DNA of 47,089 bases from Bacteroidales bacterium (GCA_012519815.1 JAAYPM010000110.1:1-47089), one strand, 5' to 3'; shown: positions 1 to 47,089, counted from the stretch's first letter. Numbers and translations are program-made. The notes: generated by a model not told the origin, from the sequence alone.

Positions 1-3000
1 ATGTAAAAGCACACTGCCTCCCCCCTCTGGCATCCAATCTAAAAAGTTAGCAGCATCAGCTGGCGTTGCCGAAACATCCGTATCATCTGAAAGGGGCGGA
101 ATAGAAAGCGGAGGTAAAATAACTACCGTCTTTGGATTTGGTTGATCAACCGTAGGAGGATTTACCATTATAACATCAAGAGAATAATCAGCACTACTTT
201 CACAAGAATTATTATCCATATAGGTATAAGTAAAGGAATTTGTACCAGTGCTTGCAGTTTGAGGATTAAAACTTGCACTCAAAGAACTTGTAGTTCCTGT
301 AAAAGAATATGATTCCCCTGTACTTGGCTCTGGGCTTACTTGTAAAGAAAACATTCCACCATTATAACAAACCTCAGTTGGATTTACTCCAAATTTAACA
401 TCCGGTAATTTATGTACCTCTACTTCTGTGGTATTAAACGCTGTACAACCATTCGCATCTTCATAATCTAAACGAATAGTATGTTTACCAACAGAATTTG
501 CAGTTGGATCTAATTCTCCTGAAGATAGGTCTATTGTTGCTGTAGTACTTGAATACCTAAGTGTACCTGTTGACGTAGTACCTGTGGGAGTAATAGTAAT
601 AATCTCACTATTATTACCACTCTTACATGCATCTACTCTAGATGGAGAAATGCTCACAATAGGTAAGGGATTTACTGTCATTTGAATTGTAGAAGGTTCT
701 GCCGCACAATTTGCATCACTTATAAAATTATATGTAATTGTGTGTGGTGAAGCTGTTGCTTTTGCAACATTTGGATTAAATCCAACAGTTGTGTTTGCTT
801 GAGATTCTAAGCCCACACCCGTCCACGTTCCTGTGCCTTGTACTGCTTCTGGTGATATTTTCGCAGTAATTATTTCAGCAGCATCAACATCAACACAAAA
901 TACTTGTTCTAATGCAGAAAGAGAGGTTGAAGGAATTGGATTCACAACAATTGTTTTTTCTGCAAATCCTTCACAACCATTTATATCTTTAACATCTACA
1001 CGAACAGTATATGTATCAGCAGTTGCATGATCTAAAAATTCAGGTGTTTGAATAATAGTACTATTAAGCAACCCTTTTGTTACTGCTGTACCAGACCACA
1101 CATATTCTTCGTATTTTTCTGTTTTTAAAGAAATTGCATTACCTGCACACACTGTAAAATCAGGCGTTGCTGTTATAGTAGGCGTTAAATTATCATTAAC
1201 TATTACCGTAACCTCTGTTTTATTACTTTCACAACCTAACAATTTTTGGGTAACCCAATATTTTTGCTCCTCCGCTTTTACTGTAGAAGGTGTTGGAGCT
1301 GTTGTAATAACTACAGAATTTGCGTCATACCATGTAAAAACAGCTTGTGCTTCTCCAGTTGCCTCTAAAGGTGTAGAAGGAGAATTAACACAATATGATT
1401 TATCTGGAGATGTTGGTGGTTCAGGAATAGAGTTTATAACAACCTTTGTGCTTGCATTACTTACAAGTGCTTTACAGTTATTTGCATCTGTAATATTATA
1501 TGGGCGATATTCTCCTGCCGATGGATTAGAAATAGTATATTTATGTGTTGCAGCACTTAATCCTGTACCAGTTTCCAATTCATCAAATTCTATAGGAGTT
1601 GCTCCTGTAAAGGTAATTACTATATCTTTTATATCTTCATTCGCACAATAGGTGTCGCCTCCCGTAATTGTATAAGTTGGTAAATCATGTGCAACAACTT
1701 CAAATGGTTCAGATATATACGAACAATCATTTTTAGAAATTGTAACTACATATGTACCCGCAACCGCAGCAGTAATTGTTGCAGACGATCCCGCAGAAGC
1801 ACCATTACGTGTCCACTGATAGGTCGCTCCCGCCAAGTCAACATCTTTAGCTGGGGTTACACTCAAATTCACATTTGAAGTTGTGCCACAATATGCTCCA
1901 TTATTTGTAGCCGTAATAGTACCCTCAGGAGTAGGATATATTGTAATTGATTTTGTTTGTGCAGCAACAATATCACCCGTACAATACAAATCAGAAATTG
2001 CACTAAGAGCATATTGCCCTTCTTCTTTTCCCAATTCATAAGTATCTGCATTTATTGCTGTTTTTTCTCCTGGATTAGGTCCTGTACTTGTAATTGTATA
2101 TGGTTTCTCGCCTGTAAAATTAACTACTACTGGAGTGATTTCATCATCAACACAAAACTCTCCACCACCAGTTATTGTATATGTTGGTTTTACCGCATCG
2201 CGAATAACAATAGAAGCATCTTTATAACATTCTGCAGAAGTTGGATTGTTTTTATCGCGTATACGCACATAATATGTACCTGGCTCACCATTATTCACTG
2301 TAAATGAACTTGAAAGCACAGAAGCTTCTGTTGGTTTTACAACAGTTGCATCAAGAATTGAAGTGCTGGAAACTGTTCCTTTATACCAAGTAAAATCAAA
2401 TTGTGAAATATTAGTTTGATTTGGTGTTGTTGATAAAGTTGTTGATTCATTTGGACAAAGATAATTATCCTCATCTGTACTCAAAATAGTAATATCTAAA
2501 GGCTTTATACAAGGAGGACAGAAATATTTAGCAGTAACCGGCATGCGACCACAATCGTATGCAGATAAACTTTTAAACACAATATTGGTAAATACCGTAG
2601 CATTATATGGATTACCTGTACCACTGTTTGACAATCCACCTATTACAAGTGCTGTACCTCCATCAATATTATCAGATAATGGGTTTAAAAGCAAAGGACT
2701 ATTTGGAGCAAGAGTTCCTAATGTTCCTTCATACATATTAGCATTACCTGTAAACGCAAATACTAAAATATATCGTGTACCGCGAGATGGGTTTGCATCT
2801 AATTCAATATCTCCAAAATTCACAGTTACTGTTGTTGGCACATCATCAAATGTAACGGTTTGAGTTGGGCCTGTATGTAAAATTGGTCCTCTAATCTCTT
2901 GTCCATTATTATTTTTATTAACCGCATACACATATGGAGTTACAGTACCTGTTTGTGTTTGATAATATGATTTTAAAACAAGGTCAAATGTAGATAAAAC

Positions 3001-5037
3001 AATAGGTTTCCAAACCTCTATAATTAAACTTTGAGATTGGTGACTTTTTGCTGTATTCAACGAAAAATTATTGAGTAATTTACCACCAACAGTAGTTTTA
3101 TCTTCAATATATACTGTATAAATAGTATCTGTTGTTCTTTCTGTTGTAGTTACATTATTTCCTGCAACACAGAATGTTGCATTTGGTGAAGAAGCGGGAA
3201 GTGTAATTGTTTCTAATACAGCACCGCCGGTTTGTGCAGCATACACTTCAAATTCACTCTCTACTGTATAATCAGATAAAAATTCAAAACATACTTGATC
3301 TGAAGATGTTGGATTTAACGGATTACTCACACATGCTATCGGTTGTAAATCTTCTATTGGCATTTCTTTGTCTAAAACTGTAATAGTAGCTTCAACAACT
3401 TGACACGCATTACAAGGTACGTTAACGTCAATATATTCAATTTCTACTTTATAAACCCCAACCTCATCAACAGTAATTTGCGTTTTATTATACACATCAG
3501 TTCTACGAGCAGCTACAGGTGAAGTTTTTGTTGTAGTGTTAAGCAGAGTACCATCTTTATACCATCTAAAATAATATCTGTCAGATAATGGATTACCATT
3601 AATATCATTACCAACGGGAGTAGTAAAGCCAGAAAACAATTCAGCACTTTGCCCTGCACATTTATACATAGGACCAACCATATATGCTTCGGGACATTGG
3701 TCTGGCAATTCACATGGTATTGCAAGAGGCGTTACACAATCAACAAACTTAATAGAAGGGTCGCCAAGTCCAAGTGTTCCAACATAATTAGCAGAAGAAC
3801 CTGCCTGTGAGTTAGATCCCCATACAAAATACTCATTTGCATCATTAATCATAAATCCCCACATATCCCCACGAGAAATTGCTACAGCATCATCAACTCT
3901 TTTCCCATTACAATATTGAGCAAAAATAGGACCTGTTTTACAACCATCAGAATCTGCATTAGGTCGAGGAGCCGATCCTCCGTGACCATTAGTAGGGGTA
4001 TTATTTCCCCAATAAAGTAAATATCCTTCTTTAGTAATTGCAGCACCATAACCATTTCCACCCATTACCTGCAACACATCAGTTAAATATTCTTCGCCAG
4101 ATATAGTTTGATACTCACCTGAAGAAATTTTAGAAGCATACGTAGTATTTTGATTATTTGGCAAACCATTACTACATCCCCAGCCACCATTACCCCAACC
4201 ATATACATATCCACTCACTCCATCTACCGCGAATCCACCAACGTCCATAATTCCAGACATTTTTATAGTGGTTAAAGGATTTCCACTTTCATCGAGAACT
4301 GGAGCTGCAGTATATGCATTAGCATTTCCATCACCACCACGTCCGTTCCAGTTTCCTATAGAATACAATGTTCCTAAACCGTCACCATCAGCATCTTCAA
4401 GAAATAAAGCATTATTATCTCCCCCAGAAATGTGGATAATATTTGTCAAGCGAGTTCCATCAGTTTTTGTTATATAAAAAGGATTTGGGGTTGGATTTTG
4501 AATCCATTTTCCTCCATCTCCATTACCTCCCCAAGCAACAACTTCGCCACTATTTAATAAGGCAAACGAAGCAGAAGTAGAGGCAGCAATCATTTTAATA
4601 TCTCCAAGATAGTTGCCGCCAGGAGTACCATCGAGCGAGTAACCGGGTGTTGCCCCTTTTGGCACAGGCATTGGTTGCGTAGTAACAGAACCAGCTTGCC
4701 CAGTTTGATACGCTGTATTTTCGCCCCAAGCATATACAATTCCGTTACACGACAAAGCCACATTATGCGAGCCAGAACCTGCTGTTACCTGAGAAAACGT
4801 AAGTCCACCAGTATTAACTGGTCTGGGTTCCCAAACTATTGATGAGGAACTATACGGTGCCTCCAAACCAAGTTGATTATCTTTATTATTTCCCCATGCA
4901 TACATATACCCTTCTGCACAAATTACCACAGAATGATCATTTCCACCCGTAATAGATAAACTTTGAGAAAAAGTGTTTGATACATTACATACCAAAGCAA
5001 AAGAAACAAACGCTCCAATTCTACCAAATAAATTCAT
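1..5037 (-). CDS. Large secreted RCC1-repeat beta-propeller plus Ig-like repeat protein, probably a T9SS substrate; 3' end lies beyond the left edge (>1679 aa)
   Basis: Not in the ORF track. Manual translation from ATG at 5037 gives MNLFGRIGAFVSFALVCNVSNTFS|QSLSITGGNDHSVVICAEGYVYAWGNNKDNQLG, i.e. a signal peptide followed by RCC1-like blades (VYAWGEN, VVAWGGN, VYGWGNG, LLYWGNN, FVWGSN, about 3770-4960). A later segment YWVTQKLLGCESNKTEVTVIVN is typical of CHU_C-associated Ig-like domains. Frame spot-checked as open at about 3300, 1260 and 1-60. Confidence 0.85.
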   Translation of the reverse strand, partial: MNLFGRIGAFVSFALVCNVSNTFSQSLSITGGNDHSVVICAEGYMYAWGNNKDNQLGLEAPYSSSSIVWEPRPVNTGGLTFSQVTAGSGSHNVALSCNGIVYAWGENTAYQTGQAGSVTTQPMPVPKGATPGYSLDGTPGGNYLGDIKMIAASTSASFALLNSGEVVAWGGNGDGGKWIQNPTPNPFYITKTDGTRLTNIIHISGGDNNALFLEDADGDGLGTLYSIGNWNGRGGDGNANAYTAAPVLDESGNPLTTIKMSGIMDVGGFAVDGVSGYVYGWGNGGWGCSNGLPNNQNTTYASKISSGEYQTISGEEYLTDVLQVMGGNGYGAAITKEGYLLYWGNNTPTNGHGGSAPRPNADSDGCKTGPIFAQYCNGKRVDDAVAISRGDMWGFMINDANEYFVWGSNSQAGSSANYVGTLGLGDPSIKFVDCVTPLAIPCELPDQCPEAYMVGPMYKCAGQSAELFSGFTTPVGNDINGNPLSDRYYFRWYKDGTLLNTTTKTSPVAARRTDVYNKTQITVDEVGVYKVEIEYIDVNVPCNACQVVEATITVLDKEMPIEDLQPIACVSNPLNPTSSDQVCFEFLSDYTVESEFEVYAAQTGGAVLETITLPASSPNATFCVAGNNVTTTERTTDTIYTVYIEDKTTVGGKLLNNFSLNTAKSHQSQSLIIEVWKPIVLSTFDLVLKSYYQTQTGTVTPYVYAVNKNNNGQEIRGPILHTGPTQTVTFDDVPTTVTVNFGDIELDANPSRGTRYILVFAFTGNANMYEGTLGTLAPNSPLLLNPLSDNIDGGTALVIGGLSNSGTGNPYNATVFTNIVFKSLSAYDCGRMPVTAKYFCPPCIKPLDITILSTDEDNYLCPNESTTLSTTPNQTNISQFDFTWYKGTVSSTSILDATVVKPTEASVLSSSFTVNNGEPGTYYVRIRDKNNPTSAECYKDASIVIRDAVKPTYTITGGGEFCVDDEITPVVVNFTGEKPYTITSTGPNPGEKTAINADTYELGKEEGQYALSAISDLYCTGDIVAAQTKSITIYPTPEGTITATNNGAYCGTTSNVNLSVTPAKDVDLAGATYQWTRNGASAGSSATITAAVAGTYVVTISKNDCSYISEPFEVVAHDLPTYTITGGDTYCANEDIKDIVITFTGATPIEFDELETGTGLSAATHKYTISNPSAGEYRPYNITDANNCKALVSNASTKVVINSIPEPPTSPDKSYCVNSPSTPLEATGEAQAVFTWYDANSVVITTAPTPSTVKAEEQKYWVTQKLLGCESNKTEVTVIVNDNLTPTITATPDFTVCAGNAISLKTEKYEEYVWSGTAVTKGLLNSTIIQTPEFLDHATADTYTVRVDVKDINGCEGFAEKTIVVNPIPSTSLSALEQVFCVDVDAAEIITAKISPEAVQGTGTWTGVGLESQANTTVGFNPNVAKATASPHTITYNFISDANCAAEPSTIQMTVNPLPIVSISPSRVDACKSGNNSEIITITPTGTTSTGTLRYSSTTATIDLSSGELDPTANSVGKHTIRLDYEDANGCTAFNTTEVEVHKLPDVKFGVNPTEVCYNGGMFSLQVSPEPSTGESYSFTGTTSSLSASFNPQTASTGTNSFTYTYMDNNSCESSADYSLDVIMVNPPTVDQPNPKTVVILPPLSIPPLSDDTDVSATPADAANFLDWMPEGGGSVLLH

Positions 5038-5121
5038 TTTTTTATATGATTAAAAATTTATACAAAATACTCTAAGAGATTACTATGACAGAATTTGCAG
5101 ATAAATAGTTGCAAACAAAAC

Positions 5122-5154
5122 AAAAAAAAGGAGCCTAAACAGCCCCTTTTTTTT
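5122..5154 (-). terminator. Intrinsic terminator after secDF, possibly bidirectional
   Basis: Minus strand reads A-run GGGGCT-GTTTA-GGCTCC then T8; the stem includes G-U pairs and is flanked by A/T runs on both sides. Confidence 0.7.
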
Positions 5155-5240
5155 TATTATTCATAAATAACGTACTTTTTAAACTTGTAAAAGTCTCAAA
5201 ACCAGTCCACCAAAGAGATGATGGGTATTACCACCCATTT

Positions 5241-8200
5241 TTACTCGTCTATTTCTTCTGGTTTGTTTTTTTGTATCAAATCATAGGTAACTGGAGCAGC
5301 TATACACAAAGATGAATACGTACCAGAAACAACACCTATTGTAATAGCAAACACAAATCCTTGGATAGATTCACCTCCAAAAAACAAAATAGTAAGTAAC
5401 ACAAGCAAGGTAGATGCTGAAGTAATAATAGTACGGCTAATAGTAGAATTAACCCCCTCGTTAAATAAGCGTAATTTAGCACGTTTTGGGTATTCCGCAG
5501 AAACCTCACGTATTCGGTCAAAAATAATTACCGTGTCATTAATTGAATATCCAATTATCGTTAGTAATGCGGCAATAAACGATTGTCCAATTTCCATAGA
5601 AAAAGGCATAACTTTCCATAATAATGAAAATGCCCCCAATACAACGAGCACGTCATATGTTAATGCAATAACAGCACCTAAACCATATTGCCAGTTTCTA
5701 AATCGTAAAAAGATATACAAGAAAATAGAAATAAGTGCTAAAATTACCGAAATCACAACATTATACATAATATCTGCCGCAATAGTAGGTCCAACCATGT
5801 CTGACTGTCGTACATTTTCTTGCAAGAAAGTATTAAAGTCGGTTCCTTCGGGCAACATTGGTTGTAAACCTTCAAACAATTTTCGTTCAACAATACTATC
5901 AACCTGAGCACCTTTTTCATTAATTTGATAATCGGTAATAATTTTCACGTTTTCATTACCATATGTTTTAACCTCAGGAGTAGTACCATATACAGCACGT
6001 AAAGCTTGTTCAATTTCAGCAGTATTTCGTTTACCACTTTCTAACTGCACAACATACGAACGTCCTCCTTTAAATTCAACGCCCAAGCTAAAATTAAGTG
6101 TAGCCATAGAAATTAAGCCTACTACAATAATTGCAGCAGAAATACCATAAAATACTTTTCTTTTTTCTATAAATGGTATTGTAAGTTTTTTAAACGCATT
6201 TTTCGTTAATTTCGAAGAAAATGTAATTTCCGATTTTTTGGTTAATAACCATTCAAACGTTAATCGAGTAATAAAAATAGCACAAAATAGAGACGTAAGA
6301 ATACCAATAATTAAGATAATAGCAAATCCTTGCACTGGTCCGTAACCAAAAAAGTATAAAATAATACCTATAATAATAGTAGTAACATTGGCATCAATAA
6401 TTGAAGAATATGATTGTTTATATCCTTCGCTAATTGCTGTTTTAATATTTTTACCTAATGCCAATTCTTCACGAACACGTTCATAAATAATCACATTAGC
6501 ATCAACCGACATACCAATTGTTAATACAAGTCCAGCAATACCAGGCAGTGTAAGTGCGGCACCTAAAGAAGCAAGCACTCCAAAAATTAAAAACACATTA
6601 AGCAACAATGCAATATTTGCAACAAAACCAGCCTTTTGATAATACCAAAGCAAGAAAATAAGCATAAGAAGAAACGCTATTATAAACGAAGACATTCCAC
6701 TATTAATAGATTCCTGCCCAAGTGTTGGACCAACAAACTCTGCACTTATTATATCTGCTTTTGCTGAAAGTTTTCCAGATTTTAAGATGTTTGCCATATC
6801 GGTAGCTTCAGCAATAGTAAAATTACCAGTAATAGATGATACACCATCAGAAATTTCATTTGACACGGTAGGATATGAATACACATATTTATCAAGAACA
6901 ATAGCAACAGAGCGTCCTTTATTTTCTCTTGTGATTCGTCTCCATTCGCGTGCACCTTCGCTATTCATAGTCATTTGCACACTTGCAGTAGTACTTACAT
7001 TTTGACTAAACATTGGTCGAGCATCAACAACCGATTTACCATCAAGAGCAGGTTTTCCTGTTGCTGCATAATCTTTTAAAGCAACTAAACTATACAAACC
7101 ATTTTCTTCGGCTTTACGTGTCCATGAAAGTTTTAATTCAGGATTTTGTTCAGCAATAAGGTCTTTTACTTCGGGCAACGCCAAAATTGAATCAACATGT
7201 CGCATATTAATTTCGGTAGCATATCCAACCACTGGTCCAAATCCTGCACGACCATCGCGTGAAATGTTTGGCGTTAAATAATAAAACAATGGATTTTCCT
7301 CTTTCATTTTTTCCATTGCTTCCTCATCTTGAGTGTCAGCAATGCCTAAAGAATCTTGTTCAAGTTTCAATTGCTCTTTTAATGAAAGCTCTTCGGTTGA
7401 TTCAACATTTTCAGTAGTTTGAGAAATTTCTGCTTGCGTTGTTTTATCATCAGTGTTTTTTACAACATCATTTTCTGCATTTATTTTATTTAAATCAGCA
7501 AGTAAAAGATTTATATCAAATAACAATTCGAGTACTTCACTCGCATTAAATGTTTCCCAAAACTCTAAATTAGCAGAACTTTCGAGCAAGTCTCGCACAC
7601 GCTCTTGGTCTTGAACACCAGGAAGTTCCACAAGAATTCTCCGTTTACCTACCCTTTGAATATTAGGTTGTGTAACACCAAATCTATCAATACGAGTGCG
7701 AATAATATTATATGTATTGCTAAATGCAGCATCAGCCTCTTCGCTCAAAACTTTAAGAACCTCTTGGTTTGTAGAACGGAAATTGATTTTATTTTTGATA
7801 TCCTCATTACCCAAAAACAGCAGACGCATATTTTCATTTGGATATAACTCTTGAAATGCCGCACCAAAAATTGTGATAAAGTCGTCAGTACTTGTTCGTT
7901 CAATTTCTTCTGCACGGTCAAGTGTATTAAGCAACATAGTATCACGTTCACCTTTATCAGAAAGGTTAAGAATCATATCACGTGCAGACACCTGCAACAT
8001 AACGTTCATACCACCTTTAAGGTCAAGTCCAAGATTGATTTCACGTGCTTGACATTCTTTATAGGTAAATTTTCTCAGTCCAAGAAAATTGTAATAACTT
8101 TTTAATGATTCGATTGAATCCATAAATTGCTGCTTTTTCGCAAAATCACCTTGAGCGTACTCAGTAGCATCTTTTTCTGCTTTTCTGGCAAAAAAAGTAA

Positions 8201-8270
8201 ATGATAATGAATATAAACTTGCCAGTACTAATAAAACAGCAAAAACACGTATAAATCCTTTATTTTGCAT
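5241..8270 (-). CDS. secDF: Fused protein translocase subunit SecDF
   Basis: NLGLDLKGG, RIDRFGVTQP, ILVELPG, GPTLG, GMSVDANVIIYER, LGVEFKGG and GYSINDTVIIFDRIRE motifs. Confidence 0.97.
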   Translation of the reverse strand: MQNKGFIRVFAVLLVLASLYSLSFTFFARKAEKDATEYAQGDFAKKQQFMDSIESLKSYYNFLGLRKFTYKECQAREINLGLDLKGGMNVMLQVSARDMILNLSDKGERDTMLLNTLDRAEEIERTSTDDFITIFGAAFQELYPNENMRLLFLGNEDIKNKINFRSTNQEVLKVLSEEADAAFSNTYNIIRTRIDRFGVTQPNIQRVGKRRILVELPGVQDQERVRDLLESSANLEFWETFNASEVLELLFDINLLLADLNKINAENDVVKNTDDKTTQAEISQTTENVESTEELSLKEQLKLEQDSLGIADTQDEEAMEKMKEENPLFYYLTPNISRDGRAGFGPVVGYATEINMRHVDSILALPEVKDLIAEQNPELKLSWTRKAEENGLYSLVALKDYAATGKPALDGKSVVDARPMFSQNVSTTASVQMTMNSEGAREWRRITRENKGRSVAIVLDKYVYSYPTVSNEISDGVSSITGNFTIAEATDMANILKSGKLSAKADIISAEFVGPTLGQESINSGMSSFIIAFLLMLIFLLWYYQKAGFVANIALLLNVFLIFGVLASLGAALTLPGIAGLVLTIGMSVDANVIIYERVREELALGKNIKTAISEGYKQSYSSIIDANVTTIIIGIILYFFGYGPVQGFAIILIIGILTSLFCAIFITRLTFEWLLTKKSEITFSSKLTKNAFKKLTIPFIEKRKVFYGISAAIIVVGLISMATLNFSLGVEFKGGRSYVVQLESGKRNTAEIEQALRAVYGTTPEVKTYGNENVKIITDYQINEKGAQVDSIVERKLFEGLQPMLPEGTDFNTFLQENVRQSDMVGPTIAADIMYNVVISVILALISIFLYIFLRFRNWQYGLGAVIALTYDVLVVLGAFSLLWKVMPFSMEIGQSFIAALLTIIGYSINDTVIIFDRIREVSAEYPKRAKLRLFNEGVNSTISRTIITSASTLLVLLTILFFGGESIQGFVFAITIGVVSGTYSSLCIAAPVTYDLIQKNKPEEIDE

Positions 8271-8321
8271 GTGTTGTTGATTTTATAATAATTAATTGAA
8301 ATTCTATATTTTTTAAGTTCG

Positions 8322-8354
8322 CAAATATATATAATTACATTTAGAATCAGCAAA
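8322..8354 (-). promoter_or_regulatory. Bacteroidota housekeeping promoter of secDF
   Basis: Minus strand TTTG (8351-8354), 21-nt spacer, TATATTTG (8322-8329), matching the -33/-7 consensus TTTG...TAnnTTTG. Confidence 0.7.
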
Positions 8355-8420
8355 AATAATAGAAAAATATGCGATAAGATTTTGCAAGTAAATGTTTATT
8401 CTGCTATTAGCTGCAAAATA

Positions 8421-10316
8421 TTATAGAAGATTTACAAAAAAATCATACAAACTTTTTGTATCAAGATGACACGATTTGTACAATTCTTCGGGCGTTCCAT
8501 GAGGCACAAACACATCGGGAATTCCAAGTCGTTTAATTGTGCCTGAGTATGCTTGTTGCGATGCATATTCAAGAACAGCAGAACCAAATCCGCCATTAAT
8601 AACGCCATCTTCAATCGTTACAATGATTGAAAAAGAATCAAGAATTTCTTGTAATAATTGTTCATCAAGTGGTTTGACAAAACGCATATTGTACCAAGCA
8701 AGTTGCACATTATGAGTTTGTTTAATTTGTTTTATTGCATCATTTGCTCTATTTCCAATAGGACCGACAGAAAGCACCGCTATACGTTGCCCTTGTTCCA
8801 TACATATTCCTTTTCCGAGCGATAATTCTTGTAAAGGAACTTTCCATGAAACATGTTCACCCTTACCGCGGGGATAGCGAATAACAAACGGTTTATTTGC
8901 ACGATATGCGGTGTACATAAGGTGTTGAAGTTCTAATTCATCAACAGGAGATGCAATAATAATGTTTGGAATAGCACGCATAAATGCCAAATCAAACACT
9001 CCGTGATGCGTAGCTCCGTCATGTCCAACAATACCTGCTCTGTCAAGACAAAAAATTACAGGTAACTGAGGCAGTGCGACATCGTGTATTACTTGGTCGT
9101 AGGCACGTTGCATAAAACTTGAATACACATTACAAAACGGTATTAATCCATCTTTTGCCATACCTGCCGAAAATGTTACCGCATGTTGTTCGGCGATACC
9201 TACGTCAAAAGCTCTGCCGGGCATTGCTTTCATAAGCATATCCATAGAACACCCCGAAGCCATAGCAGGAGTAACACCAACAATACGAGCATCTGCTTGT
9301 GCTAAATCAACAAGAGTAGCACCAAATACATCTTGATATTTAGGAGGAGTTTTTAGTGCATCATCATTTACTATTATTTTACCCGTAATTTTGTCAAATT
9401 TTCCCGGAGCATGCCATGTTGTTTGTGATTCTTCGGCGGGTTTAAAACCTTTACCTTTTTGTGTACGGACATGCAATAATTTTGGTCCCTGCATATCAAG
9501 TAAATCTTGAATGGTACGCACCAGATGAAACACATCATGTCCATCAACTGGACCAAAATACCGAAAATCAAGAGATTCAAACAGATTACTTTCTTTCAGC
9601 AACACCGCTTTTATACCATTTTCAACTTTTTGTGCAATAGCCAATGCGTTTGTGCCATAATTACTCAATCGCTTAAGCATATGCCACACCTCATCTTTAA
9701 ACTTATTATATGTTTTTGATGTTGTAATATCAAGAAGATATTGGTTTAACGCCCCAACATTGGCATCAATTGCCATATTATTATCGTTCAAAATAACCAA
9801 TATATTTGTTTTAGAAAAGCCCGCATGATTAAGCCCTTCAAAAGCCAAACCTCCTGTAAGAGAACCATCTCCAATTACCGCAACTATATGTCGGTCAAGT
9901 TCACCTTTTTGCTGTGCGGCAATTGCCATTCCTAAAGCAGCAGAAATAGAGGTTGATGAATGTCCCGCAATAAAAGCGTCATATTCACTTTCTTTTGGAT
10001 TAGGAAATCCAGAAATACCGCCAAATTTTCTATTTGTATGAAATTTTGTTCGTCTTTCCGTCAATATTTTATGTCCGTATGCTTGATGTCCAACATCCCA
10101 CACAATTCTGTCATAGGGTGTATTAAGCACATAATGCAACGCAACAGTAAGTTCAACCGTGCCTAACGAAGCACCAAAATGCCCAGGATTTTTACTGCTT
10201 TCATCAATAATAAATTCACGTAATTCGTTACACACTTGCCCAAGTTGTTCTATTCCAAGATTACGTAAATCAGCAGGATTATTTATATTTTCTAATAGCG
10301 AATTCAAAATTTTCAA
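8421..10316 (-). CDS. dxs: 1-deoxy-D-xylulose-5-phosphate synthase
   Basis: GHFGASLG, WDVGHQAY, GDGSLTGG...NDN thiamine motif, GIAEQHA and DRAG motifs. True start is probably TTG at 10316 or 10307, because a TACTTTTG -7 box lies at 10332-10339 inside the track's 5' extension. Confidence 0.95.
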   Translation of the reverse strand: MKILNSLLENINNPADLRNLGIEQLGQVCNELREFIIDESSKNPGHFGASLGTVELTVALHYVLNTPYDRIVWDVGHQAYGHKILTERRTKFHTNRKFGGISGFPNPKESEYDAFIAGHSSTSISAALGMAIAAQQKGELDRHIVAVIGDGSLTGGLAFEGLNHAGFSKTNILVILNDNNMAIDANVGALNQYLLDITTSKTYNKFKDEVWHMLKRLSNYGTNALAIAQKVENGIKAVLLKESNLFESLDFRYFGPVDGHDVFHLVRTIQDLLDMQGPKLLHVRTQKGKGFKPAEESQTTWHAPGKFDKITGKIIVNDDALKTPPKYQDVFGATLVDLAQADARIVGVTPAMASGCSMDMLMKAMPGRAFDVGIAEQHAVTFSAGMAKDGLIPFCNVYSSFMQRAYDQVIHDVALPQLPVIFCLDRAGIVGHDGATHHGVFDLAFMRAIPNIIIASPVDELELQHLMYTAYRANKPFVIRYPRGKGEHVSWKVPLQELSLGKGICMEQGQRIAVLSVGPIGNRANDAIKQIKQTHNVQLAWYNMRFVKPLDEQLLQEILDSFSIIVTIEDGVINGGFGSAVLEYASQQAYSGTIKRLGIPDVFVPHGTPEELYKSCHLDTKSLYDFFVNLL

Positions 10317-10559
10317 GCAAAAAACAAAGCACAAAAGTAACAAGAAAGTTTGTAAATAAGAGATTGTTTAAAAAAAGTTTTTATTTAAACCAATATGCAT
10401 AAAAAAGACTATGATATACGTCTATTATTTGCTATGATTCACCTTACGTTTTACATACAACATGTTAGTATCTTTTTTAAAAATTGACGATTTTTCCTAG
10501 CACACATTACATAAAGCAATGTAATTTTGTGTAATTTATATTAAATAAATCATACAACA

Positions 10560-11564
10560 ATGGCAAGAATACCAAGATTTTTACTTTTCGCATCATGTTT
10601 TGTTTTTATGTTAGGTTCATGTGTTTCTCAAAAGAAATACCAAACGCTCGAAACTAGCACACAGCTCACGCAAGACTCGTTACGTGTGGCACTTGCCAAC
10701 ATTCAAAAAGATATTTTTTCTGTTGAAGCTCGTAATAAAACATTAGAATCTCAGGTATTGCAATTACGTGCAGATAGCACTTCGAAAAATAGAATCATAA
10801 AAAATTTAGAGCTACAAGTTGCTGATTTAGAAGAGTTAAATAAAAACTTAGTAACCAAGCAATCGCGGCTTATTCAAGAAAATATGGCTGAGAATAAAAA
10901 AATTCTTGAAGAAATTCAAGCAACGCGTAGAAATATACAAATTCAAGAAGATGCACTTGATTCTATTCGTTTACATTTAGAAAAAGAACGCGAAGCACTT
11001 CAAAAAATCAGAACAGAGTTAGGCATTAAAAACGACGAAATACTTGTAAAAAATCTAAAAATTGCAGAAATGGAAGACCTTATTCGTCGTAAAGATTCTA
11101 TTACAAACGCACTTAGAACAAAAGTAAAAAGTGCATTAGTAGGTTTTGAAGGGCAAGGATTAACAATTGAAGAACGCGATGGTAAAATATACGTGCTACT
11201 TGACGAGGCTCTTTTATTTAGCGTTGGTAAAAGTGATGTTGCACCAAAAGGACAAGAAGCTTTGCAAAAACTTGCACAAGTGTTAGAACAAAATACCGAT
11301 ATCAATATTATGATTGAAGGGCATACCGACAATACAGGTGGAGCAAAACGCAATTGGGAATTAAGTGCAGAACGTGCACTTGCTATTTCGCAAATTCTCC
11401 TTACAAATTCAAAAATAGAAGGGTCTCGAATTACCGTTGCAGGGCGTGGACAATACAAACCAATATATACCGAAAACACTCCACAAGCACGTGCTCAAAA
11501 CAGACGAAGTGAAATTATACTCACTCCTGACTTAAAAGAATTATACGAGATAATTAATAATTAA
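10560..11564 (+). CDS. OmpA/MotB-family peptidoglycan-binding lipoprotein with long coiled coil
   Basis: Lipobox MLGS-C, heptad-rich middle, C-terminal LLFSVG...IEGHTD...NWELSAERA...NRRSEI. A -7 box TAATTTTG lies at 10522-10529. Confidence 0.88.
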   Translation: MARIPRFLLFASCFVFMLGSCVSQKKYQTLETSTQLTQDSLRVALANIQKDIFSVEARNKTLESQVLQLRADSTSKNRIIKNLELQVADLEELNKNLVTKQSRLIQENMAENKKILEEIQATRRNIQIQEDALDSIRLHLEKEREALQKIRTELGIKNDEILVKNLKIAEMEDLIRRKDSITNALRTKVKSALVGFEGQGLTIEERDGKIYVLLDEALLFSVGKSDVAPKGQEALQKLAQVLEQNTDINIMIEGHTDNTGGAKRNWELSAERALAISQILLTNSKIEGSRITVAGRGQYKPIYTENTPQARAQNRRSEIILTPDLKELYEIINN

Positions 11565-11652
11565 ATTGGCTTTTGAAAAATATACTATTTTTAAACTTTA
11601 TTATATTTAATAGATTGATATAATAATTGAGGAGAAAACGCATAATTATATT

Positions 11653-12357
11653 TTAAGAATGAGTATGTAATCCACATTCTTTTTTTGAATTATCTTCCCA
11701 CCACCATCTTCCTGCACGAAAATCTTCTCCTTGTTTAATGGCACGCGTACATGGCTCGCAGCCAATGCTCACAAAACCTTTATCGTGTAAAATATTATAG
11801 GGTATTGCCTCTTTTTTTACATAATCTTGTACTTGTGTAAATGTCCAATCTATCAGCAGATTACATTTTATCATTTCTCTATCTGCATCATATTCAAACA
11901 TAGTAAGGTCTTTTCTATTTGACGATTGCTCTGCACGAATGCCAGTAATCCACATTTTTTTATCTGCTAAAGCTCTATTAAGAGGCAACACTTTTCGTAT
12001 TGTGCAACATTCTTTACGGTCTTCAACAGAATTATAAAAACTCATAGGACCTTTTTCACGAAGCATGGTTTCTACCTGTGTAGTATCAGGAAAAAATGCA
12101 ACAATAGGTTTTTTATATTTTTCGAGAGTTTTATTATAAACTTTATAGGTTTCTTTAAAAAGCCTTCCGGTGTCTAATGTAATAACTTCAATAGGAATAG
12201 TATGTGTAAAAATAAGATGAGTAATAATTTGATCTTCTAACCCAAAACTTGTGGTAAACACAATAGAATTTGCATATTGTTCTGCTATATGTTGAAGCAC
12301 TTCTGGTAAAGTGTGATTTTCTGCATATAAATTTAAATCGCTAACAGTCTGATTCAT
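11653..12357 (-). CDS. cysH: Adenosine-5'-phosphosulfate / PAPS reductase (Fe-S APS reductase type)
   Basis: SFG, LDTG, ECC...RKV.PL, SIGCEPCT, RAGRW and C-terminal ECGLH; the CC...CxxC cluster ligands are present. Confidence 0.93.
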   Translation of the reverse strand: MNQTVSDLNLYAENHTLPEVLQHIAEQYANSIVFTTSFGLEDQIITHLIFTHTIPIEVITLDTGRLFKETYKVYNKTLEKYKKPIVAFFPDTTQVETMLREKGPMSFYNSVEDRKECCTIRKVLPLNRALADKKMWITGIRAEQSSNRKDLTMFEYDADREMIKCNLLIDWTFTQVQDYVKKEAIPYNILHDKGFVSIGCEPCTRAIKQGEDFRAGRWWWEDNSKKECGLHTHS

Positions 12358-12365
12358 AGTTGTTT

Positions 12366-12809
12366 TTATTTTTGATTTTCAAATTCAGTAATGTTTGCAA
12401 CCCACTCTTTTGGAATAGCATGTGTGGCTTGTGTTGTATAATTTATACAAACAAATGTGGTAACTGCAAACGCACAAATTTCCATTCCATTATCACTTTC
12501 CCTCAGAATAGCTTGTAACACTGTAAAGCTTTTTGTGCCAAAACGAATAACTTTTGATACTAATTGAATAGCATCGCCAAAAAATATTTCTTTTACGTAT
12601 GTTGTATTTACTTGTACAATAATTACATGCGTTTTTTTTGTAAGAGCATTTTCCCCTAAAACATCTTCAAAATAATGGGTTCGTCCTAAATCAAAATATT
12701 CATGAAAAACACCATTGTTTACATGCCCCGACAAATCAATATCATTGTATCTTATTTGAATAGGAATTGCATGATTAAATTTGTACGATGCTACCTCTTC
12801 TGCTTTCAT
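12366..12809 (-). CDS. Acyl-CoA thioesterase (4HBT/YbgC hotdog fold)
   Basis: IRYNDID..GHVNN motif. Likely start MKAEEV at 12809 overlaps the tsaC stop (TAATG). Confidence 0.85.
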   Translation of the reverse strand: MKAEEVASYKFNHAIPIQIRYNDIDLSGHVNNGVFHEYFDLGRTHYFEDVLGENALTKKTHVIIVQVNTTYVKEIFFGDAIQLVSKVIRFGTKSFTVLQAILRESDNGMEICAFAVTTFVCINYTTQATHAIPKEWVANITEFENQK

Positions 12810-13372
12810 TATTTTCGTATTATTGTGCATATACCAGAATTAGTTAATTTAATAATACTCGAAGCTTGCTGTGGACTTCGGTCGTCTCTACGATGCAAAA
12901 CAACATAATCAACCTGTGTAAGAATTGTTTCAGGTATTTGGTCGTAATATTGTGGATTTGGCTTACTATGAATATTTGCCGATGTAGAAACAATAGGTTT
13001 TCTAAATTGTTGAATAAGTTGTTGTGTAAAAGGCTCACGACATATACGAATACCTATTGAACCATCTTTGCCAATTAAATTTTCAGGAAGATTTATGGCT
13101 TTTTCAAATATAATTGTGATTGGTTTTTCTGAAAGTTCAAATAGTTCAAAAGCTATTTCTGGAGGATTTTCAACATATCGTTCGAGCATTGCCTCTGAAT
13201 CAACAAGAATGAGTAAAGGCATAGTTTCAGTTCGTTGTTTTAGCGTATAAATTGCTTCAATTGCCTTGGCATTTGTGGCATCGCAACCGATACCCCAAAT
13301 GGTATCGGTTGGATAACATACTATGCCTCCACTTCTAAGAACTGAAAGGGCATTTTTTATATCTTCTATCAT
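12809..13372 (-). CDS. tsaC: L-threonylcarbamoyladenylate synthase (Sua5/YrdC family)
   Basis: YPTDTIWGIGCDA, K.R and STSAN motifs. Confidence 0.9.
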   Translation of the reverse strand: MIEDIKNALSVLRSGGIVCYPTDTIWGIGCDATNAKAIEAIYTLKQRTETMPLLILVDSEAMLERYVENPPEIAFELFELSEKPITIIFEKAINLPENLIGKDGSIGIRICREPFTQQLIQQFRKPIVSTSANIHSKPNPQYYDQIPETILTQVDYVVLHRRDDRSPQQASSIIKLTNSGICTIIRK

Positions 13373-14605
13373 TTATAATGATGCATTTTTTATGCGATCC
13401 ATAGCTTCAATTACGTTTTCGCGCGATGCAAATGAAGAAAATCTGAAATATCCCTCACCCGAAGGTCCAAATCCTGAACCAGGTGTGCCTACAACTTGAA
13501 TTTTCTCAAGTAATGTATCAAAGAAATCCCATGATTTCATATTGTTTTTTGTTTTAAGCCACACATACGGAGCATTTACCCCACCATACACAGAAAAACC
13601 TTGTTGTTCAAGGCTTTGTTTCATAATTTTTGCATTTTCCATATAGTATGCAATTATTTCTTCTGTTTGTTTTTTTCCTTCAGGAGTATATATTGCCGCA
13701 GCCGCTTTTTGAACAGGATATGATGCTCCGTTAAATTTTGTAGAATGCCGTCTGCTCCATAATTTTTTTACCGAAACCTGTTCTCCTTTTGAATTTTGAG
13801 CAGTTAATTTTTCGGGAATAACTATATATGCACATCGAGTACCTGTAAATCCTGCTTTTTTAGAAAAACTCCGAAATTCAATAGCACATGAATCGGCTCC
13901 TTCAATTTCAAAAATTGAATGTGGCACATCTTTTTCTTGAATAAAAGCTTCGTATGCTGCATCAAATAAAATGATTGCATTATTTGCTTGTGCGTAGTCA
14001 ACCCATTGTTTTAGTTCCTGTTTTGTTGCAGTAGTACCAGTAGGATTATTTGGATAGCATAAAAATATAATATCAACTGGTTTTTGAGGAATTTCCGGAA
14101 TAAAACGATTTTCTTCGGTACATGGCATATAGTGAATACCTTCATAATATCCATTTTTTTGCATACTGCCAGTTCGCCCCGCCATAACTGTAGTATCAAC
14201 ATACACAGGATATACGGGGTCTTGTACAGCAATACTATTATTCATTCCAAATATTTCGAGAATGTTACCCGTATCGCATTTTGAACCATCAGAAATAAAA
14301 ATATCATCGGCAGTAATAGCCACTCCTTTATCTTGAAATTCGTGTTTTGCAATAGCTTCTCGTAAAAATGCATATCCTTGTTCGGGACCATATCCTTTAA
14401 AACTATGGTCGTGTGCCATTTCTTCAACACCTGCATGAAAAGCTTCAATAACTGCGGGACAAAGAGGTAAAGTTACATCTCCAATACCCATTCTAATAAT
14501 TTTTTTATCAGGATTTTCCTGTGCATATGCATTTACACGGCGTCCTATTTCAGGAAATAAATACCCTGCTTGTAATTTTTCGTAATGCTCGTTTAAGCGT
14601 GCCAT
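13373..14605 (-). CDS. dapL: LL-diaminopimelate aminotransferase
   Basis: [47 protein letters not shown] and TPGSGFG motifs. Likely ATG at 14605; -7 box TATATTTG at 14636-14643. Confidence 0.96.
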
Positions 14606-14707
14606 AATTTTTGTCAATATAATTAATAATTAATGCAAATATATAATTAAAGTGTTCATTTTAGAAAAATCAAAAAGCGAATCGAAAACCTTTTTTTATG
14701 ATATGTA

Positions 14708-15682
14708 TTATTTTTTGCGTGTGCAAATATAATCAATGAGAGAAACCAGAGCTTCTTGTGCCTCATTATGCGAAAATGTATATACTATTTGTTTTGCTTC
14801 GGAGCATAGTTCTTCAATTTTTGCTTCGGCGTATTCAATTCCATTATGTTGCATAATAAAATTCACAATTTCTTGAAGTTTTTTTGGATTGTTTTTATGT
14901 CCTTTTAAAAGCTTTTTTATGTGCAATTGTTCTTTTTTTGACACTTGTTTAAGCGCATGTAACAATGGGAGTGTTATTTTTTTCTCTTTTAAATCATTCC
15001 ATATAGGTTTTCCAATAACAGATGTTTTTGAATAATCCAATACATCATCTTTAATTTGAAATGCCACACCTAACAACAGGGCGATTTTCTTCAGTTTTTC
15101 CGCATCTTTTTCTTGTAAATTTCCTGTGGAATGTGCCCCAGAAAGCATAGCTGCTACAAATAAACTTGCAGTTTTTTTCTCAATAATTTGAAAATAAATA
15201 TCTTCAGAATTTGATACAAGTTTTGCTTTTTCAATTTGCAATAATTCGCCTTCGCTCATATCTTTAACCGCCGTAGAAATGATTTTTAGCAGTTCTATAT
15301 GATTTGTTTCAATAGCATGCAATAAGCCTTTTGCTAACAAATAATCGCCTACTAACACACTTATTTTATTTTTCCACAATGCATTTACCGAGAAAAAACC
15401 ACGACGTTTCATAGAATTATCCACAACATCGTCATGAAGTAATGTAGCGGTATGCATAAGTTCAATCATAAATGCAGCTGAATAGCTTGCTTCGGTAACA
15501 GAACCAATTAAACGAGCACTTAAAAAAACTAAACTTGGGCGAATTTGTTTCCCTTTTGTTTTTAAAATATACGATGTAATAAGCGATAGTAACGATTTTT
15601 TTGAAGAAAGTTCTTTTTTAAATCGAGCATCAAATTCTTGAATATCAGATTTTATAAAAGAAAGAAATAAGGGGGTATTCAT
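14708..15682 (-). CDS. Long-chain polyprenyl diphosphate synthase (IspB-like)
   Basis: GKQIRP, LLHDDVVD...RRG, GE.LQ, KTA and FQIKDD.LD motifs. Confidence 0.93.
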   Translation of the reverse strand: MNTPLFLSFIKSDIQEFDARFKKELSSKKSLLSLITSYILKTKGKQIRPSLVFLSARLIGSVTEASYSAAFMIELMHTATLLHDDVVDNSMKRRGFFSVNALWKNKISVLVGDYLLAKGLLHAIETNHIELLKIISTAVKDMSEGELLQIEKAKLVSNSEDIYFQIIEKKTASLFVAAMLSGAHSTGNLQEKDAEKLKKIALLLGVAFQIKDDVLDYSKTSVIGKPIWNDLKEKKITLPLLHALKQVSKKEQLHIKKLLKGHKNNPKKLQEIVNFIMQHNGIEYAEAKIEELCSEAKQIVYTFSHNEAQEALVSLIDYICTRKK

Positions 15683-15701
15683 ACATGCAGATTATGTAGC
15701 G

Positions 15702-16082
15702 TTACTCTTCTATTTCTTGAATAGAAAACTCAACATCAAGGAGTTTTGAATATCGGAGACCTGACAACATCATATCCACATCTTCTTTTCGGTATTTCCA
15801 AATTATTTCGAGTGATACTTCGTGAGAAATTTTTTCGAGAAGGAGTAAAATTTTTGCAATTTGTTTTGCGGTTGCAGTGTTAAAATATTCTAATTCAAAA
15901 ACGAATTGAATATCATCGTCGGGTAAATTTTGTCGAAATTCTTCGAGCCATTCAAATACAGGAGCATAAAAGCCATTCGCATTTTCAGGCAACGAGCGGT
16001 GCGAAATTTTAAATATGTGTTCAGCAGGATTTAAAATTATTTCTGGCGTTTCCTCAGTTTTTTCAATAATAAATGCTTCCAT
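15702..16082 (-). CDS. SiaC-family regulatory phosphoprotein (DUF1987), copy 1
   Basis: IEKTEETPEI...GxS/HRSLPENA..FY.P...W...LEYFNTA..K pattern of DUF1987; lies directly downstream of a SiaB-family gene. Confidence 0.85.
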   Translation of the reverse strand: MEAFIIEKTEETPEIILNPAEHIFKISHRSLPENANGFYAPVFEWLEEFRQNLPDDDIQFVFELEYFNTATAKQIAKILLLLEKISHEVSLEIIWKYRKEDVDMMLSGLRYSKLLDVEFSIQEIEE

Positions 16083-16087
16083 AGTGT

Positions 16088-17203
16088 TTATATTATTATT
16101 TGTAATGAAAAAAATGATATGGTATCATTAACCTCAGAAAAACTATAAAGTAACTTATTTCCGCTTTTCATTCGTAAATCAATAATTCCTAATCCTGCTT
16201 CTTTACTACTATCAATATCAAAATTTAACAGTCGTTGTGTATAAAACATATCAAGATTTTCTCCCTCAATACCATTTACATAGTCTATTTTTTCAGAAAG
16301 TTCTTTCACTATAGATTTTTTAATATAATTTCCAGAACTTAATTTATATGAATTATTTGATTCCGAAATAAAGAAAATGCCTGGGTTTCCACCAAGTTCA
16401 TCATCTTTTTTCTCTCCATGTTTTACAATATTTTGAAGCATTTCTACCATAATGTTAAACAATTTCTTTTTTACATCAACAGCTCCAATTGGCTGACTCT
16501 CAATTGTTGAGAGCAGATGAATTAATCCCTCTTGGTTTAAACTTCCATTGTAAATTAAAATAATATTTTCACGATTTATAATTTCGTGAAGATTTTTAAT
16601 ATTATTTAAATCAATTTCATTAAACGCACTTTCAGAATTTTTTGAAATAGCCGTATGTAAATAAAAATACGAAAGTTCTTCGTCAAGAGTTTTAAAATCG
16701 TAAAATAATTTATTTCCTGATTTTCGAGCCATTTCAATTAAACCTAAACCTGCTCCGCCTTTTTCCGAAATACTTCCGTCCTCAAGAATTTGTTTATAAT
16801 ATGCTTTAAGATCATCTTTTTCGAGACTGTTAATTGTATTAAGCATCTCTTGCAACTGTGTGATAGTAGAGTTTTCTACAACATTGCCAGATGTTATTTG
16901 ATATGCTTCGTTATGATTTTGAATAACAAAAATACCCGCTTGGTATGGTCCTTCGCATATTGTGTTTTGAGGTGTTTGATGACGAGTTACATTTTGTAAA
17001 CACTCAACCATAATAGAAAACACCCGCTTTTTTACTTTGGAAGATTCTCCACTTGATTCTAAATTGTTTTCAGCAAGCGAAATAATGCTGTCGGTAATGT
17101 TTTGTGTAAAAAGACCCCGATAAATGTATCCGAGATTGTCTTTTTGCATACCTTCAAACAACGTAAATCCATATCCAATCTTTTCTATGTCTTGTTCAGC
17201 CAC
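16088..17203 (-). CDS. SiaB-family protein kinase (DUF6272) with two tandem domains
   Basis: Two copies of the pattern Y.G...KK.F.IMVE.LQN..H...G.F.I...Y...SGN...AGLG.I....KSGNKL.Y.F; GTG start. Confidence 0.85.
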   Translation of the reverse strand: MAEQDIEKIGYGFTLFEGMQKDNLGYIYRGLFTQNITDSIISLAENNLESSGESSKVKKRVFSIMVECLQNVTRHQTPQNTICEGPYQAGIFVIQNHNEAYQITSGNVVENSTITQLQEMLNTINSLEKDDLKAYYKQILEDGSISEKGGAGLGLIEMARKSGNKLFYDFKTLDEELSYFYLHTAISKNSESAFNEIDLNNIKNLHEIINRENIILIYNGSLNQEGLIHLLSTIESQPIGAVDVKKKLFNIMVEMLQNIVKHGEKKDDELGGNPGIFFISESNNSYKLSSGNYIKKSIVKELSEKIDYVNGIEGENLDMFYTQRLLNFDIDSSKEAGLGIIDLRMKSGNKLLYSFSEVNDTISFFSLQIII

Positions 17204-17238
17204 ACGATTTCCTTTTATAGGTTTAGACTTTAATCTAA

Positions 17239-17270
17239 CAAAGATATTTATTTATATTGTAAAATACAAA
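17239..17270 (-). promoter_or_regulatory. Housekeeping-type promoter of the siaB-siaC-polyprenyl synthase unit
   Basis: Minus strand TTTG (17267-17270), 20-nt spacer, TATCTTTG (17239-17246). A divergent plus-strand -7 box TAAATTTG lies at 17303-17310. Confidence 0.65.
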
Positions 17271-17338
17271 ATAAAAGCATGGGTAAAACCGTATTCTTTT
17301 TTTAAATTTGCTCTTTTTGTATTTCTGTTGCTTTTTAT

Positions 17339-18772
17339 ATGAATTATTGTAGTGTATATCTGCATTGTAAGGGTATTTGTTTTACAATTCTAACATTTTT
17401 AATTGCTATGGCAATTATGTGCATGATTTCGTGTTCTAAAAATGAAATACTTTCTTTACCAAACTATTCTTTGCAATATTCTGTAGAACAAATTGATTTT
17501 GACACACTTTTTACTGAAACGGGCAGTATTACTCGTGCAATAAAACTATACAATCCTCATAAAGGCTCTCTTTTAATTGATGCAATTGAATTACTACAAG
17601 GTTCTAATTCCCAATATATTATGAATGTAAATGGTGTGTCGGGAACAATAATAAAAAATGTTGAAATTGCGGCACAGGATAGCATATATATATTTATGCA
17701 AGCTTTTTTGAATCAAAATAATGTTGATACGCTTGTGCAATATGTTGATTCATTGCTAATTTCATATAATTCTAAACGAGAGTCATTGCCTATTGTTTCG
17801 TGGGGACAAGATGTTATTAAACATAAAGGCGAAATGCGAGAAAGTTTTACTATTACTGCCGGAAAACCGCATGTAATTCTTGATTCGTTGGTTATACTAA
17901 AAGGGCATACACTTACCATTGAAGCAGGGGCACGTTTGTATTTGCATTATAAAGCAAATCTTGTTATTCATGGTTCGTTATGTGTGCAGGGAACATATGA
18001 TAAGCCTGTGTTGTTTAGTTCAAATAGAATCGAAGAAGCGTATGAAACTTTACCCGGACAATGGGGAAGCATAATTTTTCGTGAATCAAGTACGGCAAAT
18101 ACTTTTGAATATGCTGTTATTCGCAATGCTGTAAACGGATTGCGTGTGTATGGAAATGCAGAAAATCCTATTAGCATTTCTCTTACTAATACGCGTATTC
18201 AAAATATGTCTGCAAATTGCATTTTTGCCGAAAACGCTCACATTTCTGCATCTAATTGTGTGTTGGCAAATGCTAATGATTATGTGTTGGCACTGCAAGG
18301 CGGTGCTCATTCGTTTGTTCATTCTAGTATTTCAAATCAAGGTGCAATTGGCGGACGAAATTATGTGCCATCTGTGGCTATTAGTAATTATTCGTTTGTG
18401 AACGAACAGGAGTGCCCTTTGTTGCAAGTTGTTTTTTCAAATTCTATTATTGTAGGTAAAATTCAAAATGAAATTGATGTATTTACGCAAAATGATACTG
18501 ATGTTCTTGATGTGGAGTTTTTTAATTGTTTAGTAAAAACAACAATAGAATCAAAATATGCTCATTATTTTAATTCGTCTATTCAATTTGATGAACATGA
18601 AAACTTATTTCGCAATATGTATGAGTTAAATTTCACACTTGACACTCTTTCGCAAGCTAAGGATAATGGAAATTTTGAGGTGGCACAATTAGTTCCAGAT
18701 GATTTTCGTGGACAATCAAGAATTGCTGATACAAAACCTGATATTGGAGCGTATGAGTTTTTTTCGGAGTAA
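17339..18772 (+). CDS. Lipoprotein with Ig-like N-terminus and right-handed parallel beta-helix, ending in a choice-of-anchor Q-like motif
   Basis: Lipobox-like MIS-C; FDTLFT...GS.T; LTIEAGA...GT..KPV.F...GQWG beta-helix cap; C-terminal DFRGQSR...PDIGAYE. Confidence 0.7.
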   Translation: MNYCSVYLHCKGICFTILTFLIAMAIMCMISCSKNEILSLPNYSLQYSVEQIDFDTLFTETGSITRAIKLYNPHKGSLLIDAIELLQGSNSQYIMNVNGVSGTIIKNVEIAAQDSIYIFMQAFLNQNNVDTLVQYVDSLLISYNSKRESLPIVSWGQDVIKHKGEMRESFTITAGKPHVILDSLVILKGHTLTIEAGARLYLHYKANLVIHGSLCVQGTYDKPVLFSSNRIEEAYETLPGQWGSIIFRESSTANTFEYAVIRNAVNGLRVYGNAENPISISLTNTRIQNMSANCIFAENAHISASNCVLANANDYVLALQGGAHSFVHSSISNQGAIGGRNYVPSVAISNYSFVNEQECPLLQVVFSNSIIVGKIQNEIDVFTQNDTDVLDVEFFNCLVKTTIESKYAHYFNSSIQFDEHENLFRNMYELNFTLDTLSQAKDNGNFEVAQLVPDDFRGQSRIADTKPDIGAYEFFSE

Positions 18773-19757
18773 TAGGGTTGTTGCATGTATTGCTTTTCTT
18801 TTTTGCATTTCATATATAGCAATAGGTCAGCAAGATAACGAAGATTCACAATCGTTTTCTGTACTTTTTTATAATATTGAAAATTTATTTGACACAATTG
18901 CCAGCTCTTGCACAAATGATAGTGAATTTACACCTCAAAGCGAAAAGCAATGGAACACGCGAAAATATTATAAAAAATTACATGCAATTTCAAAAGTTAT
19001 TATTGCTGCGGGAGCATGGAATCCGCCTGATATTATTGCTTTTGCTGAAGTTGAATCTCCTTCGTGCACACGCGATATTTTGAGTAAAACGGCTCTTTCA
19101 AAAATGAGATATTCGTATATTCATCACGAATCGCCCGACCGTAGGGGGATTGATGTTTCTTTAGCATATAATCCAAAAACATTTATTCCTCTTTTTGATT
19201 CGGCAATTGCCGTAACTCTCCCTGATGAACCTCATTTCGCAACTCGCGATATACTATATGTGAAAGGTATTATGTCGTTATGGAATGACACACTTCATGT
19301 ATTTGCTCTCCATTTTCCGTCTCGATTTGGCGGAGCAAAAAAAAGTGAATATAAACGAATTGCCGCTACAAATGTGCTTATCAGCTGTATTTCAGACATA
19401 TATGCACAATTGCCTTCGGCTCGTATTATTGTTATGGGAGATTTTAATGATACTCCTAAAAACAAAGCTCCACAATTTCTTGCTGCTGCCTGTTCAAATA
19501 ATTTTATTCGACTTAGTGATTCAAATCAATTAGGTACCAATGTATATAAAAATATGTGGCACGAAATTGACCAATGCTATGTTTCTGTGTCTTTGCATAG
19601 TAATTATACGCTTACGTATTCTATTATTTCATTTGATTTTATGCTGCAAACCGATTCGCATGGAAGAACAAAACCGTTTCGTACATATGCTGGACCTTAT
19701 TATTTAGGTGGATATAGCGATCATTTACCTATTTTGTGCCGATTTCAAAAACCATAA
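18753..19757 (+). CDS. Secreted endonuclease/exonuclease/phosphatase family protein
   Basis: FYNIENLFD, EVE, D.RGIDV, HFPSR, MGDFND and GYSDHLP motifs. Likely start MSFFRS at 18753, followed by a signal peptide. Confidence 0.9.
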   Translation: MSFFRSNRVVACIAFLFCISYIAIGQQDNEDSQSFSVLFYNIENLFDTIASSCTNDSEFTPQSEKQWNTRKYYKKLHAISKVIIAAGAWNPPDIIAFAEVESPSCTRDILSKTALSKMRYSYIHHESPDRRGIDVSLAYNPKTFIPLFDSAIAVTLPDEPHFATRDILYVKGIMSLWNDTLHVFALHFPSRFGGAKKSEYKRIAATNVLISCISDIYAQLPSARIIVMGDFNDTPKNKAPQFLAAACSNNFIRLSDSNQLGTNVYKNMWHEIDQCYVSVSLHSNYTLTYSIISFDFMLQTDSHGRTKPFRTYAGPYYLGGYSDHLPILCRFQKP

Positions 19758-19783
19758 ATTAGCTACTACTTATTTTTTGCATT

Positions 19784-21733
19784 TTAAAATGAATATTGAA
19801 TAATACATGCGTATTGTTTTTTTTGTGCTGTGCCATACATAGCATAGTATTCGGGAATTTCGTGAGCATTGGCGTATTGTATTCTTTTTGCTTGAAATTG
19901 CACATTACATGAACGTAATACTTTACATTTCACTACAAAAAGCCATTGGGCTCCTGCGTACAGTACTTGTGGCATTGTGTATGCGTTTTGCACGGCATGT
20001 TCGTACACATATATGCGTGTATAATATGGTGCATTAAATTTTGCATAGCGAACATACACATGAATATTTTTATGTGGCTTGTATATAATATCTTGTCCTG
20101 CATAAAATCCTGTAAAAAAATCATTTTTTTGATGAGCAAACGCTTTTACGTATGCGGTTCTAAATTCCAATGTTTCATATTCATATTGAAATTGTATTGT
20201 GTGTTTTATTCTGTTATTTGTGTTTGTTTGTGCAGCATACCATTGATTTTCTGTTATTTCTGTTTTTATTTCGTATGCTATTTTATATTCAAAAGAATAA
20301 CTTCTATATTTAGTATATTTTGCAGAAAACAAGGATTCGTTTCCATACATATTTGGTGCAGTTGCTGTAGCTACGGGTCTTTGAAATCTATCATGAGCTA
20401 ATGTACAGCGTATAGAATTTGTTATATCTGTGCGTAATAACATATATAGTCCTTGTTCGTTTTGTGTATTGCTTTGTTCCTGAAATCCATGTGCCATAAA
20501 TCCTGTGTACGACGCATTGTAATTTCTCACACTTATTTGTCCTTCTATATATTGAGAAAATGTGTGTGTGATACCGTGAATTTGTGCCATACGAAATGAA
20601 TCATCAAATGCAATTTCACCATAACTATGTGTACGTTCTCCAAAATATGTGTAGTGCAAAGAATAATTTTGCATATACCATGATTTTATATTATTTGAAA
20701 TTTTTTGATGTATATATGCAGCTCCAAAGGTGCATTGTCCTACTTGTTTTTCAGCGTGCATACCATAAAGTGTATGTGTTACCTGTTTTTTATTGTACAA
20801 TTCGAGCGGAGTTCGGTGCAATCCAGTTTTGTATATTTGAAATGGTACTAACGAATCATTTTTAGCTGCACCATCAATGGCTTTTCGAGAAATAAATGGT
20901 GTAAATACAAATGTTTTATATGCGTAACTTATACCTGCTCCTCTATTATATAAATATTCATTTGTTGAAGAATGTCGTTTTAAAACAGACTGAGATGTTG
21001 TTTGAGAAAATCCCATTGATTTTGCATAAAACCCACCTTGTCGCATTGCTAAACCTTGTCCTATAGACGTTTGATAGTCGCCTACTACCAAATTTACAAT
21101 GTTTTTATAATCGCGTAATTGTATATATGCCGATGCAAAATCGTATTGTTGCGAAAACACTCCTTTTTGTGTTGCTTCGCCCATATCATTTTTAAGTTGC
21201 ACACCCCAATAGAGTTTATTATATGCTTGATAACGATATTTATACGATGATTTTAAAGCGAATCCGGGATATTTCATATAATCAGCATATAAAGAATCTG
21301 AAACTCCAAGCCAAGAATTATATGCAGAAACAGTATGTTTTCCATTGTGTATAAGCTCTTTAGATGTTCTGGATTTTTGTGTATATTCAAGTGTACACAT
21401 GCGTGCAACTAATTGTGCTGTTTCTTGTGTAAATCCAAGTACAAATTGCAACTCATATACAGTTCGAAGCGGTTTATTTTTTTGAACAAAATCAAAAAGG
21501 CTCTTTTTTTGAAATTCTGACAAGAAAAAAAACACAGAATACTCCTCAAATGTAAGAGAATTAAGAGGCAAAGGATGTGCAAACAACTCTTCAAGTTCTT
21601 GAATCTCTTCATCAGACCATTCACGGTTGCTTGTTGATATATAATGCTCTATATCAATGGATTCTATTTGGCTATATACAAAGTTTGGTACTGATATTAT
21701 CAGTGTAACAAACAAAAAAATAATTGTTTTCAG
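19784..21733 (-). CDS. Helix-hairpin-helix (ComEA-like) domain fused to a probable outer-membrane beta-barrel
   Basis: PL.LN...F.FLS..Q......K.....YELQFV.GF HhH-like segment; KND.GE, VGDY....GQGL and G.HRT motifs of this Bacteroidota family; C-terminal aromatic residue (YSF). Start uncertain (CTG 21733 or TTG 21715). Confidence 0.7.
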   Translation of the reverse strand: MKTIIFLFVTLIISVPNFVYSQIESIDIEHYISTSNREWSDEEIQELEELFAHPLPLNSLTFEEYSVFFFLSEFQKKSLFDFVQKNKPLRTVYELQFVLGFTQETAQLVARMCTLEYTQKSRTSKELIHNGKHTVSAYNSWLGVSDSLYADYMKYPGFALKSSYKYRYQAYNKLYWGVQLKNDMGEATQKGVFSQQYDFASAYIQLRDYKNIVNLVVGDYQTSIGQGLAMRQGGFYAKSMGFSQTTSQSVLKRHSSTNEYLYNRGAGISYAYKTFVFTPFISRKAIDGAAKNDSLVPFQIYKTGLHRTPLELYNKKQVTHTLYGMHAEKQVGQCTFGAAYIHQKISNNIKSWYMQNYSLHYTYFGERTHSYGEIAFDDSFRMAQIHGITHTFSQYIEGQISVRNYNASYTGFMAHGFQEQSNTQNEQGLYMLLRTDITNSIRCTLAHDRFQRPVATATAPNMYGNESLFSAKYTKYRSYSFEYKIAYEIKTEITENQWYAAQTNTNNRIKHTIQFQYEYETLEFRTAYVKAFAHQKNDFFTGFYAGQDIIYKPHKNIHVYVRYAKFNAPYYTRIYVYEHAVQNAYTMPQVLYAGAQWLFVVKCKVLRSCNVQFQAKRIQYANAHEIPEYYAMYGTAQKKQYACIIQYSF

Positions 21734-21836
21734 TGTGCGACTGTTTTAATGTCGCTAATATATATATATTTTTCAAAAGAAATATTGTTATTTTATAAAA
21801 AACACCTATTTTTATAAACGATAAAAAATTAAGATT

Positions 21837-22481
21837 ATGAAAATACGACTTTCCCTATTATTATTCCTTTTTGGAGCACCTTTATTTATATGTGCTCAAG
21901 AAGAAGCTCCCAAAAAAACAACAACTATGATGTCTGCTGGCGAAAAGCGGGCAAAAATAACAGCTCAAGCAGGATATTATAATGCCTACAATTATAATAA
22001 TGTAAAACCCGGTGAAAATTTTTCGCTTGATTTTGCATATATGTTAAGTGGCACACTATCGTTTGGGCAACATATGAATTTTGGACGAAATAGATATTAC
22101 GAACAAGAACGTTCAAATTTTCCAACCTATAACCTTTTACAAGACAGTACAAATGCTGATATTTTAACAATTCAAGTTGGTATAACTGTAGGATACACCT
22201 ATCCTCTATCGCATTTTATAAGTATTACCGCACTTACAGGATTATCAACATATTCAGAAACTATTATGTACCCTATATTTGGAAAATCTTCGAACGGAAA
22301 AGATTTATGGGGTGGATACCAACAAGAAACACGAACACTCATAGCTGTTCCTTTATTGTTGAGTGTACAATACATAATTTCACCTTCGTTTGAAATAGGA
22401 TTGCGTGGTGGTATATATGTTTCTCCTCAAGAATCGCTCATTGGTAAACATTTTGGACCACATATTAGTTTTAAATTTTAA
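21837..22481 (+). CDS. Hypothetical outer-membrane beta-barrel protein
   Basis: Signal peptide ending A|Q, alternating amphipathic strands, C-terminal ISFKF. Confidence 0.6.
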   Translation: MKIRLSLLLFLFGAPLFICAQEEAPKKTTTMMSAGEKRAKITAQAGYYNAYNYNNVKPGENFSLDFAYMLSGTLSFGQHMNFGRNRYYEQERSNFPTYNLLQDSTNADILTIQVGITVGYTYPLSHFISITALTGLSTYSETIMYPIFGKSSNGKDLWGGYQQETRTLIAVPLLLSVQYIISPSFEIGLRGGIYVSPQESLIGKHFGPHISFKF

Positions 22482-22492
22482 AGGCACCGTTT

Positions 22493-23386
22493 ATGCCTTT
22501 TTTTTCGATTATACTACCAACATATAATAGAGCACATTTTTTGCCTCGTGCCATAGAAAGTGTATTAAATCAAACATATAGTAATTTTGAATTAATTATT
22601 GTTGATGATGCCTCTACAGATGCAACACAAGATTGTATTTTAAGCTATACTGATGCAAGAATACGTTATGTAAAAAACGAGCATAATATGGAACGCTGTC
22701 ATTCACGAAATCGTGGCATACAGATGGCAAAAGGAACATATATTTGCTTTTTAGATAGCGATGATTATCATTTACCTCATCATTTAGAAACTCTCTATAA
22801 TGCTATAGTTTCATATTCATATCCGCAAGCATTATTATTTACCAATGCTTGGGACGAACAAGCGGGAAAACGCACTAAACGTGTATGTCCACCACTTAAA
22901 GAACATAATGTTTTTCATTACATTGCCACATATACATTTAATCCACAACGCATGTGTGTACATAAAACAATTTGTTCACAACATCTATTTGACCCTGCTG
23001 TGTATGTTTGCGAAGATTTGGATTTTGCGGCACGTATAGCCTGCACACATCAAATTATTCAAGTGGCAGAACGCACAACAGTATATGTGTATCATTCTGA
23101 TTCTTTTACTGGAGGCGACCCTTTAAAACCATTTAAAGAATTAGAAAATTACAGGCGAATTTTTAACAAAAAAGAATTACGAAATAAAATTCCACGCATA
23201 TCAAAATGGCGATTGTTGAGCATGTGTTATTTTCACATTGCCATTTTTCATCAAAAAAATAAGAATTATAGAAGCATGTATGCTGCAATTTTTAAATCTT
23301 TTATATTATGTCCGCGTGGATATAACAGAAAAACTAATAAAATTTTGCTTACCCTTGCTTTAAAAGGAATGTTTAAGACAATGTAA
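22493..23386 (+). CDS. Family 2 glycosyltransferase
   Basis: FSIILPTYNRA, IIVDDASTD, SRN.G, FLDSDD and ED.DF motifs. Confidence 0.93.
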   Translation: MPFFSIILPTYNRAHFLPRAIESVLNQTYSNFELIIVDDASTDATQDCILSYTDARIRYVKNEHNMERCHSRNRGIQMAKGTYICFLDSDDYHLPHHLETLYNAIVSYSYPQALLFTNAWDEQAGKRTKRVCPPLKEHNVFHYIATYTFNPQRMCVHKTICSQHLFDPAVYVCEDLDFAARIACTHQIIQVAERTTVYVYHSDSFTGGDPLKPFKELENYRRIFNKKELRNKIPRISKWRLLSMCYFHIAIFHQKNKNYRSMYAAIFKSFILCPRGYNRKTNKILLTLALKGMFKTM

Positions 23387-24185
23387 TCTTTTTTTCACGC
23401 ATTGCTTTCCACAACAGGAAAAAACCACAAAGAAAAAATGGAATACTTAAGAGTTGCCCCATATTTAGCAGCATAGTAGTTTCAAACAAAACCTGTGGTT
23501 CTTTTATACATTCAATAAGAAATCGTGTAAAGAAAATTCCTATTAAAAACACTCCCATTATAAAGGAATTTGAAAGTTTTTTTTGTGCACGCAACTGTTT
23601 CCAAGCATAATATTGTAGTATTCCAAATGTAAGCAAATACGCAAGTCCTTCATATATTTGAGTAGGATGTTTTGGAAGGGTTTCTCCCATATTCGCAAAC
23701 ACAAATCCCCATGGAACATTTGTAGGCACTCCATAAATTTCTGAATTCATAAGGTTTCCCATACGAATAAAAAAAGCAGCAAGCGGTACTACAAGCATAG
23801 CCCGAGCCATAACAGTAGCATAAGAATATTTAGATTTACGCACTACTACTAAAAATGCCAATAAAATTCCAATTGCACCGCCATGACTGGCAAGTCCACC
23901 TTCCCAGATATATAAAATAGATAGTGGATCGTGTAGATATCGAGTAGGTTCATAAAACAAACAATGTCCTAAACGTGCACCAACAATACCTCCAATAATA
24001 CTTGCAAGCGTTGCTTTTTCGAGAAGTGACAGTGGCAGTTTTTCTTTCAAAAATATTTTTTGCAACAAGAAATATGACAAAAGATATCCAATTGCAAATA
24101 AAATTCCATACCATCGCACTGCATATGATTCAGTAAATACAATAGCTTCTGGTTGTACTGTCCAAATTATAAAATTCAACATCAT
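23373..24185 (-). CDS. lgt: Prolipoprotein diacylglyceryl transferase, copy B (270 aa)
   Basis: RWYG, GARLGHC, WEGGLASHGG, RMGNLMNSEIYG, HPTQIYE, RFLIE and MGQLLS motifs. Confidence 0.93.
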   Translation of the reverse strand: MMLNFIIWTVQPEAIVFTESYAVRWYGILFAIGYLLSYFLLQKIFLKEKLPLSLLEKATLASIIGGIVGARLGHCLFYEPTRYLHDPLSILYIWEGGLASHGGAIGILLAFLVVVRKSKYSYATVMARAMLVVPLAAFFIRMGNLMNSEIYGVPTNVPWGFVFANMGETLPKHPTQIYEGLAYLLTFGILQYYAWKQLRAQKKLSNSFIMGVFLIGIFFTRFLIECIKEPQVLFETTMLLNMGQLLSIPFFLCGFFLLWKAMREKKITLS

Positions 24186-25201
24186 TTTTGCGTAGGTTTA
24201 AAATGCACAAAATGGCGATACAGCAAAAACAATCCAAATAAAATAAACGGAATACTCAGCCATTGTCCCATATTAAGATGCATCGTTTGTTCAAATGCAA
24301 CTTGATCATTTTTAATAAATTCAATGAAAAAACGAAACACAAAAATCATTGTCAATGTAATACCGAGTAAAAAATTGTCAGAAAGCGGTAATTCCTTAGA
24401 AATGCGTGATTTATAATAATACATCAAACATGCAAGTGTAAAGAAATACATAGCAGCCTCATATATTTGCGTAGGGTGATGTGCCGAAAGAAGGCGTGCC
24501 GACATAAAAGAATCCACTAACTTTGGAAGCGAATCAGGAATAATATATTTTTGTTGAATCAACACTTCAGAAATTTCGGCAAACGGCACACCGCGTTGAA
24601 AATTATGAGTGTACATTTCAAAAAACTCTGCAATATGCGTTTGCATTCCCGACACAACTGCTCCCGAATTTATTACCGCATTTGTAAGAACTTCAGGAGT
24701 TGCAGTAATAATAGCATCACGCACAAACACAAACGACCATGGTAAAGAACTTGCAATTCCATAAATTTCAGAATTCATAAGATTTCCTAAGCGCACCATT
24801 CCCGCAGTAAAAGGTATTACAATAGCGGCACGTGAAGCAATCCATAAAAACGACCGTTTTGTTCGATGTGCAAACACATAAAAAGCAAGCAACAAGCCTA
24901 CTGCACCGCCATGGCTGGCAAGTCCACCTTCCCAGATATATAGAATTCTAATTGGATTTGCCAAATATTCAGCAGGTTCGTAAAACAAACAATGTCCTAA
25001 ACGCAAACCTATAATAAGAAAAACAAATACTAAAAATGTAAAATTATCTACCTCTTTTTGTTTTAAGCCATCACGCACTAATATTTTATTTAACATAGTA
25101 TATGATGCAAAAAAGCCAAGAGCAAAGAACAAACCATACCAACGAACACCAAATCCTTCAATAATTGCGGGTTCTACATTCCAAATAATATAATTGAGCA
25201 T
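24182..25201 (-). CDS. lgt: Prolipoprotein diacylglyceryl transferase, copy A (339 aa, with insertion)
   Basis: Same Lgt motifs, with an extra about 70 aa between PW..VF and HPTQIYE. Confidence 0.92.
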   Translation of the reverse strand: MLNYIIWNVEPAIIEGFGVRWYGLFFALGFFASYTMLNKILVRDGLKQKEVDNFTFLVFVFLIIGLRLGHCLFYEPAEYLANPIRILYIWEGGLASHGGAVGLLLAFYVFAHRTKRSFLWIASRAAIVIPFTAGMVRLGNLMNSEIYGIASSLPWSFVFVRDAIITATPEVLTNAVINSGAVVSGMQTHIAEFFEMYTHNFQRGVPFAEISEVLIQQKYIIPDSLPKLVDSFMSARLLSAHHPTQIYEAAMYFFTLACLMYYYKSRISKELPLSDNFLLGITLTMIFVFRFFIEFIKNDQVAFEQTMHLNMGQWLSIPFILFGLFLLYRHFVHFKPTQK

Positions 25202-25216
25202 GGTTTATAATTTATA

Positions 25217-26662
25217 TTAATATCTATAATGATTTGCCTTATACGGACCTTCCACCGGAACACCTATATATTCAGCTTGATCTTGTGTTAGTGTTGTTAA
25301 TTTCACTCCTAATTTATCAAGATGCAAACGAGCCACTTTTTCGTCTAAAATTTTAGGCAAGGTGTACACTTTATTTTCATATGTTCCTTGTTTTGTGAAC
25401 AATTCTATTTGAGCCAGCACTTGATTTGTAAACGAAGCAGACATCACAAAACTTGGGTGTCCTGTTGCACAGCCAAGATTTAACAAACGCCCTTCGGCAA
25501 GAATTAACACACTATGCCCATCAGGGAATGTCCATTTATCATATTGAGGTTTAATGTTGGTACGTATAATTCCAGGAATTTTAGCAAGTTCAGCCATTTG
25601 AATTTCATTATCAAAATGACCAATATTTCCAACAATAGCCATGTTTTTCATAGCTTTCATATGTTCAGCCGTAATTATATCTTTATTACCAGTAGTAGTA
25701 ATAAAAATATCAGCATATTCGAGCGTATCTTCAATAGTAAGCACTTCATATCCTTCCATTGCAGCTTGCAGAGCACAAATTGGGTCAATTTCGGTAATAA
25801 TAACCCGTGCACCTTGTCCTTTTAATGATTGTGCACTACCTTTCCCCACATCGCCGTAGCCACACACCACCGCAATTTTACCTGCAAGCATCACATCAGA
25901 TGCTCGCATAATACCATCAGTTAGTGAATGTCGGCATCCGTATAAATTATCAAATTTTGATTTTGTAACCGAATCATTTACATTTATAGCAGGAAACGGC
26001 AACAATCCTTTTTCAGCAATTTGGTATAATCTATGAACGCCCGTTGTAGTTTCCTCAGAAACACCTTTAATTTCGGCACGCATATTTGTCCATTGCAAAG
26101 GATTTTGTTTCATTGTTTTTCTACATAATTCAAGAAACACCCCCCATTCTTCAGAATCTTTATTTGGGTCAAAATCTGGCACTTTGCCAGCAGCTTCAAA
26201 TTCAGCACCTTTAATCACAAGCATAGTAGCATCGCCCCCATCATCAAGGATAAGATTTGGACCTTTTCCATCTGGCCACAATAAGGCTTGAGCGGTACAC
26301 CACCAATATTCGGTTAAAGTTTCACCTTTCCACGCATATACAGGAACACCTTTAGGACTATTTATCGTTCCACTTTTTCCAACCACCGTTGCAGCCGCTG
26401 CGTGGTCTTGTGTAGAAAAAATATTACATGAAACCCAACGTACATCAGCACCAAGTTGCACTAAAGTTTCAATTAAAACCGCTGTTTGCACTGTCATATG
26501 CAATGAACCCATAATACGTGCCCCTGCAAGCGGTTTTTGACCAGCATATTCCTTACGTAAAGCCATTAATCCTGGCATTTCAATTTCTGCAAGATCTAAT
26601 TCTTTTCGTCCCCAATCTGCAAGAGAAATATCAGCAATTTTATAATCAATATTTTTGTTCAT
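25217..26662 (-). CDS. ahcY: Adenosylhomocysteinase
   Basis: [47 protein letters not shown] and GCATGHP motifs. Confidence 0.98.
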
Positions 26663-26679
26663 GTATATATACTTTTTAA

Positions 26680-27990
26680 TTAGAATAAATTTTTGTGTAA
26701 AGAACGCAATGCTTTTTCTTTATTGTTAGAATCTATGACTATTGACATATTATGGCGACTTCCTCCGTACGAAATCATACGAACCGAAATATTATCTAAC
26801 GCTTGCATAACTTCAAGTGCATGCCCTTTTTCTTCAGCAATCATATTCCCCACAATACACACAATTGTTTGATTTTTATCAACCTCAACAGCACCAAGCA
26901 CTTTAAGTTCATCAACAATTTGTGCAAGATAATCCTCTTTATCAATTGTAAGCGAAATAGCCACTTCCGAAGTAGTAATTACATCAATAGGAGTTTTATA
27001 TTTTTCGAATATTTCAAATACTTTTCGTAAAAAACCATACGCCAGCAACATTCGTCCCGATTTAATTTTTATAACCGTTACCGAATCTTTTGCAGCAATT
27101 GCCTTAATTCCTGTACCACTTATTTTATTTGAAATAAGAGTTCCTTTTCCTGTTGGATTTATAGTGTTTTTTAGAAGTACTGGAATGTTTTTAAGTTTTG
27201 CGGGCAACACCGTTGAAGGATGAAGAATTTTTGCTCCAAAATATGCAAGTTCGGCAGCCTCGTCAAACGAAAGTTCGGCAATAGGTTTTGTGTTTTGCAC
27301 AATTCTGGGGTCATTATTATGCACCCCGTCAATATCTGTCCAAATTTCCACAACACTTGCCTGCACAGCGGCACCAATAAGAGATGCTGAATAATCGCTT
27401 CCGCCACGTTTTAAATTATCAATTTCATTACGAGGATTTATACAAATAAAACCTTGCGTAATAAACAAAGTAGTAGAAGGATATTGAGCAAGTATAGCTG
27501 AAAGTCTTGTTTCAATTTCAGACAAAATTGGTTCGCTATCATTGTCAACATACATAAAATCGAGAGCATTTAACAGTACCGAAGGAATATTTTGTTCTTC
27601 GTGATATAGTTGAATCAAATTTGTTGAAAGTATTTCACCACGTGCAACAATAGATTTTTCAACTGCAATTGAAAATGGTTTATTAGCAAAATTTCTAATT
27701 TCTTTAAATTCTGCTAAAATTATCTCCTTTGCTTTTTCTCTAAAATGCTCTGTTTCTATCAGTTCGTTAATAACTTCCACATACTTTTTTTCAAGATTAG
27801 AAATAACTGTATGTGCACCATCAAAATTATCTTTTGAATAATAATCACAAATTTCGAATAAAGAATTTGTTGTTTGAGACATTGCTGAGCAAACAACTAT
27901 TCGTTTTGTTCCATCGTTAATTAATAACGATACATTTTTAATACGTTCGGGTGTTCCGACAGACGTACCACCAAATTTTGATATTTTCAT
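26680..27990 (-). CDS. lysC: Aspartate kinase
   Basis: [22 protein letters not shown]...[18 protein letters not shown] and C-terminal ACT domains. -7 box TACTTTTG at 28016-28023. Confidence 0.95.
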
Positions 27991-28129
27991 ATGTCATGTA
28001 CACTATAAATTCATACAAAAGTAACAATTCAAATTTATATTAAAAAAAGATTTTTTACACACTTAGAATAAAAAATTAAATCATTAGTTTTTACAATATC
28101 ACAAGCAATTACATTAAAATAATTAATGT

Positions 28130-28744
28130 TTATTTTTTAATGCTTTTTGTATATCGCTCATTCATAAGCGATAATACATCTTGTGTAATATTAAAACTTT
28201 CTGATGCATCTAAAATAGCCGCATTATTTAAAATCATTTTAAATCGCATGTCGGCATTGTATGTTTTAATGGTTGCTTGTACACTATCAAGTAATTGTAC
28301 CATAAGCGATTGCTCGTGATGTGCAAGTTCTGCACCTTTAGCCTGTTGCTGTTGTACTAATTGCTCTTGTTTTTTCTGTAATTCCATTTGTTTTGTTTCT
28401 GCAGCACGAGACGTAATAAGTCCGTTTTGAGCATTGTACTGAAATTCAGACACTTCTTTTTCGAATGCAGCAGCTTTTTGTTGTAAAATAGTTTCTTCTT
28501 TTTTTACAAGTACCTCGTATTGTTTTTCAAGAATTTTATAATATTCATAATTTTGCATTAACGAATCAAAATTAACATACGCAATAGGAAATACTTGCAT
28601 TGTAGAGTCGCTGTACACAATATGTTGTGATTGTGGTGCACGCTGCATAGCTGTTTCGGGAGTTTTTTTGTTTGCAACCAAAATAAATAATAGTGCAATA
28701 GCAAAACCGAAAATAATAGTAATAATAGTTTGAGAGTTTTTCAT
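28130..28744 (-). CDS. OmpH/Skp-family periplasmic chaperone
   Basis: IAYVNFDSL...Y, Gln-rich coiled coil, NIT..V...MN..Y. Confidence 0.85.
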   Translation of the reverse strand: MKNSQTIITIIFGFAIALLFILVANKKTPETAMQRAPQSQHIVYSDSTMQVFPIAYVNFDSLMQNYEYYKILEKQYEVLVKKEETILQQKAAAFEKEVSEFQYNAQNGLITSRAAETKQMELQKKQEQLVQQQQAKGAELAHHEQSLMVQLLDSVQATIKTYNADMRFKMILNNAAILDASESFNITQDVLSLMNERYTKSIKK

Positions 28745-28755
28745 AATTAAAAATA

Positions 28756-29199
28756 TTATCGTTTGTTTTTAAAAAATGTTTGTAATAATTGTTCACTTTC
28801 CTCTGCTAAAATGCCTCCTTGTATAGTAGTTTTAGGATGCAATAGAGAAGTTTTTATACTTTGAAAGCCACGTTTTGGGTCAGAAGCACCGTACACAATT
28901 CGTCCTACATGCACCCAAAATGACGCTCCTGCACACATAACGCAAGGTTCAAGAGTTACATATAAAGTTGCATCTTGCAAATATTTTCCTCCAAGAAAAT
29001 CTGTAGCTGCGGTAAACGCTTGCATTTCTGCATGGGCAGTGGGGTCGTGTAATGTTTCGGTTAAGTTATGTGCACGAGCAATAATTTGATTTTTGCATAC
29101 AATAACAGCTCCTATAGGCACCTCATCTTTTTCAAAAGCTTGTTGAGCTTGCAAAAGTGCTTGTTTCATAAATTGTTCGTCGTGCTGTGTTGTATTCAT
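28756..29199 (-). CDS. tadA: tRNA adenosine deaminase (TadA-like)
   Basis: EVPIGAV, HN.TE...DPTAHAE and TLEPC.MC motifs. Confidence 0.88.
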
Positions 29200-30959
29200 T
29201 CTTTACTATCTTTTTTATGAATAATTAAACACAGTTCATCTAATTGTTCTTGCGAAATATGTGTAGGCGATTCTGCCATAAGATCTTTTGCCGCATTATT
29301 TTTTGGGAATGCAATCACATCTCGAATAGAATCGCATCCGCTTAGAATAGACACAAATCTATCAAAACCAAATGCTAACCCACCATGCGGAGGAGCACCA
29401 TATTTAAAAGCTCCCATAAGAAATCCAAATTGCTGTTGTGCTTGTTCAGGCGTAAATCCTAAGATTGAAAACATTTTAGCTTGCAATTTTGCATCATAAA
29501 TACGAATAGATCCGCCACCTATTTCACTTCCGTTTACCACAAAATCGTATGCATTAGCACGCACATCTTTTGGATTTGTATCAAGTAATGCAATATCTTC
29601 GGGTTTTGGCGAAGTAAATGGGTGATGTTTTGCATATAATCGTTGCGTTTCGTCGTCCCATTCAAACAGTGGAAAATCAACAACCCACAAAGGAGCAAAT
29701 ACATCTTTATTTCGTAATCCTAATCTATTTCCCATTTCTATACGTAGTTCTCCTAATGCTGTAAGAGTAGCATTTGTGTCGCCCGATAAAATCAACATTA
29801 AATCGCCTTTTTCAATCGAATATTGTTTACACACAGCATATAATTGTTCGGGAGTAAAAAATTTATGTATAGACGATTTTATAGTTCCATCGTTCTCATG
29901 TTTTATATACACCAATCCTTTTGCTCCAATTTGTGGGCGTTTAACCCATTCTGTGAGAGCATCAAGTTCTTTTCGTGAATAATCGGCACATGATTTTACA
30001 ACAATTCCGCCTATGTATTGTGCTTGTTCAAAAACTATAAATTCAGAACCTTTGAAGGATTTTGTAAGATTCTGTATTGTCATTTCAAAACGAATATCAG
30101 GTTTATCAGAACCATACATATTCATAGCGTCAGCATAGGTGATATGTGGAAAATCTTCTTGAAAATGAATATTTTTTGCCTGTGCAAAAATATATTTTGC
30201 CAACCCTTCAAACATTGAAACAACATCTTTTTGTTCAACAAACGACATTTCACAATCAATTTGTGTAAACTCTGGTTGTCTATCGGCACGTAAATCCTCG
30301 TCTCGAAAACATTTTACAATTTGAAAATATTTATCTATCCCGCCCACCATAAGTAGTTGTTTAAACAATTGTGGTGATTGCGGTAAGGCATAAAATTGCC
30401 CTGGCCACACACGCGAAGGAACCACAAAATCTCGTGCTCCTTCAGGAGTAGAACCAATAAGAACAGGTGTTTCAACCTCAATAAAACCTTGTTTGTCAAG
30501 ATAGTTTCTAATAGCAAGAGCCATTGTATGACGCAACAACAAATTGTTTTTTATAGGATTTCTTCGAATATCCAAATAGCGATATTTCATACGTAATTCT
30601 TCACCGCCATCAGATTCATTTTCGATAGTAAACGGGGGAGTTTCAGACTCGTTAAGAATAGTAATTTCTTTACAATCTACTTCAATTTCGCCAGTAGGAA
30701 TTGTAGTGTTTTTATTTTCGCGTTCAATAACAACTCCCGAAATTTGTACCACAAATTCCCGTCCGAGTTTATTACATTGTTCTTGTAAATCATGGTTTTT
30801 ATTGCCATTTGCAGCAATTTGTGTTATGCCATATCTATCCCGAAGGTCAACAAATGTCATACCTCCCATTTTCCTTACTCGTTGTACCCAACCACTGAGT
30901 GTAACATTTTTAGAAACATCAGTAATACGTAATTCACCGCAAGTATGAGTTCGAAACAT
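29196..30959 (-). CDS. aspS: Aspartate--tRNA ligase
   Basis: [50 protein letters not shown] and GAPPHGG motifs. -7 box TATTTTTG at 30985-30992. Confidence 0.98.
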
Positions 30960-31197
30960 ATTTTGTTATTTTTAAATTGATGTGCAAAAATACTAAAAAT
31001 GCAGCAAGTACAAGTATTTATATTGCATGAAAATACTTTATATCAAAAATAAAATACATGCTTTGTTATAATTATAAAAATGAAATGTGTACTTGTTTCT
31101 TTTTTATATAAAATAGTGAATTGTATGTAAGGATAATTTAGTGAAATTATTAAAAAACCACTATTTTTAGAAGAATTTCTGCATATTCTTTTTTACG

Positions 31198-31236
31198 TAT
31201 ATGCAATTTTCATACTTTTGATAATCATTGCATATA
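31198..31236 (+). promoter_or_regulatory. Promoter -7 box of the alkaline phosphatase gene, flanked by a 10-bp inverted repeat
   Basis: TATATGCAAT-N19-ATTGCATATA, with TACTTTTG (31213-31220) in the spacer. Confidence 0.45.
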
Positions 31237-31259
31237 TTATTTAAAAAAACATCTAAAAT

Positions 31260-34200
31260 ATGAGACACATAGTATTTATTTTATTGCTTGCATCTACGCT
31301 TAACGTATTTTCGCAAGCTGCACCAAAAAACATTATTGTTGTTGTTGCAAATGGAGTGGGACACAACCATACCAAAGCACTTGATATTTACAACGGAAAT
31401 CAATCGGTATGGAATACATTTCCTGTGCAATATGGAGTTATTACCTATCCTGCATATTCAAATACTATTACAGTGCCAAAAGAAGTGCAATATTACACGG
31501 GCGATTATCATACTCGCCGCGTGTGGTCAGAATTTGCGTATGCCGATAATATGGTTACTGACGCGGCTTCGGCTGGAACTGCAATGGCTACAGGTATTAA
31601 ATCAGCATATAAAGCAGTAGGAGTAGATTTAGATAGTAGCGAACGTGAAACAATATTAGAACGAGCGTTTTTACTTGGAAAATCAACAGGTATTATAACC
31701 GACATGGCGTTTTCTCAAAGTGCAGTTTCTTCATTTGCTGCTCATAATCCTTCTTGTGATAATGCAACAGAAATATTTTCACAATTACTTGCATCAAATG
31801 TAAGCCTTATGATAGGATGTGGGAATCCTTTATATACAAATAACGGAGATAGTAAAGATACTCCCGATTATACTTTTATACTCGAACAAGATTGGAATGC
31901 TCTTATAAATAATAATAATGGCACCCCTGATGCTTGGTCGCTACTTCAAACAAAAGACGATTTATTAACTGCGGCAAACCGACCATTATTTATTCCGCAA
32001 ACTTTTGATGCTGTGCAATTTAAACGCTCACAAGAACATACAATTACAACAGTACCAACATTGCACGAATTGAGTGAATATGGTATACATCATCTTGCTG
32101 CAAACACGCAAGGATTTGCACTTGTAATTGAAACTGGTGCTGTAGAATATGCGTCTGCATTACAAAATAAAACTACTATGATTCAGGCAATGGAAGAACT
32201 TGAACTTACTGTTGCAACTATAACAAATTGGATAGAAAATAATAGTTCATGGGACGAAACTCTGCTTATTGTTACGGGTTCGTATGAAACTGGTTTTTTA
32301 ACATCTTTGGAATTTGATGCAACTCAAAAAAATCCTGACTATTACACAAAAACATATTCGCTTACTACAGGTGCACAAGGAAGTGTTCCTGATATGGTGT
32401 TTCAAAGTACACATAACACAAAATTTCCAACCCCTCTTTTTGCAAAAGGTATTGGAAGCAATTTGTTTTCAGAATACATTGATCAAGAGGATTTTGTATT
32501 TGGGCATGTTATAAACAACTCTGAAATAGGGCAAGTTTGCATGCGGCTTTTACCAGATCCAGCAAAAGCTTACAAAACACCAAAAAACATTATTTTTATG
32601 ATTAATGATGGTGCAGGATTAAATCAAATACGTGCTGCCGAATATTACACCGGAGTGCGTCAAGCGTATCGCGATTTTCCTGTTGCATTATTTCATAGCA
32701 CGTATCCATTAACTACCAATGAAAATGTGCATTTAGTGCAACATTGGAATAATTCCTACGAATCGCGTCTTGCGTGGTTAGATCCAACATATTTACGCGA
32801 AAGAAATAATGCTACATGTTCAGGAGCTTCGGCAACAGCAATGGCTTCGGGTACAAAAACATATTATTATTCAATGGGTGTTGACAAAGACGGCAATGCG
32901 TTAAATACAATTGCTCGCCACGCAAAACTTCTTCAAAAATCAAATGGCTTAATTGTTACCAAAGCAATTTATGATGCAACACCAGCAGGGTTTTATACAA
33001 ATAATAAATCACGAAATAATTATAGTGAAATTACTCGCCAAATAATTATAGAATCAAAAGCTGATATACTTATTGGTGCCGACCATCCTGAATTTGATGT
33101 GAATGGACAAGCTGTTGAAAACCCTGATTATACAAATATGGGTGGTGTTGAATTTTGGGAAGATTTAGTTGCGGAAAAAACAGTTTTTCGTACCGCAGCA
33201 AATTCTGGAGCTACAGAAGTGCAAGATTCAGATGGTGATGGTATTCCAGACGCATGGACATTTATTCAAGACAGTGTTGATTTTGCTCAATTGCTCGAAG
33301 CTCCTACAACACCAACTCGAATACTTGGTATTATAAAATCTGCATTTTCAACACAATCATACCGAACAGGTATTAATAGACAAGAAGTGCATTTTGACGA
33401 TCTTAACCCCGAAATTCCCGATTTATGGCAAACATCATTACTTGGACTGAAACATTTGAATAAAAATCCTGAAGGTTTCTTTATTATGATAGAAGGCTCG
33501 GCTACCGATAATGCTGGACATAATAAGGAAAAAGGAAGAATTATTGAAGAACAAATGCGATTTGATCAAGCTGTGGATTCTGTAATTGCATGGATAGAAG
33601 CGCATGGTGGTTGGGACGAGAATCTTTTAATTATTACTGCCGATCATGAAACAGGATTATTAGCATCACCAACATTAAATACCGATTCTATTACTCTTAA
33701 TCATTACGATATTATTGATAATGGTGCAGGAAATATGCCTGGCATGGAATTTTATGCAACGCATCATTCAAATCAACTTATACCGTTTTTTGCAAAAGGG
33801 GCAGGAAGTGAAATTTATTATGAATATGCCGATGAACACGATGCTGTATTTGGTAAATTTTTAACAAATTCTGAAATTGCACAAGGTATGTTCCGTTTAT
33901 GGAATGGCAAACCATGTACAATTATTAATCATCGTCCAATTTTAGTTTCGAGTAATCCTATTCCCGATGTTTGGTTGTCGCTTGGTGTGGATACAAGTTT
34001 TACGATAGAGAAAAATTTCATATCTGATGTGGAAGATACCGAATTTCTTTATACAGTAGGTGCTCGTCCACGCTGGATACAAGTTGATGCCGAAACACTT
34101 ACATTTTCGGGAACACCAACAAGCACTGGACGTTCAAATGTAGTAATAAATGTAACTGATGGTAAAACTACTGGTGCTGGACTTACCACACAAGTTTCAT

Positions 34201-34478
34201 TTGCTATAATTACATTAGATAATGGTACATCTATTGATGCAGTACAAACAGCTGAAGCGTATGTATATCCAAATCCTACATCAACCACATTAATAGCCTC
34301 TATACCAAGCGGCTCGGCACAGGTGGTTATATATAATCAAAACGGAAAGATTGTGTTTAATACATACAGCAATACTTCTGAAATGCGTATCCCAGTTGCA
34401 GATATGATTCCAGGCACATATATAATACAAATTCAAGAAAAAGAAATAACAACTCAACATACAGTTATCATACAATAG
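31260..34478 (+). CDS. T9SS-secreted tandem-domain alkaline phosphatase (degenerate AP + intact AP + Ig/cadherin-like + type A CTD)
   Basis: Signal peptide S|Q; two PKNII...G...G AP-fold repeats; P.W...D..T..FSGTP Ig-like (He_PIG-type) domain; C-terminal VYPNP...IYN..GK...PG.YII.I type A CTD. Confidence 0.9.
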   Translation: MRHIVFILLLASTLNVFSQAAPKNIIVVVANGVGHNHTKALDIYNGNQSVWNTFPVQYGVITYPAYSNTITVPKEVQYYTGDYHTRRVWSEFAYADNMVTDAASAGTAMATGIKSAYKAVGVDLDSSERETILERAFLLGKSTGIITDMAFSQSAVSSFAAHNPSCDNATEIFSQLLASNVSLMIGCGNPLYTNNGDSKDTPDYTFILEQDWNALINNNNGTPDAWSLLQTKDDLLTAANRPLFIPQTFDAVQFKRSQEHTITTVPTLHELSEYGIHHLAANTQGFALVIETGAVEYASALQNKTTMIQAMEELELTVATITNWIENNSSWDETLLIVTGSYETGFLTSLEFDATQKNPDYYTKTYSLTTGAQGSVPDMVFQSTHNTKFPTPLFAKGIGSNLFSEYIDQEDFVFGHVINNSEIGQVCMRLLPDPAKAYKTPKNIIFMINDGAGLNQIRAAEYYTGVRQAYRDFPVALFHSTYPLTTNENVHLVQHWNNSYESRLAWLDPTYLRERNNATCSGASATAMASGTKTYYYSMGVDKDGNALNTIARHAKLLQKSNGLIVTKAIYDATPAGFYTNNKSRNNYSEITRQIIIESKADILIGADHPEFDVNGQAVENPDYTNMGGVEFWEDLVAEKTVFRTAANSGATEVQDSDGDGIPDAWTFIQDSVDFAQLLEAPTTPTRILGIIKSAFSTQSYRTGINRQEVHFDDLNPEIPDLWQTSLLGLKHLNKNPEGFFIMIEGSATDNAGHNKEKGRIIEEQMRFDQAVDSVIAWIEAHGGWDENLLIITADHETGLLASPTLNTDSITLNHYDIIDNGAGNMPGMEFYATHHSNQLIPFFAKGAGSEIYYEYADEHDAVFGKFLTNSEIAQGMFRLWNGKPCTIINHRPILVSSNPIPDVWLSLGVDTSFTIEKNFISDVEDTEFLYTVGARPRWIQVDAETLTFSGTPTSTGRSNVVINVTDGKTTGAGLTTQVSFAIITLDNGTSIDAVQTAEAYVYPNPTSTTLIASIPSGSAQVVIYNQNGKIVFNTYSNTSEMRIPVADMIPGTYIIQIQEKEITTQHTVIIQ

Positions 34479-34508
34479 CACAAAATATTTGAATATGATT
34501 TATTACGT

Positions 34509-36992
34509 ATGAAATTATATACGATTTGTATAAGTGTTTTTATACTACTTGCAAGTTACAGAGGATATGCACAAAAAGAATGTAACGGCATAGTGCGTGA
34601 TTATGATACGCAAGAACCTATTTCGTTTGCAAGTGTTTGGGTAAAGGGTACTACTATTGGTACACTTACACAACTTAATGGGAGTTTTTCAATAACGCTC
34701 CCAAAATCAAGTGATACACTTATGATTTCTACCGTAGGATATAAAGATTATATCATTCCTTATGCTGCTATTTCAAATAATAGCATGGAAATTTATGCTA
34801 TTCCTACTGCAATTATACTTGAAAAAACGGTTATTCGTCCGGGTAAAAATATGGCAATTCCTATAGTGCGAAATGCAATAAAAAATCGCCGAGAAAACAG
34901 ACCTGGAACTGTTGATTCTATTAATTTTATGGAATATAACAAACTTAATATTAGTTTGAGCGGCTTAGATTCAAGTATTTTTAAAGCTAATTTTATTCGT
35001 AAAAACCCTGAAATACTTATTAAAGCAAATGAGTATGATAGCACATGGAGTGTTCCTTTATATTTTTCGGAACGTCTTACTCTTGAAAAACGGCGAGCAA
35101 ATAAATACCCAGAAATTACAGAAATCGCCAAAAATCAACATGGAAGCACATTTATTAACAGTGATATTACTACAAAATATGTTACCAGTCTTAATCAAGA
35201 CATGACGTTTTATGGAAATTTGCGATTTTTATCTCGCGATTTTATAAGTCCTATTTCTATACAAGCACTGATATATTACGATTATTTTTTACGCGATTCT
35301 CTTACTTTTGAAGGAAACACGTATTATCAAATAAAATTTCGTCCTAAAAATAAGCAAGACCTTGCATTTCATGGATATATGATTATTGAAAAAGAAACAG
35401 GAGCATTAACAGAAATTCAAGCAAGTTTACAGGCAACTGCAAATCTTAATTATGTAAAATCTATGCAAATCCATGAGCAATTACAAAAAATTGACGGAAA
35501 TAATTGGTTTTATAAACAACAAAAAATTGAAATTGAATTTACTCCACAACTTTCATCAGACACAACAAACAATGCTTTTAACACTCCTCTTAAAGCAATT
35601 AAAACCACTCATTTTATAGTTGATACTGCAACTATTGCAACGTATCAACACACACAAGCACTTCCTAAAAAACTGCAAAGGCATGTGCCTGCTATTCAAA
35701 CAGACACTTTAACACTTGCACTCTATCGCCCCGACACATTGAGCACACTTGATATTATTACAAGAGAAGCAATAGAAATAAGTAATAATATTCCAGCTAT
35801 TAAAGCTACTAATACATTGCTTGATATGTTTTTATATGGATATCTTCCGTTTGGGAAAATTGAATTTGGTCCGTATTTATATTTTGTGCAACACAATGAA
35901 ATAGAAGGATATAGATACAATCTTGCAATGCGTACTTCTCCAAAATTGCACGATAAAATGATGATTGGCGGATACATAGGATATGGGAGTAGAGATAAAA
36001 AATTCAAATACGGCAGCACCTTTGCTTTGCGTATGCCAACCACTTTATTAGGAATTCTTCATATAAAATATGACCAAAATATATATAGAATTGGCGATTA
36101 CAAACAAAATTTGGATTTTGTACGCGAAAATGTGTTAGTGCAATCCGATGATAATATGCTATCTGCCCTTACCAGCAAAATGCCAAACAAAGCGGTGTAT
36201 TTTGTAAAAAAAGGCTCGCTTGCATACGAACAACAAATTCATCCAAATATAATTATAAAACCAAAAATTGAAATTTCAGAACATTATAATGCTCCGTTTT
36301 ACAATTTTGATACTATTTCAAATACCATTTCTTCTTTTTCGGTACAAGAAGTAAGTTGTAATGTTAGAATTTCATTTAAAGAAGAAATATCAAACAACCA
36401 TTTTCGACGAATGTATATTGATTCTCGCTATCCTATATTTCAATTCAATACCGCTGTTGGAACATATTCGTATGATTTACATACGCAAAATAAATATGCA
36501 CAAATACGATTTGTTGTGCGGCACGATATTTTATTTGGCGTAGGACGATTAAAATATGTAGTTGAATCAGGGCTTACCTCAACATCGGTACCTTTTCCAC
36601 TTTTAGAAATTCATAGAGGAAACGAAACCGGAAGTAGCGGAGAATATTATTATAATCTTATGGAATATATGGAATTTGCAAGCGATAGATATATAAATGT
36701 ATTTGCAGAATATGGTTTAAATGGATTCATATTCAACAAAATACCGCTTATTAAAAAATTAAATTTACGCGAACTTCTTACATTTAAAACATGTTGGGGC
36801 GATAGAAAACACGAACAAATATTTTCTTTGCCAACAACAACAAAATCGCCTACAATACCATATATAGAGGCAGGAGTGGGTATAACAAATGTGTTGAAAA
36901 TAATTCGAATAGAATATATTTGGAGACTTAACCACTTAAAAGAAACACAGGAAAATAGTGGATTATTTTTTAGATTTCAATTTGAATTCTAA
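34509..36992 (+). CDS. DUF5686 / carboxypeptidase-regulatory-like domain outer-membrane protein
   Basis: N-terminal G.V.D..T.EPI.FA.V...GT..GT.T...G.F; F.SPI, N.IEG.R, EF.SD.Y, PY.E.GVGI.N and terminal F typical of DUF5686. Confidence 0.82.
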   Translation: MKLYTICISVFILLASYRGYAQKECNGIVRDYDTQEPISFASVWVKGTTIGTLTQLNGSFSITLPKSSDTLMISTVGYKDYIIPYAAISNNSMEIYAIPTAIILEKTVIRPGKNMAIPIVRNAIKNRRENRPGTVDSINFMEYNKLNISLSGLDSSIFKANFIRKNPEILIKANEYDSTWSVPLYFSERLTLEKRRANKYPEITEIAKNQHGSTFINSDITTKYVTSLNQDMTFYGNLRFLSRDFISPISIQALIYYDYFLRDSLTFEGNTYYQIKFRPKNKQDLAFHGYMIIEKETGALTEIQASLQATANLNYVKSMQIHEQLQKIDGNNWFYKQQKIEIEFTPQLSSDTTNNAFNTPLKAIKTTHFIVDTATIATYQHTQALPKKLQRHVPAIQTDTLTLALYRPDTLSTLDIITREAIEISNNIPAIKATNTLLDMFLYGYLPFGKIEFGPYLYFVQHNEIEGYRYNLAMRTSPKLHDKMMIGGYIGYGSRDKKFKYGSTFALRMPTTLLGILHIKYDQNIYRIGDYKQNLDFVRENVLVQSDDNMLSALTSKMPNKAVYFVKKGSLAYEQQIHPNIIIKPKIEISEHYNAPFYNFDTISNTISSFSVQEVSCNVRISFKEEISNNHFRRMYIDSRYPIFQFNTAVGTYSYDLHTQNKYAQIRFVVRHDILFGVGRLKYVVESGLTSTSVPFPLLEIHRGNETGSSGEYYYNLMEYMEFASDRYINVFAEYGLNGFIFNKIPLIKKLNLRELLTFKTCWGDRKHEQIFSLPTTTKSPTIPYIEAGVGITNVLKIIRIEYIWRLNHLKETQENSGLFFRFQFEF

Positions 36993-37363
36993 TATTCGAT
37001 AAATTCAAATTCAAGCTTTAAAAATTTTGAATATTGATTTCCAGAAATAAGCATATCATTATCTTCTTTTTCATAAAACCAACGAATTATTATAGAATTA
37101 TTCTCTATAAATCGCTCTATAAGAAGAAGCATTTTTGCTAATTGTTTTGACGAAGCGGTATTAAAATACTCAAGTTTTATTTCGAACACAAATTTTTGTT
37201 CGTGCGATTCACTAAGTACTGCTTCAATCCAATCAAGAACAGGTTTGTAGAAATCAATTGCGTTTTCAGGTAACGATCGCCCAGAAAGCTTGAAAATTCC
37301 TGTTGCTATATCAAAATTTACTTGGGGAGTGTCTTCTGTTTTTTGTATTAATAATGAATCCAT
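36989..37363 (-). CDS. SiaC-family regulatory phosphoprotein (DUF1987), copy 2
   Basis: IQKTEDTPQV.F...SGRSLPENA..FY.P...W...LEYFNTASSK; clear paralog of 15702-16082. Confidence 0.87.
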   Translation of the reverse strand: MDSLLIQKTEDTPQVNFDIATGIFKLSGRSLPENAIDFYKPVLDWIEAVLSESHEQKFVFEIKLEYFNTASSKQLAKMLLLIERFIENNSIIIRWFYEKEDNDMLISGNQYSKFLKLEFEFIEY

Positions 37364-37465
37364 AAAATATAAACGTAGATATTTCGGGTAATATATAAAA
37401 AAGTAAAATTATATGTAAAAATACATATAACAAAAGAAAAGAACAAGAATCTCACATAATTGTTT

Positions 37466-38680
37466 TTATTTGTGTACATAATTGTGCGGGAACAACAATG
37501 TACTATCGCCATAGCTTAAAAATCGATAGTCAGATTCAAGAGCATGCTCGTAGATTTTTTTCCATGCGCTTCCAACAAATGCACTCACTAAAAGCAAAAG
37601 AGTACTTTTAGGTTGATGAAAATTAGTAAACATTGCATTTACCACCCGAAATGTATATCCAGGAACTATCATAATATGCGTGTAGGCATAAAAATATGAA
37701 AGCGAATGTGTGTCCATATAACGCAACAGTGCATCACAGGCGTCTTCTAAAGAAATAGTTTGAGGCAAAGAATACGCCTCCCATTGAGTTAATTCTCCAT
37801 TCCATGATCTTTTTGTGTGTAAAATTACACCTATCCAATAAAGAGATTCGAGTGTACGTACCGAAGTGGTACCAACTGCAACACAAAATTTTTGGTTTTT
37901 CAATGATTCAATACAAGAACGAGGAACAGAAAAAAACTCACGATGCATAGTATGTTCCTTGTAATTAGACAATTGAATAGGTTTAAATGTGCCCGCACCA
38001 ACATGTAGTGTAACAAACATTTTATGGATGTTTTTTGATGAAAAATCCTCTAAAACCTGCGGTGTAAAGTGTAATCCAGCAGTTGGTGCCGCAACAGAAC
38101 CTTCATGTTCTGCATACACAGTTTGATATCGTATATCATCAATAGTTTCACTTTTTCTTGACAAATAAGGAGGAATAGGTATTTCGCCAATAGTTTCAAG
38201 TATTTCGCCAAAACTTACATCAGCATTCCACGAAAAATGCACACGATACGAATTGTGTAAAGTTTCGAGTAAGGTAGCGGTAATCACAACATTACAGTTG
38301 CGAACGGTAAGATGCAACTGCAAAGATTCATGTTTCCATTTTTTTGCATTTCCAACAAAACAATGCCATGTGCATGATTGTGTTTCGGCAAAAACTTGCT
38401 GATAATCATGAGGAATATATGGTTCTAAACAAAAAATTTCAATCTGTGCGCCTGTTGATTTTTTAAACAACATTCGTGCGTGTATTACACGTGTATTATT
38501 AAAAACAAGCAAAGCATTTTCGGGAATATACGCAGATGCGTGCGAAAACATAGTATCAACAATTTCCTGAGAAGTCCACACCAATAATTTTGATGAATCA
38601 CGTTGCGGCAAAGGATATTTTGCAATTTTTGATTCAGGTAAATAATAATTATACTGTTCTATTTGTTCGTCTTTATTCAT
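37466..38680 (-). CDS. queA: S-adenosylmethionine:tRNA ribosyltransferase-isomerase
   Basis: FNNTRVI.AR, PIPPY, YQTVY, GSVAAPTAGLHF, TLHVGAGTF, VGTTSVR, TNFHQP and FLSYGD motifs. Confidence 0.96.
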   Translation of the reverse strand: MNKDEQIEQYNYYLPESKIAKYPLPQRDSSKLLVWTSQEIVDTMFSHASAYIPENALLVFNNTRVIHARMLFKKSTGAQIEIFCLEPYIPHDYQQVFAETQSCTWHCFVGNAKKWKHESLQLHLTVRNCNVVITATLLETLHNSYRVHFSWNADVSFGEILETIGEIPIPPYLSRKSETIDDIRYQTVYAEHEGSVAAPTAGLHFTPQVLEDFSSKNIHKMFVTLHVGAGTFKPIQLSNYKEHTMHREFFSVPRSCIESLKNQKFCVAVGTTSVRTLESLYWIGVILHTKRSWNGELTQWEAYSLPQTISLEDACDALLRYMDTHSLSYFYAYTHIMIVPGYTFRVVNAMFTNFHQPKSTLLLLVSAFVGSAWKKIYEHALESDYRFLSYGDSTLLFPHNYVHK

Positions 38681-38697
38681 TTTTTTAATAGTATTCG

Positions 38698-38715
38698 CAA
38701 AAATATGTAAATTTG
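38698..38715. promoter_or_regulatory. Back-to-back -7 boxes for queA (minus) and the DUF2027/Smr gene (plus)
   Basis: CAAAAATA (38698-38705, TATTTTTG on minus) and TAAATTTG (38708-38715) are 2 nt apart. Confidence 0.55.
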
Positions 38716-38753
38716 AATCGATTTACATATATCTTATCCAAAATAAACAAAGT

Positions 38754-39779
38754 ATGACAAATATATCTATTGGTGCTACTGTTCGGTATTTAAATGAAGT
38801 TGGCGGGGGAACAATTACCCGAATAATTAGTCCAACTATGGTAGAAATTCTTGATGAATCTGGATTTGAAATTCCTGTTCCTATTTCAGAATTACTTATT
38901 GTAAATCAGAAATCAGATACAGAAAAAGTAGAAATTGCAAAACCTCAAATCCCAGAACCAGAACCAATTACGTATATAGAAGGTAATAATCAATTATACA
39001 TAGCACTTGCGTTTGTTCCAACAACAAAACATAACGAACATTTTACTCTTTTTCTAATAAATGATTCAAATTATTGGATATCATATCTTTGTGCACAAAC
39101 AAAAGTAGAATCACATTCACAAAATATACTTGAAACAGGAACATTAGAACCAAACACAAAATTACAATTAACACAACTAACTCTTTTAGAATTGCATGAA
39201 ATTAAAACCATACATTTTCAAGCAATTATTTATAATACAGAAGATTACAAAGTAGAAAAACCAATTTCAGAAAAATATAATGTAGAACATACAAAATTTT
39301 ATAAATCTGGAATATTTCAAGAAAATATGTTTTTTAATGAAAATGCATATATTGTTGATTTACATAATGCCACACATAAAAAAATACAGGAATCTTTACA
39401 AAAACAAGATATTCAAAAACTCACATCACTCAAGCAATTAGGAGAAAAACGACCACGAATACAACAAAAACGTACCCCAAAAGAAGAAATACGAGAAGTA
39501 GATTTACATATACATGAATTAGTTGAAGATGAAAACCATATGAGTTCTGCCGAAAAACTTTCAGTGCAATTAGCCGCATTTGAAACAGCTCTTACGCAAG
39601 CAATACAAGATGGGATTCCTAAATTAGTATATATTCATGGGGTTGGAAATGGAATTCTTAAATCTAAAATTCGCTCAATTCTTGATAAAGACTATCCTCA
39701 ATTTTTTTATCAAGATGCCTCATTTCAAAGGTATAAATTTGGAGCAACATTAGTGTATTTAAAAAAAATACATTCATAA
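38754..39779 (+). CDS. DUF2027 and Smr/MutS2 domain protein
   Basis: IG..VRYLN.VGGG...GFEIP, LAFVP, L.NDSNY; C-terminal VDLHI..L...IHG.G.G.L...DA.F..Y..GAT. Confidence 0.88.
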   Translation: MTNISIGATVRYLNEVGGGTITRIISPTMVEILDESGFEIPVPISELLIVNQKSDTEKVEIAKPQIPEPEPITYIEGNNQLYIALAFVPTTKHNEHFTLFLINDSNYWISYLCAQTKVESHSQNILETGTLEPNTKLQLTQLTLLELHEIKTIHFQAIIYNTEDYKVEKPISEKYNVEHTKFYKSGIFQENMFFNENAYIVDLHNATHKKIQESLQKQDIQKLTSLKQLGEKRPRIQQKRTPKEEIREVDLHIHELVEDENHMSSAEKLSVQLAAFETALTQAIQDGIPKLVYIHGVGNGILKSKIRSILDKDYPQFFYQDASFQRYKFGATLVYLKKIHS

Positions 39780-39798
39780 CTATTTATATATCTGAATT

Positions 39799-40488
39799 AT
39801 GAATCAAAAATCTCAAAATCCAACTATCATTGTATTGCAATTAATAGATTCAATTTTAGAGCATAGCAATGCGGGAAATAAAATTCAAGCAACAAAACAT
39901 TGTGCTACATTACAATCAATACTCACTTCTTTTCCTCTTATTCTATGGGATAATCAAAGTATTTGGAAGTTAGCAAAAGTGTTTTTAATAATGTATCATT
40001 ATGATATATATGAACAAGAAGATGCAAATATTACCTTAATGCATGAAGCATATTTATTTGCAAATCGTTCAATAGATTTATTTGAACAAGCAACGCAAAA
40101 TTCTGAAACAGCACAAGAAGATTATTTTCAGGCATTGCGAACCCAAATACTTATTCTAAAAACAGGGGCTGATTGTTTTACACCGATTGTATCAGATTTA
40201 TATGCAAAAAAAACAGGTGTAATGTCAACGCAAGAAACGCAAATAGCCCAACAACTTTCAAACACCGCACTTCTTATAATGCAATATGCAGTATTAGACA
40301 AAATATCAGAACATTTTCCTGATTTTAATCAAGATGTATTTTTAGAAGATTTATGTGCGTCTATAGAAATTGAACATGCCGAAATATCAAAAGCATCATT
40401 AGTTCAGGCACAAAAAATTCATACACGCATGTTGTATGATATTAAGAAAAATTTTACACATAAATATTCCTTAGCTAAAAACACATAA
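39799..40488 (+). CDS. Hypothetical alpha-helical protein
   Basis: 229-aa ORF 19 nt downstream of the previous gene on the same strand; no motif recognised. Confidence 0.65.
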   Translation: MNQKSQNPTIIVLQLIDSILEHSNAGNKIQATKHCATLQSILTSFPLILWDNQSIWKLAKVFLIMYHYDIYEQEDANITLMHEAYLFANRSIDLFEQATQNSETAQEDYFQALRTQILILKTGADCFTPIVSDLYAKKTGVMSTQETQIAQQLSNTALLIMQYAVLDKISEHFPDFNQDVFLEDLCASIEIEHAEISKASLVQAQKIHTRMLYDIKKNFTHKYSLAKNT

Positions 40489-40583
40489 AAATTAGTGAAT
40501 TTAAAGCTGTAAGGATTGTTAGTACTCATCAGTCTATAAAAATTAAAAAGTATCGTTATTATTAACAATAAAAACAATGTACT

Positions 40584-41048
40584 ATGAATAGAATATTAGC
40601 AACAGAAAAAAACAACATATTGGCATTAGTGGCACGTGTAGCACTTGGCATAGTTGTACTTCCGCACGGAGCTCAAAAATTATTGGGCTGGTTTGGTGGA
40701 TATGGATTTCAGGGAACCATGGAATTTATGACACAAGGTCTTCATTTACCTTATATTATAGCATTATTGGTGATTCTTGTTGAATTTTTCGGAGCATTAT
40801 TTCTCATTTTCGGCTTTCTTACCAGAATATCGGCATTGGGAATATTAGGAACATTTACTGGAATAGTAATAACTGCTCATTTAAAAGCGGGATTTTTTAT
40901 GAATTGGTATGGACAAGCTGATGCAACAGAAGGATTAGAATATTTCATTCTATTATTTGGATTAGCAATTATCTCTCTTTTGGCAGGTGGTGGAAAATTT
41001 AGTGTAGATACGCTGCTCTTTAATAAAAAATCAAATGATGAAAAATAA
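40584..41048 (+). CDS. DoxX-family membrane protein
   Basis: R..LG.V..PHGAQKL.GWFGG.G, E..G...L..G..TR, G.EY and G.GKFS.D motifs. Confidence 0.92.
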   Translation: MNRILATEKNNILALVARVALGIVVLPHGAQKLLGWFGGYGFQGTMEFMTQGLHLPYIIALLVILVEFFGALFLIFGFLTRISALGILGTFTGIVITAHLKAGFFMNWYGQADATEGLEYFILLFGLAIISLLAGGGKFSVDTLLFNKKSNDEK

Positions 41049-41125
41049 TTGTATCCGAAATTGATTTTTAGATAGAAAAATATTGGTTGAAAAATCACAC
41101 TTTTTTCTTACTGAATACTTTTAAA

Positions 41126-41151
41126 CTGTCCAGTTTTTGGGGGAACTTACA
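41126..41151. mobile_element. Probable orphan IS3-family-like terminal inverted repeat (remnant)
   Basis: GC-rich 26-mer in an AT-rich spacer. The minus strand reads TGTAAGTTCCCCCAAAAACTGGACAG, resembling 5'-TG...CCCC-AAAA..TGGACA ends of IS3-family elements. No transposase nearby. Confidence 0.5.
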
Positions 41152-41166
41152 CAACCAATCGTAGTA

Positions 41167-42477
41167 TTATATCGTTCCTAAATATAATTCAAAAACAGAT
41201 ATGTTCAAAAGAAGTGTATAATTCTCCAAGTTTAATTCTAATTCAGCATTTATTTTTTTATTTTCAGAAATAAGATAGTCTGTAATTGATAATTTTCCAG
41301 ATTTGTACTGCTTGGTTCTCATTTCATAAATTTCAGTATATAGATTAACCTCTTCATTTCGTGAATGTATTTTCTTTTTTTGCACTTCTATTGTTTCAAT
41401 TAAAATTTCAATATCTCGATATATCTTGTTTTTTATAATTTGTTTATCTAAAATCGAATTCTCAAGTTTGATTCCGTTTTCAAATATTTTTTGTTTAATA
41501 GAATGTCTGCTATATAGAGGAATTACTAACGAAAAACCTACTTGATATGCAAAATTATCTTTGAATTGATTATTAAAGTTATAATTTATTCCTCCTGATG
41601 AACTAACTGCAACATCTGAATAAGAAGAGTATAAAGACGCATTTGTTGTTAGGTAGGGATAATAATGACTTTTTATTATTGAAAGATTTTCTTTATGAAA
41701 TATTGAATCTTGTATTGCACGTTGAATTTGTGGAGAAGTTTCAAGTATTTTGTTACAATAATCTTTTATATTTAAATCATTCATTGTTAGCTTTGTATTG
41801 TCTTTTATTATATCAATTTCAAAAATTGAATCTAAAGGAAAATTCATTGCCTTTTTGAGTAAGACATTTGCTTTTTTAATATTTATTTCAGTTTGTAACA
41901 AATTGCTATGTACACTTTTATAACGAGCTTTTATTTCATAAAGGTCAATTACAGATATTTTGCCTTGCGAAACCATTTCTTGAATTATCTGTATTTGTTT
42001 TGAGATATTTTCAAGTGAATATAGAATTATTCGATTATTTTCAATTGCAAGTAGGAGTTCATAATATGCATATATTACTTCTCTTTTTATATCTTGCTCT
42101 ATAATTTCTAATTCTGTTATACTCATTTCATTCAATAAAATATTTTGCTTTATTTTCAAAATAGTTTGCATTCCATTAAATATAACTAATTGGGAATTTA
42201 AAGAATAATTTCCTATTTGATACGAAGAATAATTTCCATTATTTTCTGAAAAATCTTTTGCTTTATTATATTGGTGCCCTGTTTCAATATTTATTGAGGG
42301 TAATAGGTTATATTTTGAATATATTACATTCTGTTGAGAAAGCACAATATAATTATGTGATTTTTTTAGTTCAATTCTATTTTGCAAAGCATAATCAATA
42401 CATTTTTGCAGATTGAAATTTTGACATTGTGCTACAATATTTATGAAAGCGAAAGAAAAAATAAATAATAATCTCAT
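41167..42477 (-). CDS. TolC-family outer-membrane efflux protein
   Basis: L..CI.YAL.N, LP.I, IFNG, Y..LL.A, YP.L, G.SL.IPLY and Y..G..S..D motifs; start overlaps the ABC gene stop. Confidence 0.88.
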   Translation of the reverse strand: MRLLFIFSFAFINIVAQCQNFNLQKCIDYALQNRIELKKSHNYIVLSQQNVIYSKYNLLPSINIETGHQYNKAKDFSENNGNYSSYQIGNYSLNSQLVIFNGMQTILKIKQNILLNEMSITELEIIEQDIKREVIYAYYELLLAIENNRIILYSLENISKQIQIIQEMVSQGKISVIDLYEIKARYKSVHSNLLQTEINIKKANVLLKKAMNFPLDSIFEIDIIKDNTKLTMNDLNIKDYCNKILETSPQIQRAIQDSIFHKENLSIIKSHYYPYLTTNASLYSSYSDVAVSSSGGINYNFNNQFKDNFAYQVGFSLVIPLYSRHSIKQKIFENGIKLENSILDKQIIKNKIYRDIEILIETIEVQKKKIHSRNEEVNLYTEIYEMRTKQYKSGKLSITDYLISENKKINAELELNLENYTLLLNISVFELYLGTI

Positions 42478-44651
42478 ATTGTTCCTTCTTTATGATCATT
42501 CATAAATACAGGTAACTGTTTTTGCCACATTTCCCAATATTTACCTTTTGATTTATACAGTTTTGAATGAGAGCCATGTTCAAGAAGATTTCCATTTTCT
42601 AATACAACAATCTCATCAGCATTTACAACTGTACTTAATCGGTGTGCAATTATAATAATTGTTTTTCCTTCATTTCGTAAATTATCAATTGTTGTCTGAA
42701 CAAATTGTTCTGATTCTGAATCTAATGCAGATGTTGCTTCGTCAAGTATAAGTATTTCAGGATTTTTGTATAATGCCCTTGCAATAGCCAAACGTTGTTT
42801 TTGACCTCCCGACAATGATGCTCCATTTTCTCCTATATACGTATTGAATCCAGCAGGTAATTTTTCTATAAAATCAATCATTCCTAGTTGAGTACAGATA
42901 GAAACAATTCTTTCCATATCGGGATTAAACTCACCTAATGCAATATTTTCAACAACATTGCCTGCAAACAGATTTAATTGTTGTGGTACACTTGCAACCA
43001 TATTTCTCAAACTTACATTATCGAAACATTCAATATTATGATTACCGACTACAATTTTTCCCGTTTTTAACGGGTATAATTTTTGCAATAGTGAAACTAT
43101 TGTTGTTTTTCCCGAACCACTTTCTCCAATTATTGCAGTCATCTTTGATTTTTGAATTACTAATGAAAAATTTTCAAAAACATCTACTCGACTACCATAA
43201 CTAAACGAAATATTTTCAAACCTGATATCGCCAATCATTTCTTTAGAAAAAGTAATTTTATTTTCATCGTTTTCTCTTTCTAAATCCATAATTTCAAATA
43301 AACGGTCTGCAGCAATCAGTGCATTTTGAATGATTTTATTTAATCCTATTAGTTGGGTTACCGGAGCAGTAAAGTAGCCAATAATTGCATAAAATGAAAG
43401 CAATTCTCCTGGAGTAATAGTGTTATCAACAACGTAATATGTACCTATCCATAAAATAATAATAGTAAAAACACGACTTAAAAATTCTGAGGAGTGATGA
43501 GAAAATAAAGCATTAAGAGATGATTTATAAATTGACTTCAAAAGTTCTATAAACCTCGTTTCTGTTTTAATATTTGCAAATGGTTCTATACCAAATTGCT
43601 TTATTGTTTTTACTGAGTTTAATGATTCAACCAACTGACTTTCAAGCTCTGCGGCATGCTCCATCAATTTTCGTTCACGTTTCTTATTTAATCTGTTTGT
43701 TACAACATATATTATTGAGTAGAGTGGTATAATAATTAACAGAATCAATGCAAGTTTCCAACTGTATATAAACATTAATGTAAATGAAAATATCACAATA
43801 AATACATTAACAATTAAAGTAATAATAGAATCGTTAATAAATGTTCTGATTTTTGCTGCGTCATTTATTCGAGAAATAATTTCACCAACACGCATTGTGT
43901 CAAAAAAACGTTGAGGAAGCTTTAAGAGGTGTTTGTAATATCCTAATATAAGCTGTGCGTCCATTCTTTGCCCCGTTTTGAGCATAAAAACATCTTTTGT
44001 TGCACCTATAAATAATTGTAATAATAAAATTACAATCATTATAACTCCCATTAAATTAAGCAGATTAGTGTTTTTATTTACAAATACATTATCAACAAGT
44101 TTTTGAATAAAAATTGATGTTGAAAGTCCGAGAATAGTATAAATACAAGCTCCAAACAACGATTGTACAACTACACTTTGATGTGGTTTTAAAAGATACC
44201 AAAATCGCTTATATATTGATGTCGTGTCGTCTTTTTCTATAAAATTTTCATTCGGAACAAGTAACACTAATACATTTGTCCATATTTTAGTAAACTCTTC
44301 TAAGGATTTTGTATGTAAATGTCCGTCTGCAGGATCCATATATTGAATATTCCCGTTTTTAACCGAATATAAAACAACATAATGAGCTAATTTTTCATCT
44401 ATTACAACATGTACAATTGCAGGAAGAGGTATTTTTAACAATGCCTCAACATTACCCTTTACTCCTTTTGCCGAAAATCCTAATTTTTCGGCAGCTTGAA
44501 TTAGTCCAAGTATATTAGTCCCCTTTTGGTCTGTTCCTGCATACTGACGAATGCGTGCTACGGGAATTTTTAAATTATAATAATTTGCAACCGAAGCTAA
44601 ACAAGCTGCACCACAATCAGTAATATCGCGTTGTTTTATTTTTATACTCAT
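42474..44651 (-). CDS. Peptidase-containing ABC transporter (C39, PCAT)
   Basis: QRDITDCGAACL (catalytic Cys), HYVV, DPA; transmembrane domain; GESGSGKT, LSGGQ, ILILDE and IAHR motifs. Confidence 0.96.
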   Translation of the reverse strand: MSIKIKQRDITDCGAACLASVANYYNLKIPVARIRQYAGTDQKGTNILGLIQAAEKLGFSAKGVKGNVEALLKIPLPAIVHVVIDEKLAHYVVLYSVKNGNIQYMDPADGHLHTKSLEEFTKIWTNVLVLLVPNENFIEKDDTTSIYKRFWYLLKPHQSVVVQSLFGACIYTILGLSTSIFIQKLVDNVFVNKNTNLLNLMGVIMIVILLLQLFIGATKDVFMLKTGQRMDAQLILGYYKHLLKLPQRFFDTMRVGEIISRINDAAKIRTFINDSIITLIVNVFIVIFSFTLMFIYSWKLALILLIIIPLYSIIYVVTNRLNKKRERKLMEHAAELESQLVESLNSVKTIKQFGIEPFANIKTETRFIELLKSIYKSSLNALFSHHSSEFLSRVFTIIILWIGTYYVVDNTITPGELLSFYAIIGYFTAPVTQLIGLNKIIQNALIAADRLFEIMDLERENDENKITFSKEMIGDIRFENISFSYGSRVDVFENFSLVIQKSKMTAIIGESGSGKTTIVSLLQKLYPLKTGKIVVGNHNIECFDNVSLRNMVASVPQQLNLFAGNVVENIALGEFNPDMERIVSICTQLGMIDFIEKLPAGFNTYIGENGASLSGGQKQRLAIARALYKNPEILILDEATSALDSESEQFVQTTIDNLRNEGKTIIIIAHRLSTVVNADEIVVLENGNLLEHGSHSKLYKSKGKYWEMWQKQLPVFMNDHKEGTI

Positions 44652-45788
44652 TTACTTTGATACAATTTTGGGATTCATCCAATCATCAACTTTGTCAAAC
44701 AGCAATTGCCAAAGTGTTCGTTCAATAAGATAAAAACGAGCAGTAATAGTCATTCCTTTTTGAAAATCGCCTTCAAATCCATTTTTAAGTTTTAAATTTT
44801 TGCTTATTAAAGCACATCGAATTGGAAAAATTGCAGATTCTTGTAGTGTTTGTATGTCTGGTGAAATTTCTAAAACTCTTCCCTTCGCTAAACCCCATTG
44901 GTTATAATCATATGCATCAAATTGAAACATAACATCTTGATATTTTCTAATAAATCCGATATCAGATGGTTGTACATAACATTCTACAATTAAGCTATCA
45001 TTGTTTGAAATATAAGCTATTGTTTGTCCTGGGGTTACAAAACTACCGATACCTATCCCTGCACACTGAACAATATTACCTGAAAACGGAGCAGTAATTA
45101 TATAATTTTTCTTTTCTTCTTCAAGTTGTGATATTTGAGAATACAACTCATTGTTTTCAATTTCTAATCGGTTTTTTTCAGTTTCAAGATTTGCTTTAAA
45201 TTGTAATTTTTGTATTGAAAGTTTTTCAGATGCAGATTCATAGTGATTTTTTACTTGCAGATATTCTTGCTTAGGAGTTATGTTTTTTTTATATAAATTT
45301 TCAGAAACTCGCAATTCTGTTTTTAAATATGCTATATTTTTAGACATCTCTTCAACTATTGAATTATGATATTTCAATTCTTGTAAATATTTTGAAGAAT
45401 GTATTATTATATTATCTAATAAAATCGACTGTATATCGGTTATAAAAATTTGATTTTCAGCGACTTTTTCTTGTAGTCTTGTAATTTGTTCATTAAGTTT
45501 AGCACTATTAAAAGTGAGCAATGTATCACCTTTTTGAACACTTGCATTTTCTTTTACACTTATTTTTTCTACTTGTGCATAAACAACTGGTTGTAATGGC
45601 GTATTTTCAAAAGAGCTTTTTACTATTCCACGAGCTTGTGTTGTAATATTTACTGAAATAAAAGGCAATAAGAAACAAGCAATACATACTATAGAAATTA
45701 CTGTAATATATATAGTTTTAGTTTTTACTTTATTACATATGTGATGTAATTCTACTGAATTATTGATAATTTCGGGAGGGAAAAGCAT
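44652..45788 (-). CDS. HlyD-family membrane fusion protein
   Basis: Single N-terminal TM segment, V.E...V.KGD.L, coiled coil, I.AP.SG, DIG.I...Q.V....DAY.Y..WG and GM...A motifs. Confidence 0.93.
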   Translation of the reverse strand: MLFPPEIINNSVELHHICNKVKTKTIYITVISIVCIACFLLPFISVNITTQARGIVKSSFENTPLQPVVYAQVEKISVKENASVQKGDTLLTFNSAKLNEQITRLQEKVAENQIFITDIQSILLDNIIIHSSKYLQELKYHNSIVEEMSKNIAYLKTELRVSENLYKKNITPKQEYLQVKNHYESASEKLSIQKLQFKANLETEKNRLEIENNELYSQISQLEEEKKNYIITAPFSGNIVQCAGIGIGSFVTPGQTIAYISNNDSLIVECYVQPSDIGFIRKYQDVMFQFDAYDYNQWGLAKGRVLEISPDIQTLQESAIFPIRCALISKNLKLKNGFEGDFQKGMTITARFYLIERTLWQLLFDKVDDWMNPKIVSK

Positions 45789-46816
45789 TATTCAATAGCG
45801 TTAAAAAATTGGATTAAGAAAAAATGATATGTGTAGAGATTATGTATATCAACCGAATTTTGATTATCTCTAAAACTATGAATTTTACCAAAACCAATAG
45901 GAGAAATAGGGCTTATATGTTCAGAGGCGCTAAACTTAAAATTATCGGTAAAGTTAATTACAGGCTTTGCTTCTTTTTTTACTGTAAAATAACTTTTCTG
46001 CGGAACAAAAGCTCCCAAAACATTAACCATAAAAGAAATTGAAAAATCTTTTATAAAACTCTGTCCCTTAAACGAATAAAAATCTGCCAAGGCTCCTTTG
46101 GGTAATGTGTTTTTATGAGTTTTAATATCGTGTGTACTACCAATAGAATCTGCTATAGAAATAAGAATTGGATCGCTTACATTTTCAGTAATTGATATTC
46201 CTTTACTATCTTTAGCACCAACCATGTCTATATTTATGGCAAAATATACACGTTTCCATTCTTCTTTTGTTAAACCAGAAATATGTCTGCGAACACCTCT
46301 TAAACCATATTCTTCTTGGGCAGTAAACAAAAATCTATACGTATATTTTGTTGGTTTATCTTTCAAATGGTTTAACAAAGATAGATTAAGTACTACACCT
46401 GTTCCATTATCATAATACCCATCAGACAAATATATATGTGAAAGCAAAATATCTGCTCCACCATTAAAAATGGTATTAATTGTTGTTACTATATTGTTGC
46501 TTATTTTATCATAATGACTAACGATATAAATTATAGAATCACTTTTTCCTTTTTTTTCTACAATTATATTTTTATATAAACCTAACCAATCAACAGATTC
46601 TGTTATAAGTGAAATTTCATTTGAAGTGTCAATGAGAGATTTTATATATTTATATCTTTTTTGATTTCCCCCTTTACTTAAATTGTGTAAGTGATTAGAA
46701 TAAAAGCACGTATCATATATTTCATGAAAATGATTTTGAGAAAATATATCATATGTAAATGAAAGAATAAAAAAGAGAATAAAAATATATTTGTTTTTCA
46801 TAAAATTAAGAATCAT
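45788..46816 (-). CDS. Secreted M28-family zinc metallopeptidase
   Basis: Signal peptide MKNKYIFILFFILSFTYDIFS|Q (start 46801 or 46816); SHYD, DNGTG, AQEEYGLRG, NIDMVG and IHS..D ligand motifs. Confidence 0.85.
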   Translation of the reverse strand: MILNFMKNKYIFILFFILSFTYDIFSQNHFHEIYDTCFYSNHLHNLSKGGNQKRYKYIKSLIDTSNEISLITESVDWLGLYKNIIVEKKGKSDSIIYIVSHYDKISNNIVTTINTIFNGGADILLSHIYLSDGYYDNGTGVVLNLSLLNHLKDKPTKYTYRFLFTAQEEYGLRGVRRHISGLTKEEWKRVYFAINIDMVGAKDSKGISITENVSDPILISIADSIGSTHDIKTHKNTLPKGALADFYSFKGQSFIKDFSISFMVNVLGAFVPQKSYFTVKKEAKPVINFTDNFKFSASEHISPISPIGFGKIHSFRDNQNSVDIHNLYTYHFFLIQFFNAIE

Positions 46817-46822
46817 AGTTTT

Positions 46823-46861
46823 TTATACAGAGACTATTTATAAAAAACAGTCTCTGTATAA
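46823..46861. repeat. Perfect 13-bp inverted repeat (intergenic stem-loop) between precursor and M28 gene
   Basis: TTATACAGAGACT (46823-46835), 13-nt loop, AGTCTCTGTATAA (46849-46861). Confidence 0.85.
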
Positions 46862-46865
46862 GTAT

Positions 46866-47012
46866 TTATTTTTTTCTACCCCATATAATATAAGCGACAG
46901 CAGCAATTACAAATGAACCGCAAATAACAACAGTTAATCCGCCATTTATCTCTTTTGTTTCTTTTTCATTAAGTTCTTCAAGACCTAATTCTTTTACATC
47001 AAAATTTTTCAT
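46866..47012 (-). CDS. Double-glycine leader peptide precursor (bacteriocin-like), 48 aa
   Basis: Below the ORF-track size cutoff. Translation MKNFDVKELGLEELNEKETKEINGG|LTVVICGSFVIAAVAYIIWGRKK*; the EL.EKE..EINGG leader is typical of PCAT substrates, and the gene lies upstream of HlyD/PCAT/TolC on the same strand. Confidence 0.88.
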   Translation of the reverse strand: MKNFDVKELGLEELNEKETKEINGGLTVVICGSFVIAAVAYIIWGRKK

Positions 47013-47080
47013 TTTAAATAATTTTAATTTATTAATAATAAGTTAATTAGTGATAGTGTTGGCCATTACTTTTCACGCAT

Positions 47081-47088
47081 CAAACATA
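47081..47088 (-). promoter_or_regulatory. Candidate -7 box for the peptide operon
   Basis: TATGTTTG on the minus strand, 68 nt upstream of the precursor ATG; the -33 element would fall outside the window. Confidence 0.4.
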
Positions 47089-47089
47089 C

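Follow-up and report, generated by a model that had tools for sequence, protein, structure and literature searches.

A Possible Class II Microcin-Like Cassette of Bacteroidales That Carries an M28 Peptidase Gene

Described Systems Closest to the Locus

Class II microcin systems are described as widespread, and their verified immunity proteins as small inner-membrane proteins encoded beside the microcin (PMC12219008); the main text of that paper has no mention of "M28," "aminopeptidase," or "metallopeptidase." The locus analyzed here lies in a window of 47,089 nucleotides (the whole stretch of DNA that was analyzed; GCA_012519815.1, JAAYPM010000110.1) from an anaerobic-digester bacterium of the Bacteroidales, whose assembly we refer to as the home genome. 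It shares its four basic parts with the MccV type of class II microcins from the Enterobacteria (a double-glycine [GG] precursor, the peptidase-containing ABC transporter [PCAT] CvaB, the HlyD-type adaptor CvaA, and TolC), and its peptide likewise looks unmodified. It differs from these systems in that a gene for a putatively exported M28 peptidase takes the place of the immunity gene, in a much shorter core (23 aa) that is essentially one hydrophobic helix, and in its phylum.

Within the same phylum, the bacteroidetocin loci of gut Bacteroidales also place a GG-leader peptide toxin beside a PCAT; besides the PCAT and the class IIa-like toxin, their four-gene region is described as encoding a 5-TM protein and a thiol oxidoreductase, and the producers as not immune (PMC6671954, the main text of which mentions neither HlyD nor TolC nor aminopeptidase). 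The operon in the window, in contrast, has neither a thiol oxidoreductase nor a 5-TM gene, and there is only one Cys in its peptide. A locus-encoded metalloprotease beside the peptide gene is also known from the CPBP/Abi family (CAAX-protease, Rce1-like, PF02517), but these are polytopic intramembrane enzymes, whereas the nonhomologous M28 protein has a signal peptide and the exopeptidase fold of a soluble domain. Cluster-encoded zinc peptidases likewise occur in RiPP pathways (AplP, M1; PttP1/P2, M16; BotP, M17; MfuP, M61), where they act on a ribosomally made peptide once its leader has been removed or alongside that step, with MfuP co-occurring with a PCAT (PMC10885120). None of these enzymes is an M28 peptidase, the term "M28" does not appear in the main text of that paper, and these are pathways for modified peptides, whereas the operon in the window includes no modifying enzyme. 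A literature search found no description of an M28 gene paired with a GG-peptide cassette, and the arrangement thus appears as uncharacterized as the sequence-only reading of this DNA had taken it to be.

The Operon, Its Precursor, and the Exporter

The operon comprises five co-oriented minus-strand genes (table 1), and the ORF listing, Pfam, and NCBIfam all bear out the gene order and coordinates proposed from the sequence alone. The same is true of the tight junctions: base 45788 is common to the M28 and HlyD genes, the HlyD and PCAT genes abut, and the PCAT and TolC genes overlap by 4 nt, with a gap of 49 nt between the precursor and M28 genes. It had also been claimed that no modifying or small immunity gene lies between the five genes, and indeed the ORF listing of the window includes no ORF of at least 30 aa between or beside them. 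No modification enzyme was detected inside the operon (41167–47089; ORF listing and Pfam), and among the window ORFs, on a contig that ends 77 bp beyond the 5' side of the peptide gene, no small membrane immunity gene adjoins the peptide. A convergent DoxX gene lies downstream of the operon (Pfam). As the window is a complete contig, sequence beyond 47089 is absent from this assembly. A separate assembly of the DNA (run X2) includes a unitig of 138 nt that spans 46970–47089 plus 18 nt further at a depth of 21.3, compared with 9.65 for the 9.9-kb main contig, which ends at 46999; the difference in depth hints at a repeated segment at 46970–47089.

Table 1. Features of the Operon and Its Flanking Region, Numbered from the First Nucleotide of the Window
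Feature	Position	Strand	Basis
Probable promoter/5' region of the precursor gene, 77 nt, at the contig end	47013-47089	-	Sequence
GG-leader precursor gene, 48 aa	46866-47012	-	ORF call
Precursor parts: leader MKNFDVKELGLEELNEKETKEINGG (25 aa, double-glycine type) and core LTVVICGSFVIAAVAYIIWGRKK (23 aa, hydrophobic)	46866-47012	-	ORF and leader profile
Hairpin with a 17-bp stem in the gap between precursor and M28 genes	46823-46861	-	RNAfold, -22.1 kcal/mol
M28 peptidase gene, 342 aa	45788-46816	-	ORF call and PF04389
HlyD-family periplasmic adaptor (membrane fusion protein), 378 aa	44652-45788	-	PF16576, PF13437, TIGR01843
PCAT (C39 domain, TMD, and NBD), 725 aa	42474-44651	-	PF03412, PF00664, PF00005, TIGR01193
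TolC-family outer-membrane channel, 436 aa	41167-42477	-	PF02321, TIGR01844

The precursor is genuine. Although no Pfam or NCBIfam model matches it, a profile built from five leaders recovered it at E = 1.4e-13 and, in four other loci, picked up homologous leaders in the equivalent position. At 25 aa the leader falls within the range usual for GG precursors (about 15–25 aa), and it ends in NGG; the core has a GRAVY of 1.41 (best 19-mer, 2.38), one Cys, and few Ser/Thr. The precursor is present as a single copy in the home genome, and homologous precursors occupy the same position in three further M28-linked loci (L015, L016, and L017). Three homologous cores among these four loci have ...A(Y)xIW in common, followed by a variable basic tail, and the L017 core is unrelated to the other three. 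The sequence-only reading had matched the Leu at the start of the window core to a Leu preference of M28 enzymes, an argument that does not survive the comparison: the cores at the four linked loci begin with L, S, W, and R.

Upstream of the precursor gene, TATGTTTG (47088–47081 in minus-strand reading) fits TAnnTTTG, which we take to be the consensus of the Bacteroidota -7 motif. On the 3' side, all four M28-linked loci have a strong hairpin after the precursor gene (RNAfold), which in L015 is followed by a T-run; the hairpin may serve as a partial terminator or a transcript stabilizer that sets the ratio of precursor to machinery.

The transporter genes have clear family assignments. The PCAT matches Peptidase_C39 (PF03412) at 1.2e-34 over residues 5–135, as well as ABC_membrane (PF00664) and ABC_tran (PF00005), and scores 529 bits on TIGR01193, "peptide cleavage/export ABC transporter," which has a curated cut-off of 523.85; its N-terminal stretch QRDITDCGAACL includes the Cys (in DCGAACL), and no other ABC transporter with a C39 domain was found in the home genome. 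The HlyD gene matches HlyD_D23 and HlyD_3 (Pfam) and TIGR01843, type_I_hlyD, at 7e-41 (NCBIfam), and an ortholog lies directly upstream of the PCAT gene in most of the 20 sister PCAT–HlyD loci. The TolC gene matches PF02321 (OEP) at 1.6e-39 in two stretches and TIGR01844 at 2.3e-25, and two sister loci (L041 and L042) likewise have a TolC gene after the PCAT gene. In these families the PCAT cuts after GG and the peptide is exported through PCAT–HlyD–TolC across both membranes. By family membership, the base system is predicted to be a GG-peptide exporter of this type, in agreement with the earlier interpretation.

The M28 Peptidase and the Accessory Slot

The M28 protein matches PF04389 (Peptidase_M28) at 4.5e-16, with 59.6 bits against a cut-off of 21.3 (Pfam), and H101, D103, D136, E168, E169, D197, and H313 are invariant in 26/26 family sequences. 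It shares fold and motifs (H-x-D, D-N-G, E-E, D, and H) with the canonical M28 enzymes (Bacillus subtilis YwaD/BSAP, the Vibrio/Aeromonas AAP, and Streptomyces griseus SGAP) and the glutaminyl cyclases, and hhalign against 15 canonical M28 proteins (probability 99.9) aligned HYD, YDNGTG, EEYGLRG, NIDM, and IHSxxD throughout; with all motifs kept, the enzyme is predicted to be catalytically intact. Two conserved inserts with invariant residues, at about 105–127 and 250–279 (alignment and hhalign), set the subfamily apart from canonical M28. Foldseek searches with an AlphaFold model (pLDDT 78, pTM 0.79) gave as best matches the di-zinc aminopeptidases 6hc6, 1qq9, and 1amp, each with a probability of 1.00, E of about 1e-11 to 1e-13, and TM of about 0.5–0.6 (identity to solved structures <20%), and the closest solved relatives both by sequence and by fold are aminopeptidases. 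An M28-fold glutaminyl cyclase acting on the linked peptides is unlikely, as none of the four linked cores begins with Gln or Glu; membership of the CPBP/Abi family was rejected, as the M28 protein has no PF02517 match (Pfam).

A hydrophobic segment is present at the N-terminus of all 26 family members; in 24/26 it is followed by a small residue and then Gln, and Gln after the cut is the signal-peptide feature of Bacteroidota described as the Q-rule (PMC10653852). The window M28 N-terminus resembles a Sec signal peptide (...FS/Q, with Gln following the predicted cut). No lipobox-like Cys is seen in any of the 26 members, and the M28 domain extends to the last residue (hhalign), indicating that a separate C-terminal sorting domain is absent. 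The signal peptide thus agrees with the earlier description of the enzyme as "secreted," but that word was too strong: without an extra C-terminal domain or a lipobox, the protein is most likely Sec-exported and periplasmic rather than released in vesicles or into the medium.

The subfamily has 39 representatives at E <= 1e-30 among 1.84 billion; it was found in 4/401 genomes of the order sample, and in the class and phylum samples (401 genomes each) only in the window's own genome. Eight independent loci have upstream DNA, a small sample in which four M28 genes have a GG peptide of the same family directly upstream (the window; L015, M28 81% identical; L016, 49%; and L017), and the pairing therefore recurs across an M28 identity range of 49–81%. 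Downstream of M28 lies the HlyD gene in the window, L015, and L016, and a remnant of the HlyD N-terminus in L017/L018, and in P0005 a HlyD N-terminus is fused ahead of the M28 signal peptide (29/47 identical, E = 4e-16); on the M28 tree, these five members fall into three subclades. The other four loci (Saccharicrinis L013, G082 L033, G027 L002, and Ekhidna L014, in which the M28 copy is frameshifted) have neither a GG peptide nor a PCAT near M28 but unrelated neighbors such as a MacB/FtsX permease, a methyltransferase, or a CDF transporter. The enzyme can thus exist without the cassette, and the two deepest branches of the family tree are unlinked. The outcome that the sequence-only reading had named as refuting it, close M28 homologs without linkage to PCAT/GG loci, is therefore borne out in part.

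Upstream of the L016 peptide, 9.6 kb hold only an HTH_11 gene (PF08279, 1.5e-6) followed by divergent genes that look like sugar-utilization genes, and the 1.2 kb upstream of the L015 peptide hold a LytTR gene (PF04397, 9e-12) and a 167-aa ORF; neither stretch includes a modifying enzyme. The L016 cassette has no TolC gene, and a TraB/PrgY/GumN gene (PF01963, 1e-57) immediately follows its PCAT gene.

M28 is absent from all 20 sister PCAT–HlyD loci. Seven of them encode a Pfam-verified membrane metalloprotease beside the peptide or regulator gene, CPBP in six (L034, L035, L037, L041, L045, and L050) and DUF3267 in L039. In L035 and L041 the CPBP gene lies exactly in the M28 slot, the interval between peptide and HlyD; together with other putative metalloproteases found there in related loci, this supports the earlier proposal that M28 sits where a maturase or immunity gene normally would, in that related loci have an accessory gene there. 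Neither of the two M28 loci with complete cassettes (the window and L016) encodes a CPBP protein. The CPBP locus L034 is the sister of the window on both transporter trees (PCAT, support 0.995; HlyD, 0.963), as the DUF3267 locus L039 is of L016 (1.0 and 0.961), which indicates that the accessory gene has been swapped between sister loci. Recombination scars at the HlyD border mark the site as plastic. Sister loci with similar hydrophobic cores lack M28, and adjacent pairs of similar peptides in sister loci recall two-peptide bacteriocins.

Possible Roles of the M28 Enzyme

We tentatively propose, as a plausible rather than a probable reading, that the operon is of the class II microcin-like kind, with a periplasmic aminopeptidase where the usual membrane protease would be, most likely for self-protection. 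The C39 domain of the PCAT would cut the precursor after Gly25, and the 23-residue single-helix core with its basic tail would leave through the PCAT–HlyD–TolC tunnel, bypassing the periplasm. The M28 gene would be a genuine, co-inherited member of the cassette, filling a variable slot that in sister cassettes holds CPBP/Rce1-like, DUF3267, or HExxH membrane or exported metalloproteases, and its product probably acts on the operon's own peptide. Because the TolC-coupled tunnel should shield the outgoing peptide from a periplasmic enzyme, action on re-entering peptide is favored: core reaching the producer's periplasm by re-entry or mis-secretion would be attacked at its free N-terminus and destroyed before inserting into the inner membrane, an enzymatic self-protection instead of a membrane immunity protein. 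Some CAAX/CPBP proteases of bacteriocin loci are reported as immunity factors, whereas SilX, another CAAX protease from such a locus, apparently processes a signal peptide and conferred no immunity (PMC9298176), and the CPBP analogy therefore does not separate immunity from processing; bacteroidetocin loci, moreover, are described as functioning without any immunity gene (PMC6671954). The sequence-only interpretation as a whole is partly supported: the exporter, the slot, and the recurrence are retained, whereas the Leu argument, the word "secreted," and the linkage of close M28 homologs are unsupported or weakened.

A wider claim, which we regard as doubtful, is that GG cassettes of the order carry a hypervariable module of a peptide plus a dedicated metalloprotease, with M28 as a periplasmic immunity factor. 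If true, at least four or five nonhomologous families (CPBP, DUF3267 zincin, HExxH, TraB/PrgY, and M28) would alternate in the module, with exchange through recombination bounded by the conserved leader-coding sequence on one side and the HlyD 5' end on the other. The M28 version would then be the first soluble periplasmic exopeptidase to serve as a bacteriocin immunity factor, protecting the producer by N-terminal degradation of its own unblocked peptide; the pyroglutamate of the Q-rule would shield the other proteins that the producer exports.

The same linkage (4/8 loci, HlyD downstream) would equally suit second-step maturation, in which M28 trims the N-terminal residue(s) or the basic C-terminal tail after GG cleavage, modeled on aminopeptidase trimming in class III/IV lanthipeptides. 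M1 and M16 enzymes are established examples of two-step leader removal and aminopeptidase trimming, and one lanthipeptide cluster combines a PCAT with an M61 protease (PMC10885120); the peptide of L016, lacking a cassette TolC, might cross the periplasm, and the ...A(Y)xIW with its variable basic tail that three cores share is in keeping with such trimming. We nevertheless consider maturation unlikely: the differing first residues leave no conserved pro-sequence after GG, the unrelated L017 core argues against a core-specific maturase, the 4-nt TolC/PCAT overlap suggests that export in the window bypasses the periplasm where M28 is expected, and M28 is missing from the sister loci despite their similar cores. 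Very unlikely is a further reading, that modifying enzymes lie just past the contig end and M28 is the cluster protease of a known RiPP class. The contig does end 77 nt upstream of the peptide, and a Radical_SAM and SPASM gene adjoins the PCAT gene in L034, the closest transporter relative of the window; however, the upstream stretches of L016 and L015 hold no such enzyme, the window core offers one Cys and few Ser/Thr, and the sole home-genome homolog of the L034 radical SAM enzyme lies beside a dnaA-like gene, with no GG peptides.

In enterococcal plasmid systems, proteins of the PrgY/TraB family keep the cell's own pheromone in check, and the peptide might similarly be a pheromone-like autoinducer, not a toxin, that M28 degrades to limit self-stimulation. 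Small DNA-binding genes directly upstream of the peptide (LytTR in L015, HTH_11 in L016; HTH_11 in 11/25 loci), an orphan LytTR gene of the home genome 52% identical to that of L015, the TraB/PrgY/GumN gene of L016, and, as a lead only, a ComC-containing cluster among the Atlas look-alikes (score 0.88) are in keeping with such turnover. We hold it to be distinctly unlikely, though, as a histidine kinase or receptor gene is absent from every M28-linked locus, a membrane-helix-like core of 23–29 residues with a basic tail looks more membrane-active, the peptide pairs recall bacteriocins, and the regulators may merely control a toxin operon. There is also little likelihood that the enzyme is an aminopeptidase of general use, periplasmic or nutritional, encoded at a recombination-prone site with no specific tie to the peptide. 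The unlinked half of the loci with their unrelated neighbors, the unlinked deepest branches, and the scarred HlyD border would fit such a passenger; against it, the window M28 is translationally coupled, and the gene holds the same position between GG peptide and HlyD start in four independent loci, at identities down to 49%, within a subfamily so rare (4/401 order genomes) that chance is unlikely to have placed it repeatedly beside loci of one kind. The same slot is, in addition, held by other protease families in sister loci.

Organization of the export operon and its precursor

An ORF listing recovered the five co-oriented genes that the sequence-only reading had described, exactly where it placed them at the right end of the window (table below). 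As judged from sequence, they seem to form an ordinary double-glycine export system, the accessory slot of which (the place between the peptide and HlyD genes) is filled by a rare and distinctive exported M28 enzyme, a putative aminopeptidase. The last four genes each overlap or abut the next, and the C39-peptidase ABC transporter (PCAT) scores above the curated cut-off of the NCBIfam model TIGR01193, "peptide cleavage/export ABC transporter". The 49-nt gap between the peptide and M28 genes holds a hairpin with a 17-bp stem (46823-46861, -22.1 kcal/mol), and a strong hairpin lies 3' of the precursor gene in all four loci where peptide and M28 are linked.

Coordinates of the operon, its downstream neighbors, and two accessory genes of comparison loci
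Feature	Locus	Coordinates	Strand	Remarks
GG-leader peptide	window	46866-47012	-	48 aa; ORF
M28 peptidase	window	45788-46816	-	342 aa; Pfam Peptidase_M28
HlyD adaptor	window	44652-45788	-	378 aa; Pfam and NCBIfam
C39-peptidase ABC transporter (PCAT)	window	42474-44651	-	725 aa; Pfam and NCBIfam
TolC/OEP channel	window	41167-42477	-	436 aa; Pfam and NCBIfam
DUF2027 and Smr-domain protein	window	38754-39779	+	downstream neighbor; Pfam
229-aa protein without Pfam family	window	39799-40488	+	downstream neighbor
DoxX protein	window	40584-41048	+	downstream neighbor, converges on TolC
TraB/PrgY/GumN gene	L016	14659-15531		PF01963, 1e-57; directly after PCAT; locus without TolC gene
409-aa ORF	L046	11949-13178		signal-peptide-like start, HEEGH motif; between GG peptides and HlyD; no Pfam match

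In the precursor, which matches no Pfam or NCBIfam model, a double-glycine leader of 25 residues precedes a core of 23. The core is a single hydrophobic segment of helix length that ends in W plus a basic tail; its GRAVY is 1.41, and the best 19-mer scores 2.38. Besides the window, a five-leader profile matched at the corresponding position in four other M28-bearing loci, and gave no leader-family match near the unlinked M28 copies. Leaders of this family are also frequent among sister transporter loci, ahead of many short hydrophobic single-helix-like cores that often occur as adjacent pairs. Homologous cores, with ...AAV..(Y)IIW and a basic tail in common, occur in the window and in the comparison loci L015 and L016; the core of locus L017 differs. 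ESM Atlas searches returned class IIb lactobin A/cerein 7B, ComC, and Bacteroidetocin-unrelated Bacteriocin_IIc clusters, which at scores of up to 0.90 are leads only.

The window is an entire contig (C54) of a 2.26-Mb genome in 146 contigs (33% G+C), and ends 77 nt upstream of the peptide ATG. In an independent metagenome assembly, the 9.9-kb main contig ends at 46999, within the leader-coding region, and a separate 138-nt unitig, comprising 46970-47089 plus 18 nt beyond the window, has about 2.2 times its depth. This doubling suggests that the promoter and leader start are repeated, possibly as a second precursor gene, which would account for the contig break. The home genome contains no second peptide copy, overlapping contig, other C39 transporter, or second M28 of the same type, and no HTH_11 homolog was found in it. 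Neither its radical SAM homolog (contig C34) nor a LytTR gene on contig C15 lies at a contig end beside GG peptides. The orphan LytTR-only gene on C15 (24716-25039; 107 aa) has 52% identity to the LytTR gene upstream of the L015 peptide and could be a trans-acting regulator of the window operon. A sigma-70 promoter/terminator scan, ill-suited to Bacteroidota, gave 47 sites where 42.7 would be expected. G+C content is 25-31% in the operon (positions 41001-47000) compared with 31-40% across most of the contig, which, together with the patchy distribution of the M28 gene, fits horizontal acquisition.

The M28 subfamily and its linkage to the peptide

A word-indexed search found 50 relatives of the M28 protein, nearly all of 270-385 aa and with 43-81% identity. 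An exhaustive profile search of 1.84 billion representatives yielded 3095 proteins at E<=1e-3, only 39 of them at E<=1e-30, and the weaker matches cover the generic M28 core alone. None of these 39 subfamily proteins exceeds 446 aa, so that no fused forms were seen among them. An alignment of 26 sequences shows no variation at H101, D103, D136, E168, E169, D197, and H313, and a profile-profile comparison with 15 canonical M28 proteins (probability 99.9) aligns HYD, YDNGTG, EEYGLRG, NIDM, and IHSxxD motif for motif; in the same comparison, two conserved inserts of the subfamily (about residues 105-127 and 250-279) have no counterpart in the canonical enzymes. The AlphaFold model (pLDDT 78, pTM 0.79) is confident except for the first insert, and its best structural matches are the di-zinc aminopeptidases BSAP/YwaD, SGAP, and AAP, followed by M28-fold glutaminyl cyclases; YwaD is the best solved relative by sequence. 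The enzyme is thus predicted to be catalytically competent. A glutaminyl-cyclase reading for the linked peptides was rejected because no core starts with Gln or Glu.

All 26 family members carry a hydrophobic signal-like N-terminal segment, followed in 24 of them by a small residue and Gln. According to the Q-rule, Gln after the cut marks Bacteroidota proteins that are Sec-exported and cleaved by signal peptidase I (PMC10653852). As none of the 26 has a lipobox-like Cys and the M28 domain extends to the last residue of the protein, the enzyme is probably periplasmic.

The subfamily is present in 4 of 401 genomes sampled from the order, in 1 of 8 from the family around Saccharicrinis, and in only the window's own genome in the class and phylum samples (1 of 401 each); a true ortholog occurs in 1 of 40 close relatives. 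No further M28 loci came from a viral contig scan or from the first genome-contig scan, which used a single M28 protein as query. Nine independent M28 loci had some flanking DNA, counting L017 and L018 (99.3% identical) once; L019 is uninformative upstream, leaving eight. Four of these eight have a GG peptide of the same family immediately upstream of M28: the window, L015 (81% M28 identity), L016 (49%), and L017. The gene after M28 is HlyD in the window, L015, and L016, with PCAT next in the window and L016. Four M28 copies are flanked by unrelated neighbors, with neither a GG peptide nor HlyD or PCAT in the DNA available: those of Saccharicrinis (L013, on the same contig as sampled genome G257), genome G082 (L033), genome G027 (L002, with about 400 nt of intergenic DNA upstream and none downstream), and Ekhidna (L014, frameshifted). 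On the family tree (MAFFT and FastTree), five members (window, L015, L016, L017/L018, and the M28 family protein P0005) fall into three subclades; the unlinked G082 and G027 copies form the deepest branches, and the Saccharicrinis copy is nested among linked members. In these few loci with context, the balance of linked and unlinked copies and their tree positions indicate that the pairing of M28 with a GG peptide is recurrent and old, yet not obligatory.

Two loci show rearrangements at the HlyD border. After M28, L018 (1268-1520) and L017 (1364-1555) carry a hybrid ORF in which an HlyD N-terminus is joined to an HTH_11 tail, followed by another GG peptide; the hybrid is what a deletion of HlyD, PCAT, and HTH left behind. 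In P0005, the first 31 residues are an HlyD N-terminus, in-frame ahead of the M28 signal peptide (29/47 identical to the L016 HlyD over residues 1-47, E=4e-16), which is either a recombination product at this border or a gene-call or assembly chimera.

The accessory slot in sister transporter loci

Of 341 genomes sampled from the order, 24 (the window's own included) encode a close PCAT ortholog (44-75% identity), and M28 is found in none of the 20 sister PCAT loci fetched. When all ORFs of 25 loci were clustered to define recurrent modules, PCAT was present in 22, HlyD in 21, an HTH_11 protein of 100-123 aa in 11, M28 in 5, and TolC in 4; two small membrane families, in three loci each, were assigned by Pfam to proteases. 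Rce1-like/CPBP proteases (PF02517) are encoded in L034, L035, L037, L041, L045, and L050, in L035 and L041 exactly between the GG peptide(s) and HlyD, and two DUF3267 genes ("putative zincin") in L039. An L049 gene without a Pfam match of its own clusters by blastp with the CPBP genes of L037 and L045, and the motif of the 409-aa L046 protein makes it a possible further protease family in this slot. No CPBP gene is found in the two M28 loci with complete cassettes (window and L016).

The transporter trees place the window as sister to the CPBP locus L034 (support 0.995 on the PCAT tree, 0.963 on the HlyD tree) and L016 as sister to the DUF3267 locus L039 (1.0 and 0.961). Neither M28 cassette thus has the other as its closest relative, and the accessory protease changes between sister transporters. 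Considered alongside the scars of recombination at the HlyD border, this pattern suggests that a conserved export backbone carries a swappable, recombining "cargo plus protease" module in anaerobic-digester bacteria.

The HTH_11 protein is usually encoded just upstream of the GG peptide (e.g., L016:9236-9607, L037:10198-10539, L034:11806-12120). In 10 of the 11 its C-terminal part has a leader-like ...x-I/M-x-G-G/A motif and then a short hydrophobic tail, and the leader profile matches the L037 protein weakly (E=0.63); the protein might be a regulator that is also a substrate of the C39 domain. L034, the window's closest transporter relative, encodes a Radical_SAM and SPASM protein (10219-11505) between its PCAT and HTH_11 genes, so some cassettes of this clade are probably modified-peptide clusters.

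Possible roles of the M28 enzyme

Systems of GG precursor, C39-PCAT, adaptor, and TolC cleave after GG and export in one step across both membranes. The four peptides directly upstream of M28 have cores without Pro at positions 2-3; with the free alpha-amino group left by GG cleavage, such a core would be accessible to an aminopeptidase, in contrast to the Q-rule proteins of the cell itself. As the export tunnel bypasses the periplasm, a periplasmic M28 would meet mainly re-entering or leaked peptide, and we therefore tentatively favor a role in self-protection of the producer. The sequence-only reading is borne out only in part: its observation is confirmed, but its argument from Leu specificity, pairing a core that starts with Leu with an M28 preference for Leu, fails as the first core residue is not conserved. 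A complex prediction for mature M28 and the 48-aa precursor scored 0.00 and counts neither way. Both the self-protection of cells that make small hydrophobic bacteriocins and the action of protease-family "immunity" genes in such loci are poorly understood; a soluble, easily assayed aminopeptidase in a slot held elsewhere by polytopic membrane proteases would make the question directly testable in vitro.

Second-step trimming of the peptide is somewhat unlikely. The zinc peptidase families M1, M16, M17, and M61 are known in RiPP maturation, and the main text of a leader-protease review makes no mention of M28 (PMC10885120). Analogy with the CPBP genes would not decide between immunity and processing, since some CAAX proteases are reported as immunity factors, whereas one of them, SilX, seems to process a signal peptide and conferred no immunity (PMC9298176). 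Turnover of a signaling peptide by M28, to which LytTR and HTH_11 genes located 5' of the peptide gene, and the PrgY-family gene of L016, would lend some weight, we regard as unlikely, and it is equally improbable that M28 is a passenger gene. That the operon is the tail of a RiPP cluster could be argued from the missing upstream DNA of the window and from the radical-SAM/SPASM gene of L034; L015 and L016 have no modifying enzyme upstream, and we consider this the least likely of these readings.

Beyond self-protection, the comparison sets apart an M28 subfamily that is rare, carries conserved inserts of its own, and probably has a peptide as its substrate. The window shares its backbone (GG precursor, C39-PCAT, adaptor, and TolC channel) with class II microcins, which are described as widespread and as having small membrane immunity proteins beside the toxin (PMC12219008). 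In contrast, Bacteroidetocin regions, as far as described in PMC6671954, comprise a 5-TM protein, toxin, thiol oxidoreductase, and PCAT, with no immunity gene. Full-text literature searches, which covered the main texts of papers, returned nothing on a pairing of M28 with GG-peptide export.

The 5.9-kb locus occurs in nearly identical form (at least 94% of sampled words) in 17 DNA runs from ten studies, all anaerobic-digester, biogas, sludge, or landfill metagenomes; one run may be the window's source. Three metatranscriptome runs contain 6-7% of the sampled words. None of their RNA contigs lies on the peptide or M28, an absence from which we draw no inference; those recovered, for which DNA carry-over is possible, cover parts of HlyD (44592-44824 and 45028-45254; depth 2-3, one run) and the 3' end of TolC (41167-41656; two runs).
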